The notes under the pieces are model-generated. The model did no database searches and was not told the DNA's origin. It saw nothing but the letters and a program-made list of their open reading frames with translations. A stretch of DNA of 64,000 nt from a virus. Both the position numbers and the translations under genes were made by a program. Within the stretch, counting starts at the first letter, position 1. Every line of letters begins with the position of its first letter. The stretch covers positions 64,001 through 128,000 of the IMG/VR virus record IMGVR_UViG_3300044684_000278; one strand, given 5' to 3'. This document shows positions 1 to 64,000 of this stretch, piece by piece.

Positions 1-400
1 ATACATCTTCTGCCGGAAGGGTAGCACCTGTGTAAACAGGTTTTGAGAAAGAGGAAGATTTACCATGTGCAGCCAGGAAGTTATCTTTGTATTCCTGCCA
101 TTGGTCCACGGTTGGGAATCCTTTTCCAGGAGAAAGTTCCTGTTCATAAACATGCCTTAAATCATGCCGTGAACTGAGTCCTGTTCTATATTTAGCTGAC
201 TTTCCATTATCCCATTCTACTTCACAGTACAAGCCGTTCTTAAACACAATAACAATAGTCCCCATGGTTCCGGGAAGCATCTCATATATAGTAAAGGGAA
301 AGTCAAAAGTGGTATCCCTGCACCAATCGGGACCACCCGCCATTACTCTTAGTCCGACCCTTACTTCATCATAGCGTACAGGATCTCCTGGTTTTAACAT
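1..400 (-). CDS. Mib-HERC2-like (SH3-fold) domain protein, runs off window start
   Basis: Not in ORF track (no stop in window). Manual translation from ATG 400: MLKPGDPVRYDEVRVGLRVMAGGPDW...GTMGTIV...CEVEWDNGKSAKYRTGLSSRHDL; fits Mib-HERC2 pattern GxRVxxGPDW..G.V..V.WDNG...YR.G....DL. Confidence 0.65.
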   Translation of the reverse strand, partial: MLKPGDPVRYDEVRVGLRVMAGGPDWCRDTTFDFPFTIYEMLPGTMGTIVIVFKNGLYCEVEWDNGKSAKYRTGLSSRHDLRHVYEQELSPGKGFPTVDQWQEYKDNFLAAHGKSSSFSKPVYTGATLPAEDV

Positions 401-726
401 TGGTTTCCTCCTTTCTGATCTGCCACTTTAAGCAGGAGCAGATCCAGATTAAAATAGATTTGTTCAATAACAGGGAGCTGCTTCACCAGATTCCTGGGAA
501 GTTCTTTGATGGATACCTTGAAGTACTTATTCTTCCTGTTATTCTTACAGCCCCAGGCATACTTGATTTCTTCAAACCTGAGTTTTTTGTTGTGTGTGAT
601 CTCTTTAACTGTCAGCACCTGTCCCGGCTTTACCCAGGACTGCTCACAGTCATTTAGTATTTTGATTTTGCAGCCTATAAGGGACTGGCTGATTTCAGGA
701 TGGATAAGATCTTCATAAGTAGCCAT
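394..726 (-). CDS. hypothetical protein, SH3/KOW-like domain plus C-terminal amphipathic helix
   Basis: 110 aa in a coupled gene run; paralogous to 729..1037 (LIGCKIKILND/LVGKQILIVNN, GQVLTV/GQIYTV, WGCKNN/WSCANN). Confidence 0.7.
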   Translation of the reverse strand: MATYEDLIHPEISQSLIGCKIKILNDCEQSWVKPGQVLTVKEITHNKKLRFEEIKYAWGCKNNRKNKYFKVSIKELPRNLVKQLPVIEQIYFNLDLLLLKVADQKGGNQC

Positions 727-728
727 AT

Positions 729-1037
729 TTAACTCAGTTTATCTTCCAGCCGCTCCAGATGAAGTAGTATATCATCCATCAGCGGTGAGAGTGCTTTATC
801 AATATGTTTTAACTCATAGATCATCTCCTGACCTTCCAGTACCTGGAATAATTTTCTACTGGAGTTATTGGCACATGACCAGTAGCGGCCTCCCATTTCC
901 TTGATACCAAGGTTCTTTGACCGGTATGAGGAAACCGTATAGATCTGTCCGTTCTTCAGGTGATTAAACCCGTTGTTGTTCACGATCAGGATCTGTTTGC
1001 CTACCAATTCTCTGCAGGCATCAGGGAAATAGCTCAT
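729..1037 (-). CDS. hypothetical protein with C-terminal LERLEDKL helix
   Basis: 102 aa, coupled to neighbours, shared C-terminal motif. Confidence 0.75.
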   Translation of the reverse strand: MSYFPDACRELVGKQILIVNNNGFNHLKNGQIYTVSSYRSKNLGIKEMGGRYWSCANNSSRKLFQVLEGQEMIYELKHIDKALSPLMDDILLHLERLEDKLS

Positions 1038-1348
1038 GGTGATTGAATTTGTAATTTGTTTTCCAGTTTGTCCAGGGCTTTCATAATCAGTTCAATATCA
1101 GCATGAAGAGAAAGAGCATGTTCTGCTATGATTACCATAGATGCATTAGGTCTTATCGCAAGTCCATAGTACCATTCATTACGGTCTTCATGCCAGTATG
1201 TTGCCATCACCTGATAAACCCTGTTAGCTACCCCGTTCACTGCTGCATATCTGTTTGTACTGGGATAATAATATCCAAAGCCGTTACAGCCATCTTTTTT
1301 GCAAGCCCTGACTTTGTCCAGGGGCTTGAATTTGGGTTCTGGTCTCAT
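1034..1348 (-). CDS. hypothetical protein with C-terminal ALDKLENKL helix
   Basis: 104 aa, PKFKPLDKV SH3-like start, 4-nt overlap with next gene. Confidence 0.75.
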   Translation of the reverse strand: MRPEPKFKPLDKVRACKKDGCNGFGYYYPSTNRYAAVNGVANRVYQVMATYWHEDRNEWYYGLAIRPNASMVIIAEHALSLHADIELIMKALDKLENKLQIQSP

Positions 1349-1444
1349 AAAACCTAATAAAATGGTAAAGCATGACAGACCAAACCTGGAGAGGAGTAAG
1401 CATTACTGCCCCTGTGTCTCCATTAAGCCTGCCATGCTTATGTC

Positions 1445-1861
1445 CTACTTAATCCACAGTTGCCCTTCAACCTGTTTTTCATTAGGTTCATTGGCAGCCT
1501 TGCGTGATTTCTCTTTCATGGCCTCCAGTTTCCGGTTGATCAGATACTTGGCCACCGGTTCATAGGCACGTAAGAGCACATAGTGAACCAGCCCCTGGAT
1601 AGAGCACATTATAAAGGCCGTAAACAGAAAGTTATACAGCCAGTAGTGTGATACTACCACCACAGGGAGATCGCTCGTCAGAAGCAGGATAAACACGCAC
1701 CAGTGCCCAAAGCACCACGGGCAGTGAATCAGGTCTTCAATCTTTGTATGAAACTTGCTGATCCACTCACGGAATGGTTTGAAAATACCGGTGGATGTGA
1801 CGGTGAAGGAAACAGAGGCACAGCATAGTGCCCCCATTACCAGGAATAGGAATTCTTTCAT
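1445..1861 (-). CDS. DUF1360-like membrane protein
   Basis: Start moved to MKEFLFLV (1861); FKPFREWI...DLIHCPWCFGHW motif between hydrophobic helices. Confidence 0.65.
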   Translation of the reverse strand: MKEFLFLVMGALCCASVSFTVTSTGIFKPFREWISKFHTKIEDLIHCPWCFGHWCVFILLLTSDLPVVVVSHYWLYNFLFTAFIMCSIQGLVHYVLLRAYEPVAKYLINRKLEAMKEKSRKAANEPNEKQVEGQLWIK

Positions 1862-1862
1862 A

Positions 1863-2165
1863 TTATAATACCTCATCAGCTTCTTCAAGCCCGTCTTCCG
1901 AAATCCGGTCACCATCCTGCAGGTCCGAGTCTTCAGGCACTTCCCTTAAGATCTCAAAGTCTGCTCCCCCACACCCACAGCCTGAGTACACCACCAGCCT
2001 TACCTTGCGGGTCTTTGGCATATAAGCTCCCAGAATGTCCTCTATACTCACCTCTTCTGCCTTTTTGATCACAGGAGCTTTTTCCTGTTCCTTGTGGAAC
2101 TCTTCTCTCAGTTGGGCCAGGTTGTCCTTCTCCTGACCGGCTTTACGGTTTTTAAGCTTTTGCAT
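1863..2165 (-). CDS. hypothetical protein
   Basis: 100 aa, GCGCGG motif, acidic C-terminus, coupled to the ATPase gene. Confidence 0.65.
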   Translation of the reverse strand: MQKLKNRKAGQEKDNLAQLREEFHKEQEKAPVIKKAEEVSIEDILGAYMPKTRKVRLVVYSGCGCGGADFEILREVPEDSDLQDGDRISEDGLEEADEVL

Positions 2166-3321
2166 AACTTGAGTTTATTAATTTGATTGATTCTTCCAGG
2201 TCTGCTGCAGTAACTCCCTTAGGAGTTTTCTTGGTAGTAGTCATCCTGGTCAGGGCTTTGCGTACAGCACCTTTGGCAATGGCTTCCACCATAGCTCCCG
2301 ATACTTTACTCTTACAGGGAAGACTAAATAACATATCAGCTCCTTTGATGGCCAGGTCTTCTACCTTGTCATGGCATTTTACCTTCTTAAGGTGGATCTC
2401 AAAGATCTCCTTGGTATCCGGATGATCCGGACGGTTGATGCCAATCTTCAAGTCTATCCTTCCTTCCCGGACAATAGCCTCATCCAGCGCATTAGGGAGA
2501 TTAGTGGCCAAAATGAAAATCGGGTTGTGCTCTTTTTCCAGTCCGTCCATTTCTGAAAGGAACGTAGGCACAATGGTCATCTCCACGTCTGATGATTTAC
2601 CGCTGCCTCTCTGACGGAGCAGGGCTTCTGCTTCATCCATGAAAACAACAGCACGCTGGCCGGTCTTTTTACAGTACTGGCGGGTAGCATGAAACATGTG
2701 GGCTACTTTCTGCTCTGCCTCACCTACGAACTTGCTCAGCATCTCTGCCCCTTTTACGTAAACAAAGGCTGCGGGATCCACTTTTGTGGAACCAAGGATC
2801 GTAGAGGCAATGGCTTTACCGATCAGGGTCTTGCCACATCCCGGAGGACCATAGAGTACCAGGCCGGGAAAATCTCCCAGACCCATCTCTTTTGCCAGCT
2901 CCTGGTGTTTCAGGGGCAGCTCAATGGCTTCACGGATGTTGCTTAACTGTGATTTAAGTCCACCGATCTCATTCCAGTCAATCAGGTTGAAATGAGGAAT
3001 GTCAGTTACTTTCTCCAGCTCTTTGGGAACCACGGCAATGATGGCGGATCCAATACAGATCACCTCTGTTCCCGGCTCAAGAATTTGGGTAATAGGGTCT
3101 CCGAAGATAGGCTCTTCATTCAGGAACATAACCGTTCCGTTTACCCGGTAATACTGGGCATTGTTATGAACAAAAGGGCCAGCTACAATGGTGTGTACTT
3201 CTTTTTTCTCACCAAGGAACTGCTCCAGCATCTGCTCATATTTATCAACCTGCTCTCTGAGGGCTGATAATTCGTCTGTTGGGGCTACGGGAGCCTCAAA
3301 TGTTGCTTCTTCCTGAAACAT
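2152..3321 (-). CDS. AAA+ ATPase, ARC/Mpa (proteasomal ATPase)-like
   Basis: Likely start MFQEE (3321); N-terminal coiled coil, IGGL...IREAIELP, Walker A GPPGCGKT, pore loop KFVGE, Walker B VFMDE, RGSGKSSDVE, second region of homology ATN...LDEAIVREGRID. Confidence 0.85.
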   Translation of the reverse strand: MFQEEATFEAPVAPTDELSALREQVDKYEQMLEQFLGEKKEVHTIVAGPFVHNNAQYYRVNGTVMFLNEEPIFGDPITQILEPGTEVICIGSAIIAVVPKELEKVTDIPHFNLIDWNEIGGLKSQLSNIREAIELPLKHQELAKEMGLGDFPGLVLYGPPGCGKTLIGKAIASTILGSTKVDPAAFVYVKGAEMLSKFVGEAEQKVAHMFHATRQYCKKTGQRAVVFMDEAEALLRQRGSGKSSDVEMTIVPTFLSEMDGLEKEHNPIFILATNLPNALDEAIVREGRIDLKIGINRPDHPDTKEIFEIHLKKVKCHDKVEDLAIKGADMLFSLPCKSKVSGAMVEAIAKGAVRKALTRMTTTKKTPKGVTAADLEESIKLINSSYAKA

Positions 3322-3361
3322 GTTAAAGTAGGATTTATGAGTAAATAATTGTTGATGGATT

Positions 3362-3391
3362 AAAAAGGCCAGGACAGGAATATCCCAGGCC
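3362..3391 (-). terminator. putative intrinsic terminator
   Basis: imperfect GC stem followed by T5 on minus strand. Confidence 0.5.
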
Positions 3392-3429
3392 GTCTTACTA
3401 ACCACATAATGTTTTTGTTACGTTACTAC

Positions 3430-3472
3430 AAAAAAAGCCGAACTTGTAGAGGTTTATTCTACAAATCCGGCT
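3430..3472 (-). terminator. putative intrinsic terminator
   Basis: AGCCGGATTTGTAGA/TCTACAAGTTCGGCT stem followed by T-tract on minus strand. Confidence 0.7.
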
Positions 3473-3549
3473 CTAACTTAGAGATATATGAGGAGTGTGG
3501 ACAACCTGAGTTCTCCACAACGTTAAGTGGTGGTGTGGGTCAACTCAGG

Positions 3550-3930
3550 CTAAATCTGCTCTGCAGACCCCTCTTTCTGTGAACAAAGATTGTCTATAAC
3601 TTTTTGAGTTTGCTTGTGCTTATAGTACACAATGGCCCTTCTAAGGGTCAGATCCAGCATATGGTAGAAGTCAAACTCCCCATACTGGATCTCTGCATCA
3701 GTGATCGTAAGCCTGACTGCCGGGTAACTAAGCAGCACATGGATATGCCCCACATGTCCCAGTATTTCATTTACCGTGCATTCAGTGGTGACATACGTAT
3801 CCAGGAAGCATTCCCTTCTCAGGAAATCCTGTGCATGTGTGTACGGGATCCTTTCACGGGGATGTCCGGGATAACCCATGGCTATCAGGTCTTCAGCAAC
3901 GTCAAGTGGTACGAATAGAGGCTTGTTCAT
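3550..3930 (-). CDS. hypothetical protein
   Basis: 126 aa ORF in minus-strand gene run. Confidence 0.7.
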   Translation of the reverse strand: MNKPLFVPLDVAEDLIAMGYPGHPRERIPYTHAQDFLRRECFLDTYVTTECTVNEILGHVGHIHVLLSYPAVRLTITDAEIQYGEFDFYHMLDLTLRRAIVYYKHKQTQKVIDNLCSQKEGSAEQI

Positions 3931-3947
3931 TTTATAGTGTTTAATTG

Positions 3948-4223
3948 TTAATCTTCCATGGAGTCCAGGAGCTTCTTGGATGGATCATAGGTTTCCTGTT
4001 TGTAAACCTGAAGCATACTGTTTATGAACTCCTCATCCTCAAAATACTCATCACGGCTGGACTCCGAAGTAGTCCGGTGGTATAGACACGGATTGATCTC
4101 CACATTATCATTTTCCAGAGTAGTAGAGATCTTGATGCCATATGGCTTCTCTTCTTCTGTATTGTACTCCTTCTCAACGGTTACCTGGATGTCGGTCCCA
4201 GGGATGGTAACTAATTTTTTCAT
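3948..4223 (-). CDS. hypothetical acidic protein
   Basis: Likely start MKKLVTIP (4223), downstream of a hairpin at about 4237-4266. Confidence 0.65.
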   Translation of the reverse strand: MKKLVTIPGTDIQVTVEKEYNTEEEKPYGIKISTTLENDNVEINPCLYHRTTSESSRDEYFEDEEFINSMLQVYKQETYDPSKKLLDSMED

Positions 4224-4287
4224 TTCAGACGGTATTAAAAGGGGCTTTGATGTGATCTCAGCCCCCAACAGTTAAACAAGTGGTTGA

Positions 4288-5235
4288 TTATTTTTTGTTG
4301 TCCTGGTTTACAGTAACCTCAGACTTGGCAGCTTCAACAGCTTTAGCCAATTGGCCAGGGAAAGCTTTGATCTGCTCTTTTAGTTCAGCAATCAGTGCTT
4401 CCTGGGTAGAGATGGTACCTTTTAAGTAATCCACATCTTTTTCCAACAAGGCAATCTTAGCATCTTTCTCTGCTTTCAGAGAAGAGATCTTAGAGCCTTC
4501 TGAAGCAAACACTTCAGATTTAGCGGCTTTTACGGCAGCTTCGATCTGAGCCTGTACGTCTTTAGCCTCAGTAGCTTTGAAGTCTTTAAGCGTAGTGTAC
4601 TCTTTAGCGTCCACCAGCACTTTTTCATAAATGGTAGCAATCTTTTCAGCGGCCTTCAGGTTCTCATCCCTTAAAGCAATACCGTTGTCATAACGGGTCT
4701 GCTCCATTTTACGGCTGTGCTCCAAAGCAAGTTTGGCAATTTCCTCACCAGACTTCACACGGGTTTCTTCTACACGGGCATTGGAAGCAGCAATCTTCTC
4801 TTCATTTTCAGCAACGATCTGATCCAGGCGGGCATTGAGGGCATCAATTTTCTCCTGGTTCTCAATCTCTGCTTTCTTCAGGCCGAAGCTCAGGTCATCA
4901 GCAGCTACCTGGGCACGTTTTTCCAGGTCAGCAAATAGTTTTTCCAGGTTAAGGGCTTCAGTACCTTCTTCAGATACAAAATCCAGCTCCATTTTACGCT
5001 TAGCCAGGTCAAACTGGTTTTGTAACTCCTGGAGAGCTTTGGTATGTTCCTGTTCACGTTTAACAGCATTGTCTTTTACGGTCTGGGCCTGACGAGCAAG
5101 GTCCAATAAGGCACGCTCAATCTGAGAAGAGCTTAGTGGGCCGTTCTGATACGCAGCCAGACGTAATTGTAGTTCTGCAGCTAGTTCTACTAATTGTGAT
5201 TTGTTTTTGCTGTTTAATTGTGCTTCTGTAAACAT
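4288..5235 (-). CDS. long coiled-coil protein
   Basis: 315 aa, A/E/K/L/Q-rich heptad character. Confidence 0.8.
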   Translation of the reverse strand: MFTEAQLNSKNKSQLVELAAELQLRLAAYQNGPLSSSQIERALLDLARQAQTVKDNAVKREQEHTKALQELQNQFDLAKRKMELDFVSEEGTEALNLEKLFADLEKRAQVAADDLSFGLKKAEIENQEKIDALNARLDQIVAENEEKIAASNARVEETRVKSGEEIAKLALEHSRKMEQTRYDNGIALRDENLKAAEKIATIYEKVLVDAKEYTTLKDFKATEAKDVQAQIEAAVKAAKSEVFASEGSKISSLKAEKDAKIALLEKDVDYLKGTISTQEALIAELKEQIKAFPGQLAKAVEAAKSEVTVNQDNKK

Positions 5236-5273
5236 GATAGTTTTTGATAAATGGATAAATGGATTTGGGTGAA

Positions 5274-5639
5274 TTAACTCTTTTGAGCTCTAAGCTCTTT
5301 TAGTGTGACCTGCTGCACTCCGCATTGGAATGCTTCCTGGGACGTAGGTGGCCCGAGCTGTGATATTTTACCAAAAATGGGATGCTCACAATCAAACACC
5401 TGCTCGATCTGGGTACGGATTTCATTGCTGTAGTAGCCTGCCCAATAAGCCAGGTTAGATTTGGCTGCCTTCATGCCTTCCTGGTAGTCTTGAATGGTTC
5501 CTTTCAAACGGGAAGCTTTGATGATGACTGTAGCATAGTCAATCAGGAATCGTTCTGCTTCTTCTGGGTCTGTAATCATACAGGCAGCTCCCATGATCTG
5601 ATCCGTGGTGGAATTGCTGTCAAAATCAAATTTTCTCAT
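5274..5639 (-). CDS. hypothetical protein
   Basis: 121 aa, NLAYWAGYY and HPIFG motifs. Confidence 0.75.
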   Translation of the reverse strand: MRKFDFDSNSTTDQIMGAACMITDPEEAERFLIDYATVIIKASRLKGTIQDYQEGMKAAKSNLAYWAGYYSNEIRTQIEQVFDCEHPIFGKISQLGPPTSQEAFQCGVQQVTLKELRAQKS

Positions 5640-5734
5640 AGTCCGGATAGTAGGGTAATAAGTGCGTCCAGTCCTACTATGGCTGCTAAAGCCAGGAAGT
5701 AGAACAGGTAATGGTATTTTCTAACGGTTTTCAT
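5636..5734 (-). CDS. 32-aa single-TM peptide
   Basis: Manual: MKTVRKYHYLFYFLALAAIVGLDALITLLSGL; ATGA overlaps with both neighbours. Confidence 0.6.
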   Translation of the reverse strand: MKTVRKYHYLFYFLALAAIVGLDALITLLSGL

Positions 5735-6015
5735 AACCATTTGGGTGGTTTGGGCTGTCTATACTCTATCCACTCTTTAATGAACATAAAGGGCATCATG
5801 ATGATTACGCCTGCAATCAATACCCAGGAAAAAGCGGATATGACTAAGTTTTCCTTAACATCCTCCCAGGAGTAGAAAGAGCCTCTCTCATCTCTGCTTT
5901 TTGCACGTACAAAAAAGTACACAATAGCAACTCCCAACAGGTAGATAAGGACATAGAACCACCAGTGATGATGTGTCACTGGTGGTGTCTGGTTAATTAC
6001 TTTCACAAGCTTCAT
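5731..6015 (-). CDS. two-TM membrane protein
   Basis: 94 aa with two hydrophobic segments. Confidence 0.7.
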   Translation of the reverse strand: MKLVKVINQTPPVTHHHWWFYVLIYLLGVAIVYFFVRAKSRDERGSFYSWEDVKENLVISAFSWVLIAGVIIMMPFMFIKEWIEYRQPKPPKWL

Positions 6016-6017
6016 GA

Positions 6018-6323
6018 TTATTTGCCTGCGTAATATTGTTCACGGGTAATAGTAGTGATGGCATATCCTTCCAGGTGTTTTTGCACCATGTCTTCAGGAC
6101 CCCACCAGCATTCACAGCCCCATACATCCTCACCGCTGTCCAGGGTGATTTTAGGATTCTTGATCCCGTTCTCATGAAGCATTCCCATCATGGGATTACG
6201 CTCATCTGCAGGAGGAACCTCTTCTCCCTGGTAGATGCCAAAGCCAAACAAAGTGGCTGTTTTGTCTTTCTGGTTCGTGCTGACTATTGCACCGGCACGG
6301 TCACCAACATTTAATCTTGCCAT
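6018..6323 (-). CDS. hypothetical protein
   Basis: Likely start MARLNVG; NPKITLDSGEDVWGCECWWGPE motif. Confidence 0.7.
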   Translation of the reverse strand: MARLNVGDRAGAIVSTNQKDKTATLFGFGIYQGEEVPPADERNPMMGMLHENGIKNPKITLDSGEDVWGCECWWGPEDMVQKHLEGYAITTITREQYYAGK

Positions 6324-6327
6324 TTCT

Positions 6328-6636
6328 TCAATCAGTTGTTTCTGTGACTTTTCCCAATAGAGCATCTATGGGATTTCTATAGTACCTGTGGTACCTGATT
6401 ACGTTAAACTCCGGGTTATGCTCCGGATCTTCCTTATAGGCAGGGTTATCTATCCATCTCCATCCGCTGTCCAGTGGAAATCCAAAGATTCCCTCCTCGT
6501 CCCATATACACTGCACATCAGAGATCCTGAATCTCCATAGGAAGACCAGCAGGGAAACAATCAGAATCATTGCTCCGAAAAGGAGCTGGGCAATGACCAC
6601 TATGACCATCACCACAATTCTCCAGAGCCATTTCAT
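6328..6636 (-). CDS. membrane-anchored hypothetical protein
   Basis: long N-terminal hydrophobic helix, coupled gene. Confidence 0.65.
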   Translation of the reverse strand: MKWLWRIVVMVIVVIAQLLFGAMILIVSLLVFLWRFRISDVQCIWDEEGIFGFPLDSGWRWIDNPAYKEDPEHNPEFNVIRYHRYYRNPIDALLGKVTETTD

Positions 6637-6965
6637 TAGTATCCCCGCATCTGTGCCAGGAACCTTCTCAGTTCAGGGACGTTATCCATGGTAGCGGCAT
6701 CAAAGTTTGCATACCGGTCACGGACCACATTCTGAATGATTTGTTTGTCCTGAGGATCCTTTGCCTTTTCGTATTGCTCTTTATAAGAGGCCAGGTCCTG
6801 GATCTTTCCATCCACGTAACTCTGGGTGTGTTCAAACACGTTACGTTTAACGTTCTCCTGCCTGGGAGCCCAGAAAGCAAATGATCCGAGTTCAATGGCT
6901 GAAACAATCCATGTAAATGCTATCAGGGCCACTATGACTCCAATAGCTTTAAAAGCGGTCTTCAT
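6636..6965 (-). CDS. membrane-anchored protein paired with the adjacent lipoprotein
   Basis: N-terminal TM, RNVFEHTQSYVDG motif, 1-nt overlaps. Confidence 0.75.
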   Translation of the reverse strand: MKTAFKAIGVIVALIAFTWIVSAIELGSFAFWAPRQENVKRNVFEHTQSYVDGKIQDLASYKEQYEKAKDPQDKQIIQNVVRDRYANFDAATMDNVPELRRFLAQMRGY

Positions 6966-7483
6966 TATATGTTAAGCTTGAATGGTGATACGATAACACG
7001 CGGCTCTATATAAACCGGCTTACGCTGGTTAGTTTCAGGGTCAATCATTATTAACCAGGTTCCTTCTGCATCATTGGGCATAAACAGACCATTGGGCTCC
7101 GATTGAGGTAGTGATCCAAAGCTCTCCTGGTATCCTCCTGGATAAACCTGCTTCTGAGGATTGGAGAACTGTGCAGCGTAAGGAATACCGTATCCAATGC
7201 ACTTACCAAAGAAGATCAGCTTCCCGGTCATCTCTGAATACAGGTAAGCATAGCAAACCAGATTGGGATTATCCCTTAACTCATAGAGATCAGCAATCTG
7301 CTTTTTCTCTGTAAAGTTGTGGATGGCAGGCATACCTACCTGGCGGGTAGCTTCCTGCTGCAGTTGTTCCTGCCGGTTCTGGTCTATACGGTCCGCATTC
7401 GGCTGGGCAGGTACATTGGTACAAGAGAATAGCCCTGTGATAGCTACACAGGTTAACAGGCTGAGAATAGCTCTTTTTTTCAT
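6965..7483 (-). CDS. phage lipoprotein
   Basis: Signal peptide with lipobox LFSC; GYGIPYAAQFSNP and LPQSEPNGLF motifs. Confidence 0.75.
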   Translation of the reverse strand: MKKRAILSLLTCVAITGLFSCTNVPAQPNADRIDQNRQEQLQQEATRQVGMPAIHNFTEKKQIADLYELRDNPNLVCYAYLYSEMTGKLIFFGKCIGYGIPYAAQFSNPQKQVYPGGYQESFGSLPQSEPNGLFMPNDAEGTWLIMIDPETNQRKPVYIEPRVIVSPFKLNI

Positions 7484-7560
7484 GTTTTGAATTGATGTAT
7501 AAAAGTGTGAATAATAGGTTACAGTAGTTGATTATCAGGGGTAGAGTTACAGACATGTTT

Positions 7561-7592
7561 AAAAAAACCGGGAAGGATTGCTCCCGCCCGGT
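7561..7592 (-). terminator. putative intrinsic terminator
   Basis: ACCGGG...CCCGGT stem then T-tract on minus strand. Confidence 0.6.
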
Positions 7593-7775
7593 CCATCAAC
7601 ATAAACACATAAAACAACTCTTTATATCTTCCTAATGGTATAGCCAAACTTGCTGAGCAAGCTGTTGACATTTTCCAGTGTAGGCAGGGACATGCTCTGA
7701 AGTGCAGAACAAATTCCACGGATAAGTACGGATTCTTTCACCTTCTGATCCTTGTCAGAATGGGTGATAGTGTGA

Positions 7776-8072
7776 TTATTTACGGGCATAGGTTTCTTTA
7801 AGATGACTCATACCTTTTTTAATCAACTCATCCAATGGACTCAGACCAATGGTATGGATCATCAGCCCCAGGGATTCTGTTATAAATCCAAAGGCTCCTG
7901 CTTCCACCTTCATGATCTTATATCCTACTACAGCTATAAGTGCTCCCACACTCATACGATGGTAAAATGTGTGATCTTCTCCCAGGAGATGATTACAGAT
8001 TTTACGGGTAGGACTGAAGTCCTGGACCCTGTTATTAAGGTAAAGCACGTTCCGTAAGATGTATTTGTGCAT
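7776..8072 (-). CDS. hypothetical membrane protein
   Basis: 98 aa, AC-rich start region upstream. Confidence 0.6.
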   Translation of the reverse strand: MHKYILRNVLYLNNRVQDFSPTRKICNHLLGEDHTFYHRMSVGALIAVVGYKIMKVEAGAFGFITESLGLMIHTIGLSPLDELIKKGMSHLKETYARK

Positions 8073-8107
8073 AACTTGTTGGTTGGTTGGTTGTCACAAT
8101 GGATTAA

Positions 8108-8719
8108 TTATAATTTGCCAAAAAGCTCCTTGAGGTTATTGAAGCAAATACCTTGATTTTCTTTCTGTTTCATGGTATGGCTGGTATAGGTCACCTCATC
8201 TTCTTTGGGTAGCCTGAAGGTCTTTCCAGGCTGATATACTTCCAGGAGACCAAATACATAGTCCAGCCGCTCCCGGATAAAACCAGTGCAACCTCTGTCA
8301 AAGACTGGATTCCATTCACCCTTTTCAACAAGAAGGTTTAGCTGCTCAGGGTTCATGGGAAAGAAATTATCACAGTGCTCAATGACCGTATTGATAATAC
8401 CACGGGAATCTATGTACAGGTCCTGCAGCTTGATCACAATATGATCATCACCTGCTTTTTCCACGTCTGATCCGTCTTTCAGGAAATTCTTCATGGCTTT
8501 ACGGGCACCCTCAGTGAATTTGTGGGTATCATCATAGAACAGTCCTATGATCTCAGGCTCCTGGCCCATCTCTTTTAGCTTGTTATAAAGCAGTCCTGCA
8601 AACACACCACAGCCCCCGGAATTGATGTCCGTAGGTGTCCATGCGTCTACAAAGGGTAAGGCTTCCTGTAAAAATGCTACAAAATGCAATGTTTCTTGTG
8701 GGTTAGTTAGTTGATACAT
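8108..8719 (-). CDS. papain/transglutaminase-like fold protein (putative)
   Basis: Candidate Cys-His-Asp triad: INSGGCGVFA, DDHIVI, YIDSRG. Confidence 0.5.
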   Translation of the reverse strand: MYQLTNPQETLHFVAFLQEALPFVDAWTPTDINSGGCGVFAGLLYNKLKEMGQEPEIIGLFYDDTHKFTEGARKAMKNFLKDGSDVEKAGDDHIVIKLQDLYIDSRGIINTVIEHCDNFFPMNPEQLNLLVEKGEWNPVFDRGCTGFIRERLDYVFGLLEVYQPGKTFRLPKEDEVTYTSHTMKQKENQGICFNNLKELFGKL

Positions 8720-8828
8720 TGTCTTAAATGGTTTTTATGGATGAATGGATGAATTAGTTCAAATGAAAAACCCTGGCAGCCGTTACACATGCCAGGGAAT
8801 AAACAGAAATTATGGTCAGTTAAAGCGT

Positions 8829-9110
8829 TTACTGTTTGTACTTGCGAAACCGCTCGTTCACTTCCTTGTAGGCATCTTCAGCACGCTGGATGCTCTCCTC
8901 AATCCTCTTTATACGGGCACGGTGTTTATCCTCTTCCCGGATAAACTGATTGGTTTTGTGAATAATGTAGATAATGGTAAGCAGGTAAGCTATGGCCATC
9001 ATATCCCAGGGAACCTGGCTGCCTGAATACAGGATCAGTCCTGCATATACTCCCCAGATGATATGGGCTAATAACAGGGATCCCCAGGCTTCTTTAAAGA
9101 ATCTTTTCAT
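8829..9110 (-). CDS. two-TM protein with C-terminal coiled coil
   Basis: 93 aa hydropathy pattern. Confidence 0.7.
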   Translation of the reverse strand: MKRFFKEAWGSLLLAHIIWGVYAGLILYSGSQVPWDMMAIAYLLTIIYIIHKTNQFIREEDKHRARIKRIEESIQRAEDAYKEVNERFRKYKQ

Positions 9111-9135
9111 GGTTAATTAGGATTTGGATTATAAG

Positions 9136-9208
9136 TGCGGAGAGAAAGATTCGAACTGACGACCTTCCGGGTATAAGCCGGATGCTCTATCCACTGAGCT
9201 ATCTCCGC
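9136..9208 (-). tRNA. tRNA-Ile(UAU), T-stem with two mismatches
   Basis: GCGGAGA/TCTCCGC acceptor, GCTC/GAGC D-stem, TCCGG-CTTATAC-CCGGA anticodon arm, TTCGAAT T-loop; no encoded CCA. Confidence 0.75.
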
Positions 9209-9252
9209 ATGTAGTAAGAGCCAGAAGTTAATCCGGCTCTTAAATAAGTTAA

Positions 9253-9612
9253 TTATTCAGCTGAGTTGAATTCAGCAAGAATACCAGAGAAGTAAGCTAT
9301 TGAGTCCTCTGTGGCTGCTTCTACAGCAATAGCATTCTCCAGATTTTCCTGGGCACGCACAATACCTTGTACATAGGCTTTATTATCACTAAACAAGTTA
9401 GTGGGATACTTAGCTGCAGCCAATGCTTCTTCTGCTGACTCCACTGCGTTCTCGTCATCAACGAGTTTGGCTTTCAGAGCGGCTACCTGGCCTTCCAAGG
9501 CAGATACAGCTTTACGGGCAATTTTACCAGCTAATGCTTCAGTGTCATCACCTTTTAAACGGTTAAGAATTCCAGCTACTAAAATGGTCTTTTTTGATGT
9601 GTTTTTTGACAT
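9253..9612 (-). CDS. Ala-rich coiled-coil protein
   Basis: 119 aa helical composition. Confidence 0.75.
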   Translation of the reverse strand: MSKNTSKKTILVAGILNRLKGDDTEALAGKIARKAVSALEGQVAALKAKLVDDENAVESAEEALAAAKYPTNLFSDNKAYVQGIVRAQENLENAIAVEAATEDSIAYFSGILAEFNSAE

Positions 9613-9617
9613 GGTTT

Positions 9618-11009
9618 TTACGGATTAAGGATTATTATTTTTGTTACTTGTTTCTTTTTGGTTAGTACTACGGGACTTTGATGACTAACCTGTGGCTGTC
9701 CCAGGGCTGCAGGTGTTTTTACGGGTAATGTGACAGGAGTGTTATCGGGCTGAGGGGATGGATTAACAGGGTAACAGAATGAATCCAATATTCTGATGTT
9801 TGCTGATTCATATATACCCAGATCTGCAGGCGTGATTTCTACATTGGTATTTTTATCAAACCATTTTCTGTCATTGCCTAAGAAGGATAGAGTCAGGTTG
9901 TCGGAAAATAGTGCATAAGAATCAGTATACATAACCCGTCTTTCATTTAATCCCCACTTATGACCTAATTCAAACAACTTTTCCTGCACTCTTCTGGAGA
10001 GATCAGGGTTATTTCCAGTCCAGATCTTGAAGTGGTTTGGCAGCTTTGATACCGGCTTCTCATCCTGGATGATTTCAGCCCACTGATAACCTGTAAATAT
10101 TTGTATCTCTTTCAAGGTACTTCCTTCTACTGTACAGATAACACTTTTTAAACTTTCCACTTTCGGGACTCCAACAATTGTATAGGTATCACCTGAAATA
10201 AATCCCTTTACTTTAGTACCAATAGGATATTTTCTCTTAGCTTCAGCTAACAGCTCTTCTTTTGGATCAGGTCTTACTTCCTGGGATAGTTGTTCTACTT
10301 TCTTAGCCCAGCCTTTATCTGATTGCCATACTACTCCTCCCCAACCATCTGTAATAAAAGATGAATTGTTGCTATCATGATAACCCCATACTTCTTTGTG
10401 TGTACACGGCTCTTTTGGATGGCCACTGACAGAGTAATACTTTGTACCCTCAGGATAGTTCTTTTCAGCCTCAATGAGTAATGCCTGATGATGCAGTGTT
10501 TTAGCACCACGTTTGGCATATCCTGGTTTAACAAGTTGAGGCTTATCATACTCTTCAAACTCTGATTCCAACATTGTCAGGGAAGAATGAAATGAGCATT
10601 CAACTTCTATTCTATGACACGGGTAGTCAGAATTATAATCATGGTATCTTATAACTTTTCCTGTTTTACCTTCTTCATCAAAATGCCAAAAGCAATAAGG
10701 ACCTTTTTTAAAAGTAACAGTATCCCCGATCTTAAATCTTAGCTCTGGTTCCTTTTTTTCTCCCTTAGCAGGTTGAATAATCTCAGCCCAGTATCCCATA
10801 CTATAGATCCTGGCTGTTTTCCTGTCTTCTGGGTTAGGAGCTACATCAACATATACATCCTGTCCTACCCAGTCAGAGGGGACATTTCTGAGACTCTTAA
10901 AGGGATTATCTGCTACTGTAAACTCTCTACCTTTTACAAGGTCTTTGAAACGGGCACCAGGGACAAATCCTTTTTGTTCAGCCCTGGCCGTAAATTCACT
11001 TTTTCTCAT
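9618..11009 (-). CDS. modular repeat protein
   Basis: Three related modules (AEQKGFVPGA..WAEII; LLIEAEKNYPEGT..WAKKV; LLAEAKRKYPIGT..WAEII) plus an FKIGDTV SH3-like module. Confidence 0.8.
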   Translation of the reverse strand: MRKSEFTARAEQKGFVPGARFKDLVKGREFTVADNPFKSLRNVPSDWVGQDVYVDVAPNPEDRKTARIYSMGYWAEIIQPAKGEKKEPELRFKIGDTVTFKKGPYCFWHFDEEGKTGKVIRYHDYNSDYPCHRIEVECSFHSSLTMLESEFEEYDKPQLVKPGYAKRGAKTLHHQALLIEAEKNYPEGTKYYSVSGHPKEPCTHKEVWGYHDSNNSSFITDGWGGVVWQSDKGWAKKVEQLSQEVRPDPKEELLAEAKRKYPIGTKVKGFISGDTYTIVGVPKVESLKSVICTVEGSTLKEIQIFTGYQWAEIIQDEKPVSKLPNHFKIWTGNNPDLSRRVQEKLFELGHKWGLNERRVMYTDSYALFSDNLTLSFLGNDRKWFDKNTNVEITPADLGIYESANIRILDSFCYPVNPSPQPDNTPVTLPVKTPAALGQPQVSHQSPVVLTKKKQVTKIIILNP

Positions 11010-11020
11010 GTTCCTCCTTT

Positions 11021-11179
11021 CTATGGACTCATTTGATACTCATCAAAATCCATGACCAGGAAATAGGCCAGGATCAGTGTTAAAACAATAGCAAGCCACA
11101 TTTCAGGCTGACCTCTTAAGATCAGGATGACGGGCAATAGGGTAAGGATGGCTATAATACGGAGTATAATAATCACCAT
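11021..11179 (-). CDS. 52-aa two-TM peptide
   Basis: Manual: MVIIILRIIAILTLLPVILILRGQPEMWLAIVLTLILAYFLVMDFDEYQMSP. Confidence 0.55.
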   Translation of the reverse strand: MVIIILRIIAILTLLPVILILRGQPEMWLAIVLTLILAYFLVMDFDEYQMSP

Positions 11180-11196
11180 AAGTGTTCTTTTACCCC

Positions 11197-11403
11197 TCAT
11201 AACCTATCCCTTTCTTGAAATTCATCCCGGAAGCTATCCAGGCTGGTAGCTATCCATAAAAGCATAAGCAGGATCAGGTACAGAAAAGTAGCTGTAATAA
11301 TATCCCCGGCAGACAGCTTGATCTGTAAAAACAGGGGAACAAGAAGTGCTATGGATATATAAAAGATCGTGCAGTAGCAAAATAACGTATTGAATGTTCT
11401 CAT
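11197..11403 (-). CDS. two-TM small protein
   Basis: 68 aa hydrophobic. Confidence 0.6.
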   Translation of the reverse strand: MRTFNTLFCYCTIFYISIALLVPLFLQIKLSAGDIITATFLYLILLMLLWIATSLDSFRDEFQERDRL

Positions 11404-11468
11404 AATGCCAGGATATGTCCAAGGGTTAAGAGTAGCCCCAGGATGTATACGATAAAGAATGTTTTCAT
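11400..11468 (-). CDS. 22-aa hydrophobic peptide
   Basis: Manual: MKTFFIVYILGLLLTLGHILAL; exactly fills the gap with ATGA overlaps on both sides. Confidence 0.5.
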   Translation of the reverse strand: MKTFFIVYILGLLLTLGHILAL

Positions 11469-11806
11469 GATTGTTTCAGTTTTTCAGAGAGCTGGTCTAA
11501 TGCAGTCTCTATTTTGTCAATGATATGTGGATTTGTTAGCTGACTGATGTTAACGGGTCTGTTTACTTTGTCATAAGCCTCTCTTTCATAATCTTCAGCA
11601 TATCTCCAGGAATAGGATTTCCCTGCAGCACGGTAATTCAAAGGATCAAAACAGATTCTTGTGTTACCATTTGTGTCATCTCCTCTTAAGTCTATTTCTG
11701 GCCGTAACCAGTCACAGTCCTCCCGTTGCTTAAAGACATAATTCTTTTTCCATGCTGGAAACGGTGTGTCTTCCAACAAGACAATATAATCTCCCTGCTT
11801 AAACAT
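11465..11806 (-). CDS. hypothetical protein with C-terminal ALDQLSEKL helix
   Basis: FKQGDYIV start, WRYAEDYEREAY..PV motif, shared C-terminus. Confidence 0.75.
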   Translation of the reverse strand: MFKQGDYIVLLEDTPFPAWKKNYVFKQREDCDWLRPEIDLRGDDTNGNTRICFDPLNYRAAGKSYSWRYAEDYEREAYDKVNRPVNISQLTNPHIIDKIETALDQLSEKLKQS

Positions 11807-12143
11807 CTTTCCCCCCTTTTAACTTGTCAGTTAGTTTATCCAAAGCCTGATCAAGCAGGTCTATTACTGGAGTATAGTCCACTTCTGAAACACGGACTGG
11901 GCCTCCATTCTTATTGTAAGCCTCTATCTCTTCTGTGGTAGCTGGACGAAGATCTTTCAGACAGAAGTTAACACACCAGCGATTGTCCTCCAAGATAGTG
12001 ATGAGATTCTTTTTAGCATAATCCCAGTCAAAATTGGGTGGCCAGGTACATTTACAGATTGTACCCACAAGGTGTGAGTAACTAAACTGATCATAGTTAG
12101 CAGACTTAATGACTACAATATCTCCGTTTTTTACTGTTTCCAT
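11799..12143 (-). CDS. hypothetical protein with C-terminal ALDKLTDKL helix
   Basis: KNGDIVV start, LRPATTEEIEAY..PV motif, shared C-terminus. Confidence 0.75.
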   Translation of the reverse strand: METVKNGDIVVIKSANYDQFSYSHLVGTICKCTWPPNFDWDYAKKNLITILEDNRWCVNFCLKDLRPATTEEIEAYNKNGGPVRVSEVDYTPVIDLLDQALDKLTDKLKGGKDV

Positions 12144-12190
12144 ACTGGTTCAGATTAAAGCCTGGAAGATGTCCCCCAGGCTTAATAGAG

Positions 12191-12367
12191 TTACACTTTC
12201 CGGACGGACAGCCGGTTGATACTTGGTCTGTCAGCAATACACAGATCACTGAACATGCTGCTGATTTCATCATGGATAGATTCCTGTGATAATTTGTTTT
12301 TTACCAGTACTTTACCGGTAATTCCAATGCCCAGTACCTTGACTGGTTTTCCATTTTGGTTTTTCAT
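12191..12367 (-). CDS. 58-aa hypothetical protein
   Basis: Manual: MKNQNGKPVKVLGIGITGKVLVKNKLSQESIHDEISSMFSDLCIADRPSINRLSVRKV. Confidence 0.5.
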   Translation of the reverse strand: MKNQNGKPVKVLGIGITGKVLVKNKLSQESIHDEISSMFSDLCIADRPSINRLSVRKV

Positions 12368-12597
12368 TGTTAATACGGATTGAGTTTTGAACTATTCCAC
12401 TATCTGCTACTTTGAATACACAGATGTTGGGTTACAGTAGTAAGAGACACAGTATCACTATACTGGAAGGCTGTGTCTTTTCTCCAGCTCAACTTACTAC
12501 TGTCATCACCTATTAGTGGGTGAAGATCTTTGTCATCCCGGACCTCGTCCGGATCCTGCTATAGAGCCAGGAGAATGAATCATGACTTTACCGGTGC

Positions 12598-13365
12598 TCA
12601 TGCTGCCTGATATGAATTGGCAAGGATCATATTGACCAGTGACTGGTGTCCGGCACCAAGTCTGTCAATACTTTCTTCGGGTTTGTCCTTTTGTTTGATG
12701 TAGATCATGGCTGCCTTGTAATCCACACGAATGTTCTCAAGGGTAAAATTCTCATCAAAGCCGTGCATTTGCTTGTTGAACAGTTCTATAAGCTTTGGGG
12801 TGGTACTATGCTCTATTTGCTGTATAAGTCTTTCTACGTACATAATATCATAGATCCGGTACATCTCCAGAAGCTTCAGTGTGTCAGCTTCATTGAGTAC
12901 TCCAGGATCTATACCCAGTGTCTTACGGAACTTTAAATACCGGACAATATCACTGAACAGCCTGGTATCCTTACTCATAAAGATCGGGAACGGCCCAGGT
13001 GTCAGGTTTTCATCCAGTAAGTAGTTTACATCCTTCACCTTCCCATTTTCCATGGTGATGTTGATGATGTCTCCTATACCATACATGAATTTCAGGGTAC
13101 CATCCAGGTTGTTTTCTGTGAAGGTATGATCCATCAGGAATTGCAGGGTCTCCTGGTCATTGAATGGCACGCCCATATGTTTTGCCATGAGCTTCATATA
13201 GAGCTGCATAGTGACAACCCATACGAGTTTCATGATAAATGACTTTCCTGTGCCGTTCTTTCCTACCAGGATGGCAAGCTCACGATACTCCATTTCTGAC
13301 ATATCCATCTTGAGTGGCTGTGTCAGGTTTACTGCTATTGTCTTTAAATGTCCTAATGAACTCAT
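12598..13365 (-). CDS. ABC-type (AAA_15/AAA_21-like) ATPase, truncated before Walker B
   Basis: Likely start MSSLGHL; Walker A ILVGKNGTGKS; signature-like LGAGHQ about 13 aa before the stop. Confidence 0.65.
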   Translation of the reverse strand: MSSLGHLKTIAVNLTQPLKMDMSEMEYRELAILVGKNGTGKSFIMKLVWVVTMQLYMKLMAKHMGVPFNDQETLQFLMDHTFTENNLDGTLKFMYGIGDIINITMENGKVKDVNYLLDENLTPGPFPIFMSKDTRLFSDIVRYLKFRKTLGIDPGVLNEADTLKLLEMYRIYDIMYVERLIQQIEHSTTPKLIELFNKQMHGFDENFTLENIRVDYKAAMIYIKQKDKPEESIDRLGAGHQSLVNMILANSYQAA

Positions 13366-13430
13366 AGTGGTTAAAATGATAAAGTTAAGAGCTTCCCATT
13401 GGCTCAGGACCTCCGGGAAACTCAAATGTT

Positions 13431-13598
13431 TTAAACAAGCTCTTCTATTTTCTCTTCTGTGGGTTGATTAAGCTTGATCTGCTTTTTCAGGTTCTTTCCC
13501 ATGATCAGGCTGTCATATGCCATCTTGCAAAGACCTCCTACAAAGAACAATACTGCAGCTACTGCAAGAGCTACCAGTAGATAATGAAATGCGTTCAT
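13431..13598 (-). CDS. 55-aa single-TM protein
   Basis: Manual: MNAFHYLLVALAVAAVLFFVGGLCKMAYDSLIMGKNLKKQIKLNQPTEEKIEELV. Confidence 0.6.
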   Translation of the reverse strand: MNAFHYLLVALAVAAVLFFVGGLCKMAYDSLIMGKNLKKQIKLNQPTEEKIEELV

Positions 13599-13646
13599 AG
13601 TAATAACGGATTAGTGGGTTAGTGATTCTGTTAATAACTTGATTTT

Positions 13647-13761
13647 TGGCTGGGATGCCCGGACTCGAACCGGGGACCTTCTGGTAACGTCGGCAATCAT
13701 CTGCAATAGATGAACATCGGAAATGCCAGTTGCTCTATCCCTCTTTCTGAGCTACATCCCA
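13647..13761 (-). ncRNA. 115-nt tRNA-like RNA with a 41-nt insert replacing the anticodon loop
   Basis: TGGGATG/CATCCCA acceptor then G-CCA, GCTC/GAGC D-stem (13-nt loop), CTGG/CCAG anticodon stem, AGGTC variable loop, CCCGG-TTCGAGT-CCGGG T-arm. Confidence 0.85.
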
Positions 13762-13792
13762 GTGTATGATAAAGCCAGGCTGATGTTCCTGG

Positions 13793-14191
13793 CTAAAAGA
13801 TTTTATGGATAAACGGGTTCAGCTCCTCAAGCTGGCTAACATTGAGCTTCTTAAACCACCTGTAGTATTTGATATACCAGTAACAGAAGTATGGATTAAG
13901 GAAGGTATAAAATGCATAATGGAGATGAGGGCCGTTCCATGGACCCCCTTTACCAAGAATAAAACACCCTGATTCCTGGTTAAAAGAGAATCCTCCGGTT
14001 CCGTAGATGAATGCTTTGTTATCCGGGATTGATCCACCCTGTGTAGCCTTATAGAAGGTTTTGTATTTAAGGGTATTATAGACAATCCTGTAAAACTTCA
14101 TGTCATTCCACAATACGTATGTGGAACAAAGGATTAATAACAGCAGGACAATACCTGATGCCATCAGGAAGGATAAAATGTAGTGATACAT
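13793..14191 (-). CDS. membrane-anchored hypothetical protein
   Basis: 132 aa, N-terminal TM, aromatic-rich C-terminus. Confidence 0.65.
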   Translation of the reverse strand: MYHYILSFLMASGIVLLLLILCSTYVLWNDMKFYRIVYNTLKYKTFYKATQGGSIPDNKAFIYGTGGFSFNQESGCFILGKGGPWNGPHLHYAFYTFLNPYFCYWYIKYYRWFKKLNVSQLEELNPFIHKIF

Positions 14192-14256
14192 GTTGATTAA
14201 AATAAAAGCCCAGGATGTAGAAACACCCCAGGCTAAACCGTCCGACTAAAATGAGT

Positions 14257-14556
14257 TTATACAGCAAGTTTCACAGTGCTGGTTCCTTTGCTTATTTCAG
14301 CCCCGTCATTCCCTATCTTAATGGTGTATCCATAAACAGATAGTTCAAATACCGGTGTCTGAGAAACAGGTTTTACTTCTGATTTCCTGTGGATCTGTGT
14401 ATAATAAGCAGCTTCACAAGCTCCAGCACTTCTGCCTAATAATTTGGCAGTTTCTCTGAATGCTTCATCTTTTGTTCTGCATTTCTGCAGCTGTTCTAAC
14501 AGTACAGTCCTCTCCTGGGAAGACCAAGTGTTACGATTTAAGGGTTTTCCTGACAT
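14257..14556 (-). CDS. Myb/SANT-like HTH protein
   Basis: WSSQERTVLL...AFRETAKLLGRSAGAC..AYY pattern. Confidence 0.6.
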   Translation of the reverse strand: MSGKPLNRNTWSSQERTVLLEQLQKCRTKDEAFRETAKLLGRSAGACEAAYYTQIHRKSEVKPVSQTPVFELSVYGYTIKIGNDGAEISKGTSTVKLAV

Positions 14557-14586
14557 GGATTATTATAAATGAATGAGTTAATGAGT

Positions 14587-14823
14587 TTATTTGATGCCGT
14601 GGTTCATATACATGAATACAGCATAGAAATAGACAAATACCATCAGGGTGAGTGTGATCAGCAGCCCGATGTTGTCCATTTGATCGAGGAAGTCATAGTC
14701 TTTCTCCATCAGTCCCCGTTTCTGGGTCTTGCGGATGAACCAACGATATAGTTTAATATCAAACACCGGATATAGCAGTGAGATAGGAAAAACAATGAGG
14801 ATGGTTAGGATTAGGGTTTTCAT
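14587..14823 (-). CDS. two-TM small protein
   Basis: 78 aa, coupled gene. Confidence 0.65.
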   Translation of the reverse strand: MKTLILTILIVFPISLLYPVFDIKLYRWFIRKTQKRGLMEKDYDFLDQMDNIGLLITLTLMVFVYFYAVFMYMNHGIK

Positions 14824-15089
14824 GATAAAACCTCCTCCGCATTAGATGTCAGTATTACTTCACTCATGGAGTCTTCAGTCCCGTTATCTACGTAGATGTA
14901 GAGCTTATCTGCTTCAATGTCTCCTACATAGGCTGTATCTCCTGAGAATCCTGTGTCTCTTAAGAGCTTAAAGGTATCCGGATCGTTTTCTTCCATCCTG
15001 TCCATGGATAATGGTGCCAATGGAAGAACCTGACCAAATGTTTTAATGTTTTCTTTTGCTACCTCTTTGGTGAATTTACGGTAGATCAT
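14820..15089 (-). CDS. hypothetical protein
   Basis: 89 aa ORF in gene run. Confidence 0.65.
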   Translation of the reverse strand: MIYRKFTKEVAKENIKTFGQVLPLAPLSMDRMEENDPDTFKLLRDTGFSGDTAYVGDIEADKLYIYVDNGTEDSMSEVILTSNAEEVLS

Positions 15090-15122
15090 AATGATATGGA
15101 TTATGTAAATGGATTGGGTTAA

Positions 15123-15437
15123 TTACTTATTTAGTTTCTTTTCAAGCTTGTTGAGGGCTGATTCTAACTGGTCTATAAGGGAAGACTCGTCCAGGACGAG
15201 CTTATCAAATTTAATCTGGGAAGCATTTTTATGACCATCCCAGATTAACTTAGCCCCAAGAGGTCTGCCGTCAGCTACTGAGTTCCAGACCCCTTTTATA
15301 GTGCCGTATTTCTTATCCTCCCAGTATTCCCAGTTGATAGCAGCATCAGTATGAAACGTTCCGTCTACTATTTCCTTGCGTGGTCTTACTCTTTTACCAG
15401 GAACACAGGTTTCCAATGTCAATAGTTGCTCTTCCAT
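15123..15437 (-). CDS. SH3-like protein with C-terminal ALNKLEKKL helix
   Basis: LLTLETCVPGKRVRP..GTI..WDG; paralog of next gene. Confidence 0.75.
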   Translation of the reverse strand: MEEQLLTLETCVPGKRVRPRKEIVDGTFHTDAAINWEYWEDKKYGTIKGVWNSVADGRPLGAKLIWDGHKNASQIKFDKLVLDESSLIDQLESALNKLEKKLNK

Positions 15438-15440
15438 AAG

Positions 15441-15743
15441 TTACTTACTTAGTTTCTGCTCCAGTGTGTCCAGAGCTGATTGTATGTTATTCCAGGAGAT
15501 GGGCACTGTTATAAGGGCAAGATCGTAGAACTCAAGATTGTGATATTCCTCTGCATCAGGTTTGTTGTCCCATACTACGTGTGCATAATTATTCTTATCA
15601 GGCATGTGAATAACAGTTCCTTCTGCATTGGGCCCTCCAATCTTTTTTATATACCTTTCAAAAGCAGGTTGATTCAGGTGGTGACTTGGCTTAACCCGTG
15701 TTCCTGGAACACAGGTTTCCTTAGTAAGCAATACTTCACTCAT
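15441..15743 (-). CDS. SH3-like protein with C-terminal ALDTLEQKL helix
   Basis: LLTKETCVPGTRVKP..GTV..VVWDN. Confidence 0.75.
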   Translation of the reverse strand: MSEVLLTKETCVPGTRVKPSHHLNQPAFERYIKKIGGPNAEGTVIHMPDKNNYAHVVWDNKPDAEEYHNLEFYDLALITVPISWNNIQSALDTLEQKLSK

Positions 15744-15745
15744 GG

Positions 15746-16060
15746 TTATAACTGCAACAGCCTGATTAGTTCTCTGAGATCCTCCCCGTACTCCATATTC
15801 CTGGTTAAGGTGATTACATCATCCTTATTCCTATCCGGGCTGGATCCTTCTCTAAGGAAAGCATAATACTCTCCCTTGCCTTTATCATTACACAGTGATA
15901 AAGACAATGCTTTAAAATGATGGAGATTCGTAGCTCCTGGAAAATCAGGAGTAAAGGTTTGATCTACCAGCACCAGCATATAGGACTCCTGGATAAGACT
16001 GGGAACATGCTTGAATCCCAGCTCGTGTAATAGTTTACCGGTGATCTTTGTCTTTTTCAT
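15746..16060 (-). CDS. hypothetical protein
   Basis: 104 aa, ITGKLLHELGF start. Confidence 0.7.
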   Translation of the reverse strand: MKKTKITGKLLHELGFKHVPSLIQESYMLVLVDQTFTPDFPGATNLHHFKALSLSLCNDKGKGEYYAFLREGSSPDRNKDDVITLTRNMEYGEDLRELIRLLQL

Positions 16061-16076
16061 AGCGGTATGTTTAAAA

Positions 16077-16346
16077 CTATTTTTGGATTACAAACCAGGT
16101 AGTTATTTTAAGGGCTTTTCTCCTGCTATCTGGTATACCTCTATACAACCCGTAAACCCTGCTCCAGCTGATAGCTTCATAGAGTAAGGAAAGCAGGGCT
16201 CTGTCTTTAAATACAATCCTGTAAAGGTGAGCACATTCTCTGGGATGTGAGTTATGTTTATCCTGAAGGCTCTCCAAAGAGGGAGCATAGACACCAGAGA
16301 TAAGCTTGAGAACTATTAATAGGCTTACAATTAGTAATGTGGTCAT
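16077..16346 (-). CDS. hypothetical protein with hydrophobic N-terminus
   Basis: 89 aa ORF in gene run. Confidence 0.5.
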   Translation of the reverse strand: MTTLLIVSLLIVLKLISGVYAPSLESLQDKHNSHPRECAHLYRIVFKDRALLSLLYEAISWSRVYGLYRGIPDSRRKALKITTWFVIQK

Positions 16347-16429
16347 GTTTTTATGAATTAATTAAACATCATTGTTTAAAGCAAATAAAAAGTTTCCCAT
16401 TGATATTATCTCCGGGAAACTCATAATCC

Positions 16430-17629
16430 TTATACCACTGCTCTTGCCTTTTTGATACGTTGAGTGATCACATCACTACCCAGCTTGGACACAATAAGTC
16501 CAGCTATGGTTTCCGGATCACGCTGATACTTGTCATTGAGGTATACAATACCCTTATTGACAAACACCCAGCTTTCACACTCTCCGGTGCGGATTTCCAG
16601 ATCCTCCAGGTTAAGTACAGCCAGACATTTTCTGATCTCTGTCAAATCCCGTATTGTGGTAGGTAAAAACAGCTCATTACTGCCGTTTATCAATTCCACA
16701 AGACTTACAACCAACCCCATATCCAGTAATTTCTTATACCAGGATACAGGAATAGTGATAGCATCAGGACCAGAAAGACACAGTCCGCCCATTCTCTTAA
16801 TAGTAGAAGTGGTAAACTCAACACCCTGCTGGATCAGCTCAGTAAGTGCTTTAATAATACCATCAGTTGGAGTGTAATAACTTTCAATATATCCGTGATC
16901 ATCACTGTTGATCAGGATAGCCTTCAGGATGTCAGCAGGTATTTCTCCCTCTCTTATGAATTGGGTAAGCTGTTCTGCTATTTGATCGTGAGAAGTCAAC
17001 CGGTCCTCGTTGATGTAGATATTATCAAAAGTAATATCAAACATACCCTGGCTGCGGGACTCTCCGTTGTAACATTTAATCCCTTTACGGAATACATTGA
17101 TCGGACCCTGCTGCTCTTTCAGATAAATAGCTCCATACTTGTTATAGTAATCAGGTGTGCGGTTAAAGGAGAAGAAGTTATCAAAGTTATCCATCACTCC
17201 CTGGAGCTCACCATTCATTGGAATATAAATGGTGGTGGATTCAGTGTCAGTGGGCACTGGAGTGTACTTAATAACGTCAATGTTGTGATCTCCCTCATCA
17301 ATGGCATTTGATAAGATCTCTCTTACAGCCATCCAACCAGTCCACTGTGGCCCCATTTCAGAGGTAAGACTGGTACGCAGGCCATCCACAGTGATTACTT
17401 TAACAGGTTTGTCTCTGTGCAGTACAACCTCAAAATCAATTTTGATCTCTTTGTTACCTGAGTAGATAACAGGAGTACAGTCGTTACGTGTCAGCCAGGC
17501 TAATGCATACTTCCATCCAGATCCGAACATACCTATTTTACCGGTCTGTTCTCTTTTGGTAGAGCTACCAATTAGCATTAAGTCTTCTGCTACAATAAGT
17601 CCTTTGTTGGTGATTCTTAAAAAGTTCAT
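16430..17629 (-). CDS. GHKL (HATPase_c) ATPase with permuted motif order
   Basis: ITNKG, IGSSTK, IGMFGSGWK (G boxes) followed by AVREILSNAIDEG (N box). Confidence 0.7.
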   Translation of the reverse strand: MNFLRITNKGLIVAEDLMLIGSSTKREQTGKIGMFGSGWKYALAWLTRNDCTPVIYSGNKEIKIDFEVVLHRDKPVKVITVDGLRTSLTSEMGPQWTGWMAVREILSNAIDEGDHNIDVIKYTPVPTDTESTTIYIPMNGELQGVMDNFDNFFSFNRTPDYYNKYGAIYLKEQQGPINVFRKGIKCYNGESRSQGMFDITFDNIYINEDRLTSHDQIAEQLTQFIREGEIPADILKAILINSDDHGYIESYYTPTDGIIKALTELIQQGVEFTTSTIKRMGGLCLSGPDAITIPVSWYKKLLDMGLVVSLVELINGSNELFLPTTIRDLTEIRKCLAVLNLEDLEIRTGECESWVFVNKGIVYLNDKYQRDPETIAGLIVSKLGSDVITQRIKKARAVV

Positions 17630-17728
17630 GTTTTAATGTGTTTATGAGTTTGAGCGGTGCTATGACCCTAAACCTGGTGGAAACCAGACCTAACAGCAGC
17701 TTATAGCCCTGTTATGCACTCCTGTAAT

Positions 17729-17755
17729 GAAAAAGCCAGAGAATTAACTCTGGCC
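17729..17755 (-). terminator. putative intrinsic terminator
   Basis: GCCAGAG/CTCTGGC stem then T5 on minus strand. Confidence 0.6.
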
Positions 17756-17819
17756 GTGGATCCTTTCTTACTCCAGGATATAGAGCTATACAGAGGAATC
17801 AATCCCCTGTATAGAGTAA

Positions 17820-18035
17820 TTACTCCTTACACTGTATAATAATAACAGGAGGCATTGCTTCACCCTGTGCAGTGTAATAAAATCCTTTAGAGAGACAATC
17901 CAGATGAACTGGTATTGCTTGCATATTGTTGCCATCCTGTGTACCTGCTATTGGTATCAGTACAGAATCAGTTTCTGATCTGCTACCACAAACAGGACAG
18001 TTTTTGTGGTCTTGAGGAAAAGGGAATACTTTCAT
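17820..18035 (-). CDS. small Zn-finger-like protein
   Basis: CPVC...HLDC motifs. Confidence 0.65.
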   Translation of the reverse strand: MKVFPFPQDHKNCPVCGSRSETDSVLIPIAGTQDGNNMQAIPVHLDCLSKGFYYTAQGEAMPPVIIIQCKE

Positions 18036-18258
18036 AGTTATAGCTATTTAATCCAGTTGTGAGAGATGATATATGATGGTTTGAGTGGTTTCTGAGGGAG
18101 AGAGAAAGTGTGTGTGAGATATCTCCTCATGACACAGACACACACAAATCCCAAATAAATTCCAGTACTTAGTGTACTGAATCCACTAAGAAATGATTTA
18201 TCATCCCATCTGAGTATCAGATAGTTATAACAAATCATTCCCGAGCGGATAGTTTTAC

Positions 18259-18546
18259 TTAGTGTGATGAGTCTTCATCAGCAACTTTTTGATCAACTTC
18301 TTCTTTCATACCAGGTACGGTATCATGGATGTGTTTGATCAGCACATCATTGGTCGTAATGAGCATGTCCAGCTCACCAGTAATAGCATCAAACATTTTC
18401 TTTTCCTCTTCTGATACAGTAGGAGGACAGGTGATTCCTGCTCTGAGCATCTGCAATGCTTCCTGGTTTGCTTCCAGAGAAGTATACAATGCTTCAATTA
18501 AACCAGCTACTACGGCTGCACTGTGTTGGGTTTCTGTCTGTGACAT
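18259..18546 (-). CDS. hypothetical helical protein
   Basis: 95 aa ORF. Confidence 0.65.
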   Translation of the reverse strand: MSQTETQHSAAVVAGLIEALYTSLEANQEALQMLRAGITCPPTVSEEEKKMFDAITGELDMLITTNDVLIKHIHDTVPGMKEEVDQKVADEDSSH

Positions 18547-18676
18547 GGATATATGGATTAATGAATAAGCATGATAGTTTTAAGTAGCTCACTGGTGGAC
18601 CCCCAACTATACTATAGTATATAAAACATTGGTATAGTTAGTGGCTCATATATGAGCTACTTAAAATGATGAGTGG

Positions 18677-19009
18677 TTAGATCCTCTTGATCACAATGGC
18701 ACGTTTATAATCAGTATAGCCCCTTACCGTGTCCCTGTACTCAATGAGAATAGTCGTATCATGAGTTACTTCACAAGGCTCACAGAGTTTATACTCACCA
18801 TCATAAGAATGAGATCCCCTGCTCAGCATGATCGTGTCACCCTTATCTAAACTCTCATCACCAGCATTAAAAGTCATGACAGTGTTGTCCTTCATCTTAA
18901 GCTTTACTTTGTTATTACTGCAAGAGGCAAGTGATGCCAGCATACCCATTAACAGTACCCAGAATACAATCCTGGCTACAGTACGGTCTGATAATTCTGT
19001 TTGTTTCAT
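18677..19009 (-). CDS. putative lipoprotein
   Basis: hydrophobic signal ending in lipobox LASC. Confidence 0.65.
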   Translation of the reverse strand: MKQTELSDRTVARIVFWVLLMGMLASLASCSNNKVKLKMKDNTVMTFNAGDESLDKGDTIMLSRGSHSYDGEYKLCEPCEVTHDTTILIEYRDTVRGYTDYKRAIVIKRI

Positions 19010-19139
19010 GGTCGGTTTATTGTGGATGGTTTAAAAATCTATTCATGACTAATCTGCTGATGGGTGATACATGATCCCACCAGCAGATTTAGTTTACTGA
19101 TTGATGATAATGACTTGACTGAAAAAAGCAAATGGACTA

Positions 19140-19442
19140 TTATATAGTCCAGATGCTTTTACGTTTAGAAGGATCCTGAATCCAGTAAGCCTGGTCACGC
19201 TCTGACCATTGAAGCTGCATTCCGGGCTTCACACGCAGTGTTTCATCATCAACGGGCTCAATGACCTCATCCATGGTCTTCTGGAAGAATGTTACGATTC
19301 TGCCATCAGACAGTTTAGCCTTGAAGCCCACGTTGCCATTCTGGAATGGCTGAGCTTTAACATCAGATACTTTGAATGATAGGTCTGCCAGTTGTTTCAG
19401 AGCTTCTGCTCCAGCTGCTTTAAGAAATTCTAATGCTTTCAT
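19140..19442 (-). CDS. hypothetical protein, first gene of the leftward block
   Basis: Likely start MKALEFLK (19442) after an A-rich start region. Confidence 0.7.
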   Translation of the reverse strand: MKALEFLKAAGAEALKQLADLSFKVSDVKAQPFQNGNVGFKAKLSDGRIVTFFQKTMDEVIEPVDDETLRVKPGMQLQWSERDQAYWIQDPSKRKSIWTI

Positions 19443-19635
19443 TTTTAAGATTTTTAAGATTATGATGGGGGTAACCCCCTTGCCAGGATGAAGGCGGGGG
19501 TGGTTTGGTGGGCACTCCATCACACATCACAACACAGATCCAAAAAATATGGGGGAAAAAAATTTGCAGAAGTGGTTTCACTATGCCTATATTAGCCTAT
19601 GTCGGACGGCAATTCACAACTCTTGACTTCTTACC

Positions 19636-19673
19636 AGACCCGGAGAGATATAACTTCACCGGGTTTCTTTTTT
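19636..19673 (+). terminator. putative intrinsic terminator
   Basis: ACCCGG...CCGGGT then TTCTTTTTT. Confidence 0.55.
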
Positions 19674-19775
19674 AAGCAAATCCCCTTATCTCCCAGGCTT
19701 TAACACGTAAAGTATTTACCAGATCCCGTATATTTAACCTTCATCACTTTCTTTGCACCCATAAACCAACGTACT

Positions 19776-20414
19776 ATGAACAAAGTGAGCAAGGACTACT
19801 ATGCTCTGAATCTGACAGACAAGCAGACAGACCGTCTGATCACAAAAGTAGAAGCAGACATCACAATACTCATGCAGGAGATCTCCACAAAGACCGGCCC
19901 ACTCCGGGAGGCAGAGCAGTATTACATGGAATTAAAGCGGGAACATGATGCTATCCAGGATGAGCTCAATGACTCCAAATCCTTACTGGAGGCTCTGACC
20001 CGGTTCAAGACCAATGCCAGGGGAAGTAAGGAGATCCGGGTGTTGAGAACTACTTCCGTGACGGAGAGCAAAGAGAAAAAACGCAGGCATTTCAAGTGGA
20101 TCCAGATGGCTATAGAAGTGCTGACCAAAGAAGACAAGTACATGAGCCATGAAGAGCTCTGGAAGAAAATGCTCACATCCTTCCCGGAGATTGAGAAAGC
20201 CTTTAACGGGGACAAGCAGAAACTCAACCAGGTAAAGAACACCACCTTCCATAATTTCAACAGGGCCTGTGAGGAATCCAGGAAGAATAACTCCGGGAAG
20301 CTAATTGACTACCAGAAGAAGATCGGACTCTTTGGCTGGACCCTGGATAACCTGGCTCCGGATCCCCAGCACATTAAAGAGTTCATGCACGGAGGTATGA
20401 GAGCAGCCGTGTAA
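19776..20414 (+). CDS. coiled-coil plus winged-HTH-like protein
   Basis: N-terminal heptads; WIQMAIEVLTKEDKYMSHEELWKKM resembles HARE-HTH/wHTH helices. Confidence 0.6.
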   Translation: MNKVSKDYYALNLTDKQTDRLITKVEADITILMQEISTKTGPLREAEQYYMELKREHDAIQDELNDSKSLLEALTRFKTNARGSKEIRVLRTTSVTESKEKKRRHFKWIQMAIEVLTKEDKYMSHEELWKKMLTSFPEIEKAFNGDKQKLNQVKNTTFHNFNRACEESRKNNSGKLIDYQKKIGLFGWTLDNLAPDPQHIKEFMHGGMRAAV

Positions 20415-20442
20415 AAAATACTTTGCAGTTCCTAAACTTTTT

Positions 20443-20459
20443 AGTATATTATTAGTAGG
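20443..20459 (+). promoter_or_regulatory. putative phage late promoter motif
   Basis: AGTATATTATTAGTAGG; related intergenic copies at 22950, 32685, 39627, 48053, 53547. Confidence 0.55.
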
Positions 20460-20520
20460 ATCAGTAAGCAATGGAGCTTCTGATTATTGCAGCAGGAACT
20501 GGCTAAGCAGTTTACACGTT

Positions 20521-21012
20521 ATGAAAACTACAGAATTAACAGGATACCGTATCCTGTCTTTCGTAGATCCACAATCAGGATCTTCTGAGAATATCTCAAA
20601 CTTTCGGCCTTATGCAATCCAAAGGGATTCAGATGGTGAGATCTTCACAATAGGTGACAGGTTCATTAACAAAAATGTGAAGCCTGGAACAAAGGCTCCT
20701 CATGGAGAGATTACCGGGTTTGAACTGCTGGAAGGCACAGTATTCATTAGACATACCTGGTCAGGAATAGGATTTTCTTTGAACAGTATAGAAAAAGACA
20801 TCACCCTTCCCTCCAGGTTTCAGATTAATGACAAGGTTGTCTTTATCATACAGGGAAAGGATTCCAATTTTGGCTGTTTTGATGCAGTAGTAAAAGGGGT
20901 TCATTTCTATAAAGGAAAAGTAAAGTATGACCTGGAACTGCAGTTTGGACAAGACGATTTCACCAGGATCTATAATATTGATTCCTGTTTTGTGGAGCCT
21001 ATAAAAAATTAA
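20521..21012 (+). CDS. hypothetical protein
   Basis: 163 aa, RDSDGEIFTIGD and FQINDKV SH3-like modules. Confidence 0.75.
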   Translation: MKTTELTGYRILSFVDPQSGSSENISNFRPYAIQRDSDGEIFTIGDRFINKNVKPGTKAPHGEITGFELLEGTVFIRHTWSGIGFSLNSIEKDITLPSRFQINDKVVFIIQGKDSNFGCFDAVVKGVHFYKGKVKYDLELQFGQDDFTRIYNIDSCFVEPIKN

Positions 21013-21055
21013 TACAGTCCCTGGAATTTTCTAAAATAATTAGCATATTTGCATC

Positions 21056-21133
21056 ATGATTTTTAACAACCCATTTCATCAGCAGCCCAACTTCTGGAAT
21101 CCCTTCCAGGGGCCTGGAGATGGTATGTGGTAA
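21056..21133 (+). CDS. putative attenuator leader peptide (25 aa)
   Basis: MIFNNPFHQQPNFWNPFQGPGDGMW; starts 4 nt after a CATATTTG (-7-box-like) element, so possibly leaderless. Confidence 0.7.
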   Translation: MIFNNPFHQQPNFWNPFQGPGDGMW

Positions 21134-21162
21134 TCAAGACAAATAAACATATTCATTAACTG

Positions 21163-21196
21163 AGCTCCTGGAATGCAAACCCCCAGGAGCTTTTTT
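21163..21196 (+). terminator. intrinsic terminator (attenuator) in front of the tRNA cluster
   Basis: AGCTCCTGG/CCAGGAGCT 9-bp stem followed by a T-tract, ending 5 nt before tRNA-Pro. Confidence 0.85.
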
Positions 21197-21201
21197 ATTT
21201 T

Positions 21202-21274
21202 CTGGATGTAGTGAAGTTGGTATCATGCCTGGTTTGGGACCAGGAGACCGCAAGTTCGAGTCTTGCCATCCAGA
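21202..21274 (+). tRNA. tRNA-Pro(UGG)
   Basis: CTGGATG/CATCCAG acceptor, CCTGG-TTTGGGA-CCAGG, GCAAG-TTCGAGT-CTTGC. Confidence 0.92.
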
Positions 21275-21281
21275 CTATTAC

Positions 21282-21356
21282 GGGACCTTAGCTCAGAGGT
21301 AGAGCAGCACCCTGTTAAGGTGATGGTCACAGGTTCAATCCCTGTAGGTCCCGCCA
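21282..21356 (+). tRNA. tRNA-Asn(GUU)
   Basis: GGGACCT/AGGTCCC acceptor, loop CTGTTAA, encoded CCA. Confidence 0.92.
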
Positions 21357-21359
21357 TAT

Positions 21360-21431
21360 TTTCCTGTAGTGTAGCTGGCAACACAAGAGATTTTGGCTCT
21401 CTTATCACTGGTTCGAACCCAGTCAGGAAAT
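21360..21431 (+). tRNA. tRNA-Gln(UUG)
   Basis: TTTCCTG/CAGGAAA acceptor, AGAGA-TTTTGGC-TCTCT, ACTGG-TTCGAAC-CCAGT. Confidence 0.9.
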
Positions 21432-21433
21432 CT

Positions 21434-21509
21434 GTGTCTGTAGCTTAATTGGTAGAGCACTGGTTTGTGGCACCAGCAGGTACGGGTTCAACTCCCGTCA
21501 GACACCCCA
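21434..21509 (+). tRNA. tRNA-His(GUG), no encoded G-1
   Basis: GTGTCTG/CAGACAC acceptor, C73, CCA, CTGGT-TTGTGGC-ACCAG. Confidence 0.92.
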
Positions 21510-21510
21510 T

Positions 21511-21583
21511 ATCCGTGTAGCTCAATTGGTAGAGCAGCGGTCTCCAAAACCGTGTGTTGGTGGTTCGAATCCATCCATGGGTG
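21511..21583 (+). tRNA. tRNA-Trp(CCA)
   Basis: ATCCGTG/CATGGGT acceptor, GCGGT-CTCCAAA-ACCGT. Confidence 0.9.
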
Positions 21584-21588
21584 CATCA

Positions 21589-21659
21589 GCCTTCTTCGTC
21601 CAATGGTAGGACTACGCACTTGTAATGCGTGTATGCTGGTTCGAGTCCGGCAGAAGGCT
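21589..21659 (+). tRNA. tRNA-Thr(UGU)
   Basis: GCCTTCT/AGAAGGC acceptor, ACGCA-CTTGTAA-TGCGT. Confidence 0.9.
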
Positions 21660-21714
21660 CCTTGATTATTCCAGGGACATGTTTTACTTTTACGCCCGTA
21701 AACCTAACGGTCCC

Positions 21715-22164
21715 ATGAAAACGAAAATCATCCTGCTGCTTTCCCTGCTGTTTATCTCCCTGAGTTCTTACTGCCAGCTTTCCAACCTTACAGATCCGAT
21801 CCGTAAAGATGAAGCTTATTGCCGGGCCCTCATGAAAAATGAAAAGGCTGCCTGGGAGGACTATGGTGAATCAGGAAAGACCGTCCATTATTCCTATCCG
21901 GATTACCTGATCACATTTACCTTCATCAAGAACCGGTGCGTTAATGTGCGCATTGACTTCGTGGTGAACGAAGATGTTGTGGATAAAACCATGTATCATT
22001 GGCTTTATGAAAAAAACTATGAGTCAGCCTTTGGCGGAACTTTGTGGGGCAAGATGCTGCCACAGCCTGGAAGATCAGATGCTTCATTTCCAGTAGCCGT
22101 ACAAAAACTGGACAAGTCCTCCTGGTGGCTTTATGACGTGCTGTACTATTCAGACAGTCACTAA
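21715..22164 (+). CDS. secreted/periplasmic protein
   Basis: Start moved to MKTKIILLLSLLFISLSSYCQ (signal peptide); the longer ORF overlaps tRNA-Thr. Confidence 0.7.
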   Translation: MKTKIILLLSLLFISLSSYCQLSNLTDPIRKDEAYCRALMKNEKAAWEDYGESGKTVHYSYPDYLITFTFIKNRCVNVRIDFVVNEDVVDKTMYHWLYEKNYESAFGGTLWGKMLPQPGRSDASFPVAVQKLDKSSWWLYDVLYYSDSH

Positions 22165-22667
22165 TGGGGCTTAGGCAACTTCCCGGTTATAATAGCTTCA
22201 ATGATACCCTGTTCCGTTTTGACCAGGTAGTCATACATGATCACATTGAGCTTATTGAGTTCCTTATTAGTCCTTTTTAATCCCTCGATCACCAGCTGCT
22301 GTTCTCCAATACTTTGCCTCATCGTTATATAAGTCTGCAGGAATGCATATGCACTTACAGGCTGGAAATGCCCGTCCTTAGCCAGCCGCACCATCTCCTG
22401 GATCCAGGGGGTCTCATCATACGTCAACGGGTTCACCAGGTCTATCTGGAACACCAGGTTGAATTTCTCTATAAAAGTTTCACTGATTTTTTTTGTCCCA
22501 CTCATGTAAGCTGCCAAGGTTGAAGCCGATACACCTACTTTTTTTGCTATGTCTGCATTATTGCGAGCTTTCTTTTTGCGGATCAGGAAATCAACAGCCT
22601 GAGTAAGAGCTTCATGGGAGTGTACCTTGAACAGCTGGTGGTACGTTTTCACTACTTTGTCTGTCAC
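22161..22667 (-). CDS. XRE-family HTH transcriptional regulator
   Basis: NNADIAKKVGVSASTLAAYMSGTKKIS; C-terminal coiled coil; TATATTTG promoter box at 22706-22713 (minus). Confidence 0.8.
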   Translation of the reverse strand: MTDKVVKTYHQLFKVHSHEALTQAVDFLIRKKKARNNADIAKKVGVSASTLAAYMSGTKKISETFIEKFNLVFQIDLVNPLTYDETPWIQEMVRLAKDGHFQPVSAYAFLQTYITMRQSIGEQQLVIEGLKRTNKELNKLNVIMYDYLVKTEQGIIEAIITGKLPKPH

Positions 22668-22923
22668 GGGTTACTTATTCTTTTGAGGTTTGATACAATT
22701 GTTACCAAATATACCGCTCTCCAAAACCAGTTCTACAGCAATAACAAATCTTTTAATCTGCTTTTAACCCTACCTACTTAGTAAATAATTTACCAACCTC
22801 ATTTTGTGTTCCCCATAACAATCTCTACAGCATACTTTTGCACTGCCTCGTGAAAACCAGTATTCCTATGGGACTTATAGACACTGTAGAATAAGTAGAG
22901 TTGCAACCTACCTAATTCTCTAA

Positions 22924-22967
22924 TAAATTTGTAGAGTTTAAACTTTATAAGTATATTATAGTGTAGG
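22924..22967 (+). promoter_or_regulatory. composite promoter of the late region
   Basis: TAAATTTGTAGAGTTTAAA...AGTATATTATAGTGTAGG, closely repeated at 32664-32701. Confidence 0.6.
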
Positions 22968-22990
22968 GAGTCCCCCTAAAACCAACTAAC

Positions 22991-23428
22991 ATGACAAAAC
23001 AATCCGTACCCACTGAAGCTCCCTCAAGGGAGGATAAGATCACAGCTTTGAAAGAGCAGATCGAGCTAAAAGAATACCAGGTGAAACTGCAGGAGCTTAA
23101 CACCAAGCTGGCTGTTTTCCGTGCAGATGAACTGGAAGCCTTTGCTAAAATTGCCCACTATTCCAAAAGTGCCCAGCCGGGACAGGGTGACGTGGTAGAA
23201 CATACCGTCACAGAAGCAGACCTCCAGAACAACCCTGAGATGATCGAGATGGGCATCAAAGTGGGTGACAGGATAGGCATACCTACTGCAGCCTATGACG
23301 CTTTCCTGAATAAAGTTGACCAGACAGGTCAGGACCTCCAAAAAGAATACATCAGTGAAGAAGCCAAAGCCGAAGCCACTGAAAAAGTTGAGGCCACTGA
23401 GCGCAAGCTGAAGGTGGTCAAAGACTAA
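22991..23428 (+). CDS. hypothetical protein
   Basis: 145 aa, coiled coil plus HTVTEADLQNNPEM..GIKVGD.I motif. Confidence 0.8.
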   Translation: MTKQSVPTEAPSREDKITALKEQIELKEYQVKLQELNTKLAVFRADELEAFAKIAHYSKSAQPGQGDVVEHTVTEADLQNNPEMIEMGIKVGDRIGIPTAAYDAFLNKVDQTGQDLQKEYISEEAKAEATEKVEATERKLKVVKD

Positions 23429-23525
23429 AGAGCTTTCCCGGAGCCAGGGGGAAACAACCAACTGAGCATGTTTAAAGGAGTTAAGGATTAAACAGATACT
23501 TATCTCCTGGTTACCGGGAAAATAC

Positions 23526-23681
23526 TGTAGGGTGGTGAAATTGGCAGACACACCGGATTGTCTATCCGGCATTTGATACACAGTGCGTTCTTTAAAAGCT
23601 ATCATCCATTAATATGCATTTGTTGTTTTATTCCCTCTCCCTGTATCAAATATGCTGGTTCGAGTCCAGCCCCTACAGCCA
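23526..23681 (+). ncRNA. 156-nt tRNA-like RNA with giant variable arm (nominal anticodon GUC)
   Basis: TGTAGGG/CCCTACA acceptor then G-CCA, class II-type D-arm GTGAAATTGGCAGACAC, CCGGA-TTGTCTA-TCCGG, 10-bp variable stem ATTTGATACA/TGTATCAAAT closing 61 nt, GCTGG-TTCGAGT-CCAGC. Confidence 0.85.
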
Positions 23682-23735
23682 AAGCGGATCAAACGTGTAG
23701 TAACCGCAGGAGTCCGGACTCCACTACACTCAAAT

Positions 23736-23807
23736 AGCGGGGTAGAGCAGCGGTAGCTCGTGGGTCTCATAATCCCAAGGTCGTGAGTTCGAATCTCACC
23801 CCCGCTA
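23736..23807 (+). tRNA. tRNA-Met(CAU), initiator-like
   Basis: AGCGGGG/CCCCGCT acceptor, GAGC/GCTC D-stem (A11-U24), TGGGT-CTCATAA-TCCCA. Confidence 0.88.
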
Positions 23808-23832
23808 CACCAAACCAAGAACCAATGACGTA

Positions 23833-24195
23833 ATGGCCACTGTAAACCAAGTTGAGAAACGTGTGAAAATGAATACGTGGGAGATCATAAAATACCAGAT
23901 CCTGACCCACTGTTACTTAAATAAGATCCAGGTGAGTGATGCTGACCTGGAATGCCTGACCCTTCTGAGCGTGCTGGGAGAACAAGAGCTGACTACTTTC
24001 TGCACAGAAGTACACAACAGGAAGATCTTCCGGTCTCCCCAGACCGTGAGGAACGCTTTAAGTAAAGCAGAGAAGAAACATCTCATCGTAAAAGAGGGCC
24101 GCACCAAGAAACGGATCCATATCAACCCCCGTATCAGCGTGCAGACCGCAGGTAACATTATGTTGGACTATAAATTCCTGGCCCTTGCGTCCTAA
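23833..24195 (+). CDS. winged-HTH-like protein
   Basis: 120 aa, SPQTVRNALSKAEKKHLIVK helix-wing pattern. Confidence 0.65.
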   Translation: MATVNQVEKRVKMNTWEIIKYQILTHCYLNKIQVSDADLECLTLLSVLGEQELTTFCTEVHNRKIFRSPQTVRNALSKAEKKHLIVKEGRTKKRIHINPRISVQTAGNIMLDYKFLALAS

Positions 24196-24592
24196 GAAAG
24201 CTAAAGAGCTGCTGCCCCAGGTGGCGGAGGAACTGGGTCTCCCGGTCAAGATGGTGGAAGATATTCACAACCATTACTGGCGGGAAGTATGGGAGCAACT
24301 GACCTCCCCCAGGAGTATCAAGGTCCATGTAACCAACCTGGGTGATTTCAATACCAAGCACTGGTTGCTTGATAAAGAGATCCGCAAGCTGGAAGCATTC
24401 GGAGACCATACGAAACTCAAAGGGAACCAACGCTTTGCAGCGGGCATCCGGGTGAGTGAGAAACTTCAGATCCTCTACATGCTTAAAGAGATGGTGGAGG
24501 ATGAGAACCAGAGAAGAGAATTTATATACGAGCACAAGAGAGTCACCCATGAAGCTAAAGAAGAAGAACCTGATACAGATCTGGAAGAGTAA
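24185..24592 (+). CDS. HU/IHF-like DNA-binding protein (putative)
   Basis: ELLPQVAEELGLP..MVEDI..and VHVTNLGDF, typical of HU/IHF fold; TTG start. Confidence 0.55.
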   Translation: MRPKKAKELLPQVAEELGLPVKMVEDIHNHYWREVWEQLTSPRSIKVHVTNLGDFNTKHWLLDKEIRKLEAFGDHTKLKGNQRFAAGIRVSEKLQILYMLKEMVEDENQRREFIYEHKRVTHEAKEEEPDTDLEE

Positions 24593-24905
24593 AGGCCAGA
24601 TCCTGGAAGGCATCCGAAACTCTGTATTTAAGAATGAAGATGTGGAGGAGGTAGCCAGGCACCGGATGATCATCTGCAAATCCTGTCCCTTGTTTGACGA
24701 AAAGGGCGAAGGATGTATGGTACCGGGAACGCAGCCCTGCTGTAACGAACAGAAAGGTGGTTGCGGATGCTCTTTGAACTGGAAGACCAAGTCACTTTCC
24801 AGTGAGTGCCCCAAAGGACTCTGGAAGGCCCTGCTCACCCTGCAGGAAGAAGACTTACTCCAAGCATCCCTGAACCATGAAGCAAAAGATCGTAACAACC
24901 AATGA
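24549..24905 (+). CDS. Cys-rich (Zn-binding) protein
   Basis: Likely start MKLKKKN; R..ICKSCP, CC..GGCGCSL..KTK....CPKG.W. Confidence 0.7.
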   Translation: MKLKKKNLIQIWKSKGQILEGIRNSVFKNEDVEEVARHRMIICKSCPLFDEKGEGCMVPGTQPCCNEQKGGCGCSLNWKTKSLSSECPKGLWKALLTLQEEDLLQASLNHEAKDRNNQ

Positions 24906-25218
24906 AGATATTCAACTGTCTATTGTCCACCCAGTGTTTAAAACACTTCGGGTAAAGATGAAAGACGAAGAGGGCAATGTCCAGTATGCAGAGAAGGAGA
25001 AGCTTGTCAAGCAGCTGGCCGTAAGGAAATGGTTCAAGAAAGATGGGTTGACCTCTGTAGAGCAGTATGTGACCACCAACAACCGGATCGCCAAGAACCG
25101 CAGTGTGGTTTACGACAGATACAGCAACCGCTATTTTGCAACCTTCCACAGTCCTGATGAACTCTGGGGGTATATCAACGAAAAGAAACAGAAACCAATA
25201 GGATTTACAAGAGCATGA
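24877..25218 (+). CDS. hypothetical protein
   Basis: 113 aa coupled ORF. Confidence 0.7.
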   Translation: MKQKIVTTNEDIQLSIVHPVFKTLRVKMKDEEGNVQYAEKEKLVKQLAVRKWFKKDGLTSVEQYVTTNNRIAKNRSVVYDRYSNRYFATFHSPDELWGYINEKKQKPIGFTRA

Positions 25219-26066
25219 GCATCATATTCCGACCCGAAAACCACGAATACATCAGCCTGGATCCGGCTGAACACATTGACTGGATCTCTGTCACCAGCTT
25301 CATTGGCAACTTCAAGTTGCCCTTTGATGCCAAGGGGCAGGCAGCCAAGAGTGCCAGGAACAAAAAGTCCAAGTGGTATGGACTGACACAGGAAGAGATC
25401 CTCCAGGCGTGGAGCAACGAAAGCAAAAGAGCTACCGACCTGGGAACCTGGTACCACGATCAAAGGGAGCAGGACATCTGTGAGTTTGAGCATATGGAAA
25501 GGGAGGGCATTACAGTACCTGTATTTAAACCAGTCTACGAGAATGGTGTCAAATACGCCCCCGAACAGAAGCTTGAGAACGGGATCTACCCGGAACACCT
25601 GGTCTATTTGAAGTCCATGGGACTGATCGGGCAGAGTGACCTGGTAGAAGTGATTGACGGAAAAGTGAACATCACAGACTACAAGACCAATAAAGAGATC
25701 AAAGAGAAGGGATACACTTCCTGGGATGGAGTGGTTTCCAAGATGCAGGCACCGGTTAATCACCTGGATGACTGCAACTTAAATCACTACACCCTGCAGC
25801 TGAGTATCTACATGTACATGATCCTGAAGCATAACCCGAAGCTGAAAGCAGGTAAGCTGATCCTGCATCACATCATCTTTGAGGAAGTGGGACGTGATAA
25901 ATTTGATAACCCTATTGCCGCTCGTGACGTAAACGGGGATCCAATAGTCAAAGAGATCGTGCAGTACGAGATTCCTTATCTCAAACATGAGGTGATCTCC
26001 CTGATGAACTGGTTAAAAGAAAACAGACATAAAATAAAATCAAAAAAGAAAGAAGCAGTATGCTAA
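25215..26066 (+). CDS. PD-(D/E)XK (RecB/Cas4-like) nuclease
   Basis: ISVTSFI, GTWYH, PEHLV, GQSDLV, ITDYKT, HYTLQLSIY motifs. Confidence 0.85.
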   Translation: MSIIFRPENHEYISLDPAEHIDWISVTSFIGNFKLPFDAKGQAAKSARNKKSKWYGLTQEEILQAWSNESKRATDLGTWYHDQREQDICEFEHMEREGITVPVFKPVYENGVKYAPEQKLENGIYPEHLVYLKSMGLIGQSDLVEVIDGKVNITDYKTNKEIKEKGYTSWDGVVSKMQAPVNHLDDCNLNHYTLQLSIYMYMILKHNPKLKAGKLILHHIIFEEVGRDKFDNPIAARDVNGDPIVKEIVQYEIPYLKHEVISLMNWLKENRHKIKSKKKEAVC

Positions 26067-26281
26067 ACACAAGTACCACCAATGAGAACTACAATTCTGT
26101 TGCTTACGAACTAACTGCAGAAGAACCACAATCTGTCCTGGATATTCAGGGACCTAATGGAAGCATCTTCCGAATTGATGACAATGGAGACATCTACGTC
26201 CGTGGAAAACTCACTACCAATGATATGGAAGTGGTTGACGGGTTCAAGGATTTCCTCCGAGAAGTTAATGAAGCAGAATAA
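26060..26281 (+). CDS. hypothetical protein
   Basis: 73 aa coupled ORF. Confidence 0.6.
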   Translation: MLNTSTTNENYNSVAYELTAEEPQSVLDIQGPNGSIFRIDDNGDIYVRGKLTTNDMEVVDGFKDFLREVNEAE

Positions 26282-26284
26282 TCC

Positions 26285-26557
26285 ATGACTATGAAAGCCC
26301 TTATAGAAAATATAAAGAAGCGTTATATACAAAGATCAATCATTCGTATGGCAGACAAACATTTTTGGACTGCCTATGAATATGAGAAAGAAATTGCTTA
26401 TTATAATTCTGTAGGGGCTTATCATTTACTACGTGATGAGCTCCTGAGAAGGTATTATTTCCACTGCAGGTACTACAACCGCCTGATCAACTTAGCCAGC
26501 AAATATGGGAATCAAAGAATGGTTCAAAAGAAAACCAGAGATTTCAGCACCAACTGA
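26285..26557 (+). CDS. hypothetical protein
   Basis: 90 aa Tyr/Arg-rich ORF. Confidence 0.55.
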   Translation: MTMKALIENIKKRYIQRSIIRMADKHFWTAYEYEKEIAYYNSVGAYHLLRDELLRRYYFHCRYYNRLINLASKYGNQRMVQKKTRDFSTN

Positions 26558-26855
26558 TTTATTGGAAGGCCGCTCCTATACGGAGCTGGATCAGGTGAGG
26601 ATAGCCCTTTGGATCGCTCTTTGCAAATGTTTCAATCCCAGATTGGTCTGGAGAACAACTCAGGACCATGATGGATCTATTAGCCCAGGGTGGTTCATCC
26701 TGGGCTATAAATTTCACCCGGACCGGCAGATCCGGTTCTTTGTTCCCATTGAAGACTGGGACAAGACAAATTATGCCACTACCCGCAAGCGGGCACCTAA
26801 ACACAATGGTCTCACTCCTGCTGATAATATTCAGCGGATCCGTAACCTAAGCTAA
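26505..26855 (+). CDS. WDGH-domain-like phage protein (degenerate)
   Basis: W....HDG...GWFILG....QI......W....AP.HNGLT..D..RI pattern. Confidence 0.5.
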   Translation: MGIKEWFKRKPEISAPTDLLEGRSYTELDQVRIALWIALCKCFNPRLVWRTTQDHDGSISPGWFILGYKFHPDRQIRFFVPIEDWDKTNYATTRKRAPKHNGLTPADNIQRIRNLS

Positions 26856-26857
26856 CC

Positions 26858-27058
26858 ATGATGATCGTAGAAGAAGCTTTTGAGATTGGAGGTTTTGTCT
26901 ATCTCAAAACAGATCCCGAACAGTTAATCAGAGTTGTCACCGGTATCACCATCCGTCCTGGTGGCCTCTTAGAGTACAAAGTATCCAACGCAGATAACGA
27001 GACCACCCACTACGAGATTGAGCTCTCACTGGAGCCCAACATCCTTGCCAAGTGCTAA
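26858..27058 (+). CDS. small SH3-like hypothetical protein
   Basis: FEIGGFVYLKTDPEQ..RVVTGI motif. Confidence 0.7.
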   Translation: MMIVEEAFEIGGFVYLKTDPEQLIRVVTGITIRPGGLLEYKVSNADNETTHYEIELSLEPNILAKC

Positions 27059-27071
27059 CCATAGACTATAC

Positions 27072-27584
27072 ATGATCAGACTATTTGATGTACAGAACGG
27101 GAAAGTCATCCCCACTGAACACTGTTACACCCTATACTTTTTACGAAACATTATGAACGAATACCCGGAGGATTATCTCTCCATCTACCAGTATTTGTTC
27201 TATATGACCTGTCCCAACCCGGAGCTGAATCCCTTCTTTCATACCCCGGAATCAGATAAGGAGGAGCTCATCCTCCAGGAGGTGGGAGCAGAATTTTCCA
27301 CGGAAGACGAAACCATACAGCACGCCCTGGAAGTCACTGCCAAACTATACGAGACAGAGACCTCCCGTGCCTACTATGCCATGAAGAAAGCCCTGGACAA
27401 TATGTCCAGAGTGCTGGCCACAGAAGTGCCTACGTTTGGACGTGATGGTTCTGCAACAGATTTGCTTCGCATCATGGAAAAGTTTGATGCAGTCCGTCAG
27501 TCATTTAAGGGTGTATACAAGGATCTGCAGGAAGAACAGCAGACCAATGTCAGGGGGGGACAACGACTATCCTATGACAGTTGA
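27072..27584 (+). CDS. conserved protein upstream of TerL (small-terminase candidate)
   Basis: Likely start MIRLFDVQNG; helical; position immediately before TerL. Confidence 0.55.
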   Translation: MIRLFDVQNGKVIPTEHCYTLYFLRNIMNEYPEDYLSIYQYLFYMTCPNPELNPFFHTPESDKEELILQEVGAEFSTEDETIQHALEVTAKLYETETSRAYYAMKKALDNMSRVLATEVPTFGRDGSATDLLRIMEKFDAVRQSFKGVYKDLQEEQQTNVRGGQRLSYDS

Positions 27585-27607
27585 TACACCAAAGACCCTA
27601 ACCCTTA

Positions 27608-29839
27608 ATGACACCAAACCCAACAACCACCACACCCTACATTACTGTACCTGTTTACGACAATGACGTTAAGATCTGGACCTCAAGAGACTTTCAAACA
27701 AGAGAAGACTATACGGCCTTCGTTAAGAGCGTCTTTAAAGAACCTGGCCTCTATGAGTTTGATGAGACCTCTTTCCTCTTTAATGAGCAGGCCCGCTATT
27801 TTGAACAGCACGGGGTCTACCCAGGCAACCTCTCTCCCTTCAGAAGCAAGGACTTCATCAAGTACTGGGACGATCAGAAAGACAAGTGCAGAAAGGGCGT
27901 TATTTATCAGCATGGAGGAAAGACCTGGTACCTGACCAGGGACTACTACATGTGGCTGAACTTTCTTCCCATCTATGACAAGGAAGAAAAGAAGTTCGGC
28001 TTTGCCAAGGTCCGGGATGCACAGTACCACATGGCTCTTTACGAGCTGCTGGCGGAGCTGCACTACAAGCATTCCTGCATCCTTAAGAAACGTCAGATTG
28101 CCTCCTCTTATTTCCACATTGCCAAACTCCTCAACCAGTACTGGTTTGAGCAGGGTGCCGTCATGAAACTGGGTGCCAGCCTCAAAGATTATATCAATGA
28201 GAAGGGCTCCTGGAAGTTTCTGGACGAGTACCGTAACTTCCTCAACGAACATACGGCCTGGTACCGCCCTAATGAGCCCGACAAGGTCTTATCATGGCAA
28301 CAACGTATCAAAGTAAGGATCGGAGGCCGCGATACCTACAAGGGCTTAAAAAGCGTGTTTACGGGCATGTCCTTTGAGAAGGATGCCACTAATGGTGTAG
28401 GTGGTCCGGTAACCTACTTCTTCCATGAGGAAGCGGGTATCGCACCCAAGATGGACGAGACCTACGGGTATATGCGTCCTGCCATGAAATCCGGTATGAT
28501 TACTACCGGTATGTTCATAGCGGCAGGCTCCGTGGGTGATCTGGACCAGTGCGGTCCCTTGAAAAAATACATCCTGAACCCGGATGCCAACGATTTCTAT
28601 TCAGTAGAGACTGACCTACTGGATGATAAGGGCACGCTGGGCCGATCCGGGCTCTTTATTCCGGAGCAGTGGAGTATGCCTCCTTACATAGATGAATTTG
28701 GCAACAGCCTCGTTAAAGAGGCCCTGGATGCCCTGGATGCTTACTTTGCCCAATGCAAGCGTGATCTTGATCCTGCAGCCTACCAGCTGGAGCTCTCCCA
28801 GCACCCCCGCAACATTGCAGAAGCCTTTGCCTCCCGTAAGGAAGCCCTCTTCCCCATACACCTGGTGAGCCAGCAGCTCAGAAGGATCGAGGAGAAGCAA
28901 TACCCCTGTGAATACCTGGAGCTCTTTGAAACAGAGGGCGGGAAGATAGATGCCAGGGCTTCCCGAAAGATCCCCATCATGGAGTTCCCGATCTCTAAAA
29001 AGACGGAAGACAAAGAAGGCGTGATCTGTGTGTGGGAACGTCCCATGCAGAATGCTCCCTGGGGAACGTACTATGCTTCTGTGGATCCAGTGGGAGAAGG
29101 AAAGACCACAACCTCCGAGTCTCTCTGCTCCATCATCGTTTACAAGAATGCTATTGAAGTCACTAAAGATGAAGGCAACGGAAAAGTCTCCACCTACGTG
29201 GAAGGAGATAAAATAGTAGCCACCTGGTGCGGAAGGTTTGATGACTTAAAGAAAACCCATGAAAGATTGGAGTACATCATCCGCTGGTACAATGCCTGGA
29301 CCCTGGTGGAGAACAACGTCTCCCTGTTCATCCAGTACATGATCTCCAAGCGTATGCAACGCTTCCTGGTGCCCAAGGATCAGATCCTGTTCTTAAAGGA
29401 ACTGGGTTCCAACATGAACGTATACGCGGACTATGGCTGGAAGAATACTGGCACCATGTTCAAGAACCACCTGCTCTCTTATGGCATCCAGTTCATGGAA
29501 GAGGAGCTGGATCATGAATTTGACGAGAATGGAAAGATCCTGAGCACTGTCCGTGGTGTGGAAAGGATCCCTGATCCCATGATCCTCACGGAGGCCGGAG
29601 CCTACCATCACGGCCTCAACGTGGACCGCCTGGTATCCTACTGTTCCCTGGTAGCTTTTGTTCATATACAGCGGGCCAGCCGTGGTATGCAAAAACGTGT
29701 AGAAGTGACCCAGGATAAATTGGAGAATTCCTCTAAAATGAGTAAATTAAATATGAGCCCCTTCCGTCACATTGGAGGCTCTACCTCTACAAACAACAGC
29801 AGCTTTTTCAAGAGAAATCCCTTCAAGAATCTCCGCTAA
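27608..29839 (+). CDS. terL: terminase large subunit
   Basis: 743 aa; ILKKRQIASS (Walker A variant), FFHEEAG (Walker B), YYASVDPV nuclease motif, LVENN; precedes portal. Confidence 0.9.
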   Translation: MTPNPTTTTPYITVPVYDNDVKIWTSRDFQTREDYTAFVKSVFKEPGLYEFDETSFLFNEQARYFEQHGVYPGNLSPFRSKDFIKYWDDQKDKCRKGVIYQHGGKTWYLTRDYYMWLNFLPIYDKEEKKFGFAKVRDAQYHMALYELLAELHYKHSCILKKRQIASSYFHIAKLLNQYWFEQGAVMKLGASLKDYINEKGSWKFLDEYRNFLNEHTAWYRPNEPDKVLSWQQRIKVRIGGRDTYKGLKSVFTGMSFEKDATNGVGGPVTYFFHEEAGIAPKMDETYGYMRPAMKSGMITTGMFIAAGSVGDLDQCGPLKKYILNPDANDFYSVETDLLDDKGTLGRSGLFIPEQWSMPPYIDEFGNSLVKEALDALDAYFAQCKRDLDPAAYQLELSQHPRNIAEAFASRKEALFPIHLVSQQLRRIEEKQYPCEYLELFETEGGKIDARASRKIPIMEFPISKKTEDKEGVICVWERPMQNAPWGTYYASVDPVGEGKTTTSESLCSIIVYKNAIEVTKDEGNGKVSTYVEGDKIVATWCGRFDDLKKTHERLEYIIRWYNAWTLVENNVSLFIQYMISKRMQRFLVPKDQILFLKELGSNMNVYADYGWKNTGTMFKNHLLSYGIQFMEEELDHEFDENGKILSTVRGVERIPDPMILTEAGAYHHGLNVDRLVSYCSLVAFVHIQRASRGMQKRVEVTQDKLENSSKMSKLNMSPFRHIGGSTSTNNSSFFKRNPFKNLR

Positions 29840-29863
29840 GAAGCCACCCTATAGAAACGAACC

Positions 29864-32599
29864 ATGCAGATATACAATGCCCTTGATTTAAAAAAGGGAG
29901 CCAAGACTGAGCTTAAAAGAATGGGTACCCTCACCCAGCCCGTACAGTTCCTGCCCCAGAAGGATAAGGATATTGAATGGAGTTCCTGGAATATGGACTG
30001 GCTGGAGTTCCAGGGAATGAAGCAGCTGAGGCGTAATGCCAAACGGCTAATGAAGAACTACAAGCTGGCCAAAGGTATTATTGATAAGTCCGACTACATC
30101 GTAGAGGATGACAATGAATACGGGGAGATGATTGACATTCTCACCAAAGAAGATGAATCTGCCCTGGAGCTGAAGTTCTACCCCATCATCCCCAATGTGA
30201 TCAACGTATTATGCACAGAGTTCTCCAAACGGGTCAGCAAGATCCAGTTCCGTGCCGTGGATGACATCTCCTACAATGAGATGCTGGAAGAGAAGCGGGC
30301 CATGATCGAGCAGACGCTGCTTGCGGAAGCAGAGCAGAAGATGCGGATCAAGCTCATGAACATGGGCCTGGCCGAAGACTCTGAGCAGGGCAAGCAGATG
30401 ATGGACCCACAGAACCTCAAGTCCCTTCCGGAGATCGAGCAGTTCTTCCAGAAAGACTACAGGTCTCTGCAGGAAGAGTGGGCTACCCACCAGTTTAAAA
30501 TAGACGAGCAGCGTTTCAAGATGCAGGAGCTGGAAGAGCGCGGCTTCAGGGACATGCTGATCACAGACCGTGAGTTCTGGCATTTCCAGATGTATGAGGA
30601 TGACTATGAAGTGGAGCTGTGGAACCCACTGCTTACCTTCTATCACAAGTCTCCTGATGTACGCTACGTATCCAATGGGAACTACGTGGGCAAGATGGAT
30701 ATGATGTCCATCCCAGATGTGATTGACAAATATGGCTGGATGATGACCCAGGACCAGTTAGAGTCCCTGGAGGCCATCTACCCGGTACGATCTGCCGGTT
30801 ATAACATGCCGGGTGTGCAGAATGATGGCAGCTTCTATGATGCTACCCGTTCCCACGAATGGAACACCCAGATGCCATCCCTGGGCATGAGGCAGTTCAC
30901 TTCCATGTATGACAATGCCATGCCTAACGGGGACATCGTCAACTGGATCCTGGGAGAGAGTGAAGACCTCTTTGACCACGGTAACTCCTGGCTTTTAAGG
31001 GTCACCACCGTATACTGGAAAAGCCAGCGTAAGGTGGGCCACCTGACCAAGATCACCGAAGACGGCCAGCTGATCCAGGACATTGTCACTGAGGATTACA
31101 AGGTGACCGACAAGCCTGTGTACAACACGGCTGTTTATAAAACAAAGACAAAAGACAACCTCATATTTGGGGAACACATAGACTGGATCTGGATCAACGA
31201 GGTATGGGGCGGGGTCAAGATCGGCCCTAACCGTCCGGCCTACTGGGGCACCAGCAATCCTGGGGGGATCAACCCGATCTACCTGGGCCTGAAAGGTGGC
31301 CAGCCAGGAAGACTTCCTTTCCAGTTCAAGGGGGACGATAACCTTTACGGATGCAAGCTTCCGGTTGAAGGTGCTGTCTTCTCTGACCGCAACACCAAAT
31401 CTGTCGCTCTGGTAGATACCATGAAGCCGTATCAGATTGCCTATAACGTAGTAAATAATCAGATTGCTGACATACTCGTGGATGAACTGGGTACCGTGAT
31501 CCTTTTGGATCAGAATGCCCTTCCACGCCACTCTCTGGGAGAAGACTGGGGCAAGAACAACCTGGCCAAGGCTTATGTAGCCATGAAGAATTTCCAGATG
31601 CTGCCACTGGATACAACCATTACAAACACGGAAAATGCCCTCAACTTTCAACACTATAGTGTCCTCAACCTGGAACAGACTCAGAGGCTTATGTCTCGTG
31701 TTCAGCTTGCAACTTATTTTAAGAACCAGGCGTTTGAAGTCATCGGGATCAACCCACAAAGAATGGGGCAGCAGATCTCTCAGGAGACAGCAACAGGTGT
31801 GGAACAAGCCCTGAATGCCAGCTATGCCCAGACAGAGATTTACTTTACCCAGCACAGTGACTATTTGATGCCAAGGGTCCACCAGATGCGGACCGACCTG
31901 GCCCAGTACTACCACTCTACCAAGCCTTCCATAAGGCTGCAGTATATCACCTCCAATGATGAGAAGGTGAACTTCCAGATCAACGGGACCAAGCTCCTGA
32001 TGAGGGACTTCAACATCTTCTGTACGACCAATGTCAATGCCCGTGCCATCATGGAGCAGATGAAGCAGCTCGTGCTGAATAATAATACCATGGGTGCTTC
32101 TGTGTATGACCTGGGCAATGTGATCAAGGCAGACTCTGTGGCGGAACTGACCTCAGTACTGAAAGCAGCAGAACAGAAAGCCAATGCCATCCGCCAGGAG
32201 CAGCAGCAGCATGAACAACAGATGCAGCAACAACAACTCCAGAGCCAGGAGCAGCAGAAACAAATGCAGCTGCAATGGGATGCGGACCAGGCAGACAAGA
32301 ACCGCCAGAAGGACATCATGGTGGCCGAGATCCGCGCAGCCGGTATGGGTGCAGGCGTAGACCTGAATAACAATGCCCAGAATGACTACATGGATGCCCT
32401 CCAGCAGATAGAAGCCTCCAGGCAGTATCAGGATACCATGGACTTTAAACGCCAGCAGGAATCCAACAAGCTGATCCAGGCTGATCAGAAGAACCAATTG
32501 GAACGGGAAAAGCTTCAGGCCCAGAGGGAACGTGACCGCACAGCCCTGGAAGTGGCCCGAACCAATAAGAACAAGTTTGACAAACCCAAAGGGAAGTAA
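29864..32599 (+). CDS. portal protein (crAss-like)
   Basis: 911 aa, YPIIPNVINVL, LPVEG, Q-rich helical C-terminal barrel; TerL-portal-scaffold-MCP synteny. Confidence 0.88.
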   Translation: MQIYNALDLKKGAKTELKRMGTLTQPVQFLPQKDKDIEWSSWNMDWLEFQGMKQLRRNAKRLMKNYKLAKGIIDKSDYIVEDDNEYGEMIDILTKEDESALELKFYPIIPNVINVLCTEFSKRVSKIQFRAVDDISYNEMLEEKRAMIEQTLLAEAEQKMRIKLMNMGLAEDSEQGKQMMDPQNLKSLPEIEQFFQKDYRSLQEEWATHQFKIDEQRFKMQELEERGFRDMLITDREFWHFQMYEDDYEVELWNPLLTFYHKSPDVRYVSNGNYVGKMDMMSIPDVIDKYGWMMTQDQLESLEAIYPVRSAGYNMPGVQNDGSFYDATRSHEWNTQMPSLGMRQFTSMYDNAMPNGDIVNWILGESEDLFDHGNSWLLRVTTVYWKSQRKVGHLTKITEDGQLIQDIVTEDYKVTDKPVYNTAVYKTKTKDNLIFGEHIDWIWINEVWGGVKIGPNRPAYWGTSNPGGINPIYLGLKGGQPGRLPFQFKGDDNLYGCKLPVEGAVFSDRNTKSVALVDTMKPYQIAYNVVNNQIADILVDELGTVILLDQNALPRHSLGEDWGKNNLAKAYVAMKNFQMLPLDTTITNTENALNFQHYSVLNLEQTQRLMSRVQLATYFKNQAFEVIGINPQRMGQQISQETATGVEQALNASYAQTEIYFTQHSDYLMPRVHQMRTDLAQYYHSTKPSIRLQYITSNDEKVNFQINGTKLLMRDFNIFCTTNVNARAIMEQMKQLVLNNNTMGASVYDLGNVIKADSVAELTSVLKAAEQKANAIRQEQQQHEQQMQQQQLQSQEQQKQMQLQWDADQADKNRQKDIMVAEIRAAGMGAGVDLNNNAQNDYMDALQQIEASRQYQDTMDFKRQQESNKLIQADQKNQLEREKLQAQRERDRTALEVARTNKNKFDKPKGK

Positions 32600-32733
32600 A
32601 ACATATTATAGCCATATGATCCGCCCCTCAGCTCTACAAGATGCCATAATTCTACAAGTACCCTAAATTTTTAGAGTTTAAAATAGTATATTCTATTGTA
32701 GAGATACACAAAGAGACCAACAACCAACACCCT

Positions 32734-34023
32734 ATGCCAGACGTAACCACTAATGTTAAACAGGTTGATGTAGACCTGGATAATATAGACTCATGGTTAG
32801 GTGCTCCCGGATCTGACAACATCCTAACTCCAACCAGTGAAGATAAAACAAAGCCAGCCGAGGCAGCTAAACCAAACTTTTTCTCTAACAAGCCGGTTGA
32901 TCTCGGATTCATTGATAATGAAGATGAAGACCAGCCAGAACCTGTTAAGGACCCAGAGAACCAGAATCCACCAGCAGATGCTCCTCCTGTAAAGGTTGAT
33001 GACATCCTGAATGAGCTGGAGACAGCTGAGAATGACGAGGATCCGGAGAAGAAAAAACCAGGAAGGCCTAAGACTGAAAAGAACGGCCTGATTGAGTTCT
33101 TTAAAAAGCGGATTGAATCCAAGGAGATGTTTGCCTTTGATGATTATGATGAGGAAAAACAGTCCCTTGATGAATACTTAGGCTCTTTGTCTGAGAAGGA
33201 TCTGGACGAGCTGTACACAGCCAACATCACCCAGATCAAGGAAGACATTGCCAGTCAGACCCCAAAGGAATTCTTTGAATCCCTTCCACAGGAGCTGCAG
33301 TACGCTGCCAAGTATGTGGCTGACGGAGGTCAGGACCTTAAAGGTCTCTTCCAGGCCCTTGCTCATGTGGAGCAGACCAGGGAATTGGACCCTTCCAATG
33401 ACGGTGACCAGGAGTCCATCGTAAGAAATTACCTGCAGGCTACCAAGTTCGGTACACCGGAGGAGATTGACGAAGAGATTGTTACCTGGAAAGACCTGGG
33501 AGTGCTGGGTAAGAAAGCAGGCCAGTTCAAACCGAAACTGGACAAGATGCAGGAAGAGATCGTGGCCCAGAAGCTTGCCGAGCAGGAAAAGCAGAAGCAG
33601 CAGCAACAACAGGCCGTGAAAGAATACATGGACAATGTATTTGAAGCCCTCCGCCCAGGAGAGATCAATGGTCTGAAGCTGGATAAGAACACACAGGCAA
33701 AACTGTATTCCGGTTTAACCCAGGCACAGTATCCATCTATGAGTGGCCGTCCTACCAACCTGTTGGGACACTTACTGGAAAAGCACCAGTTCGTAGAGCC
33801 TAACTACCAGCTGATCGCTGAAGCCCTGTGGCTGCTCTCTGATCCGGATGACTACCGGAAGAGCCTTGCCAAGACAGGACAGAACCAGGCAGCTGCAGAC
33901 ATTTCCCGCAAGCTGAAAACAGAACAGCAGCGTAAACAGCCCTCTACCAACACACTGGAAGATCAGGAGGAAAACAAGACCCGCAGGATCCCACGTCAGA
34001 ACAACAGCTTTTTTAAAAGATAA
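32734..34023 (+). CDS. putative scaffold protein
   Basis: acidic disordered N-terminus, helical body, between portal and MCP. Confidence 0.65.
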   Translation: MPDVTTNVKQVDVDLDNIDSWLGAPGSDNILTPTSEDKTKPAEAAKPNFFSNKPVDLGFIDNEDEDQPEPVKDPENQNPPADAPPVKVDDILNELETAENDEDPEKKKPGRPKTEKNGLIEFFKKRIESKEMFAFDDYDEEKQSLDEYLGSLSEKDLDELYTANITQIKEDIASQTPKEFFESLPQELQYAAKYVADGGQDLKGLFQALAHVEQTRELDPSNDGDQESIVRNYLQATKFGTPEEIDEEIVTWKDLGVLGKKAGQFKPKLDKMQEEIVAQKLAEQEKQKQQQQQAVKEYMDNVFEALRPGEINGLKLDKNTQAKLYSGLTQAQYPSMSGRPTNLLGHLLEKHQFVEPNYQLIAEALWLLSDPDDYRKSLAKTGQNQAAADISRKLKTEQQRKQPSTNTLEDQEENKTRRIPRQNNSFFKR

Positions 34024-34065
34024 TAACCCAAGAACCCTTAACCCTATTAAACAACCCTAAACCCT

Positions 34066-35688
34066 ATGTCAACACCAGTATTGAATAATGGTATATTCCT
34101 GCGTGACACGAACTATTCTACGAGTTCCCACGTAGACTCTTACCACTTATCCAACATGTTGAAATCAGCAGAACCCCAGGATCTCGGACCTGTAGATCTT
34201 TGGGCCATGGTACAAAAGGTAGAAATGCCTTTGTATCAGATGAGTTCATTTGGCGGAAAGAATGTTATTGAAGTCAATAACATGCGTGGAGAGTACAAAT
34301 GGCAGGTGCCAATTGTGCAGGATCTACCTTACATCGTTGAAGACATTGAGCCAGCTAACAACCAGAAAGGTGTGGATGGCCAGTCCTTCAAACTCAAAAT
34401 TAACAAACGTGCCTTTGGTCACGGTGACATCATCACCTATGATAAGTACAATGGTGCGGAAATCTACATCACCAATGATGACATCATCCCTTCTGGAGAT
34501 GGCTTCATCTACACCGTGCAGTTAGTCAACAATGACAACCTGAAATTCCTGGACAACAAGTATCTCCGTGTTGGTACCAAGGTATTCCGTAAAGGTTCTG
34601 CCCGCTCTGGTGAGTATGGAGAGCGTTTCTCAGACCTGGGTAACGTATCAAGCGGCTTCCGTGAGTTCTACAACTACGTAGGTGGTGCTGAAGCTCACGT
34701 ACACTATTCAATCAGTACCCAGGCGGATCTGATGATGAAGGGTGGCATGAACGCTGACGGTACAGTGCCTGTAGTGGAGCTCTGGAGAAACTTTGACAAG
34801 GGTATTGATCCTTCCATCACTTCCCTGGAGGACATGGCTTCCAAACTGGGTAAAGACTATGTGAAGAAAGCTTACCAGAACGGTAGCCTGTCACGCAGCT
34901 TCTTAACTACCCTGGAGGCAGCTCACTTAACCAAGATCTCTAATGACATCGAGACCTACCTCATGTGGGGTCAGGGTGGCCGCATCAAAACTGACGGTCC
35001 GGATGATGTTCGTCTGAGCGTTGGTTTGTGGAAGCAGCTGGATAACTCTTACAAGCGGATCTTCAACAAGGGTTCTTTCACCCTGGATCTGTTCAAGACT
35101 GAGCTGTTCAACTTCTACAATGGTAAAGTGGAGTTCAAAGGTCCGGATCCGAAACGCAAGATCGTAGTTCAAACTGGTATGGCCGGTATGAAACTCGTGA
35201 ACGAGGCTATCAAGAAAGAGGCTATCAACTCTGGCTTGGTGATCAATGCTTCTGACATCGGTGCCATCACTGGTAAAGGCATGGACCTGAACTTCGGTTA
35301 TGCATACACTCAATACGTGATCCCATTCCTGGCAAACGTACAGTTCGTGCTGAACCCTGCCTTTGACAATGTTCATACCAATGACATTGAGAACCCGATC
35401 ATAGATGGTTTCCCTCTGAGCTCTTACAACTTCATCATCTTTGACATCACTGACAACACCCAGGACAACATCTTCCTTCTGAAGAGGAAATGGGACAATC
35501 AGTTAAGATGGTGGTATCAGAACGGTACTATGGACTACATGGGCCGTACAGCAGGATTCCAGTCTAACGGCAACTTCACCGGTTACAAAGTCTTCATGAC
35601 TCAAACCATGCCAGCCATCTGGGTGAAGGACCCAACTAAAGTATTGAAGTTAGTAATGAGAAACCCAATCACTGGCGGATCATTCTAA
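34066..35688 (+). CDS. major capsid protein
   Basis: 540 aa, strong codon bias, IETYLMWG and GLWKQL HK97-type motifs, crAss-like synteny. Confidence 0.88.
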   Translation: MSTPVLNNGIFLRDTNYSTSSHVDSYHLSNMLKSAEPQDLGPVDLWAMVQKVEMPLYQMSSFGGKNVIEVNNMRGEYKWQVPIVQDLPYIVEDIEPANNQKGVDGQSFKLKINKRAFGHGDIITYDKYNGAEIYITNDDIIPSGDGFIYTVQLVNNDNLKFLDNKYLRVGTKVFRKGSARSGEYGERFSDLGNVSSGFREFYNYVGGAEAHVHYSISTQADLMMKGGMNADGTVPVVELWRNFDKGIDPSITSLEDMASKLGKDYVKKAYQNGSLSRSFLTTLEAAHLTKISNDIETYLMWGQGGRIKTDGPDDVRLSVGLWKQLDNSYKRIFNKGSFTLDLFKTELFNFYNGKVEFKGPDPKRKIVVQTGMAGMKLVNEAIKKEAINSGLVINASDIGAITGKGMDLNFGYAYTQYVIPFLANVQFVLNPAFDNVHTNDIENPIIDGFPLSSYNFIIFDITDNTQDNIFLLKRKWDNQLRWWYQNGTMDYMGRTAGFQSNGNFTGYKVFMTQTMPAIWVKDPTKVLKLVMRNPITGGSF

Positions 35689-35924
35689 GATACTAATGCA
35701 GCGGGGGAGTGAACTAAAGCTCCCCCTGTCCTGCAAATAGTTGATCCAACCCCGTATCACTATTGAATAACCCTAAACCTTACATCCTGTAACAAGCACG
35801 TCTTAGAAAAGTTTGCAACTTTTTACAGGATCCAAAAAGAAAATAAGGCAGGGGCTGCGTATGGACAAGCTGGAGAAGCAGTACAACGCCCCGGACAGCC
35901 TTATATCTTAACCAACAACCAACA

Positions 35925-36941
35925 ATGAGTGTTACTATCGTAGAGAAATACCCTCAGAACAAGAGACGTACTTCAGTAGCTGTACGTCCGTTCTTTGATC
36001 CCAGGGTAGAGAATATGGGACTTCAGAACTATGGTCTAAGTCTTTTTGACGGGGCCATGCACATTGAGCAGCTGGCCTGCCTGGAGATCAACGGTATCAA
36101 AAGATACCTCACCGGCTTAAACGAGTTTGCTCCTGAACTCCTGGACCTGGATCCTGAGGAAAGAGAAGCCAAGATCCGCAACATCCGGGAGACCGTATCA
36201 CACCTGGAAAAGGTGCTTGCCTCCAACGTGGTAAAGCCAGAAGATGCAGAGTTCTGGAATAAGGTAAGGCTTCTGAAGCCTGACAATGCCGAGTTCTGGG
36301 ATAAGATAGAGATCAAAGCTGGTAATGACCCTTTGTTCCTGGATCCTGAAAAAGATCCTTATGATCTGATCAAGCTCTATGCTATTGAAGCTGGTGGTTT
36401 CTCAATCGTAGCCAGAAGCCTGGAACATGCCCGCCAGCAACCCACTCCTCCTAAGTTTTACTTAGACAAGCTGGAAGAAACCGCATCAGCCAACACAGAA
36501 GTTAAGAAACTGCGTAACAAAGCTGCAGCTGAACTCCAGAAGTTATTTGACAAGAATACCAACAAACTGTTCTACGTGGCCAAGGTACTGGATCCTAACA
36601 GTGCCCAGTACAAGAAATCCACTCCTAATGATATTGTCTATGACAACATGGATAAATACATCAACGGAGAACTGGTTGACAAGGATAAAAAGAAAACAGC
36701 TGCACGCTTCCTGGAAGTGGCCAACCTGGATATGGAATCCTTAAAGATCCGTGCCATTGTGAAGGATGCCAACTTCTACCGGTTCATAGCAACCAAGGCA
36801 GATGGATTCATCTACCACATGGAGAAACAGCTGATGATGGGCCGCACGCCAACAGACGTAGCAGAGTTCTTAAAGAACCCTCTCAACGAGGAGGCCCTGG
36901 TAGACCTTACCAAGAAAGTAGAAAAGTACTGGAACCAGTAA
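35925..36941 (+). CDS. conserved protein downstream of MCP
   Basis: 338 aa, crAss-like synteny; C-terminal MGRTPTDVAEFLKNPLN. Confidence 0.7.
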   Translation: MSVTIVEKYPQNKRRTSVAVRPFFDPRVENMGLQNYGLSLFDGAMHIEQLACLEINGIKRYLTGLNEFAPELLDLDPEEREAKIRNIRETVSHLEKVLASNVVKPEDAEFWNKVRLLKPDNAEFWDKIEIKAGNDPLFLDPEKDPYDLIKLYAIEAGGFSIVARSLEHARQQPTPPKFYLDKLEETASANTEVKKLRNKAAAELQKLFDKNTNKLFYVAKVLDPNSAQYKKSTPNDIVYDNMDKYINGELVDKDKKKTAARFLEVANLDMESLKIRAIVKDANFYRFIATKADGFIYHMEKQLMMGRTPTDVAEFLKNPLNEEALVDLTKKVEKYWNQ

Positions 36942-36952
36942 GAAGATAACAT

Positions 36953-36996
36953 ACCCCGGATGCCTCTGATCCAAGCACACTCTCCGGGGTCTTTTT
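36953..36996 (+). terminator. putative intrinsic terminator
   Basis: ACCCCGGA...TCCGGGGT then CTTTTT. Confidence 0.6.
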
Positions 36997-37002
36997 CACC
37001 CT

Positions 37003-37704
37003 ATGCACAACAACCTGCTCAAGCTCAAAATCAAGGAGCGTCTTAATAAGCTATCCAGCCAGGACTATGACAACATAGAAGACTGGCAGATCGCTGAGGC
37101 TTTCAACAAAGCCCAGGTGGAATGGGTACGCAGGCAGCTCCATGGCAACAACCTGTTCAAGGAAGGTGATGAGCAGAGCACCCGCAGGGTGGATGACCTC
37201 CAGATCCTGCTGCATCAAAAGGACCTCACCGGTTTTAACCAGGGAATCTACTTTGAGACAGCCACACTCCCGGAGGACTACCTGCAGTACAAACGGGTAA
37301 CCATCAAAGGCAGGACTACAACCTGTCCGCCCAGGACCTTCAGGGTATACCTGGCAGAAGAGGCGGATGCAGACCAGCTCCTGATTGATGATAACTCCAA
37401 TCCAAACTTTGAGTGGGGAGAAACCTTCTGTACCCTCATAGGTAATAAGATCCGGATCTACACCAACGGCCTCTTTGACATCGTAGCTCCCAAGCTGATT
37501 TACTACCGTCAGCCAAGACCTGTACAGTTCAGGGGCAGCATGGATATAGCCACCGGAAGTATTTACGGAGCGGACCAGACCTCTGAGTTCAAGGATGACA
37601 TCGTGGAGCTCATGATAGATGAGACCTGTTCCATCATTGCAGGAGACATAGAGTCCCAGCTGCAGTTCCAGAGAAACTCACAGAACGCTGAACGTAACAA
37701 CTAA
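37003..37704 (+). CDS. tail ring / head-tail adaptor protein
   Basis: AFNKAQ, LPEDYLQY, LIYYRQP adaptor-type motifs. Confidence 0.7.
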   Translation: MHNNLLKLKIKERLNKLSSQDYDNIEDWQIAEAFNKAQVEWVRRQLHGNNLFKEGDEQSTRRVDDLQILLHQKDLTGFNQGIYFETATLPEDYLQYKRVTIKGRTTTCPPRTFRVYLAEEADADQLLIDDNSNPNFEWGETFCTLIGNKIRIYTNGLFDIVAPKLIYYRQPRPVQFRGSMDIATGSIYGADQTSEFKDDIVELMIDETCSIIAGDIESQLQFQRNSQNAERNN

Positions 37705-38096
37705 TGATTGATAGAAAAATACCCAGATCATCCGGCTATACCAAAGAAGCAGAATTCTTTGGAAGACTGATGCAGATCAGGGACCTGGCTCACCTCACGC
37801 ACTTAAGACAGTTTCATAAGAGCGGCTGGGAGCACAAAGCTCTCAATATTCTTTATGATGAAGTGCTGGACATCGTAGATACCATCATAGAATCCTGGCA
37901 AGGGATCTATGGACTGGTAGACGTGACGGTCCCGGAGAGCAAGCCACAACAGGATTCCATCCAGATGACCCGTGAGATCTACAATTACATCATGACCTCC
38001 AGGAGCATCTTCCAGGAATCCTGGATTCAAAATGAGATAGATAATGTCTGCACCCTGCTGGCTCAGACCCTGTACAGATTACAATACCTGAAATAA
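37704..38096 (+). CDS. ferritin/Dps-like (DUF5856-like) protein
   Basis: AHLTHL..EHKALNILYD...D.IIESWQG.YG ..QNEID......TLYRL. Confidence 0.7.
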   Translation: MIDRKIPRSSGYTKEAEFFGRLMQIRDLAHLTHLRQFHKSGWEHKALNILYDEVLDIVDTIIESWQGIYGLVDVTVPESKPQQDSIQMTREIYNYIMTSRSIFQESWIQNEIDNVCTLLAQTLYRLQYLK

Positions 38097-38129
38097 CCCC
38101 TTTTGTTTATTTAACCCATATCAAACCCT

Positions 38130-39548
38130 ATGTATTTTCCTAATGCATTTAAGAAAGTCTACATTGCTGCCACTAACGCTGGCAGTATCACTGTAGCCAA
38201 CACTGGTACAACTGCCAACCTGACTGCAGGTGTAGTGGGTCTGTTTGATGCTAAAAGCTATGCGGCTATCACAGCTGCTCCTGCTGCTGGCACCAACCAA
38301 CCATTCATCCTGGCACAAGGTAGCTACCACAGTGTTGACAAGATCGGACCTTTCCATGGTGGATACCAGGAATCCGTAAAGTCCAAAGTGATCAACCCTA
38401 AGTATGTGAGCCGTCTGATCAAGATCACCTCACATTCTCCACAGAGCCAGATCGTTCAATTGGGCTGGACAGGCACAAACAATGCCTCAGATGTTGGTTT
38501 GAGCTTTGCCTGTGGCAAAACCTATAACCTGCGTCTGGACCTTAAAGGTTCACCTGCATTGAGGTTCCTGAGCCACAACATTTATCACACCTTTGACTAT
38601 TACACCGGCTGCTGCAATGGTGATTGCTCTTCTGGCTGTACCGGTGATCCGGTAGATGCCGCTTCTGTGATGCTCGGCTGGGCTGATCAGATTAACAACA
38701 ACCCAATCGTCAGCAACTTCGTCAAAGCTACTGCTGTAGTGAAAACTACTTCAGAGCTGGCAACTGCTGCCAGTGGTAGCACTACCCTGACCCTTGATGC
38801 TGCCAACGCAAGTGTAGCAGTAGGTCAGCTGGTATATGGTGCCGGTATTGCTCCGCTTACCAAGGTGACTGCTGTTGCAGGTACTGCGGTAACCATCAGC
38901 AAGGCTACTACAGCTGCTGTGAATGAAGTGGTGGTATTCGGTACTGCTATTGATGACACTTATGCTCCTGTAAAATATGATGGTACTAACGCTGCTGCTG
39001 TAAAAGCTGTGGTAGCAGGTGTAGTATTGCAGGTAGCTTACGTGGACACCAAGTTCGGTAACTGTACTTTCACAGTGACTGACAAGTATGACCTGGAGCC
39101 CCTGTTCATCTATCTTTCTGTAACTGATGAGAGCAATGACCCATGTGCCGTATATCCACATGCCAACACTGCCACTGCACAGAACGTAGCTGAACTGCAA
39201 GCCCCTAAACAGGCCCAGGGTGTTGGTGAAAGCGTACTGAGAGACGTGATCCTGGACAAACGCTACCGTCAGGAGCCGTTCCATGATTCAAACTTTGTGG
39301 ATGCTATCCGCATGAGAGAGATTGAGGATGACTACTCATTGAGCATCGTTGACCGCAGTGCTCTTTATGACAGAGTATACGTGCTCCATAACGTACCACG
39401 TCTGATGAACCCAACATCAACCTTTGACAACGACCAGTACTTACTGGAGATTGTGGTGCCAACTGGTACTGATACCACTCCGTTAACGAACCTGATCCAG
39501 GGTATGTTGACTTCAGCTGGTAACAGCATCGCACTGGAGACTTACTAA
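38130..39548 (+). CDS. virion structural protein (auxiliary capsid/decoration-like)
   Basis: 472 aa A/T/V-rich, high codon bias, followed by a strong terminator. Confidence 0.65.
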   Translation: MYFPNAFKKVYIAATNAGSITVANTGTTANLTAGVVGLFDAKSYAAITAAPAAGTNQPFILAQGSYHSVDKIGPFHGGYQESVKSKVINPKYVSRLIKITSHSPQSQIVQLGWTGTNNASDVGLSFACGKTYNLRLDLKGSPALRFLSHNIYHTFDYYTGCCNGDCSSGCTGDPVDAASVMLGWADQINNNPIVSNFVKATAVVKTTSELATAASGSTTLTLDAANASVAVGQLVYGAGIAPLTKVTAVAGTAVTISKATTAAVNEVVVFGTAIDDTYAPVKYDGTNAAAVKAVVAGVVLQVAYVDTKFGNCTFTVTDKYDLEPLFIYLSVTDESNDPCAVYPHANTATAQNVAELQAPKQAQGVGESVLRDVILDKRYRQEPFHDSNFVDAIRMREIEDDYSLSIVDRSALYDRVYVLHNVPRLMNPTSTFDNDQYLLEIVVPTGTDTTPLTNLIQGMLTSAGNSIALETY

Positions 39549-39567
39549 TCCTTTATAGCACTCCTTA

Positions 39568-39607
39568 GAAGAAGGGTGTCCGCCAGGCGGATGCCCTTTC
39601 TTTTTTT
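39568..39607 (+). terminator. intrinsic terminator
   Basis: GAAGGGTGTCCGC/GCGGATGCCCTTT stem then CT7. Confidence 0.85.
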
Positions 39608-39666
39608 GATAAAGTCATTTGAAAATAGTATATTATTAATAGGAACCTTCCCTACTTTCTGCCCAA

Positions 39667-40212
39667 ATGAAACACCAGCTATCACTTGAGATTCCTGATA
39701 CCAACAATACCCAGATCTTCCGGCTATTTGATACCAGCACTTATGCTACGGATCTGAAAACAACCTGTGGGATGATTCAGATCACTGCTCCAGGATTTAC
39801 TGTTCCTGTACAGATAGAAACATTGCCTTATTTCAACCTGGTTCTTAATGCCTGTACGCTTGGGATATATCAGGGCGGTTGTTCTGAATATATGCCAGAT
39901 CTTCCTGACGGAATCTATAAAGTAGCTTATTCGGTTTCTCCTAATGACCAGGTGTTTGTGGAATACCAGTACCTCCGTATCACCCATCTTCTGAATGAAT
40001 ATTTTGAGCAGCTCTGTAAACTGGAGATAGCCGGATGTGAGCCTACCGCTGAAGTAAAGGCCAAGCTCCGGGAACTACGGTTTATCCGCTCCCTTCTGGA
40101 TGCTGCCAAGGTAAAAGTAGAGTACTGCAATGCCCCCACACAGGGCATAGAGATGTTCCAATATGCCCAGAAACGTCTTCATAAATTTTCTGGTGGCTGT
40201 AAAACCTGTTAA
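39667..40212 (+). CDS. structural protein (tail hub-like, putative)
   Basis: LPDGIYKVAYSVSP Ig-like strand plus helical C-terminus. Confidence 0.6.
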   Translation: MKHQLSLEIPDTNNTQIFRLFDTSTYATDLKTTCGMIQITAPGFTVPVQIETLPYFNLVLNACTLGIYQGGCSEYMPDLPDGIYKVAYSVSPNDQVFVEYQYLRITHLLNEYFEQLCKLEIAGCEPTAEVKAKLRELRFIRSLLDAAKVKVEYCNAPTQGIEMFQYAQKRLHKFSGGCKTC

Positions 40213-40229
40213 ATCAATTCAATAATCAT

Positions 40230-40409
40230 ATGTCAACACAACCAACTTGTCCCAATTGTGGCCGCGTAATCACCTGCGGCTGCCAACGCAGAGTAGCTAC
40301 CAATGGAGCTTCTGTTTGTACAGCGTGCATCCAGACCTATGATCACCAGCTGGCCCAGAAAGCACAGGCTACCATCAATAGCAACAACACTACCACTACA
40401 GCCAAATGA
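40230..40409 (+). CDS. 59-aa Cys-rich protein
   Basis: Manual: MSTQPTCPNCGRVITCGCQRRVATNGASVCTACIQTYDHQLAQKAQ...; ATGA overlap with next gene. Confidence 0.7.
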   Translation: MSTQPTCPNCGRVITCGCQRRVATNGASVCTACIQTYDHQLAQKAQATINSNNTTTTAK

Positions 40410-41029
40410 GAGATCTGATCCCCAAAAAATATGAGTACTATAAAGCCTTTGCAGACGTGGTGCAGAAGAAATTCATGCAGAAGCGTTTTGGTGTAAAGTC
40501 TTGCTCTGTAGAAGGGGATATAGAGATGGCCTGGATACGCAAGCAGATTGTTGACTGGCAGCAAAACCATGATGGAGGAGCTCTCAGTGACGTTTCCATT
40601 AATTACTCCACCAGTCTGGATGTAGTCTTTGATCCGGATACCACATATCCTGGAGTATTGTTTGACTCCCTATCAGGGGGATCCGGGACCATCCAGGAAA
40701 ATTCATGTTCTATGCCTCCAAGGAGTTTTCAGATAAACTACCCGCATGGCCTCACAAAAGACAATATCATTGAAGTAAATACAGATGGTTGTATCACCAA
40801 GATCAACCTGAATCCGGCTGTTAATATTGACGGTGGGGGAACATTCACCTTTACCCAGAGTACACCAAGCACGATCTGGATCATCCAGCATAATCTTGGG
40901 TTTATTCCAAACGTATTCACCAGGAACCTTTCGGGGGGTGTGATACGCGGGATGATCGTTCCTGTGGATACCAATAACCTGGAAATCCACTTTTCATCTG
41001 CTGTAGCAGGAACAGCTAACCTATCCTAA
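40406..41029 (+). CDS. structural/fibre-attachment protein
   Basis: C-terminal FTQSTPSTIWIIQHNLGFIPNV...FSSAVAGTANLS phage fibre-associated domain. Confidence 0.65.
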   Translation: MRDLIPKKYEYYKAFADVVQKKFMQKRFGVKSCSVEGDIEMAWIRKQIVDWQQNHDGGALSDVSINYSTSLDVVFDPDTTYPGVLFDSLSGGSGTIQENSCSMPPRSFQINYPHGLTKDNIIEVNTDGCITKINLNPAVNIDGGGTFTFTQSTPSTIWIIQHNLGFIPNVFTRNLSGGVIRGMIVPVDTNNLEIHFSSAVAGTANLS

Positions 41030-41032
41030 TCC

Positions 41033-42844
41033 ATGAACCAGTTAGAACAGTATTATTTTGACATTGATCTGGTCAAAAACAGGATCCTTAATGCCAGGAT
41101 GCATCCGTTGTCCACAGTGGATAGAACTACCCTTGGGAGTACGCTGACTGTAAATGATGCAGGGCTTATTGTCTATGACTTAGATATTCAGAATCTTTAC
41201 CTTTGGACAGGTGCTGCCTGGAAAACAGATACAGCCCTTTCTGATATTCAGACCCTGCTTGATAGTAAAGTAGATAAGGTTACCGGAAAGCAGTTAAGTA
41301 CCAATGATTTTACAGATGCTTACAAGGCCGCTCTGGATGTATTGAATACCACGATCAGTAACGCTATTGCCAATAAGGTAGACAAGGTAGCTGGTATGGG
41401 TCTAAGCTCTAATGACTATACCACTGCTGAAAAAAACAAGCTGGCTGGCATCCAGGATGGAGCTAAGATCAATGTACAGCCGGACTGGAATGAGGTGGAT
41501 ACCACCAAGGATGATTTTATAAAAAACAAGCCATCCATTCCTGCAAAGACAAGTGATCTGACCAATGACAGTGGTTATATTACCCTGGCGGATCTTCCGG
41601 CCTCAGGCGGTCTTGAACAATACAGTAGCATTTCAAACTTCCCGGCCACAGGAATCACAACTAAAATATACCTGGATACATCTACCAGGGAAGCTTACTT
41701 CTGGACTGGTAGTGTCTATAAGATCATTGGAAGCTTTACCAGTGATTTTACGGTCAGTCTTTCCGGAGGAAAAAACTATTTGAAGTGGACATCCGGATCC
41801 CAGGTTCCTGCAACAGATAAATCAGCCAGGATGCTACTGCTTGAAGGTGCTGTAGAAGCCATTGCTCCTACAGTTTCTCTAACAAGTCCTACTACGATAA
41901 AGTTCAACCAGACCAATATCAGTAATGTACTGAACTTTTCTTTTACCATAAACTCCTTAGGAGCTTCGGTTTCTACAGCTGTATTGCAATGGAGAAGAAA
42001 TAACACAGGAGCCTGGACCACGTTAAGCACCAGCACTGCTCTTACTACCTTCACCCATACACTGACAGATACCAACTTTAATACCCAGCCCTTTAACTAC
42101 CAGTATATTGTTACAGATTCTGCAGGGGGCACCAATACAGCAACAATAAACATTATTCCTGGTGCTTATGCGGCTCCCACTATTTCTATTTCCCAGACAG
42201 CCGGGGCTCTTAATGGTCCGCAGACCAATGCTTCCAGAGAAATAGGTAATGTGAGTACGAACATCACTGGCACGATTACCCAAAACAGTCCAAATGTAGC
42301 ACTCATATCCTATCAATTACAGTACTCTGTAAACGGAGGCACCTGGACCAATCTTAATGCCGCTGTTAGTGTCTCCGGATCATCAGTAACCATATCGTCT
42401 ATCAATCACAATGATAGCTCCTTGAAAAGCAGTACTTCTATTGCTTACCGTTTCCAGGTGACTGATGCCTATACAACATCAACTTCAGGAACCACCAGTA
42501 TCAGTTTTCAGTATTTATACCTCTATGGTTATAATGCCACTAATGGCGTGCTATCGGACACACAGACCTATGCCCTGGGCAATGGGATCCTTCTGTCCTC
42601 AAGAACCCGTACACTTACAGGGGTAACAGCTGGTACAGGCTTATATACCTTCATTGCTTATCTGGCTTCATTTGGCAATATAACAGGTATCATCCAGGAT
42701 GGAGCTACACCCGTACTTGGTGCTTTTACAGAAGTGGGGATGTCCATTACTGTAACCAATCAGTACGGGGTTACCGGGTCTTATAACCTTTATAAGTCCA
42801 ATGCCACAAACGCATTTACTAATAATACTTTAGCTATTTCCTAA
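41033..42844 (+). CDS. fibre protein
   Basis: two KVDKVxGxxLSxNDxT repeats, NVQPDWN motif, T/S-rich Ig-like domains. Confidence 0.7.
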   Translation: MNQLEQYYFDIDLVKNRILNARMHPLSTVDRTTLGSTLTVNDAGLIVYDLDIQNLYLWTGAAWKTDTALSDIQTLLDSKVDKVTGKQLSTNDFTDAYKAALDVLNTTISNAIANKVDKVAGMGLSSNDYTTAEKNKLAGIQDGAKINVQPDWNEVDTTKDDFIKNKPSIPAKTSDLTNDSGYITLADLPASGGLEQYSSISNFPATGITTKIYLDTSTREAYFWTGSVYKIIGSFTSDFTVSLSGGKNYLKWTSGSQVPATDKSARMLLLEGAVEAIAPTVSLTSPTTIKFNQTNISNVLNFSFTINSLGASVSTAVLQWRRNNTGAWTTLSTSTALTTFTHTLTDTNFNTQPFNYQYIVTDSAGGTNTATINIIPGAYAAPTISISQTAGALNGPQTNASREIGNVSTNITGTITQNSPNVALISYQLQYSVNGGTWTNLNAAVSVSGSSVTISSINHNDSSLKSSTSIAYRFQVTDAYTTSTSGTTSISFQYLYLYGYNATNGVLSDTQTYALGNGILLSSRTRTLTGVTAGTGLYTFIAYLASFGNITGIIQDGATPVLGAFTEVGMSITVTNQYGVTGSYNLYKSNATNAFTNNTLAIS

Positions 42845-42847
42845 ACT

Positions 42848-45800
42848 ATGGCTTTATCCTATCCAGATATTTTTGAACCGAATAACAAGCAGAATGCCCA
42901 GCTGGATGCTGATTACCTTAGAGGGGGTACCAAAGTAGTTGCTGACCTGCCCACTCTTTATGGGCTTTCTTCAGGTCCGGGGAATGGTAAATATGACCAG
43001 CTGAAACAATACGTAACCAAGGTCTATGTTATTTCACAAGGAGCCTATTATATTCTTAAGGATATTACCAACTGTGGTAACAGTACTGGCTGGCAGCTTG
43101 AAAAGACCGTTACTTCTTTTACAGATCTCACCAATGTTCCAACTAATCTTGCTGGTTATGGTATCAATTCTTCAGACCCTCTTTTTGATAATAAGTATCA
43201 GAAGCTTCCTGATGGTTTAATCAGCATTGATCCTATTCAGCAGTCTGGTACAACTATCACCGTAAATAATGTATCCTGGAGGATTGATCTTGTTACACAT
43301 ACAGTTGCTACCCAGTCATTCACTATTACTACAGCTGATACAGGCAATCAGCGGATAGATCTGATCGTGGGTGACAGCTCCGGAAACCTTTCCCTGGTAC
43401 AGGGAACAGAAGGAACTTCGGATGTGATCGAACCTGCTGTTCCTGCAGGTTCAGTAAGAATTGCTCCCATTTATGTCAATGGTGGAACAGTAACCCAACC
43501 ACAGCCTGATTTAAGTAAGTATGTCACTATTGATTCCACAGAACAAACCATTTCAGGTGTAAAGACTTTTCAGAATGGTCTTAATTTAGGACCCGGTGTA
43601 ACAATCAAAGCCTATGCCTCAGGTGATAATAGCAGCTTAAACTATAGCATTTTCTCATCAGCCAGTCTTAGAATCAGATCTGGAGCCAGTTTATACAGTG
43701 ACTTCATGGCTGATGGCGTATACACATATAGTGGTATTCACAGAGGTATTGTCGTTTTCCCACAGAATCTAAATACGGATTCCCAGATCAATTTTCCAGT
43801 GGATGTAACAGGAACTGTTGCTCTATTATCCGATATTACCAATGCAACAGCTGTACTTGCCCCACTCGCTTCTCCAGGCTTTACCGGAATTCCTACTGCA
43901 CCTACACCAGCCACCGCAGATAACAGTACTACTTTAGCTACCACTGCTTTTGTTAAAGCAAATGGTCTTAACTATGTTCCTTATAGTGGAGCTACTGGTT
44001 ATGTTGATTTGGGTACAAATGAGATCTATGCAGGGGCTGCAGAGATCGGGGGAACCTGGGCTAATAATGCTGCTGCAGGTGGTTTCTATAACTTGTCACC
44101 TACGGGTAATGCCATGTGGATCAAGGGTGGATCTGCCACTTCCCACAATACGGATTTTTATGATTACAATAATAACCTGATAGGGTATATAAATGGAAAT
44201 GGAGACGTGCATTTTAATGGCACTATCACTGCTTCTAACTTTACCAGCACTGCAGGAAGTTCCATCACCGGGATTACCTTAAATACGCCCAACAGTATCT
44301 ATGCTTCCCCTATAAACTTTACGGTAGCCAGCGGGATTGCAACAGGCACACTTTCTTTTAACACCCAGGCGGCCAATGTTTTTTTCAGAACTACAGCTGC
44401 CGGTACACCTTCATTCAGTGTTCTGTTAGGTTCCGATGTGACAGGTGCTCTGGGTTATACTCCCTATAATCCGGCCAGCTATCCTGTCAACCTTAATGGT
44501 GAAACCCTGCAGAGCGTAGTTTCCAGGGGTAATGTAGTCAGCTCTGATATACAATATTCGGCAGCACCTGTAAATGGTACTTCCCTTATTAATAAGACCT
44601 ATGTAGATAATCTTATCACAGGTATCACCTGGAAGAATGAGGTCAAAGCAGCTACCACTACAAACATTACCTTATCAGGTATACAGACTGTTGATGGTGT
44701 ATCACTCTCTGTGAATGACCGTACCCTGGTAAGAGCACAGTCAGACGCCACCCAGAATGGTATATATGTGGTGCAGTCCGGCTCCTGGACCAGGGCTACA
44801 GATGCTAACACAGGAGCTTTGCTGGTATCAGCTACGGTCTTTGTTCAATTAGGTACTGCCCTTGGACACACTCAGTGGACCTGTATTAACAGTTCCACTC
44901 CTAATATAGGGACAGATGCTATCAACTTTGGCCAGGTAGCTGGTGCTGGCACCTATGCTGCAGGCACGGGTGTGGTTTTAAATGGCAATACCTTTGGCCT
45001 GGATACCTACTATACAGACAACCGTTATGTCTCCCTGTCTGGGACCTATAACAACCCTTCCTGGATTTCTTCAGTAGCTTATAACAAACTTACAGGCTTT
45101 CCTGGAACAGCTATTCAGTTTATCAAAGGAGATGGTACAGCAGCGGCACTGCAAAGTGCTGACGTAACTACGGCCCTTGGATATACTCCTTATAATCCAT
45201 CAAGTTACCCGGTAAATTCTGGAGGTGAGACTCTCCAGAGTGTGACTGGTAGGGGAGCTACTACAACTAATGCAATCACAGCCCCCTTTTACAATGTAAC
45301 CAATACGGATGGCACTGGTACAGTGAATATGCCTTTGCAGAACATTACTCCGAGTACACCTGGATCCGGGAACATGAAGCTGTATTATAGCTCAAATGGA
45401 CTTACCTGGATCACACCAACAGGTTTTAAACGTTCTTTCTGGGGTAATAGTTTAACTGCAGATCGTGTATATACACTGCCAGACATAACAGGTACTCTGG
45501 AGATTCAAACCAGTAAAGTACAGACAGTAGATAATTCATCCACTAACTACCCATCAACAGCTGCTGTACAGGCTTATGTTACAGATCAAAGAAAGAACTA
45601 CAAAGCCAAGATCCTGGCTAATGGATTCACAGAGACATTTGATTATATGGATGTGGCTGGTACCCTCCTGTCCTTAACAGGAAGTGCAGAAGTCACTAAC
45701 CTTCAATACAAACTTGGATCCGGAGGCACCTATGCTGCATTCCCTGCAGGAGGTGTGACTTACACTGCCGGTACAGAGATCTATTTTACATGGACCTGGG

Positions 45801-45853
45801 TTAATTCAGGCAATACAAGAGCAGTAATTATATACACAGGAAAAGATAATTAA
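42848..45853 (+). CDS. tail fibre protein
   Basis: 1001 aa; APLASPGFTGIPTAPT and VKAATTTNITLSG.QTVDGV...QNGIY fibre motifs; duplicated ALGYTPYNP..ETLQSV.RG. Confidence 0.8.
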   Translation: MALSYPDIFEPNNKQNAQLDADYLRGGTKVVADLPTLYGLSSGPGNGKYDQLKQYVTKVYVISQGAYYILKDITNCGNSTGWQLEKTVTSFTDLTNVPTNLAGYGINSSDPLFDNKYQKLPDGLISIDPIQQSGTTITVNNVSWRIDLVTHTVATQSFTITTADTGNQRIDLIVGDSSGNLSLVQGTEGTSDVIEPAVPAGSVRIAPIYVNGGTVTQPQPDLSKYVTIDSTEQTISGVKTFQNGLNLGPGVTIKAYASGDNSSLNYSIFSSASLRIRSGASLYSDFMADGVYTYSGIHRGIVVFPQNLNTDSQINFPVDVTGTVALLSDITNATAVLAPLASPGFTGIPTAPTPATADNSTTLATTAFVKANGLNYVPYSGATGYVDLGTNEIYAGAAEIGGTWANNAAAGGFYNLSPTGNAMWIKGGSATSHNTDFYDYNNNLIGYINGNGDVHFNGTITASNFTSTAGSSITGITLNTPNSIYASPINFTVASGIATGTLSFNTQAANVFFRTTAAGTPSFSVLLGSDVTGALGYTPYNPASYPVNLNGETLQSVVSRGNVVSSDIQYSAAPVNGTSLINKTYVDNLITGITWKNEVKAATTTNITLSGIQTVDGVSLSVNDRTLVRAQSDATQNGIYVVQSGSWTRATDANTGALLVSATVFVQLGTALGHTQWTCINSSTPNIGTDAINFGQVAGAGTYAAGTGVVLNGNTFGLDTYYTDNRYVSLSGTYNNPSWISSVAYNKLTGFPGTAIQFIKGDGTAAALQSADVTTALGYTPYNPSSYPVNSGGETLQSVTGRGATTTNAITAPFYNVTNTDGTGTVNMPLQNITPSTPGSGNMKLYYSSNGLTWITPTGFKRSFWGNSLTADRVYTLPDITGTLEIQTSKVQTVDNSSTNYPSTAAVQAYVTDQRKNYKAKILANGFTETFDYMDVAGTLLSLTGSAEVTNLQYKLGSGGTYAAFPAGGVTYTAGTEIYFTWTWVNSGNTRAVIIYTGKDN

Positions 45854-45861
45854 TAAAGAAA

Positions 45862-47643
45862 ATGAGTGCAACTTATAACTGGACGTATCAACCAGGAAAG
45901 ACTAATCCTTATAGTATTACAATAAACAGTAGTGCAAATGATGTAATGCCATCTAATGCCTGTTATGTGGCCCTTTGGGGGAATGATTCTACTGGTAATG
46001 GAAGCAGAATGTTTCCCTATAGAACTATCTCTAAGGCAGTGGCACTCTGTAATACTGGTTCAATAGCTAATGGCTCTTATTGTATTATTGGGAATGGTGT
46101 TTATAGGGAAAGTATTCCAAGTTTTAATAATGGTAAATACTTGCATTTGGTGGGTGACGGTGATGTGAAGATAGATGGTTACACTTTGTCAGTTACAATA
46201 GCATTTGTAAGCCCTCAAGCGTATTGGTATAATTTAAAGATTTGGAATTTAACTATACAGCAAAACTCACAGAATTTTAACTTTACAGATTGTTCTTTCT
46301 TTGGCACGGCGTTGTCATCAAACAATGCTATGAGTTTTAATAGTTGTACGTTCAATAATTGTATCCTTAGAGATTATAATGGGGCTATGCCCAGCTTTAT
46401 TCTCTATGGAAATACATTTTACAAAACGTATATTAATCTTACTCAATATCCTATACTGACCAATACACAAAATAATATTTTCCATACATGTAATATTGAT
46501 TTTATCGGTGCGGCAACACAACAGTTTAATATGGATTTTGTGTTATTTTACCAATGCAATGTTAGATGCAGTACAACCGTTTCCATATCTACAGTGTATT
46601 ATCCAAATGCTACTCCAACTGGATACACTTATTGCAGTACTATTTCAACGTTAAAATCAACATTAGGGGCATATTTTACAGCTCAAACCTCTTTTTGCCC
46701 CTACAGCCAAATAACAGACCCATTATTTAATAACCTATCTTATTCTGATTTTTCATTGTCATTTAGTAGTCCTGCTAAAAATATGAGTTATCAGGGAGGC
46801 TATATAGGTGCAAAGTCAATCGCGTATGGCCTTAATCCTAAAGCTAATGCAGTTACTTCTGACTTTGAAAATGATACTGCTAATAACATTACTATTGCTG
46901 ATAATAGTATTACGTTTATTGATCCCACTCAGATTGGAACAATTATCACTAAGCCTATTGTAAACAGTGCGGCCAGGGAACTCCAGCGGTTTCCGGTATT
47001 TGGGACTAATGCTGACCGTAATGGGCAGTATGTTGATGCCACTGCAGATCAGGCTTCTGGAACACTATCTGCAGGAAATACATTAAATGCTGGCGTTCCT
47101 TATTCAGTTGAACAGGGGGCTATCACCTACAATGGTACGGTATACCAGCCTGGAGATAACTTTACCTCCCTGGAAAGTAGCCCTGGAACATTTACCACAA
47201 GTGCAGGAGGAGTTGTACGGGAAACTACTGAAGCAGCTGCACGGGAAAATATAGAAGTACGATTCAATGATGGGCAGAATCCTCAGATCACTGCCGGTGC
47301 TGCCTTAGAAGCATTGGGACGTTATTATGTGGTTTCAGGTTCCATCACTTACAATGGTACAACATATAATGCAGGTCAGGTATTTAAGGCAGACAACACG
47401 GGTACCAATACATTCAGCGGTGGTGGAGCTATACAACTGATCTTCCATGACAGCGATCCTTGGTACTACTTTGAGATTGGCACCAAACCACAGAGTAACA
47501 ATAATGGTAATGTTAGAACAGGGGCTATTGTCAAAGGTAATGGTGACCCCAATTTTGACCGAACTCCTGCAAACGTATTCAACATCAACCAGAAATTCAT
47601 TCAGATCCGCTATACCCTTCAACCTAATAACCTTGCTCCATAA
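45862..47643 (+). CDS. beta-helix (DUF1565-like) tailspike / receptor-binding protein
   Basis: YVALWGNDSTGNGS..PYRTISKAV start; N/C/F-rich coils; C-terminal ITYNGT repeats. Confidence 0.6.
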   Translation: MSATYNWTYQPGKTNPYSITINSSANDVMPSNACYVALWGNDSTGNGSRMFPYRTISKAVALCNTGSIANGSYCIIGNGVYRESIPSFNNGKYLHLVGDGDVKIDGYTLSVTIAFVSPQAYWYNLKIWNLTIQQNSQNFNFTDCSFFGTALSSNNAMSFNSCTFNNCILRDYNGAMPSFILYGNTFYKTYINLTQYPILTNTQNNIFHTCNIDFIGAATQQFNMDFVLFYQCNVRCSTTVSISTVYYPNATPTGYTYCSTISTLKSTLGAYFTAQTSFCPYSQITDPLFNNLSYSDFSLSFSSPAKNMSYQGGYIGAKSIAYGLNPKANAVTSDFENDTANNITIADNSITFIDPTQIGTIITKPIVNSAARELQRFPVFGTNADRNGQYVDATADQASGTLSAGNTLNAGVPYSVEQGAITYNGTVYQPGDNFTSLESSPGTFTTSAGGVVRETTEAAARENIEVRFNDGQNPQITAGAALEALGRYYVVSGSITYNGTTYNAGQVFKADNTGTNTFSGGGAIQLIFHDSDPWYYFEIGTKPQSNNNGNVRTGAIVKGNGDPNFDRTPANVFNINQKFIQIRYTLQPNNLAP

Positions 47644-48026
47644 TGGCTTATACAATAACATCAGGTCAGGTACAGCCAGGAGTGTTGTATCTGGTTAATG
47701 GGCAGCAATCCGTTGTTTACAATGGTACAACATATGCTTCAGGGACTACCTTCCGTGGAGTAACAGGGACTTCTTCATTTACCTATACAGGTACTGGTAC
47801 CCAAAGTGTGACTGAGGTGCTGGAGCTTTATGCTGCGGCCATCAGTTTTGTTGAGAACGCCCTGGACCTTCCCCACTTTAATGTCACTACTCAGCTGAAT
47901 TCCTTTGGTGTGGAGTTTGTCCAAAACAAAGGTGATATGAAAACAACTGATACTACACAAATCAACTGTTTCTCTGTGGAAGTGATGGATTATCCATACT
48001 TGTTAACACCCATTTACAGACGCTAA
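47643..48026 (+). CDS. fibre-associated protein
   Basis: VVYNGTTY..G..F motif shared with the previous gene. Confidence 0.65.
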   Translation: MAYTITSGQVQPGVLYLVNGQQSVVYNGTTYASGTTFRGVTGTSSFTYTGTGTQSVTEVLELYAAAISFVENALDLPHFNVTTQLNSFGVEFVQNKGDMKTTDTTQINCFSVEVMDYPYLLTPIYRR

Positions 48027-48102
48027 GTGGTTTGTTATTCTGATCCAAAAAGATTATATTATAATGTAGGGAGCTTCCTACATTAACCAACATGAGTCCC
48101 TT

Positions 48103-48297
48103 ATGAATTCAATAACCCTTAACCAGGAGGAGCTGCAGGCTCTGAACCAGTTTATTAATGAAATACCTACCAAGTATGGTATCTTCCTGATTAATACACT
48201 AAATAGTGCAGCCAGGCGTAATGAGCAGGAAAAACAGGTAGCTGACGATGCTGCCAAGACTGTTGCTCCGCCTTCTGCAGAGCAGGCTACAGCCTAA
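48103..48297 (+). CDS. small hypothetical protein
   Basis: 64 aa behind late-promoter motif at 48053. Confidence 0.65.
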   Translation: MNSITLNQEELQALNQFINEIPTKYGIFLINTLNSAARRNEQEKQVADDAAKTVAPPSAEQATA

Positions 48298-48314
48298 TCC
48301 ATCCCCTAAATAAA

Positions 48315-49544
48315 ATGATTCCAACCCGTTCCAATCTCCCTGAAAGGGGGTGTTCTCCGGTATCCTCTAACTGTGTCACATGGCAGGGCCCATGCCTTAC
48401 CTGTATTGGAGTCAATACGGGGGACAGTGTCTCTGATGTGGTAGCAGCCCTTGCCCAGCAGGTTTGCGAACTGCTGGATACGCTAAACATCACGGATCTG
48501 GATTTCAAGTGCCTGGTGGACAGTTCCCTGACCACTGGTGCTCCATCCAAGAACCTTTCTACTGCTATCACCCTTCTGATCAATAAAGTCTGCTCCCTGG
48601 AGGATGCCATTGGTGCCCTTGGAGGCAGTACGGCTACTCCTGCAGAAGTCAATGTAAACATTGCATCCTGCTTCCAGGTTACAGATACCAATGGAGATAC
48701 AGTAACCACACTTGGTATCTCTGATTACGTTAAAGCCATTGGTAACAAAGTATGTTCCCTGGCTTCCACTGTAACCGCACAGGGTAACACACTGACCAAC
48801 CATGAAGGAAGGCTCTCCACCCTGGAAAATAAAGAGAGCAGCACCACACTCCCCACCGTTGCTCCAGGATGTCTGGCTACCAGTTCCACTCCCATCGCAC
48901 TGGATAGTGCTGTGGAGGAACTGATCACCCAGTTCTGTGCCCTGCAGACAGCTACCGGAAAAGGTGCTGACCTGTTGGGTGCCGTATCAAAGCAGTGCGC
49001 TAACATAAACTCAGATACCCAGCTCTCCGGATCCGGGAACATGAGTGCTATCAGTGGCTGGAAATCTGCCCCCGCAACGGTTGCGGATTCCCTGAATAAT
49101 ATGTGGCTGGCTATCTGTGACATACGTGGTGCTGTAAAAAGCGTGATGACCTGCTGCAAGAAAACCTGTGCAGATGTGATTGTGAGCTTCGTTGCTAATA
49201 TCACAGACAATGGTGCCACCCTGAAATTATTTTTCTCCGGTTATACTTTTATTCCGGATGGATTCTCAGACTGTTCTGTAAATGGGGCCAAACTAACTAT
49301 TACTGATGGTCTTGGTGGAAGCTATACCACGTATATAAAACTTGCTACTGCTGCTGCATCTACTGATCCGATAAGTATCAATGTTGCTTCTACACCATTA
49401 AGTCCTACCGGTAACTATAGCCTGACTTTAGACAGCTGCTTAACCGATGGTACGCTCACCTGTAATAAATCTGTAGTTGTATCGGTTACTGGTACTGCCC
49501 TAAGTTGTAATGCTCCTTCTAATGTAACTGCCACTCTTGCATAA
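48315..49544 (+). CDS. Cys-rich structural protein
   Basis: CSPVSSNCV.WQGP..C..G.SVSDVV..L...VC helical repeats. Confidence 0.75.
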   Translation: MIPTRSNLPERGCSPVSSNCVTWQGPCLTCIGVNTGDSVSDVVAALAQQVCELLDTLNITDLDFKCLVDSSLTTGAPSKNLSTAITLLINKVCSLEDAIGALGGSTATPAEVNVNIASCFQVTDTNGDTVTTLGISDYVKAIGNKVCSLASTVTAQGNTLTNHEGRLSTLENKESSTTLPTVAPGCLATSSTPIALDSAVEELITQFCALQTATGKGADLLGAVSKQCANINSDTQLSGSGNMSAISGWKSAPATVADSLNNMWLAICDIRGAVKSVMTCCKKTCADVIVSFVANITDNGATLKLFFSGYTFIPDGFSDCSVNGAKLTITDGLGGSYTTYIKLATAAASTDPISINVASTPLSPTGNYSLTLDSCLTDGTLTCNKSVVVSVTGTALSCNAPSNVTATLA

Positions 49545-49546
49545 CA

Positions 49547-50062
49547 ATGTTTAAAAGAAATATCTATTACGACTATTCAGCCGGAGGATCCGGAGGTTCA
49601 ACAGGCCCTGTTGTAAGCACGATCACACCTGCTCTGGCAGGTGCAGGTGCCCTGGTATTGATTACTGGTTCAGGATTTACAGGAGCTACTGCCATCACTT
49701 TGGGTGGTATTCCGGTGGCTTCCTTCATGGTCATCAGTGATACACAGATCTCTGCTATCGTGGGGCATGGTGCTTCCGGTAGCGTGAGCATTACTACTCC
49801 ATCAGGAACTGGTCTAATGGCAGGTTTTACATTCTCACCAGTAGCCAACTGTTCCGGATGCAATACTACACCACTGGTGAATGTCTGTGCTGACCCTGAA
49901 TACTGTGAAGAACTATATGCTGATAAATGTATCAACCATACAGGTAATCTGACCAATCTTGGTGTCACAGGCAGTGCCCGTCTGGATGCAATCCTCCAGG
50001 CCATTGATGGTGCTATCGGGAACTTGAATAGTCTTGTAAATACAACTACACCCTCCCGTTAA
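49547..50062 (+). CDS. IPT/TIG-domain Cys-rich protein
   Basis: PVVSTITP..AGAG.LV.ITGSGFTGAT...SDTQISA.V....SGSVSITTPSG. Confidence 0.75.
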   Translation: MFKRNIYYDYSAGGSGGSTGPVVSTITPALAGAGALVLITGSGFTGATAITLGGIPVASFMVISDTQISAIVGHGASGSVSITTPSGTGLMAGFTFSPVANCSGCNTTPLVNVCADPEYCEELYADKCINHTGNLTNLGVTGSARLDAILQAIDGAIGNLNSLVNTTTPSR

Positions 50063-50064
50063 TC

Positions 50065-50490
50065 ATGGCTACCTTAACCGTATCCTTTATACCTCCCAAT
50101 CCTGTGCCTGCCAATGGTTTTATTGTAAAATACCGTAAAGTAGGTGACAGCACCTACACTAGGGTTTTGCCCAATCCAACTACAGCTCCCGTGTTTATTA
50201 CCGTAGCGGATAGTTCGGTGAGTTATGAAGGCATTGTACAAAGTGATTGTGGCAGTGGCTTTACCTGCCCTGAGATTAGTTTTACCATTGCCCCTACCTG
50301 TAATGGTATTAATAGGAAGTTGGTTGGAGGCATCTGTGAGATCGGTATAAAAACCTATATAGGCAGTACTGCTAATACCTCAGGTGGTTATAGCTGTAGT
50401 TACTACTACGTTTTCAGTGATGGAAGCCATACCAACTCATATATTGAATCCAATCCAGCACCTTGTACGCTGGGTGCTGTAGTAGCTTAA
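50065..50490 (+). CDS. FN3-like domain protein
   Basis: LTVSF.PP..GFIVKYRKVG..SYEGIVQSDC. Confidence 0.7.
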   Translation: MATLTVSFIPPNPVPANGFIVKYRKVGDSTYTRVLPNPTTAPVFITVADSSVSYEGIVQSDCGSGFTCPEISFTIAPTCNGINRKLVGGICEIGIKTYIGSTANTSGGYSCSYYYVFSDGSHTNSYIESNPAPCTLGAVVA

Positions 50491-50493
50491 GAT

Positions 50494-51048
50494 ATGTCTA
50501 ATCCTATTGCAACCATTAACTGGACACCAGCAACCAATGGGAACTGCATCTCCCAGGAGATTGATTACAAAAAACAATCAGACAGTGCCTGGATAGCAGC
50601 AGGATCAGTAAGCCCCACAACAAATACATACAGTATCCCAGGACTGGAAAGCAATGTCTTCTATGACATCCGAATTCTGAGTAACTGCACGGTGGGAGGA
50701 CCTTCCCCCAGTACGGTTTTCACAGTGATTTCCATGTACTGCCCGGTAGTTACCCTATCGGCCACAGATACTGCAGTGAACTATTCCTTTCCCAATCCAG
50801 GAGAAAGTATTACTTCAGTGCATATAGAACTACTGGATAGCAGTAATGGGATCATTTCTTTTCAGAATCCTGCATTAAGCTCCACTATATCCGGAAGTTT
50901 TACAGGACTTAACCAGGGCACAGCTTACCAGATCAGATTAAGTATCAATGCCGGTACAACACTGAAGATCTGTCCTATTCAAAGTATAACAACCACCATA
51001 CCTGTCTGTGATCCGGTGACTAACCTCACAGCAGCCCTATCATCATAA
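50494..51048 (+). CDS. tandem FN3-domain protein
   Basis: GLESNVFYDIRI and GLNQGTAYQIRL FN3 motifs. Confidence 0.75.
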   Translation: MSNPIATINWTPATNGNCISQEIDYKKQSDSAWIAAGSVSPTTNTYSIPGLESNVFYDIRILSNCTVGGPSPSTVFTVISMYCPVVTLSATDTAVNYSFPNPGESITSVHIELLDSSNGIISFQNPALSSTISGSFTGLNQGTAYQIRLSINAGTTLKICPIQSITTTIPVCDPVTNLTAALSS

Positions 51049-51050
51049 CA

Positions 51051-51878
51051 ATGGCCAATCTAACCATATCATTTACCGCTCCTGCCGTACCCCCTGCAGA
51101 TGGATATATTGTACAATATCGTGCAGTGGGAGATGCTTCTTATACTACGGTCAATCCTAATCCTACTTCCAGTCCTGTTGTAATTTCAGGGGTAGATACT
51201 TCAAAAGCCTATGAGGGCAGTGTTCAATGTGAATGTACTCCCACCAATAAAAGCACCATAGCTACCTTTAATGTTGGCGCATTGGCTGTACTGGATCCAT
51301 TTGACTATATGGTCATCCGTTATAAAAACAATAATGGTGGTACTGATATGGATACTGGTACCGGTTTTGTAACTACCGGAACAGACCAGGATATTGACTA
51401 TACTGCCAATACCAACTGGGTGGGTTATAGCAAACCAGCTACTACACCTTATCTGAACTGGGGGGGAGATAATACTTCAGGTGGAGGTGTTGAGGCCATC
51501 CTGGTCAACTTCAAGCAATTTATAGCAGATCATGGAAGTCTACCTTCTGTGATCAAAATAAGACTCCATTCCTGGTGGTACTCTACTATGACATCAGGAA
51601 GTATTACCCTGGAATTACAGACCTGGAAAGACGGCACAGCCCCTGTTGCCAATCCATCTGCCTATGATTTTACCAAGACAGATGGTACCCAGGTAGATTT
51701 AATTGATGTACCTATTACGGTAAACTGTGTCCGTGGAAGTGCCGCTACTGCTATTGGATGTCTTGAAAAAGTAGCTGAGGTTGTTTATGATACATCTACA
51801 AAATCAGCATCCCTTGTCACCATCACAGGTGGATGTACCTGCTCAGGATCTACCTCAGGAGGAACTGCAAACCCTTAA
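51051..51878 (+). CDS. FN3-like plus beta-rich domain protein
   Basis: N-terminus paralogous to 50065 gene; FDYMVIRY..DMDT..LNWGGDNT..GVEAILV. Confidence 0.7.
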   Translation: MANLTISFTAPAVPPADGYIVQYRAVGDASYTTVNPNPTSSPVVISGVDTSKAYEGSVQCECTPTNKSTIATFNVGALAVLDPFDYMVIRYKNNNGGTDMDTGTGFVTTGTDQDIDYTANTNWVGYSKPATTPYLNWGGDNTSGGGVEAILVNFKQFIADHGSLPSVIKIRLHSWWYSTMTSGSITLELQTWKDGTAPVANPSAYDFTKTDGTQVDLIDVPITVNCVRGSAATAIGCLEKVAEVVYDTSTKSASLVTITGGCTCSGSTSGGTANP

Positions 51879-52051
51879 AAAATTAGTTCTGTGTTTTGTT
51901 GGTTTTATACAGAACCCCAAGTACCCCGGTAGAGCGAGTCTCCGGGGTTACTTATTTATGTCTACAACATGTCCATAACTTCTACAGAAAAACCGTGATT
52001 TTAGAGAGTAAATTTGTAGAATAAGAAAGCATACACTAACCCCTTACCCTA

Positions 52052-53368
52052 ATGAATTTGATCAACCTTGTCTATGACTCCCTGAAGTGGAAGAAGTCAG
52101 ATGAGTTCTGTGCAGCCAAGCTGGACATTACCCTGGAAAAATACAGGAATGTAAAAGACCAGATCCGCCTGGTGAAGGAGATCTTCCAGGATGACCTGGA
52201 TGATGTGCTGAAGGATCTCATCCAAAAGAAGATCCAGGAGCAGGAAGATGAGCGTACCCTGATTGAAGAGTCCGTGCGTACCCTCCAGGAAAGAGGTGTT
52301 GTCCTCAACAAAGAACCCAAGGTCATAGAAAGTAAGCATAACCTGGATGATGGTACTGCTGAACTGAAGGCCATCTCTTTTACCGAACCAAAGAGTGCTG
52401 AGGAGATTGAGAAGATCCTAAAGATTGACAAGAGCAAGTGGAAGCTTGCCACCTACTGGAATAAAGAACATAAGGGCTACTGGCTGGTATCGGCCATGGT
52501 CACCCAGAAAAAACCCGAACCGGTTGACATCCTCCGTACCGCCCTGGAGGATCTGCAGCTGAAGTACACCCCTGTAACAGAAAATCACATCAATAAAAAG
52601 TTCACGGATAATACCTGTGCGGTCCTGTCCCTTCAGGACATCCACGTAGGAAAAGAAGTGATCGAGCATGGCGGATCCATTGAAGCCTCTGTAAAGACCT
52701 GCATCCAGCAGCTGATCTATAAATCCTACCATTCCTTCTGCCTGGACAAGATCATCTTTGTGCTGGGTGGGGACCTGGTCAACATGGATACCTGGCTGGG
52801 CACCACTACTTCAGGCACTCCTGTTGCCAACAGCATGGGAGCTTATGAAGCCTTCCAGCTGGCCTTCGAGCTGATGTTCTGGAGTGTGAACTTCTTAAAG
52901 CAGTTCTGTAATGAACTGGAAGTGGTATACATCCCAGGTAATCACTCAAGACTTACGGAGGCACACATTGCCTATGCCCTTTCCCGGCAGATCACTGATC
53001 CCCATATCACCTGGAACATTGGCTATGCCACCCGTAAGGCCATCCAGTATGGTAATTCCATGATCTGTCTGGAGCATGGGGACTTTGATACCCGCAAATC
53101 CTTTGCAGCCTTTGCCACTGAATTCCCGGAAATGTGGGGAAAGACCAAGTACCGGGTGGTTTACACAGGTCACTACCACAAGGAAAAGAAGATTGAATAC
53201 CTCACCACGGATGAACTCAACGGGTTAACCGTTAAAGTCCTTCCTTCCCTGTGCAGGAAAGACCGTTACCATGATGATCATAAATGGTTTGGCAACAAGC
53301 GTGGTGGTATCATTGAACTGCATAATGAGACCAAGGGCCCTGTGGGTCAGTTTTCTTACTATGAATAA
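52052..53368 (+). CDS. calcineurin-like metallophosphoesterase
   Basis: DIHVG, GGDLVNMD, PGNHS, EHGD, GHYH: all five motifs. Confidence 0.88.
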   Translation: MNLINLVYDSLKWKKSDEFCAAKLDITLEKYRNVKDQIRLVKEIFQDDLDDVLKDLIQKKIQEQEDERTLIEESVRTLQERGVVLNKEPKVIESKHNLDDGTAELKAISFTEPKSAEEIEKILKIDKSKWKLATYWNKEHKGYWLVSAMVTQKKPEPVDILRTALEDLQLKYTPVTENHINKKFTDNTCAVLSLQDIHVGKEVIEHGGSIEASVKTCIQQLIYKSYHSFCLDKIIFVLGGDLVNMDTWLGTTTSGTPVANSMGAYEAFQLAFELMFWSVNFLKQFCNELEVVYIPGNHSRLTEAHIAYALSRQITDPHITWNIGYATRKAIQYGNSMICLEHGDFDTRKSFAAFATEFPEMWGKTKYRVVYTGHYHKEKKIEYLTTDELNGLTVKVLPSLCRKDRYHDDHKWFGNKRGGIIELHNETKGPVGQFSYYE

Positions 53369-53528
53369 ATTCTCACAACTCAATCACAAAGAAATATATC
53401 ACCATATACAGAAGTACGGAGTCAACAGTGCCTGCAGAAGATTCAACATCATGAGAGATGATGCCCTGATCATCTGCAGGACTTTTGTCCCGGTTACGGA
53501 TGTTCGTAAACCCCTGAGGTTTAGTTAG
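53361..53528 (+). CDS. 55-aa HTH-like protein
   Basis: MNKFSQL..KYGVNSACRRFNI; overlaps the upstream stop. Confidence 0.45.
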   Translation: MNKFSQLNHKEIYHHIQKYGVNSACRRFNIMRDDALIICRTFVPVTDVRKPLRFS

Positions 53529-53572
53529 GAAACCTATAAGATTTTTTGTAAATTATAATGTAGCATCCGTAG

Positions 53573-54157
53573 ATGAAGCCCTTTAAAGCACCAGATCTCT
53601 CTGCTCCCCGTTATCGTCCCAAAAAGCTGAATCTACTCAATAATGAGTTCTGTGAACGGTTCAGGGAAAAGTATCCCAAGTACAAGCACCTCAGTAACCA
53701 GCAGATCAAAGAAGTGGTGAAAGCAGTGAATGGTGCCATGTGGCAGGAAGTTATTTCTTCCCGTGACGGCATTGAGCTACCGGAGCAGCTGGGATTTATT
53801 TTTATCGGGACATGTCCCCGCAAGCACGGGGAGAACACGGACTATAAGAAGTCCAGGGTCTACGGAGTAAAGACACAGAACAAGAACTGGGAATCTGACC
53901 AGTACGTGGCCAAGATCTTCTACACGAATTTTGAGACCAAGTATCACTTTAGATTTCATGAGCTCTGGGGATTTACAGCGGTAAGGGACTTCAAGAGGAC
54001 CGTGGCCAGCACCTATCCGGAGCAGTGGAAACAATACGTGATGGTGGACAACCTGGTAAAGGTATCCCGCATATTCCGCAAGCAAGTCTACAAAGAACAC
54101 ATACAGAAAGAGACCCTACTGAGGCTGGAAGACTATGATGAGTTTGACCTCAGCTAA
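53573..54157 (+). CDS. HU/IHF-like protein (crAss-type)
   Basis: IKEVVKAVN....VI..RDGIELPEQLG.I; position before the tail ring genes. Confidence 0.55.
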   Translation: MKPFKAPDLSAPRYRPKKLNLLNNEFCERFREKYPKYKHLSNQQIKEVVKAVNGAMWQEVISSRDGIELPEQLGFIFIGTCPRKHGENTDYKKSRVYGVKTQNKNWESDQYVAKIFYTNFETKYHFRFHELWGFTAVRDFKRTVASTYPEQWKQYVMVDNLVKVSRIFRKQVYKEHIQKETLLRLEDYDEFDLS

Positions 54158-54171
54158 CCTACCTAAACCCT

Positions 54172-54855
54172 ATGAGCAGAAAAACGATTGGAGATGTTGT
54201 TTCCAGGATCCGTAATAATCTCAAATCCGTTAACCAGGATGCGTTCCTGACGGACCGTTACATCTACTCCGTTGTGCTCAAGCACGGAGCCTGGCTGATG
54301 AAGCGTGAAGATGGAGCCTTCAAGCTCATGAAGTTCCAGAGCATATTTCAGACGCTGGACTTTGTGGAGCTGGAAGAAGTGGATAAGATCACGGCCCAAT
54401 GTACCGGACTTACTTCTGACTGCACCATTAAACGCACTAAAGATAAACTCCCTTCCTTCATGGAGGGTTACTGGGGCCCGCTGATCCGGGCGGTAACCTC
54501 CATTGACGGCTCCTTCAAAGTAGAAGCTACCACTCCCAATGATTACCTCAGGCTCTCCAGACAGAAGAACTTCAAGTACAACAAGACCCTTTATTACTGG
54601 TTCATCAATGACTACCTGTACTTCCCCAACCTGGAATGGGATGCGGTGAGGATAGAAGGCATTTTTGAAGATGACATCTCTGCCTACACCTGCCTTGAGT
54701 GCGGTGATGATGGCTGTATGCCCCGCCAGAGTCAGTACTGCAATATCCCCGAATACCTGCTGGGTGAACTGGAAACCCATGTTCTCCAGGAGATGGGGCA
54801 GATGATGCAGTTCCCTGTAGATCCTACCCATGACAAACAAAATCCTTCCCGCTAA
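54172..54855 (+). CDS. tail ring protein
   Basis: TIGDVVSRIR, YYWFINDYLYF, VRIEGIFED; crAss-like tail module. Confidence 0.7.
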   Translation: MSRKTIGDVVSRIRNNLKSVNQDAFLTDRYIYSVVLKHGAWLMKREDGAFKLMKFQSIFQTLDFVELEEVDKITAQCTGLTSDCTIKRTKDKLPSFMEGYWGPLIRAVTSIDGSFKVEATTPNDYLRLSRQKNFKYNKTLYYWFINDYLYFPNLEWDAVRIEGIFEDDISAYTCLECGDDGCMPRQSQYCNIPEYLLGELETHVLQEMGQMMQFPVDPTHDKQNPSR

Positions 54856-54858
54856 TCC

Positions 54859-55773
54859 ATGAAGACTGAACTTACTTATAGAACCTTTGATGAACTGATA
54901 GATGCGGTGATGCTGGATTTACAGATGTATGCAGGAGAAAGCATGATCCAGCACGCACAACTCATTAAAGTGGCCCAGCGGGTGAACTATGAACTGGGTC
55001 TGAGAATATACAAGACCAAGCAGGATGTCATTGAGATCAACCATGGTAAGGCAAGGCTGCCGGATGATTTCTACGTACTGAACTATGCCCTTCTGTGCTC
55101 CCATTACAAGATTATACAACCCAAAATACAAGGAACCCATAAAGAAGATGCAAGAGCTTTTTTTAACTGTGATACTACGTGTACTCACTGTCATAAACCC
55201 AATCCGTGTGCAGATAAAGAAGGTATTGATCCGGATGATTTTGATTTCTGCAGATGTGACAAAGTATTTACCAATGAATGCGGAGATACTTTCACTGTTA
55301 TTCATAAGGTAGGCTGGGAATTCCGCTCCTATGATGAATTTGAGCACCTGGCGTTCCGTCCTGATAAAAAAGTAGACCCTCTTTTCCAGCATAATGCCTT
55401 TACACGTCATCACCGGAACGTAGCGGAGATCCGTAACAACTTCATTTATGTGAACGGACTGCAGACCGGGAAGCTCTATATCTCCTATGAGGGAGCCCTG
55501 GAAGATGATGAGGGGAACCTGCTGGTGCTGGATCACCCACTGGTGAACGAGTACTATGAGTATGCCCTCAAGCAGCGGATCCTGGAAAACCTGTATATGA
55601 ATGGTGAGGATGTGGTACAGCGTCTCCAGCTCATAGAGCAGCGGATACGTCCCGCCCGTAACAATGCCTACACCATTGTCAACACCCCTGACTTCCAGGA
55701 GTTGCAGGCAGTCCATGACATGAACCGTAAAGCCTATTACAAACGATTTGTTTCCATGTTCGTCGTAAGATAA
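54859..55773 (+). CDS. tail tubular/ring protein (P22 gp4-like role) with Cys-rich insert
   Basis: ARLPDDF, GKLYISYEG..DDEGNL, EYALK motifs. Confidence 0.7.
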   Translation: MKTELTYRTFDELIDAVMLDLQMYAGESMIQHAQLIKVAQRVNYELGLRIYKTKQDVIEINHGKARLPDDFYVLNYALLCSHYKIIQPKIQGTHKEDARAFFNCDTTCTHCHKPNPCADKEGIDPDDFDFCRCDKVFTNECGDTFTVIHKVGWEFRSYDEFEHLAFRPDKKVDPLFQHNAFTRHHRNVAEIRNNFIYVNGLQTGKLYISYEGALEDDEGNLLVLDHPLVNEYYEYALKQRILENLYMNGEDVVQRLQLIEQRIRPARNNAYTIVNTPDFQELQAVHDMNRKAYYKRFVSMFVVR

Positions 55774-55777
55774 TCCC

Positions 55778-58700
55778 ATGCCAGGCCAACCATCCCAAAA
55801 TAATTCTACTTCCAACGCTGTTACCAACCTCTTCTCCAAGGGGCTCAATAAAGACTACAATGAGAGCTTCCTGGGAGAGGGTGTATGGACACATGCCCGT
55901 AATGCAGTGAACAATTCCCATGACGGGCAGAAGGGTGTACTGGGTAATGAACCTAGTAACCTCAGGTGCGTACAGCTTCCTTACACCTATATTGGCTCGA
56001 TCCCTCTGCTGGGAGATGAGTGGGCTATTTTTACCACAGATGATACCAGCTGTGAGATCGGTATCTTCAATGAAGCCCAGTGCAGCTATATCAAAGTAGT
56101 AAACGATCCCGGACTGGGTTTTAAGCGTACCAACCTGATCACAGGTGTGTACCGGCAAACCTTCAACTGTGGACGCAAGATCTACTGGAGTGATGCCCTG
56201 AACCCGGACCGCTGCATGAACCTGGACAATCCTCCTTACGTGCAGCAGAAGGTCCTGAGTGGCGGCTGCTATATTGATACCAATACTTCACAGCTGGACA
56301 TCGAGGCCCTCAGACTGGCTCCGTTATTAACTATCCCCACACTCGGGCTGAAGAAAGGAAAAGGATCCGGCACCCTTGCCAATGGTACCTACCAGGTGGC
56401 TATTGCATACACGGTGAATGAAATCCGGGTAACAGATTACCTGGTGCTTTCCCCTGAGCAGCCCCTGTTCTCCCATGAGAACCTCTCAGGTTCCCTGGAG
56501 TTATCCGTTACCGGCACTGATCCGGAGTTTGATGAGATGGAAGTGGTGATCATTTCCACAGTAAATGCCAACACTGTGGTAAAACGCCTGGGTATCTACT
56601 CTACTGCCCAGAGCACGATCTATATTGATACCATTGATAATTCCCTGCCTACTATTCCCATCAGCCTGATCCCGCTGCGTACACCAGCCATAGAAAAATC
56701 AGACAGTATCTGGGGCGTGGGAAGCTACCTGCTTCGTCTGGGCATCTATCCCAAACAGGAGCTGAACTACCAGCCACAGGCCAACAAGATCACCACCAAG
56801 TGGGTGGCTGTAAAATACCCTGCTGATTACTACCTCAAGGGTGGAAACAAAGCCTCTTACATGAGGGATGAGCAGTACCCCTTCTTTATCCGCTGGATTT
56901 ATAATACAGGGGACCGTACAGCCTCTGCTCATATTCCAGGACGTGCTCCGCTCACAGATGATCTGGCACTGGTCACCAATGCAGATGCCATAGAGCTTTC
57001 TTATGATGGTAGTACGCCACAGAGATGGCAGGTATATAACACGGCTTCCGTGACCGCCAATACTGCCACACAGACTCCTGATGGTGGTACTATTGTCATG
57101 GAAGGTCAAATGGGATACTGGCAGAGCTCTGAGATCTACCCGGATGACAAACCGGAGATCTGGGGAAATCTATGTGGTAAACATATCCGGCATCATAAGT
57201 TCCCAGATAACTCCCTGGTTCCGCACTTCTCTGATAACGGGTCAACTATTACGATCCTGGGCGTGAAGTTTGAGAACATCACCCACCCGCTGGATGATAA
57301 CGGGAACCCTATTACCTCCATTGTAGGATACGAGATCCTGCGTGGCTCCAGGGAAGGGCAGAAGACTGTAATTGCCAAAGGCATTATCAATAACATGCGG
57401 GAGTATACCATCACCGGTAACACTGACATGCAGGGCCTGTTTCAGAACTACCCTTATAACGATTTACGTGCAGACAGCTTCCTGACCCCTGAAAGACAGA
57501 AGGGAGACAATGGTGCTGCCAATGCACACTCCTCCAAGCTGAGTGGGTATAAAAAGGACATCTTCTCTTTTCACTCTCCGGAGACCACTTTTAACAAGCC
57601 TTTTCTGTCAGCAGAAGAGCTGAAGATCTATGGGGAAGTTTCCGGTACCGCTGTGGGGCGTTTTGAGACCCCTTACAAGCATCCTAAGTTTAAGCTGACT
57701 ACTAATGCCGATGACGTAATTGGAGACATTATAGGAGTCCTGAGTGCGCTTAATTCCTTTACCAGTGGTATAGATATAGGAGCTACAGAAGACTATCCCA
57801 TTGGATTAAAAATAGGTCCACTTCCTCCGCTTCCCTATATGCCACTGGACTTCTATGGCGTGGTGGATTCTGATCCGGCAGGACAGATTGCAAACTGGGC
57901 TACATGGGGTGTACAGGCTATTGAATTTGCTGCTGCAGCTGTAAGCCTCATCACTACCATTGGCAAGTTTGCAGAGCTGGAAAAGGAGAAGTTCTTTTCC
58001 CTGATGCGTACCCTCATCCCAAAGGTGCAGTATGGAGCCCAGTATGTCAGTCATGGATTCTATGACAGTTACCAGGCTGCCCAGGAAGGTCAGACACGCA
58101 AGCTCATTACCAAGAGTAACTACCTGACAGATAACCTGCAGACTTTCAACAGCAAGTACCAGGTGAATAATATTTTCCGTGGGGCTTCTGTGATTGTTCA
58201 AACCGGCAGTGAAGTTCCGGATCCTTCTACCCAGGATCAGAGCCGTAAACTCCTCTCTGAAGCCGGAGTGGATCTGTATCAGAATTTCACTACCCCGATC
58301 AGCTCACACTATGTAGGGCTTAAAGTGAACTTATCCGCCCAGTACGGACAGATAGATTCCATCAAGCAGCTGCCTATCATGAGTGGGATCATCCGCACTC
58401 TTCCAGTGAGGAACCAGAAGTTCACTTCTGATATTCTCTTTGGCGGAGATACGTACATCAACCGATTCACGGAGAAAAATTCCTTCTTCTATTTCTATGA
58501 CTGGCTCTTTGACATGCCGGATGAATTCCAGTATGATTATACGCTCTATGTCAACGTACCTTACCCAAGATTCTGGGTTAACAATGAGCAGTATAACCGT
58601 AGCATCTTAAAGGTCTCCTCCAATTACCGTGTCCTGGATGCCAGGGATTCCACTGCTACCTATGTGAAGAAGGGTTACTTCTACCTGTTCAACTCAGGAG

Positions 58701-61174
58701 TGCGCGACTTCTTTGTGGAAAGTGAAGTGAACCTGGCCCTTCGTGACTGGGATGACAGTGACAACAAGCGTCACTATGATCCATATGGATACTCGGACCT
58801 GACCACCATGTTCCGCAGTGATATTATCAAGAGCGGCAACTACTATAAGTATGATTATTCCCTGAGTAATACAAGGCTCTTCAACTCCTACATCTCCTGG
58901 GGTAATATCCTTCCAAGGGATTATGATCCTGCGGATGCAGCCTGCTACAGCTACTACCCGAAGCGGATCATGTATTCACTCCCTCAGGAGCTGGAACAAA
59001 AGAAAGACAACTGGAAGAGTTTTCTTCCCAACAACTATAAGGACTTTCCTTCCCCGGTAACCTCTGTGAAGTCCATCAACCGGAGCGGTGCCCTGATCAT
59101 GATGAAAAATGACAGCCCGGTACAGTTCATGGGCGTGGACAGTTTCCAGACCGATGCAGGCATAAAGGTGACTGTGGGGGATGGAGGATTATTCAACCAG
59201 CCACTGCAGAGCATTACCAACTCTGACCGCATGTACCAGTATGGTGCCTGCCAGCATAAGTATGCCGTAACTGCTACGACCTACGGTGTGTTCTATATGT
59301 CCCAGGAAGCAGGAAAGATCTTCAATTTCTCCAGCGGCCTGGAAGAGATCAGCAACTATGGCAACAAGTGGTGGTTCTCCCAGTACCTGCCAAGCCAGCT
59401 GCTGCGTCAGTTCCCAAACTATCAGTATTATGATAACCCGGTAATTGGTGTTGGCTGCCAGGTGATCTATGACAACACGGATGATATTGTATATTTCTGT
59501 AAAAAAGACTATAGGTGTACGTCCAGTGAGGTGATCTATGATCCGGTTTACGGATTTGGTATTCCTCATGGCACCACTACAGTCACTGTATCACCAGCCT
59601 GGACAGAAACCGTACAAGCAGCCTATACGGAGACCATCAGTGATGCATACACAGAGCTGGTTCCCAGTCCTGCTACCTGCAATCCCCCCATTGACATGGT
59701 GTTTGTCCTGGACATTACCGGATCCATGGGTTCTACCATTGATAATCTCAAGACCTCAGTGGTAAACATTGCCCAGGCTCTTTCTACCAAGTCCAATAAT
59801 GACTACCGTGTAGGCCTGATTACTGTGAATGAGTATTATAACGGAAGCATGACGCTCTCCAACCTGGTAAATGATGACCAGATTGCCATACCTCTGAACA
59901 CCTCTAATAATCTCACAGAGCTTCAAACAGCTGTGAACGGACTTTATGCGGAGGATGGTGGAGGCATTCCGGAGCCTACAGACGTAGCACTGGATGCTGC
60001 CATCAATAACACCACCCTTCATGGCAAGAACCTGGGAACCTGGAGGAGTGGAGCTGTGAAGATGATCATTCTGATCACAGATGCCATGCCTTCCGGAAAC
60101 GATGATTACTACCAGGTAGGCGTAGATGATCTGCGTGCCAATCAGCTTGCCCAGCAAGCAAAAGCTGCAGGCATCAAGATCTACCCGATTGCAACCGGGG
60201 TAGCTGCTTCCGATGCTTCCATCCAGGCACTCATGCAGAACTATGCAACCGTAACAGGGGGCAGGCTGTATATTTCAGCCACTGGTGTAGTGGATACTTC
60301 CATCCAGGATGCGGTGGAGAATATCCCATGTCCTCCTACAAGCGTATACCATCCTGCGGTTACTGTATATCACCCGGCCATAACCGTGGATCACCCGGCT
60401 ATAACCAAAGTGGTCCCCATCCTGACCAAGATAATCCTTGGAGATCCTAACTACTTTGAGGATGCTTCCTGGACCGTCAGCTACGATCCAAAAGAAAAAC
60501 AATGGCTCTCGTTCCATGACTGGTTCCCAACAGGGGTGCTTCCCGGAAAGAATCACTTTGCCACTGTTAGCGTGGATTCTATCTGGAAACACAACGTGCG
60601 TACAGACTCCTACTGCAACTTCTATGGGGTGGATTATCCTTTTGAAGTGGAGTTCGTGGCTTCCACTGGCCAGCAGGTCAACACTGTCAGATCCGTGGAA
60701 TACATCCTGGAATCTTACAAATACTACAACAATGGCCAGGATAAGTTCCATGTGCTGGATAACAACTTTGACCGGGCCGTGGTATACAACTCAGAGCAGG
60801 TATCCGGTATGCTGAGGCTGAACCTCAAACCCAAGAATGATCCGGTGGCCATCCTGCAGTATCCTAAAGTAAGCGGATCCACTATTGACATTCTTTATTC
60901 CAAGGAAGAGAACCGGTACAGGTTTAACCAGTTCTGGGACATCACTAAAGACCGTGGTGAGTTCTCCGGAGTGGAAAAACCGATGTTCATCACCAAAGCA
61001 AACGGGTACGTCTACCAGATCAACCCTGCCTATGTCAATTACAGCAAGGCTCCTACAGAACACAAGAAGTTCCGTCACTACTCTAACAGAGTATTCCTGA
61101 GAAAACTTGTTTCAGGAGAGCTTAAGATGATCCTGAAGATTCATAATACCAAGACTTTACTGAGCTCCAGATAA
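55778..61174 (+). CDS. tail stabilization/muzzle protein (P22 gp10-like role) with inserted vWA domain
   Basis: 1798 aa beta-rich; IRHHKFP, GYEILR, FGGDTYI, WTVSY..WLSFHD motifs; vWA motif VFVLDITGSM. Confidence 0.8.
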   Translation: MPGQPSQNNSTSNAVTNLFSKGLNKDYNESFLGEGVWTHARNAVNNSHDGQKGVLGNEPSNLRCVQLPYTYIGSIPLLGDEWAIFTTDDTSCEIGIFNEAQCSYIKVVNDPGLGFKRTNLITGVYRQTFNCGRKIYWSDALNPDRCMNLDNPPYVQQKVLSGGCYIDTNTSQLDIEALRLAPLLTIPTLGLKKGKGSGTLANGTYQVAIAYTVNEIRVTDYLVLSPEQPLFSHENLSGSLELSVTGTDPEFDEMEVVIISTVNANTVVKRLGIYSTAQSTIYIDTIDNSLPTIPISLIPLRTPAIEKSDSIWGVGSYLLRLGIYPKQELNYQPQANKITTKWVAVKYPADYYLKGGNKASYMRDEQYPFFIRWIYNTGDRTASAHIPGRAPLTDDLALVTNADAIELSYDGSTPQRWQVYNTASVTANTATQTPDGGTIVMEGQMGYWQSSEIYPDDKPEIWGNLCGKHIRHHKFPDNSLVPHFSDNGSTITILGVKFENITHPLDDNGNPITSIVGYEILRGSREGQKTVIAKGIINNMREYTITGNTDMQGLFQNYPYNDLRADSFLTPERQKGDNGAANAHSSKLSGYKKDIFSFHSPETTFNKPFLSAEELKIYGEVSGTAVGRFETPYKHPKFKLTTNADDVIGDIIGVLSALNSFTSGIDIGATEDYPIGLKIGPLPPLPYMPLDFYGVVDSDPAGQIANWATWGVQAIEFAAAAVSLITTIGKFAELEKEKFFSLMRTLIPKVQYGAQYVSHGFYDSYQAAQEGQTRKLITKSNYLTDNLQTFNSKYQVNNIFRGASVIVQTGSEVPDPSTQDQSRKLLSEAGVDLYQNFTTPISSHYVGLKVNLSAQYGQIDSIKQLPIMSGIIRTLPVRNQKFTSDILFGGDTYINRFTEKNSFFYFYDWLFDMPDEFQYDYTLYVNVPYPRFWVNNEQYNRSILKVSSNYRVLDARDSTATYVKKGYFYLFNSGVRDFFVESEVNLALRDWDDSDNKRHYDPYGYSDLTTMFRSDIIKSGNYYKYDYSLSNTRLFNSYISWGNILPRDYDPADAACYSYYPKRIMYSLPQELEQKKDNWKSFLPNNYKDFPSPVTSVKSINRSGALIMMKNDSPVQFMGVDSFQTDAGIKVTVGDGGLFNQPLQSITNSDRMYQYGACQHKYAVTATTYGVFYMSQEAGKIFNFSSGLEEISNYGNKWWFSQYLPSQLLRQFPNYQYYDNPVIGVGCQVIYDNTDDIVYFCKKDYRCTSSEVIYDPVYGFGIPHGTTTVTVSPAWTETVQAAYTETISDAYTELVPSPATCNPPIDMVFVLDITGSMGSTIDNLKTSVVNIAQALSTKSNNDYRVGLITVNEYYNGSMTLSNLVNDDQIAIPLNTSNNLTELQTAVNGLYAEDGGGIPEPTDVALDAAINNTTLHGKNLGTWRSGAVKMIILITDAMPSGNDDYYQVGVDDLRANQLAQQAKAAGIKIYPIATGVAASDASIQALMQNYATVTGGRLYISATGVVDTSIQDAVENIPCPPTSVYHPAVTVYHPAITVDHPAITKVVPILTKIILGDPNYFEDASWTVSYDPKEKQWLSFHDWFPTGVLPGKNHFATVSVDSIWKHNVRTDSYCNFYGVDYPFEVEFVASTGQQVNTVRSVEYILESYKYYNNGQDKFHVLDNNFDRAVVYNSEQVSGMLRLNLKPKNDPVAILQYPKVSGSTIDILYSKEENRYRFNQFWDITKDRGEFSGVEKPMFITKANGYVYQINPAYVNYSKAPTEHKKFRHYSNRVFLRKLVSGELKMILKIHNTKTLLSSR

Positions 61175-62511
61175 TGAAGAAGAAAATTCACATAAAGAAA
61201 TCCCATGAGGGCAGATTCACACAGTGGGCCAAAGAGCATCACATGAGTGTCTCTGAAGCTGCCCACCATGTGATGGCACACCAGGGAGATTATTCATCCC
61301 ACGTGGTATCCATGGCCAATTTTGCCAAAAACTTTGGTAAGAAGAAAGCAGATGGCGGTCCCTATATAGATGATAAAGGACTTGTCAACGGAGCGGATCC
61401 ACGCTATGTCACCCAGGCTGATACAGATGCCCTGGGACTGGGAGATCCGTCCAACCCACAAAATCAACAGGGGCAGCAACAGCCAGGCCCCTCTGCATTC
61501 AATGCAGCACTGAGGAAGTTTGCTATAGGTGCCAGCAACTTTGCTGGCGGTTACCTGAATCAGTTAGCCAATCCTTTTTCTATAGCCAATGGATTGAACT
61601 CTATGGACATGCTGGGTAATACCATCAACAACATCCAGCAGAACCATTACATGAAAAATTACCTCAGGGATCACATGACCTCTGACCAGGTCTTTTCTGT
61701 AGTAGACGGGTCCCAGAGCGGAATGCGTGGTGATTACAATGTCACTGGTTCTGCCTATGGCATGTTCCGTCCCGACCAGCTGGGAGCCAAATCCCCCTAC
61801 GGAATGTTTAACGGGAAGTATTACCCCAAACAGGAAAAGGGCGGAGAGCTTCCAAAAGCAGCGGCAGGATATGTGGCAGACGAGCTTAGCTATACACCCA
61901 GCTTCATGGGCAATACGTCCACCACTGCGCCTGTGAATCCGGAGATCCCCGGAATGCATCTCCCCGCTTCTCCCATGACCTATCCAGGATTTAACAGCAA
62001 TCCGAATGTCAGCGTCAATGAAAGGACCAAGGAAGCCTATAACTACTACGTAAAAGACAAGGGTCTTCCTTCCCACATTGCTGCAGGCATCATTGGAAAC
62101 CTTTACCAGGAATCCGGGCTGAAGCCTACTGCCATCCAGCAAGGTGGTGCAGGCCGTGGTCTTGCACAGTGGGACGTGAACGGACGCTGGCAGGGATTTC
62201 TTAACTGGGCCAAAGAGAACAACCGGGATCCTTATGATACCAAGTCTCAACTGGATTATGTGCTGGTGGAACCTGGTGAAGGCACCAAGGCACTTGACCG
62301 TTTAAAAAATACTTCCACTGCAGAGCAGGCTGCCTATGTTTTTGGTAAATTATATGAGAGGCCCAATGAGAAAGCTGCCAACTGGAGCAACCGCACATCC
62401 ATTGCTGCAAAACTGGCCTCAGGCACCTACGAGCAAGGTGGTGAATATGAAATGACCGATGATGAGCTGCAGCAGTTCCTTAAATCCGGTGGTGAAGTAG
62501 AGTTTTTATAA
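61174..62511 (+). CDS. virion cargo protein with phage tail lysozyme domain
   Basis: IAAGIIGNLYQESGL, GRGLAQW, SQLDYV, YERP (Phage_lysozyme2-like); IHIKKSHEG.FT..ANFAKN N-terminus. Confidence 0.8.
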   Translation: MKKKIHIKKSHEGRFTQWAKEHHMSVSEAAHHVMAHQGDYSSHVVSMANFAKNFGKKKADGGPYIDDKGLVNGADPRYVTQADTDALGLGDPSNPQNQQGQQQPGPSAFNAALRKFAIGASNFAGGYLNQLANPFSIANGLNSMDMLGNTINNIQQNHYMKNYLRDHMTSDQVFSVVDGSQSGMRGDYNVTGSAYGMFRPDQLGAKSPYGMFNGKYYPKQEKGGELPKAAAGYVADELSYTPSFMGNTSTTAPVNPEIPGMHLPASPMTYPGFNSNPNVSVNERTKEAYNYYVKDKGLPSHIAAGIIGNLYQESGLKPTAIQQGGAGRGLAQWDVNGRWQGFLNWAKENNRDPYDTKSQLDYVLVEPGEGTKALDRLKNTSTAEQAAYVFGKLYERPNEKAANWSNRTSIAAKLASGTYEQGGEYEMTDDELQQFLKSGGEVEFL

Positions 62512-62529
62512 AATCAACATAGTACCCTA

Positions 62530-64000
62530 ATGACACGAAAAGTAAAGATAAAGAGAGTGCCTTCTATGGCAGAAGGTGGTAAGGTAGCTCAGAAGAACTA
62601 CAGTGCCACTGATGATCCCAATGTATACCTTGGAAAAAACGGAGTGAAGATAACACGCCAGGAGTTTAACAATGCCAATAAAAATGGCTTTGCCTGGAAT
62701 AGCTTTGAGGATTATGCTGATTACGTTGGTGGATGGGCCCATAATGGAAGTGATTTTAATATCTCTCCTTATTACAGGACCTATGGTGGCAATAACATCA
62801 GCGGAGCTGACATTGCCCTACTCCATGCACAGAATGATCCAGCTATTAACCAGATCCTGCAAAGAAATATTGCCCGGCCGGGTGAAGTACCTATGTATTC
62901 CCAGGATGACTCGGATGCAATCAATAAACTCATTGCTCGTAATAAACAGGCTAATCCACAACAGTACCTGGCCTACAAAGCCTTTGGCGGGCAACTGGGT
63001 TTTGGGCTGGATCTGGGCATCTCCAAAAGCATCTTTGGCACAGGTGATGACCAAGACATCAATATCCGCAAGACCCTTGCTCCTGTGGATCGTAAAATAG
63101 CCAACGTGGAGGCAGAGAAAGGAGAAACCGTTGTAGGTGACTTTGACAAGGACGGACAGAACGAGCACTTCACCATTGGAGGCAACAGGCACTCCCAGGG
63201 AGGCACGCCACTGAACCTGCCTGATGGCTCCTTCATCTTTTCAGATACCAAGAAGATGCAGATGGGCGGCCAGGAGCTTACAGCCTTTGGCAAGTCTGCT
63301 GACAGCAATAAAAAGTACACACCTGCTCAACTGGCCAAACAGTATGACGTAAACAAATACAAAGCTATCCTGGATGACAAGAACGCGGATCCTATGGAAA
63401 AACGCACAGCCCAGATGATGATGGATAACTACCAGAACAAGCTGTCACAACTGGCCCTCGTGCAGGAAGCTAAAAAGGGATTTCCTCAGGGCATTCCGGA
63501 GATGGCACAGACCTACCTGGATAGAATCAACCAGGGAACACAGCCTACTATTGGAGGCACTATAGACCAGGTGGCACCACAGAGCCAGTTTGCCTTTGGC
63601 GGACAGCTTCCCCGTTTTGATGGCGGGGGTGATACTCCTGACCCTATTGATCCTTACCAGGGTGGTAAAACCCCTGAAGGCCGGTATACACCTACCAAGA
63701 AAGATAACAAGTACAACCGTGGAAATGACTACCTGGATAACTGGGAGAGTGTGATTCCCGGCATCAGCAAGATGAGCAATGCCGCTGCCCAGCAAGTAAT
63801 CTATGATCACATGCTTCGGCATAATCCGGAGGTAGTAAAGCAGATGTGGCAGGAATACGGCTTAAATAAAAAAGGTTTACAGGATCCATACCTGAAAAGT
63901 TTAACAGACAATGGTAAGTTTATTGACGGTATCCTTACTCCTGATGTAATGGCCAAGCTAAAGAATGCTTACTCTGATGGGATGTTTGGTGTGCGTCAGA
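62530..64000 (+). CDS. large virion cargo (ejection) protein, runs off window end
   Basis: Not in ORF track; translated from MTRKVKIKRVPSMAEGG; ANVEAEKGETV and GNRHSQGGTPL..FIFSD motifs. Confidence 0.8.
   Translation, partial: MTRKVKIKRVPSMAEGGKVAQKNYSATDDPNVYLGKNGVKITRQEFNNANKNGFAWNSFEDYADYVGGWAHNGSDFNISPYYRTYGGNNISGADIALLHAQNDPAINQILQRNIARPGEVPMYSQDDSDAINKLIARNKQANPQQYLAYKAFGGQLGFGLDLGISKSIFGTGDDQDINIRKTLAPVDRKIANVEAEKGETVVGDFDKDGQNEHFTIGGNRHSQGGTPLNLPDGSFIFSDTKKMQMGGQELTAFGKSADSNKKYTPAQLAKQYDVNKYKAILDDKNADPMEKRTAQMMMDNYQNKLSQLALVQEAKKGFPQGIPEMAQTYLDRINQGTQPTIGGTIDQVAPQSQFAFGGQLPRFDGGGDTPDPIDPYQGGKTPEGRYTPTKKDNKYNRGNDYLDNWESVIPGISKMSNAAAQQVIYDHMLRHNPEVVKQMWQEYGLNKKGLQDPYLKSLTDNGKFIDGILTPDVMAKLKNAYSDGMFGVRQ

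Follow-up and report, generated by a model that had tools for sequence, protein, structure and literature searches.

A candidate leader-peptide attenuator in front of a phage tRNA operon

The 136-kb genome of a soil phage contains, in order, a 25-codon ORF, a terminator hairpin with a T tract and six tRNA genes, an arrangement interpreted here, with a probability of about 0.6, as a ribosome-mediated (leader-peptide) attenuator of a tRNA operon, on in silico evidence from two genomes and with no RNA data. The interpretation had been put forward in an earlier sequence-only reading of the 64,000-nucleotide stretch of this genome analysed here (the window, whose positions are used throughout), and it is supported in that every in silico test run agreed with its prediction. 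If it holds, the phage probably makes the six tRNAs mainly when ribosomes read the leader codons slowly.

The tRNA locus and its leader ORF

The tRNA genes proposed to be regulated occupy 21202..21661 on the plus strand, in the order Pro(tgg), starting at 21202, Asn(gtt), Gln(ttg), His(gtg), Trp(cca) and Thr(tgt), the last ending at 21661, with spacers of 1-6 nt between them. The earlier reading had placed a cluster of these six specificities behind the hairpin, and it was found there, each gene being confirmed by the Rfam tRNA model at 58-68 bits. The preceding gene lies at 20521-21012, leaving the hairpin 150 nt past its stop codon. Downstream, a gene whose 149-aa product begins like a signal peptide (21715..22164, plus strand) is co-oriented with the tRNAs and may, by inference only, belong to the same transcription unit; a family search with this protein gave no match, and a single protein besides the window's own was matched, at 53% identity.

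The leader ORF (21056..21133, plus strand) starts with ATG, consists of 25 codons followed by TAA and translates as MIFNNPFHQQPNFWNPFQGPGDGMW, with the previously described composition of residues 4-18, namely twelve N/P/H/Q/W and three F. Its observed codon bias involves 14 of 24 residues belonging to the amino-acid set of the six downstream tRNAs, which is the highest share among the 569 ATG ORFs of 20-40 codons in the whole phage genome and is reached by 0.15% of stop-free 24-codon windows taken from the six frames of that genome; the same set makes up 23.9% of usage in the long ORFs of the phage. The bias is frame-specific, the remaining five frames over the leader stretch having only 6-8 in-set residues. 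An A+C-rich composition was rejected as its source, given the base counts of the ORF (20 A, 19 C, 22 T, 17 G) and the lack of enrichment in its other frames. The locus was picked post hoc from very many windows, which weakens the p-value, and the composition figure is therefore insufficient alone. Among five other phages taken as a control, none had an upstream small ORF that ranked first for the amino acids of its tRNA cluster, the best rank being 3/382 for a one-tRNA block in Caulobacter phage phiCbK (JX100813), indicating that the rank statistic is not trivially met.

Codons 1-13, which are inferred to be the sensing window, include Asn (three), Pro (two), His (one), Gln (two) and Phe (three). 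The match between leader and cluster is imperfect, as the leader of the window has four Phe codons and no Thr codon, and its cluster has a tRNA-Thr and no tRNA-Phe.

Upstream of the ORF, a predicted Bacteroidota-type -7 box (CATATTTG, 21044..21051, plus strand) matches TAnnTTTG at 7 of 8 positions and lies 4 nt ahead of the ATG, where the earlier reading had reported a promoter box. The available part of PMC9723704 places this box at -12 to -5 from the transcript start, and the same consensus is given in the portion available of PMC7366714. The transcript start is accordingly inferred, not mapped, to be the A of the ATG at 21056. No clear -33 element was found in the window. TAnnTTTG is not enriched in intergenic DNA, which holds 5 of the 31 sites in the window and makes up 10% of its sequence, and the promoter call therefore rests only on position and on the counterpart box of the sister genome (L019, described below), which is a perfect match to TAnnTTTG. 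A separate promoter between the hairpin and tRNA-Pro was rejected, there being no room for one and no TTTG between 21134 and 21201. Since the T tract also adjoins tRNA-Pro, expression of the tRNAs would need read-through of the hairpin. An SD-like word precedes 17 of 155 genes against a background of 13.5%, and the host, which is uncultured, looks like a member of the Bacteroidota with SD-less translation. For a flavobacterium, the part available of PMC9723704 describes signs of attenuation by leader peptides.

Competing RNA structures and their retention in a sister genome

The intrinsic terminator (21162..21201, plus strand; hairpin -16.6 kcal/mol) has a 10-pair stem formed by 21162-21171 with 21183-21192, comprising a G+C-rich core of eight pairs together with one A-U and one G-U pair, an 11-nt loop, and a T tract at 21191-21201 of six T, one A and four T that reaches the first base of tRNA-Pro. 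It is thus slightly larger than the 9-bp terminator at 21163-21196 first proposed, and was missed by a consensus scan because the loop limit of that scan was 8. The leader hairpin, or anti-antiterminator (21057..21136, plus strand), pairs the 5' half of the ORF with its 3' half and includes an inner stem of 21094-21099 with 21104-21109. Its energy of -26.8 kcal/mol is matched by 3% of equal-length random genome windows, and that of the L019 leader hairpin by 0 of 3000. The antiterminator (21104..21173, plus strand; -24.7 kcal/mol) consists of 21104-21113 with 21164-21173 (10 pairs), 21119-21123 with 21153-21157 and 21124-21128 with 21147-21151, and its stability is reached by 1.6% of random genome windows for the window and 0.3% for L019. 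The two pairings of the sequence-only reading, 21091-99 with 21104-12 and 21104-13 with 21164-73, both exist, and the antiterminator extends beyond the 10 bp then recognised to about 20 pairs (21104-21128 with 21147-21173). Leader hairpin, antiterminator and terminator are mutually exclusive, and each is unusually stable.

The richness of the phage genome in CCWGG, which occurs at 4.4 times the expectation from base composition and only 1.19 times that of a third-order Markov model, was rejected as the cause of these pairings, as nulls drawn from the genome's own windows still give 0.3-1.6%. The 10-pair duplex between ORF and terminator arm beats 98.5% of random windows from this CCWGG-rich genome.

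Folding with ribosome masks gave the outcome expected of an attenuator, with a stall on the early codons freeing the antiterminator: in prefix folds, masking codons 1-13 in the window or 1-14 in L019 yields the antiterminator, and later masks do not. The full-length minimum-energy fold of L019 itself switches for masks at codons 6-14. That of the window retains the terminator at every mask position, and read-through would therefore need to be kinetic. The unmasked prefix of L019 slightly favours the antiterminator (-33.6 vs -31.7 kcal/mol). Full switch behaviour, defined as a terminator arm that is free when unmasked and has 8/8 core bases paired upstream when masked, was obtained with 20 of 1500 random genome stretches substituted for the leader. 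Pairing of the 8-base arm with something upstream under the mask is common by itself, occurring in 278 of 1500 random leaders.

L019 is the only relative found with the module, to which it is 73.5% identical, with 99% identity in the flanks. Its leader frame remains open despite an in-frame one-codon indel, and its cluster comprises eight tRNAs, Pro-Phe-Tyr-Asn-Gln-His-Trp-Thr. Covariation of leader content with cluster content in relatives had been suggested as a check, and in this one relative the two agree: 17 of 25 leader residues fall in the eight-tRNA set and every one of the eight amino acids occurs, with three Thr codons, one Tyr codon and also Phe codons. The caveats raised earlier, that the window has no Thr codon in its leader and no tRNA-Phe, are answered in L019 by tRNA-Phe and tRNA-Tyr in the cluster and by Thr and Tyr codons in the leader. 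The leader codons CCC, CCT, ACC and ACT are decoded by U34 tRNAs only by extended wobble. Over codons 3-12, the two genomes differ at 13 of 30 bases and in 9 of 10 residues, yet 8 of the 10 residues remain in the set, a retention of in-set residues equalled in 3.0% of stop-free random-drift simulations of these codons. The observed retention thus concerns the class of residue and not the peptide.

Changes in paired positions were counted on a MAFFT alignment of two sequences only. The terminator has nine unchanged pairs, one compensatory and none broken; the antiterminator has eleven unchanged, two one-sided, two compensatory and five broken; and the leader hairpin has fifteen unchanged, two one-sided and eleven broken, its outer part being built in another register in L019. 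Compensatory changes, for which the sequence-only reading had suggested a check, are therefore present in the terminator (one) and the antiterminator (two), and the covariation at the level of pairs is thin.

The module is known from these two genomes only, and because they are homologous the figures for the window and L019 are not independent. Several searches for further variants found none. The upstream 163-aa protein had no relatives among viral contigs, searching with the leader peptide back-translated degenerately gave 0 matches, and three DNA patterns taken from stretches common to the window and L019, like a 212-aa upstream protein, matched the L019 contig alone. A TerL search recovered 21 loci, among which a tRNA cluster was present within the examined flanks only in L019; five longer TerL records had at most one tRNA each, and the TerL search of genome contigs recovered none. 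One metagenome scan returned five stretches, all G+C-rich chance matches with no tRNAs nearby, and the contigs of four DNA runs contained a source-like contig and cellular tRNA-Trp look-alikes only, with no third variant of the module. Among RNA runs, none is listed that contains the stretch.

Proposed mechanism and alternative explanations

In the proposed mechanism, transcription from a host-type promoter would begin at the ATG of the 25-codon ORF or right beside it. When the ORF is untranslated or quickly read to its stop, its halves would pair as the long leader hairpin, leaving the 5' arm of the terminator free, so that the terminator would form and transcription would stop just before tRNA-Pro. 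A ribosome lingering on codons 1-13 (Asn, Pro, His, Gln, Phe) would instead occupy the 5' half of the ORF, and the freed 3' half (21104-21128) could then pair with 21147-21173, sequestering the terminator arm and allowing RNA polymerase to proceed into the six tRNA genes, from which RNase P would remove the leader. The outcome would be negative feedback, with the tRNAs being produced at times when just those codons are decoded slowly. The sequences themselves show the elements, their mutually exclusive pairing, the codon bias and its persistence in one relative; transcript start, translation, coupling and the response to tRNA supply are all inferred. The mechanism predicts that read-through changes when the start codon is altered or when codons 4-13 are exchanged for others.

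The hairpin could instead be the ordinary terminator of the upstream gene at 20521-21012, with the ORF a chance frame and the tRNAs expressed through constitutive leak-through or long upstream transcripts without translational regulation. The phage genome has 49 hairpin-plus-T-tract candidates, so one located 150 nt past the stop of an upstream gene is unremarkable by itself; upstream pairing of the arm is common in random leaders, as noted above, the locus was selected post hoc from very many, and there is no expression evidence. Such a terminator would nevertheless leave unexplained the frame-specific codon bias (rank 1/569), the retention of this bias through 43% base divergence in L019, the presence in both genomes of two unusually stable exclusive structures, and a -7 box placed for a transcript start at the ATG. 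The upstream gene of L019 also differs from that of the window, and the module is nonetheless kept, which leaves this explanation unlikely. The same codon bias bears on a further possibility, that an attenuator is present and senses general translation capacity, such as host shut-off or ribosome availability, and not the supply of particular tRNAs, the bias being secondary. All of the structural evidence for the attenuator is shared by this possibility, and the Phe codons without a tRNA-Phe and the tRNA-Thr without Thr codons fit the loose coupling it implies. A sensor of this kind needs no bias, however, and the bias is not only strong but persists in L019 through changes of the residues themselves, making this possibility quite improbable.

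The promoter-like box, ORF and terminator also make up a self-contained unit of about 145 nt, as expected if they were an independent small gene or small RNA for a 25-26-aa peptide whose function has nothing to do with tRNAs, and the C-terminal half of the peptide, with its FWN...QGPG...W tail, is better conserved than the N-terminal half. That conserved half is, however, also conserved at third positions (two changes in the 13 aligned codons 14-26, stop excluded) and overlaps the pairing segments, which points to constraint on the RNA, and the N-terminal half, with 9 of 10 residues changed, mostly through second positions, is unlike the product of purifying selection. As a stand-alone unit would in addition leave the tRNA cluster without a promoter of its own, there is very little to recommend it.

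Significance and comparison with known systems

Why phages carry tRNA genes and how these are controlled is an open question, the usual answers being codon-usage matching and escape from tRNA-targeting defences, both of which leave regulation unaddressed. The earlier reading knew of no described attenuator on a phage tRNA array, and a search of the literature for leader-peptide attenuation of tRNA operons likewise found no report. If the attenuator interpretation is true, this would be the first case found of direct translational feedback on a tRNA species in place of an amino acid, and would constitute a compact, portable sensor of codon-specific decoding speed. A broader proposal, held only tentatively and at somewhat less than even odds, is that phage tRNA supply is self-tuning, with a leaderless mini-gene sampling decoding speed for the codon families of the cluster and opening the terminator only on shortage, with codon content evolving together with the cluster, and with the design general among unrelated phages. 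With a self-tuning supply, a phage could respond to the depletion or cleavage of host tRNAs in the course of a single infection cycle; any connection with defences that cleave tRNAs is purely speculative. Codons for Thr and Tyr are seen in the leader of L019, whose eight-tRNA cluster includes Tyr.

Leader-peptide attenuators are known from amino-acid biosynthetic operons, including trpL, hisL, pheL and leuL and the multivalent thrL and ilvL. The phage element resembles those of the trpL/hisL type in its short ORF rich in codons reporting product supply, its three overlapping pairings and its intrinsic terminator directly before the regulated genes, and resembles the thr and ilv attenuators in reading several amino acids at once. 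Among the features of an attenuator it has an ORF in the leader (translation inferred), matching codons (imperfectly so), an intrinsic terminator, an antiterminator exclusive with it, and an anti-antiterminator that a stalled ribosome could mask. Unlike the known attenuators, it belongs to a phage, is predicted to have a leaderless start and would regulate tRNA genes instead of enzymes of amino-acid biosynthesis, so that the signal would be a tRNA species. No Rfam leader family matched at the gathering cut-off, the best weak matches being PyrG_leader (23.7 bits, cut-off 65), His_leader (22.3, cut-off 49) and the trpB motif (17.6, cut-off 59). T-box riboswitches, which act without an ORF by direct binding of uncharged tRNA and control synthetase or amino-acid genes, share with the phage element a choice between terminator and antiterminator that reports tRNA status; the T-box covariance model gave no match at the gathering cut-off or at E up to 10. 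The pheL attenuator is described in the part available of PMC3082878.

Candidate attenuators and short ORFs have been described, in the portions of these papers available, in 5' regions of Flavobacterium psychrophilum (PMC9723704) and in long 5' UTRs of Bacteroides thetaiotaomicron (PMC7366714). They share with the phage element a likely common host phylum, SD-less translation, TAnnTTTG promoters and short ORFs before operons, but they precede cellular genes for amino-acid biosynthesis or proteins and are themselves only predicted. The cryptic trn operon of Anabaena sp. PCC 7120, comprising 26 tRNA genes induced by translational stress according to the available parts of PMC8421152 and PMC10272220, is similarly an accessory set of tRNA genes that is normally off and becomes active under impaired translation, a behaviour only proposed for the phage. 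It differs in that control is exerted at the promoter, where the repressor TrcR binds direct repeats (PMC8421152, PMC10272220, in the same parts), and the words leader, attenuat- and terminator are absent from the main text of PMC8421152 as available.

In an unrelated phage with an unrelated host, the record of phiCbK annotates rho-independent terminators directly before three tRNA blocks, and in the 45-aa gp083 31 of 44 residues belong to the set of the Pro-Pro-Lys-Lys-Leu-Leu-Leu-Ala-Ser-Ser stretch that follows. The enrichment is weaker than that of the leader described here, ranking 6/382 among the small ORFs of the 40-kb locus. The phiCbK genome is G+C-rich, and A, L, S and P are common there.

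Leader codons and predicted transcript start

The module ahead of the tRNA cluster is best described as the logic of the trp, his and thr attenuators applied to phage tRNA genes. We assign a probability of about 0.6 to ribosome-mediated attenuation with tRNA-specific sensing, in the absence of RNA evidence and with only two genomes available.

The leader ORF claimed by the sequence-only reading is present, with its 25 codons at 21056-21133. Amino acids matching the six tRNAs of the downstream cluster (Pro, Asn, Gln, His, Trp and Thr) make up 14 of its 24 residues after Met, compared with 23.9% usage of the same amino acids in the long ORFs of the phage. Across its six frames the genome has 569 ATG ORFs that are 20-40 codons long, of which the leader shows the highest share; 0.15% of 108,637 stop-free 24-codon windows match it. 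Base composition was rejected as the source of this bias, the leader containing 20 A, 19 C, 22 T and 17 G and the other five frames of the stretch being low in matching residues (6, 6, 8, 7 and 6); stops interrupt both alternative plus frames. None of five control phages, chosen solely for tRNAs resembling those of the window (EcP1, Faust, BUCT194, vB_SupP_AX and cr111_1), has a top-ranked small ORF upstream of a tRNA cluster by the same statistic, indicating that the statistic is not automatically met and that the design is not universal.

The promoter-like box CATATTTG was also found where proposed (21044-21051). According to the available passages of PMC9723704, the sigma-A box TAnnTTTG sits at -12 to -5, and those of PMC7366714 give an identical consensus. 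The window box departs from the consensus at one base, and its end lies 5 nt upstream of the initial A of the start codon; a transcript start at 21056, and thus a leaderless mRNA, is predicted from this spacing. The sister phage genome, L019, has a box without mismatches, from which transcription is predicted to begin one base ahead of the ATG. Within the passages available from these two sources, leaderless mRNAs are a minority in Bacteroidota (5.5% in a flavobacterium), and 5' UTRs shorter than 10 nt account for approximately 3.7% in Bacteroides. There is no TTTG between the leader ORF and tRNA-Pro and no space for a second promoter, so polymerase has to traverse the hairpin to reach the cluster, no matter which promoter it starts from.

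Terminator and competing pairings

The stem of the terminator before tRNA-Pro pairs 21162-21171 with 21183-21192, and a tract of six T, one A and four T then extends to the first base of tRNA-Pro. Both this terminator and the competing pairings 1:2 (21091-99 with 21104-12) and 2:3 (21104-13 with 21164-73) exist as originally proposed. The unconstrained fold of 21040-21201 consists of a long hairpin (21057-21136), which joins the 5' half of the ORF to its 3' half, and then the terminator (-48.8 kcal/mol, z = -3.87).

Folding with ribosome masks, which had been suggested as a check, used a transcript truncated immediately ahead of the 3' arm of the terminator, with a 30-nt footprint kept unpaired, and yielded an antiterminator with the A site at codons 1-13 in the window and 1-14 in L019. 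In the window, 21104-21128 then pairs with 21147-21173 (approximately 20 pairs), taking up the whole 5' arm of the terminator, and this pairing is absent with the A site at codon 15 or later. The antiterminator pairing of L019 behaves in the same way, and its full-length minimum-energy fold changes from terminator to antiterminator under masks at codons 6-14. The stability of the antiterminator is equalled by 1.6% (window) and 0.3% (L019) of random genome windows, and that of the leader hairpin by 3% (window) and 0 of 3000 (L019); the duplex between terminator arm and leader is equalled or exceeded in 1.5% and 0.2% of random windows.

Divergence in the sister genome and rival explanations

L019, a 136,295-bp contig, was the sole other genome with the module in protein and DNA-pattern searches. 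Its identity to the window, 99% starting at 21250 and 98.6% before 19020, is only 73.5% across 21047-21275, which covers the leader, terminator and tRNA-Pro, and a different gene precedes the leader. Judged from these alignments, the module was evidently exchanged as a unit between phage genomes. This mosaic exchange, seen at window 20454-21275 versus L019 2854-3644, is between genomes otherwise 99% identical.

The L019 cluster is ordered Pro-Phe-Tyr-Asn-Gln-His-Trp-Thr, including tRNA-Phe and tRNA-Tyr, which are absent from the window cluster; the simplest reading, an inference, is an origin of the window module in a cluster bearing tRNA-Phe, or a loss of Phe-Tyr at the Pro/Asn junction. The L019 leader (26 codons, MILTTTYCHQHPFFWNQIQGPGNSVW) has 17 of 25 residues within its eight-tRNA set and contains all eight amino acids. 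The caveats of the sequence-only reading, that the leader has no Thr codon and the cluster no tRNA-Phe, are resolved in L019 and remain mismatches in the window.

Codon-by-codon alignment of the two leaders requires one in-frame indel, the inserted codon being Phe. The 3' half of the ORF, where the pairing segments are located, is far better conserved (7 of 39 bases changed), third positions included. Between the two genomes, the terminator retains nine pairs unchanged, with one compensatory and none broken; the antiterminator has 11 unchanged, two one-sided, two compensatory and five broken; and the leader hairpin has 15 unchanged, two one-sided and 11 broken, the last because the outer stem of L019 uses another register. 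On these two sequences, the proposed search for compensatory changes thus gives suggestive evidence of covariation for the terminator and only thin evidence for the other helices.

One of the main weaknesses of the attenuator reading, beside the lack of RNA evidence and the two-genome sample, is that the locus was chosen from a very large scan, and an ordinary terminator accompanied by a chance ORF, although unlikely, has to be set beside it. When random genome stretches (n=1500) were substituted for the leader, the masked arm paired with something in 278, and a switch, defined as an arm free without the mask and paired with it, arose in only 20. The other main weaknesses are the imperfect codon/tRNA match in the window and the reliance of the window fold on kinetic trapping. 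A translation-dependent switch that reports general translation, not particular tRNAs, is a still poorer prospect; it would also involve ribosome-dependent folding. Across codons 3-12 the matching residues are retained at eight of ten positions despite changes to 13 of 30 bases and nine of ten residues, largely at second positions. At least eight were kept in 3.0% of stop-free random-substitution trials with an equal number of bases. On this comparison the class of residue is conserved and the residues themselves are not, as expected of regulatory codons and not of a functional peptide, and an independent small gene is very improbable.

Related systems, likely host and other tRNA genes

No account of tRNA genes controlled by leader-peptide attenuation emerged from full-text literature searches, and Rfam at cut-off reported only tRNA. 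The best sub-threshold plus-strand matches, all to leaders of attenuator type (PyrG_leader, 23.7 bits; His_leader, 22.3; trpB motif, 17.6), fall far below cut-offs and were given zero weight. Conceptually, the nearest case is in Anabaena, where a silent tRNA operon is induced by translational stress; control there is exerted at the promoter, through the repressor TrcR (PMC8421152, PMC10272220). Signs of leader-peptide attenuation ahead of amino-acid operons appear in the flavobacterium, in the excerpts available from PMC9723704. In Caulobacter phage phiCbK (JX100813, 30000-70000), annotated rho-independent terminators lie directly 5' of three tRNA blocks, and gp083 (45 aa), before the Pro...Ser tRNA stretch, has 31 of 44 residues (70%) in the set of the following tRNAs, ranking 6 among 382 small ORFs of the locus; it is compatible with the same design, more weakly than the window leader. 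A 32-codon ATG ORF also follows a promoter-like site (TTGACA-17-TAGGGT) ahead of the phiCbK Phe-Val-Ile-Gln block.

The source virus record is 136,320 bp with direct terminal repeats, the window being bases 64001-128000. Gene orientation is leftward as far as about 19500 and turns rightward at 19776, with the terminase large subunit (27608-29839) and then the portal (29864-32599) further along. The host likely belongs to the Bacteroidota, as inferred from the absence of a Shine-Dalgarno signal (17 of 155 long phage ORFs, against a 13.5% background), A-rich, G-poor regions upstream of genes as in Bacteroidota, TAnnTTTG boxes before a few genes, including two strong boxes TAAATTTGTAGA at 22924 and 52009, and the soil or rhizosphere metagenome labels of DNA runs containing the stretch. 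The phage genome holds 849 CCWGG, approximately 4.4 times the base-composition expectation yet only 1.19 times that of a third-order Markov model. CG-containing words seem to be avoided; CGWCG occurs nine times, and codon TCG 38 times versus 680 for TCC.

Six of the nine tRNA genes in the genome form the cluster (21202-21661). A tRNA-like gene at 23526-23681 (+), just before tRNA-Met, carries approximately 76 nt inserted between the anticodon region and T arm; uncalled by default ARAGORN and Rfam, it is called by ARAGORN with introns as tRNA-Thr(tgt) with a 76-nt intron, and a GTC (Asp) loop is also possible by eye. At 9213-9236 on the minus strand, eight perfect pairs form a hairpin that lacks a T tract and lies 4 nt before tRNA-Ile(tat). 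In a TerL relative (L006, approximately 69% identity), an 85-nt tRNA-Asp(gtc) is located at 3825-3909, just upstream of the terminase gene.

Follow-up and report, generated by a model that had tools for sequence, protein, structure and literature searches.

A giant-armed tRNA-like gene in a phage and in Bacteroidota: a possible aspartate acceptor

The variable region of class I tRNAs comprises 4–5 nt and that of class II tRNAs about 10–25 nt. The discriminator of tRNA-Leu and tRNA-Tyr is A73, which is essential for LeuRS. AspRS is a class II enzyme and approaches the tRNA from the side of the variable region. A tRNA may also carry its amino acid for purposes other than ribosomal decoding, as does the non-proteinogenic tRNA-Gly of Staphylococcus in cell-wall synthesis. 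Deinococcus and Thermus synthesize asparagine in a tRNA-dependent manner with a non-discriminating AspRS and GatCAB; in Deinococcus AsnRS and GlnRS are present as well, and the GatCAB pathway serves asparagine synthesis. The available part of PMC9976931 lists G73, G34, U35, C36, and C38 as strong determinants of aspartate identity and describes G1–C72 as strictly conserved in bacterial tRNA-Asp. According to this text and to the available part of PMC1635274, a U1–A72 pair confers amidation by the amidotransferase, and the latter adds that U20a blocks amidation in tRNA-Asp. The allo-tRNAs have 8/4 or 9/3 acceptor/T stems, as stated in the accessible portion of Mukai et al. (PMC5389517).

The window, that is the whole stretch of 64,000 nt of viral DNA which we analyzed, carries a tRNA-like gene followed by a tRNA-Met gene. 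The features are:

23526..23681, plus strand: whole tRNA-like RNA gene, 156 nt including the encoded CCA (RF00005 39 bits, covariance models R1 92.7 bits and R2 76.4 bits)
23526..23532, plus strand: 5′ strand of the acceptor, UGUAGGG (U1, G2), 7 of 7 pairs with 23671–23677 (CCCUACA)
23535..23551, plus strand: D-arm of the tRNA-Leu type, GUG-AAAUUGGCAGA-CAC, with a 3-bp stem (23535–23537/23549–23551)
23553..23569, plus strand: anticodon arm CCGGA-UUGUCUA-UCCGG, stem 23553–23557/23565–23569, loop 23558–23564
23571..23580, plus strand: 5′ strand of the extra-arm stem, AUUUGAUACA, 10 of 10 pairs with 23642–23651
23581..23641, plus strand: interior of the extra arm, 61 nt, predicted fold only, with a possible inner hairpin and a pyrimidine tract
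23642..23651, plus strand: 3′ strand of the extra-arm stem, UGUAUCAAAU, partner of 23571–23580
23654..23670, plus strand: T-arm GCUGG-UUCGAGU-CCAGC, from the sequence read and RF00005; stem pairs compensated relative to orthologues
23671..23681, plus strand: 3′ strand of the acceptor CCCUACA, G73 (23678), and CCA (23679–23681)
23736..23808, plus strand: tRNA-Met(CAU), found by ARAGORN and Rfam (67.6 bits), 55 nt downstream of the tRNA-like gene

All structural features which the earlier note had read from the sequence, namely the acceptor, the D-arm, the T-arm, the 10-bp stem closing 61 nt, and the pyrimidine tract (23621–23641), are present at these positions, and the 30 pairs of the five helices are all intact. 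The second stem which had been proposed, AGUGCGU/AUGCAUU, is a possible pairing: in a constrained fold 23582–23588 pairs with 23615–23621 over 7 pairs, two of which are G–U. The anticodon loop contains U33, the anticodon G34–U35–C36, U37, and A38. The sequence thus bears out the GUC anticodon with a non-canonical U37; a canonical tRNA has a purine at this position. The tRNA-like gene and the tRNA-Met(CAU) gene are probably on one transcript. X20 matches only the tRNA-Met region, with less than 90% likeness.

The gene resembles a bacterial class II tRNA, such as tRNA-Leu (RF00005), in its cloverleaf, its 7/5 acceptor/T stems, its 3-bp D-stem, and the extra arm in the variable region. The D-loop of 11 nt is of the Leu type as well, and the 18-mer GGTGAAATTGGCAGACAC of the D-arm is common to ordinary phage tRNA-Leu (99 of the 119 viral matches). 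Unlike tRNA-Leu, however, the RNA has U1–A72 and the loop GUCUA with U37, and it carries G73 where tRNA-Leu and tRNA-Tyr have their A73. It also departs from the known class II tRNAs in the size of the variable region, which measures about 85 nt here (84 nt from the end of the anticodon stem to the T stem, 23570–23653) and reaches about 95 nt among the parsed sequences of the family described below.

Neither the Rfam search of the whole window at the gathering score nor ARAGORN with default settings detected the gene. When RF00005 is applied to the region 23400–23850 alone, 39.0 bits are obtained (gathering score 29, E = 7e-7) and about 85 nt are taken as an insertion. The model R2 was built from 16 chromosomal Bacteroidota members only and excludes the window sequence. 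It nevertheless scores the window copy with 76.4 bits (E = 6e-21), and ordinary tRNAs in the same sources reach at most 32 bits. The stability of the free minimum-energy fold of the 156 nt is unremarkable (z = −1.0), and therefore the support comes from comparative data and not from folding energy. The identical sequence is present in a second IMG/VR record (L002/L109) and in two 136-kb Logan contigs, the latter from one sample and possibly of the same origin as the window DNA; these copies bear on the assembly artefact which had been considered earlier.

Over the element Rfam reports only tRNA, with no match to tmRNA or tRNA-Sec, and ARAGORN -m reports no tmRNA. Rfam gives no match over the family copies in loci L273, L279, L283, L290, and L352. 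A blastn search of the 156 nt against cultured phages retrieved only short pieces resembling tRNA-Leu or the T-arm. ARAGORN -i offers an intron reading, a Thr(UGU) tRNA with a 76-nt intron. We rejected it, because its anticodon stem is mismatched, whereas the cloverleaf without an intron pairs perfectly and agrees with the family, with the additional sequence placed in the variable region. We also rejected a mobile insertion or MITE, as there is no second copy of the ~85-nt arm in the 136-kb phage genome. A scan for sigma-70-type promoters remained at the chance level. The −7 promoter motif of Bacteroidota, TANNTTTG, shows no enrichment in the window (31 copies observed versus 44 expected). 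One copy is found at 22924, before the open reading frame upstream of the tRNA-like gene.

The search for homologues, which the earlier note had proposed, revealed a large family in Bacteroidota and their phages, and by its sequence the window copy is a divergent member of this family. The family is characterized by a Leu-type D-arm, U1–A72, G73 followed by C74, a GUCU anticodon loop, and an extra arm of 12–95 nt. In Rfam and in the literature (mostly titles and abstracts) we found no entry or description of a giant-armed GUC tRNA-like family. In an alignment of 29 representatives 97.6% of the cells are paired and 18 of 24 pairs have changed on both sides; none of 500 shuffles reaches the observed values. 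Covariation is seen at all four pairs of the helix at the base of the extra arm, and the first four pairs of the 10-bp stem in the window copy are in register with this helix. U1–A72 and G2–C71 are invariant in the 29 sequences, and all 98 distinct sequences of the family have C74 after G73. The constants are also seen in members that were found by the model and not by a pattern: U1, G2, and G73 in all 16, and the loop GUCUC in 13 of them. Position 33, on the other hand, may be U, C, A, or G. The window copy keeps U1–A72, G2–C71, G73–C74, and GUCU but has A at position 38 instead of the family C. Among the class II members seen, A38 is shared only by L352/L468, which is also the one other class II member with the identical 17-nt anticodon arm.

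Five closest phage sequences were compared separately. Here 100% of the cells are paired, and 9 of 20 pairs have changed on both sides. Related crAss-like phages, whose terminases are 68–70% identical, carry orthologues with compensated stems. The covariation check thus supports all helices in both sets and shows that selection acts on the cloverleaf and on the base of the extra arm. The extra arm behaves differently. Its lengths among the orthologues of this phage group are 12, 26, 50, and 85 nt, and no alignment of the arms is possible. Since the orthologues have compensated stems but unrelated, shorter arms, the window gene is a maintained gene, and its giant arm a fast-changing appendage and not a conserved domain. 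The long-form arms of bacteria do have covarying helices and conserved motifs, namely an internal loop GAAAUAAA / CUAAY and an apical GGGUUGACCAC. These motifs are all absent from the window arm (23570–23653), and several other phage copies are likewise without them. We infer that a tolerant hairpin has expanded to the ~85-nt arm in the lineage of the window copy alone. The allo-tRNAs have likewise been found in bacteria and in phage tRNA clusters, but the family differs from them by its 7/5 stems, as judged by covariation, and by a far longer arm (compared with the accessible portion of PMC5389517).

Phage and bacterial copies differ in their surroundings. Of the 17 distinct viral members, 12 have another tRNA within 500 nt, whereas the 74 bacterial copies are stand-alone genes, none of which has such a neighbor. 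In 105 of 111 Bacteroidota chromosomal loci an AsnC-like gene is located divergently about 213 nt upstream of the RNA; in a phylum-wide sample such a neighbor is present in 8 of 14 loci. A comparison of 10 window ORFs with PHROGs, which covered the two ORFs that flank the gene, revealed no AsnC-like protein. Among 151 Bacteroidota genomes the RNA was found in 14, and two further copies are cut by contig ends. All 16 of these genomes possess the AsnC-like orthologue and GatB, and the other 14 genomes with an AsnC-like gene all lack both GatB and the RNA. The RNA is thus found only in genomes of this set that hold GatB. With phylogeny considered this distribution is weak evidence, and GatB is common anyway (126 of the 151 genomes).

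GlnRS and AsnRS are present in the five RNA-bearing genomes that were tested. Consequently, GatCAB is not needed there for charging tRNA-Gln or tRNA-Asn. The combination of GatB, GlnRS, and AsnRS also occurs in four of five genomes without the RNA. AsnA was found in only 4 of the 151 genomes, none of which bears the RNA. Eleven of the 14 RNA-bearing genomes have a gene of the AsnB family that scores above its cut-off, and these genomes thus possess a route to asparagine besides the RNA. We also considered that an asparagine synthetase might replace the RNA beside the AsnC-like gene. There is none among the 10 upstream ORFs from 10 of the 16 RNA-less loci; these ORFs encode HemD, FKBP, saccharopine dehydrogenase, an endonuclease-family protein, a methyltransferase, and an amidohydrolase, and one is without a Pfam match. 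In the window phage neither an Asn_synthase nor a class IIb synthetase domain was found.

Which amino acid might the RNA accept? The conserved marks of the giant-armed family presumably differ from those read by SerRS. The serine charging suggested earlier therefore loses ground, as the conserved marks are of the AspRS type (G73, G34, U35, C36, and, nearly throughout the other members, C38) together with U1–A72, as judged from the available part of PMC9976931. The window copy itself holds four of the five aspartate determinants, with A38 for C38, and U1–A72 replaces G1–C72. Against charging and amidation it may be held that the long arm might clash with AspRS and that the D-loop, being of the Leu type, possibly has an additional nucleotide comparable to U20a.

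We tentatively favor, at somewhat less than even confidence, that the window gene is a functional gene for a tRNA-like aspartate acceptor, which GatCAB might turn into a carrier of asparagine and which would stand largely outside routine decoding. Starting from the joint transcript with the neighboring tRNA-Met, tRNA-processing enzymes would trim the RNA to its CCA end. The host AspRS would then load aspartate by means of G73 and the GUC determinants. Bacterial GatCAB recognizes Asp-tRNA(Asn) by U1–A72, and the presence of this pair could allow the enzyme to amidate the aspartate on the RNA, which yields asparagine. In this way the RNA would serve as an amino-acid carrier that feeds the asparagine supply, and the copy in the phage would be free of the AsnC control governing the host copy. 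It is possible, though we regard it as doubtful, that in Bacteroidota the RNA is a non-decoding, AsnC-controlled, tRNA-shaped cofactor for the conversion of aspartate to asparagine, of which the phages carry deregulated copies that boost the asparagine supply while they infect.

One precedent is tRNA-Asn as cofactor of asparagine synthesis. With it the family shares U1–A72, G73, and the restriction to genomes with GatB (compared with the available part of PMC1635274), and, as in Deinococcus, the RNA-bearing genomes also contain AsnRS and GlnRS. It differs from tRNA-Asn by the anticodon GUC in place of GUU, by the class II body, by U37, and by its stand-alone position beside AsnC in bacteria. 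The tRNA-Gly of Staphylococcus is a precedent for a carrier tRNA outside decoding but is normal in size and shape and linked neither to amidation nor to AsnC. Against the carrier reading stands A38 of the window copy, where the determinant is C38.

A serious rival, which we rate as unlikely, is a working though odd-shaped tRNA-Asp that AspRS loads with aspartate and that reads GAC and GAU for phage translation. With its U37/A38 loop it may withstand a host anticodon nuclease or a modification-dependent toxin. Indeed, the window gene lies within a tRNA cluster, the nine tRNAs which ARAGORN finds in the window phage include no class I tRNA-Asp, and long-armed class II tRNAs function on ribosomes. 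Further, the identical 17-nt anticodon arm belongs to a class I tRNA(GUC) in 74 of 120 metagenome matches and in 16 of 21 IMG/VR viral matches. As numerous phage tRNA(GUC) of class I, which are presumably decoding, thus have U37/A38, U37 alone is not proof of a non-decoding role, rare as it is (12 of 1192 ARAGORN tRNAs of viral loci). Changes in the anticodon loop of phage tRNAs have been proposed as evasion of host tRNases (PMC10264068, in the part available). The tRNAs treated there are similar in that they come from phage arrays and have a non-canonical loop, as has UUGUCUA in many class I tRNA(GUC), but they are normal decoding tRNAs, and the AsnC-linked copies and U1–A72 would not be explained. 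In addition, five loci (L129, L133, L138, L141, and L143) carry this RNA together with a normal class I tRNA-Asp with the loop CUGUCAC, and U33 is not kept across the family; both points favor the carrier over a plain tRNA-Asp. So do the stand-alone bacterial genes beside AsnC and the invariant U1–A72, which contrasts with the G1–C72 pair strictly conserved in bacterial tRNA-Asp according to the available part of PMC9976931.

It is improbable that the window gene is a functionless copy of a host tRNA-like gene which drifts and decays and whose arm has been inflated by insertions. One could point to A38, to the lost arm motifs, to the second-lowest R2 score among the eight phage members scored, and to the complete relative G001, which is without the gene. 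However, all helix pairs are intact and the family-constant nucleotides are retained. The orthologues in the related phages keep every core helix by compensatory changes, which upholds the earlier note in its argument against a decaying pseudogene.

We give still less credit to a decoy or sponge, i.e. a look-alike that soaks up a tRNA-targeting defense nuclease or ties up AspRS or GatCAB. The tRNA shape, the Asp-like loop with its non-canonical positions, and the frequent occurrence of the family in phage tRNA arrays would suit such a role, and phage tRNAs counter tRNA-cleaving defenses (PMC11555353 and PMC10264068, in the parts available). Yet phage counter-defense leaves the chromosomal AsnC-linked copies of bacteria unexplained, and no defense or nuclease gene is linked in the loci examined. 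Nor do we know of a Bacteroidota nuclease with specificity for tRNA-Asp, which counts against a decoy. Equally poor is the prospect of a tRNA scaffold whose 61-nt arm interior displays a guide or aptamer, as the earlier note had proposed: the structured long-form arms of bacteria and the perfect 10-bp stem of the window arm would fit it, but the window arm lacks the bacterial motifs and any Rfam match, is unrepeated in the phage genome, and cannot be aligned with the 12–50 nt arms of its orthologues, and its pyrimidine tract has no complement of at least 11 nt elsewhere in that genome, 10-mers being at the chance level.

Whatever the function, the family demonstrates that a tRNA variable arm can reach about 95 nt while the core is under selection, and that standard tRNA finders and Rfam miss giant-armed genes. 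Moreover, the tRNA(GUC) genes of phages widely share a second unusual anticodon arm, UUGUCUA. As the family has cultured hosts, e.g. Pedobacter, the aspartate acceptor and asparagine carrier suggested here is directly testable. If it holds true, the RNA gene would be a metabolic cofactor and not an adaptor, a tRNA-shaped platform for making asparagine which in bacteria stands under an amino-acid regulator and has been copied by phages. This would account for the retention of GatCAB in many Bacteroidota despite the presence of GlnRS and AsnRS, and it would add an RNA to the auxiliary metabolic genes of phages, here of a crAss-like soil phage.

The RNA at 23526-23681 on the plus strand belongs to an IMG/VR virus record of 136,320 bp with direct terminal repeats, of which the window covers bases 64001-128000. 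We re-read the sequence and found all structural features as the earlier note had described them:

23526-23681 (+), the gene: acceptor stem of 7 bp, starting with U1-A72
(+), discriminator and 3′ end: G73, then an encoded CCA
(+), D-arm: 3-bp stem, loop AAAUUGGCAGA
(+), anticodon arm: CCGGA/UCCGG closing UUGUCUA, with G34, U35, C36, U37 and A38
23571-23580 with 23642-23651 (+), extra-arm stem: 10 bp around 61 nt
(+), T-arm: GCUGG-UUCGAGU-CCAGC

Neither default ARAGORN nor an Rfam search of the whole window calls this gene. If the region is searched alone, RF00005 reaches 39 bits (gathering score 29) and places the 85 nt in the variable region as inserted sequence. In its intron mode ARAGORN proposes Thr(UGU) interrupted by a 76-nt intron, a parse that we rejected because it requires a mismatched anticodon stem. 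The free fold is of no unusual stability (z = -1.0), and the structural case therefore depends on the comparison with relatives.

Two further tRNA-like pieces are found in this phage. The gene at 13647-13761 on the minus strand has the acceptor UGGGAUG/CAUCCCA (U1-A72), G73, an encoded CCA, normal D and T arms and about 41 nt in place of the anticodon loop; ARAGORN -i reads it as Ala(ggc) with a 26-nt intron. In common with the window RNA it has U1-A72 and G73, as is typical of tRNA-Asn and of tRNA-Gln. Outside the window, at about 49510-49545 of the phage genome, lies a lone 3′ piece of a gene of the tRNA-Asp type (T-arm GCGGG-UUCGAGU-CCCGU, acceptor strand CCGGUCC, then G and C).

The D-arm 18-mer of the window RNA is an ordinary tRNA-Leu D-arm. 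ARAGORN typed 99 of its 119 viral matches as tRNA-Leu and one, of 85 nt, as 'Asp(gtc)'; several of the 19 untyped ones share the odd features of the window RNA. We searched for the family with a pattern that combines the D-arm with GTCT where the loop lies. It matched 30 stretches in IMG/VR and at least 120 in bacterial contigs (one genome per species), and the bacterial matches listed belong nearly all to Pedobacter and other Sphingobacteriaceae or Sphingobacteriales. Six matches in other phyla are due to chance, since they cannot be parsed and no model matches them at the pattern site. At least 92 distinct family sequences, 92-162 nt long, were parsed from the matches listed. In all of 98 distinct family sequences examined, G73 is directly followed by C; 30 of the 80 bacterial ones and 2 of the 18 viral ones encode CCA. 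As the pattern itself fixes GTCT, the loop was checked independently with R1, a covariance model of the family, without use of the pattern. The 16 copies found by R1 in a phylum-wide sample all have U1, G2 and G73, and their loops read GUCUC (13 copies), GUCCC (one) and UUCUC (two). The latter two are tandem copies in one genome (G143; L287:1501-1610 and 1723-1831), where the loop CUUUCUC gives a UUC (Glu-type) anticodon, not GUC; they keep U1-A72, G73 and the adjoining AsnC-like gene.

In an alignment of 29 representatives (A1) we tested five helices, namely those of the acceptor, D-arm, anticodon arm and T-arm and the four pairs at the base of the extra arm. In these helices 97.6% of the cells are paired, with both-sided changes at 18 of 24 pairs. 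The observed values are matched by none of 500 shuffles, and pairing falls to 47-58% when the 3′ partners are shifted by 1-3 columns. A second covariance model, R2, built from 16 chromosomal Bacteroidota members with the window RNA left out, scores the window RNA at 76.4 bits (E 6e-21) and ordinary tRNAs at 32 bits or less. Thus, judged by its core, the window RNA is solidly placed as a member of the family. In Pedobacter-type copies (e.g. L145, L147) the anticodon stem is interrupted midway by a U-U mismatch (A1 columns 30/42); these columns are unpaired in 15 of the 29 representatives and fully paired in the window RNA. Four phage long forms (L022, L124, L133, L137) carry one extra bulged nucleotide in the 5′ strand of the T-stem (A1 column 143).

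In 105 of 111 bacterial loci among the matches listed, the RNA is preceded at a distance of about 213 nt by a 158-aa gene on the opposite strand. Its product has AsnC/Lrp ligand-binding and HTH domains, and its best NCBIfam match is AsnC with 180 bits, below the cut-off of 227 (next family 72 bits). R1 found the RNA in 14 of 151 Bacteroidota genomes sampled, with the AsnC-like gene alongside in 8 of the 14 loci examined. Orthologues of this gene (E <= 1e-35) occur in 30 of the 151 genomes. These comprise all 14 genomes with the RNA, two (G051, G067) in which an RNA copy cut by the contig end adjoins the orthologue, and 14 others, in every one of which GatB was not detected. In GatB-positive genomes the regulator and the RNA thus occur together in 16 of 16 cases and neither is found in the remainder, nor was the RNA found in any GatB-missing genome of the sample. 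These groups are probably clades, and the co-occurrence with GatB is therefore to be taken as a pattern, not as a statistic. None of 74 bacterial copies among the matches listed lies in a tRNA array; of 17 distinct viral copies, 12 have a neighbouring tRNA no more than 500 nt away. Two sub-threshold matches to Flavo-1 RNA (RF01705; 35 and 40 bits, gathering 42) lie less than 2 kb from one Pedobacter RNA and asnC locus, at L273:2383-2450 (-) and 2981-3046 (+).

Identity rules from model organisms name G73, G34, U35, C36 and C38 as strong aspartate determinants (PMC9976931). In these organisms U1-A72 confers amidation of Asp-tRNA(Asn), and G1-C72 and U20a block it (PMC9976931, PMC1635274). The family keeps all these aspartate determinants together with U1-A72, and the window RNA keeps all but C38. 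In five loci normal tRNA-Asp genes coexist with the family RNA. This coexistence, the invariant U1-A72, the linkage to the AsnC-like gene and the GatB-only distribution point to a distinct role linked to asparagine. We tentatively suggest, as the most coherent reading, that the window RNA might be an aspartate-accepting tRNA look-alike which GatCAB can convert into an asparagine carrier. The RNA would be transcribed, its transcript processed and then charged with aspartate; GatCAB would amidate the aspartate to asparagine, which would finally be released.

Several findings weaken the asparagine reading. GatB exceeds the cut-off in 126 of the 151 genomes and is common regardless of the RNA. GlnRS and AsnRS are present in all five RNA-bearing genomes tested and also in four of five GatB-positive genomes without the RNA, the latter five yielding no family member even at E 1e-6. 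AsnA occurs in four of the 151 genomes, none of them RNA-bearing, and an AsnB-family gene exceeds its cut-off in 11 of the 14 genomes with the RNA. Ten annotated ORFs upstream of the AsnC-like gene in RNA-less genomes (from 10 of 16 loci viewed) include HemD, FKBP, saccharopine dehydrogenase and others, and no asparagine synthetase. In the phage we found neither an Asn_synthase domain nor a class IIb synthetase domain. AspRS, a class II enzyme, approaches tRNA from the side of the variable region, where a long arm might be in its way.

The main rival, which we regard as possible but rather unlikely, is that the window RNA is a variant decoding tRNA-Asp, perhaps resistant to nucleases. In its favour, the window phage has no class I tRNA-Asp according to ARAGORN, and the window RNA has its anticodon arm in common with class I phage tRNA(GUC) genes. 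The 17-mer of this arm, CCGGAUUGUCUAUCCGG, has 120 metagenome matches, 74 in class I tRNAs typed as Asp(gtc), of which 58 are distinct, and 46 in no tRNA; 16 of its 21 IMG/VR matches are class I tRNAs by eye. It recurs in a single further class II member (L352/L468, 96 nt), whose phage also has a class I tRNA-Asp (loop CUGUCUA) and a terminase only 30% identical to that of the window phage. The arm may have been gained through recombination or reached by convergence. U37, although rare overall (12 of 1192 ARAGORN tRNAs of viral loci), is clearly a recurrent feature of phage tRNA(GUC) sequences and therefore cannot by itself prove that the RNA is non-decoding. Many class I tRNA(GUC) genes with the arm CCGGA-UUGUCUA-UCCGG, U37 and A38 (among L293-L412 in metagenomes and L452-L471 in IMG/VR) span at least three different backbones and are a recurrent phage tRNA-Asp variant.

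The terminase of the window phage shares about 25% identity with crAss-like phage terminases; all hosts named for the terminase matches are Bacteroidota, the phylum in which we would place its host. Five records with a terminase 68-70% identical bear the RNA, with 119 nt in G163, G167 and G168 and 95 nt in G165 and G172. It lies just upstream of the terminase gene in G168 and G172 and likewise in G163, provided that L037 begins at the first base of the contig. In the complete relative G001 (64-66% identical over two pieces) no copy was found. A near-identical sibling record has the identical RNA; its upstream tRNA array (L002:1272-1444, against window 21275-21282) additionally holds Phe-GAA and Tyr-GUA. 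In G165 (C1:30392-33658) the terminase match is interrupted: residues 10-501 and residues 494-743 match separately, about 1 kb from each other in a single 1095-aa open frame, which suggests an inserted element, e.g. an intein.

We aligned the window RNA with the four most similar phage copies (L037, L099, L131, L042), of which only the records of L037 and L131 have a related terminase. The extra arms of the five measure 12, 26, 50, 50 and 85 nt and cannot be aligned. In bacterial long forms and in some of those from phages the arm has a common structure: a base helix of 4 bp, a helix of 3 bp, an internal loop GAAAUAAA / CUAAY, a strongly covarying helix of 8 bp and, at the apex, GGGUUGACCAC. 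None of these elements is present in the window arm, which has no second copy within the phage genome, where its pyrimidine tract has no complementary site either. The guide or aptamer domain proposed in the earlier note is thus not borne out. We read the arm as a probable lineage-specific hairpin expansion at a tolerant site, not as conserved cargo, and consider it improbable that the RNA is a scaffold. A decoy seems similarly improbable. All 20 core pairs are kept in the five copies, nine of them changed on both sides, which argues against a pseudogene, as the intact stems had done in the earlier note, and makes a decaying copy quite unlikely.

For the body of the window RNA the nearest known thing is class II tRNA-Leu, which differs in having A73, essential for LeuRS, in place of G73; for the logic it is the tRNA-Asn of the transamidation pathway, with precedents in Deinococcus and Thermus. 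A precedent for a tRNA serving as an amino-acid carrier apart from decoding is the non-proteinogenic tRNA-Gly of Staphylococcus. Allo-tRNAs likewise combine a long arm with a GUC anticodon, but the window RNA does not have their 8/4 or 9/3 geometry (PMC5389517). The family has no entry in Rfam, and we found no description of it in the literature.
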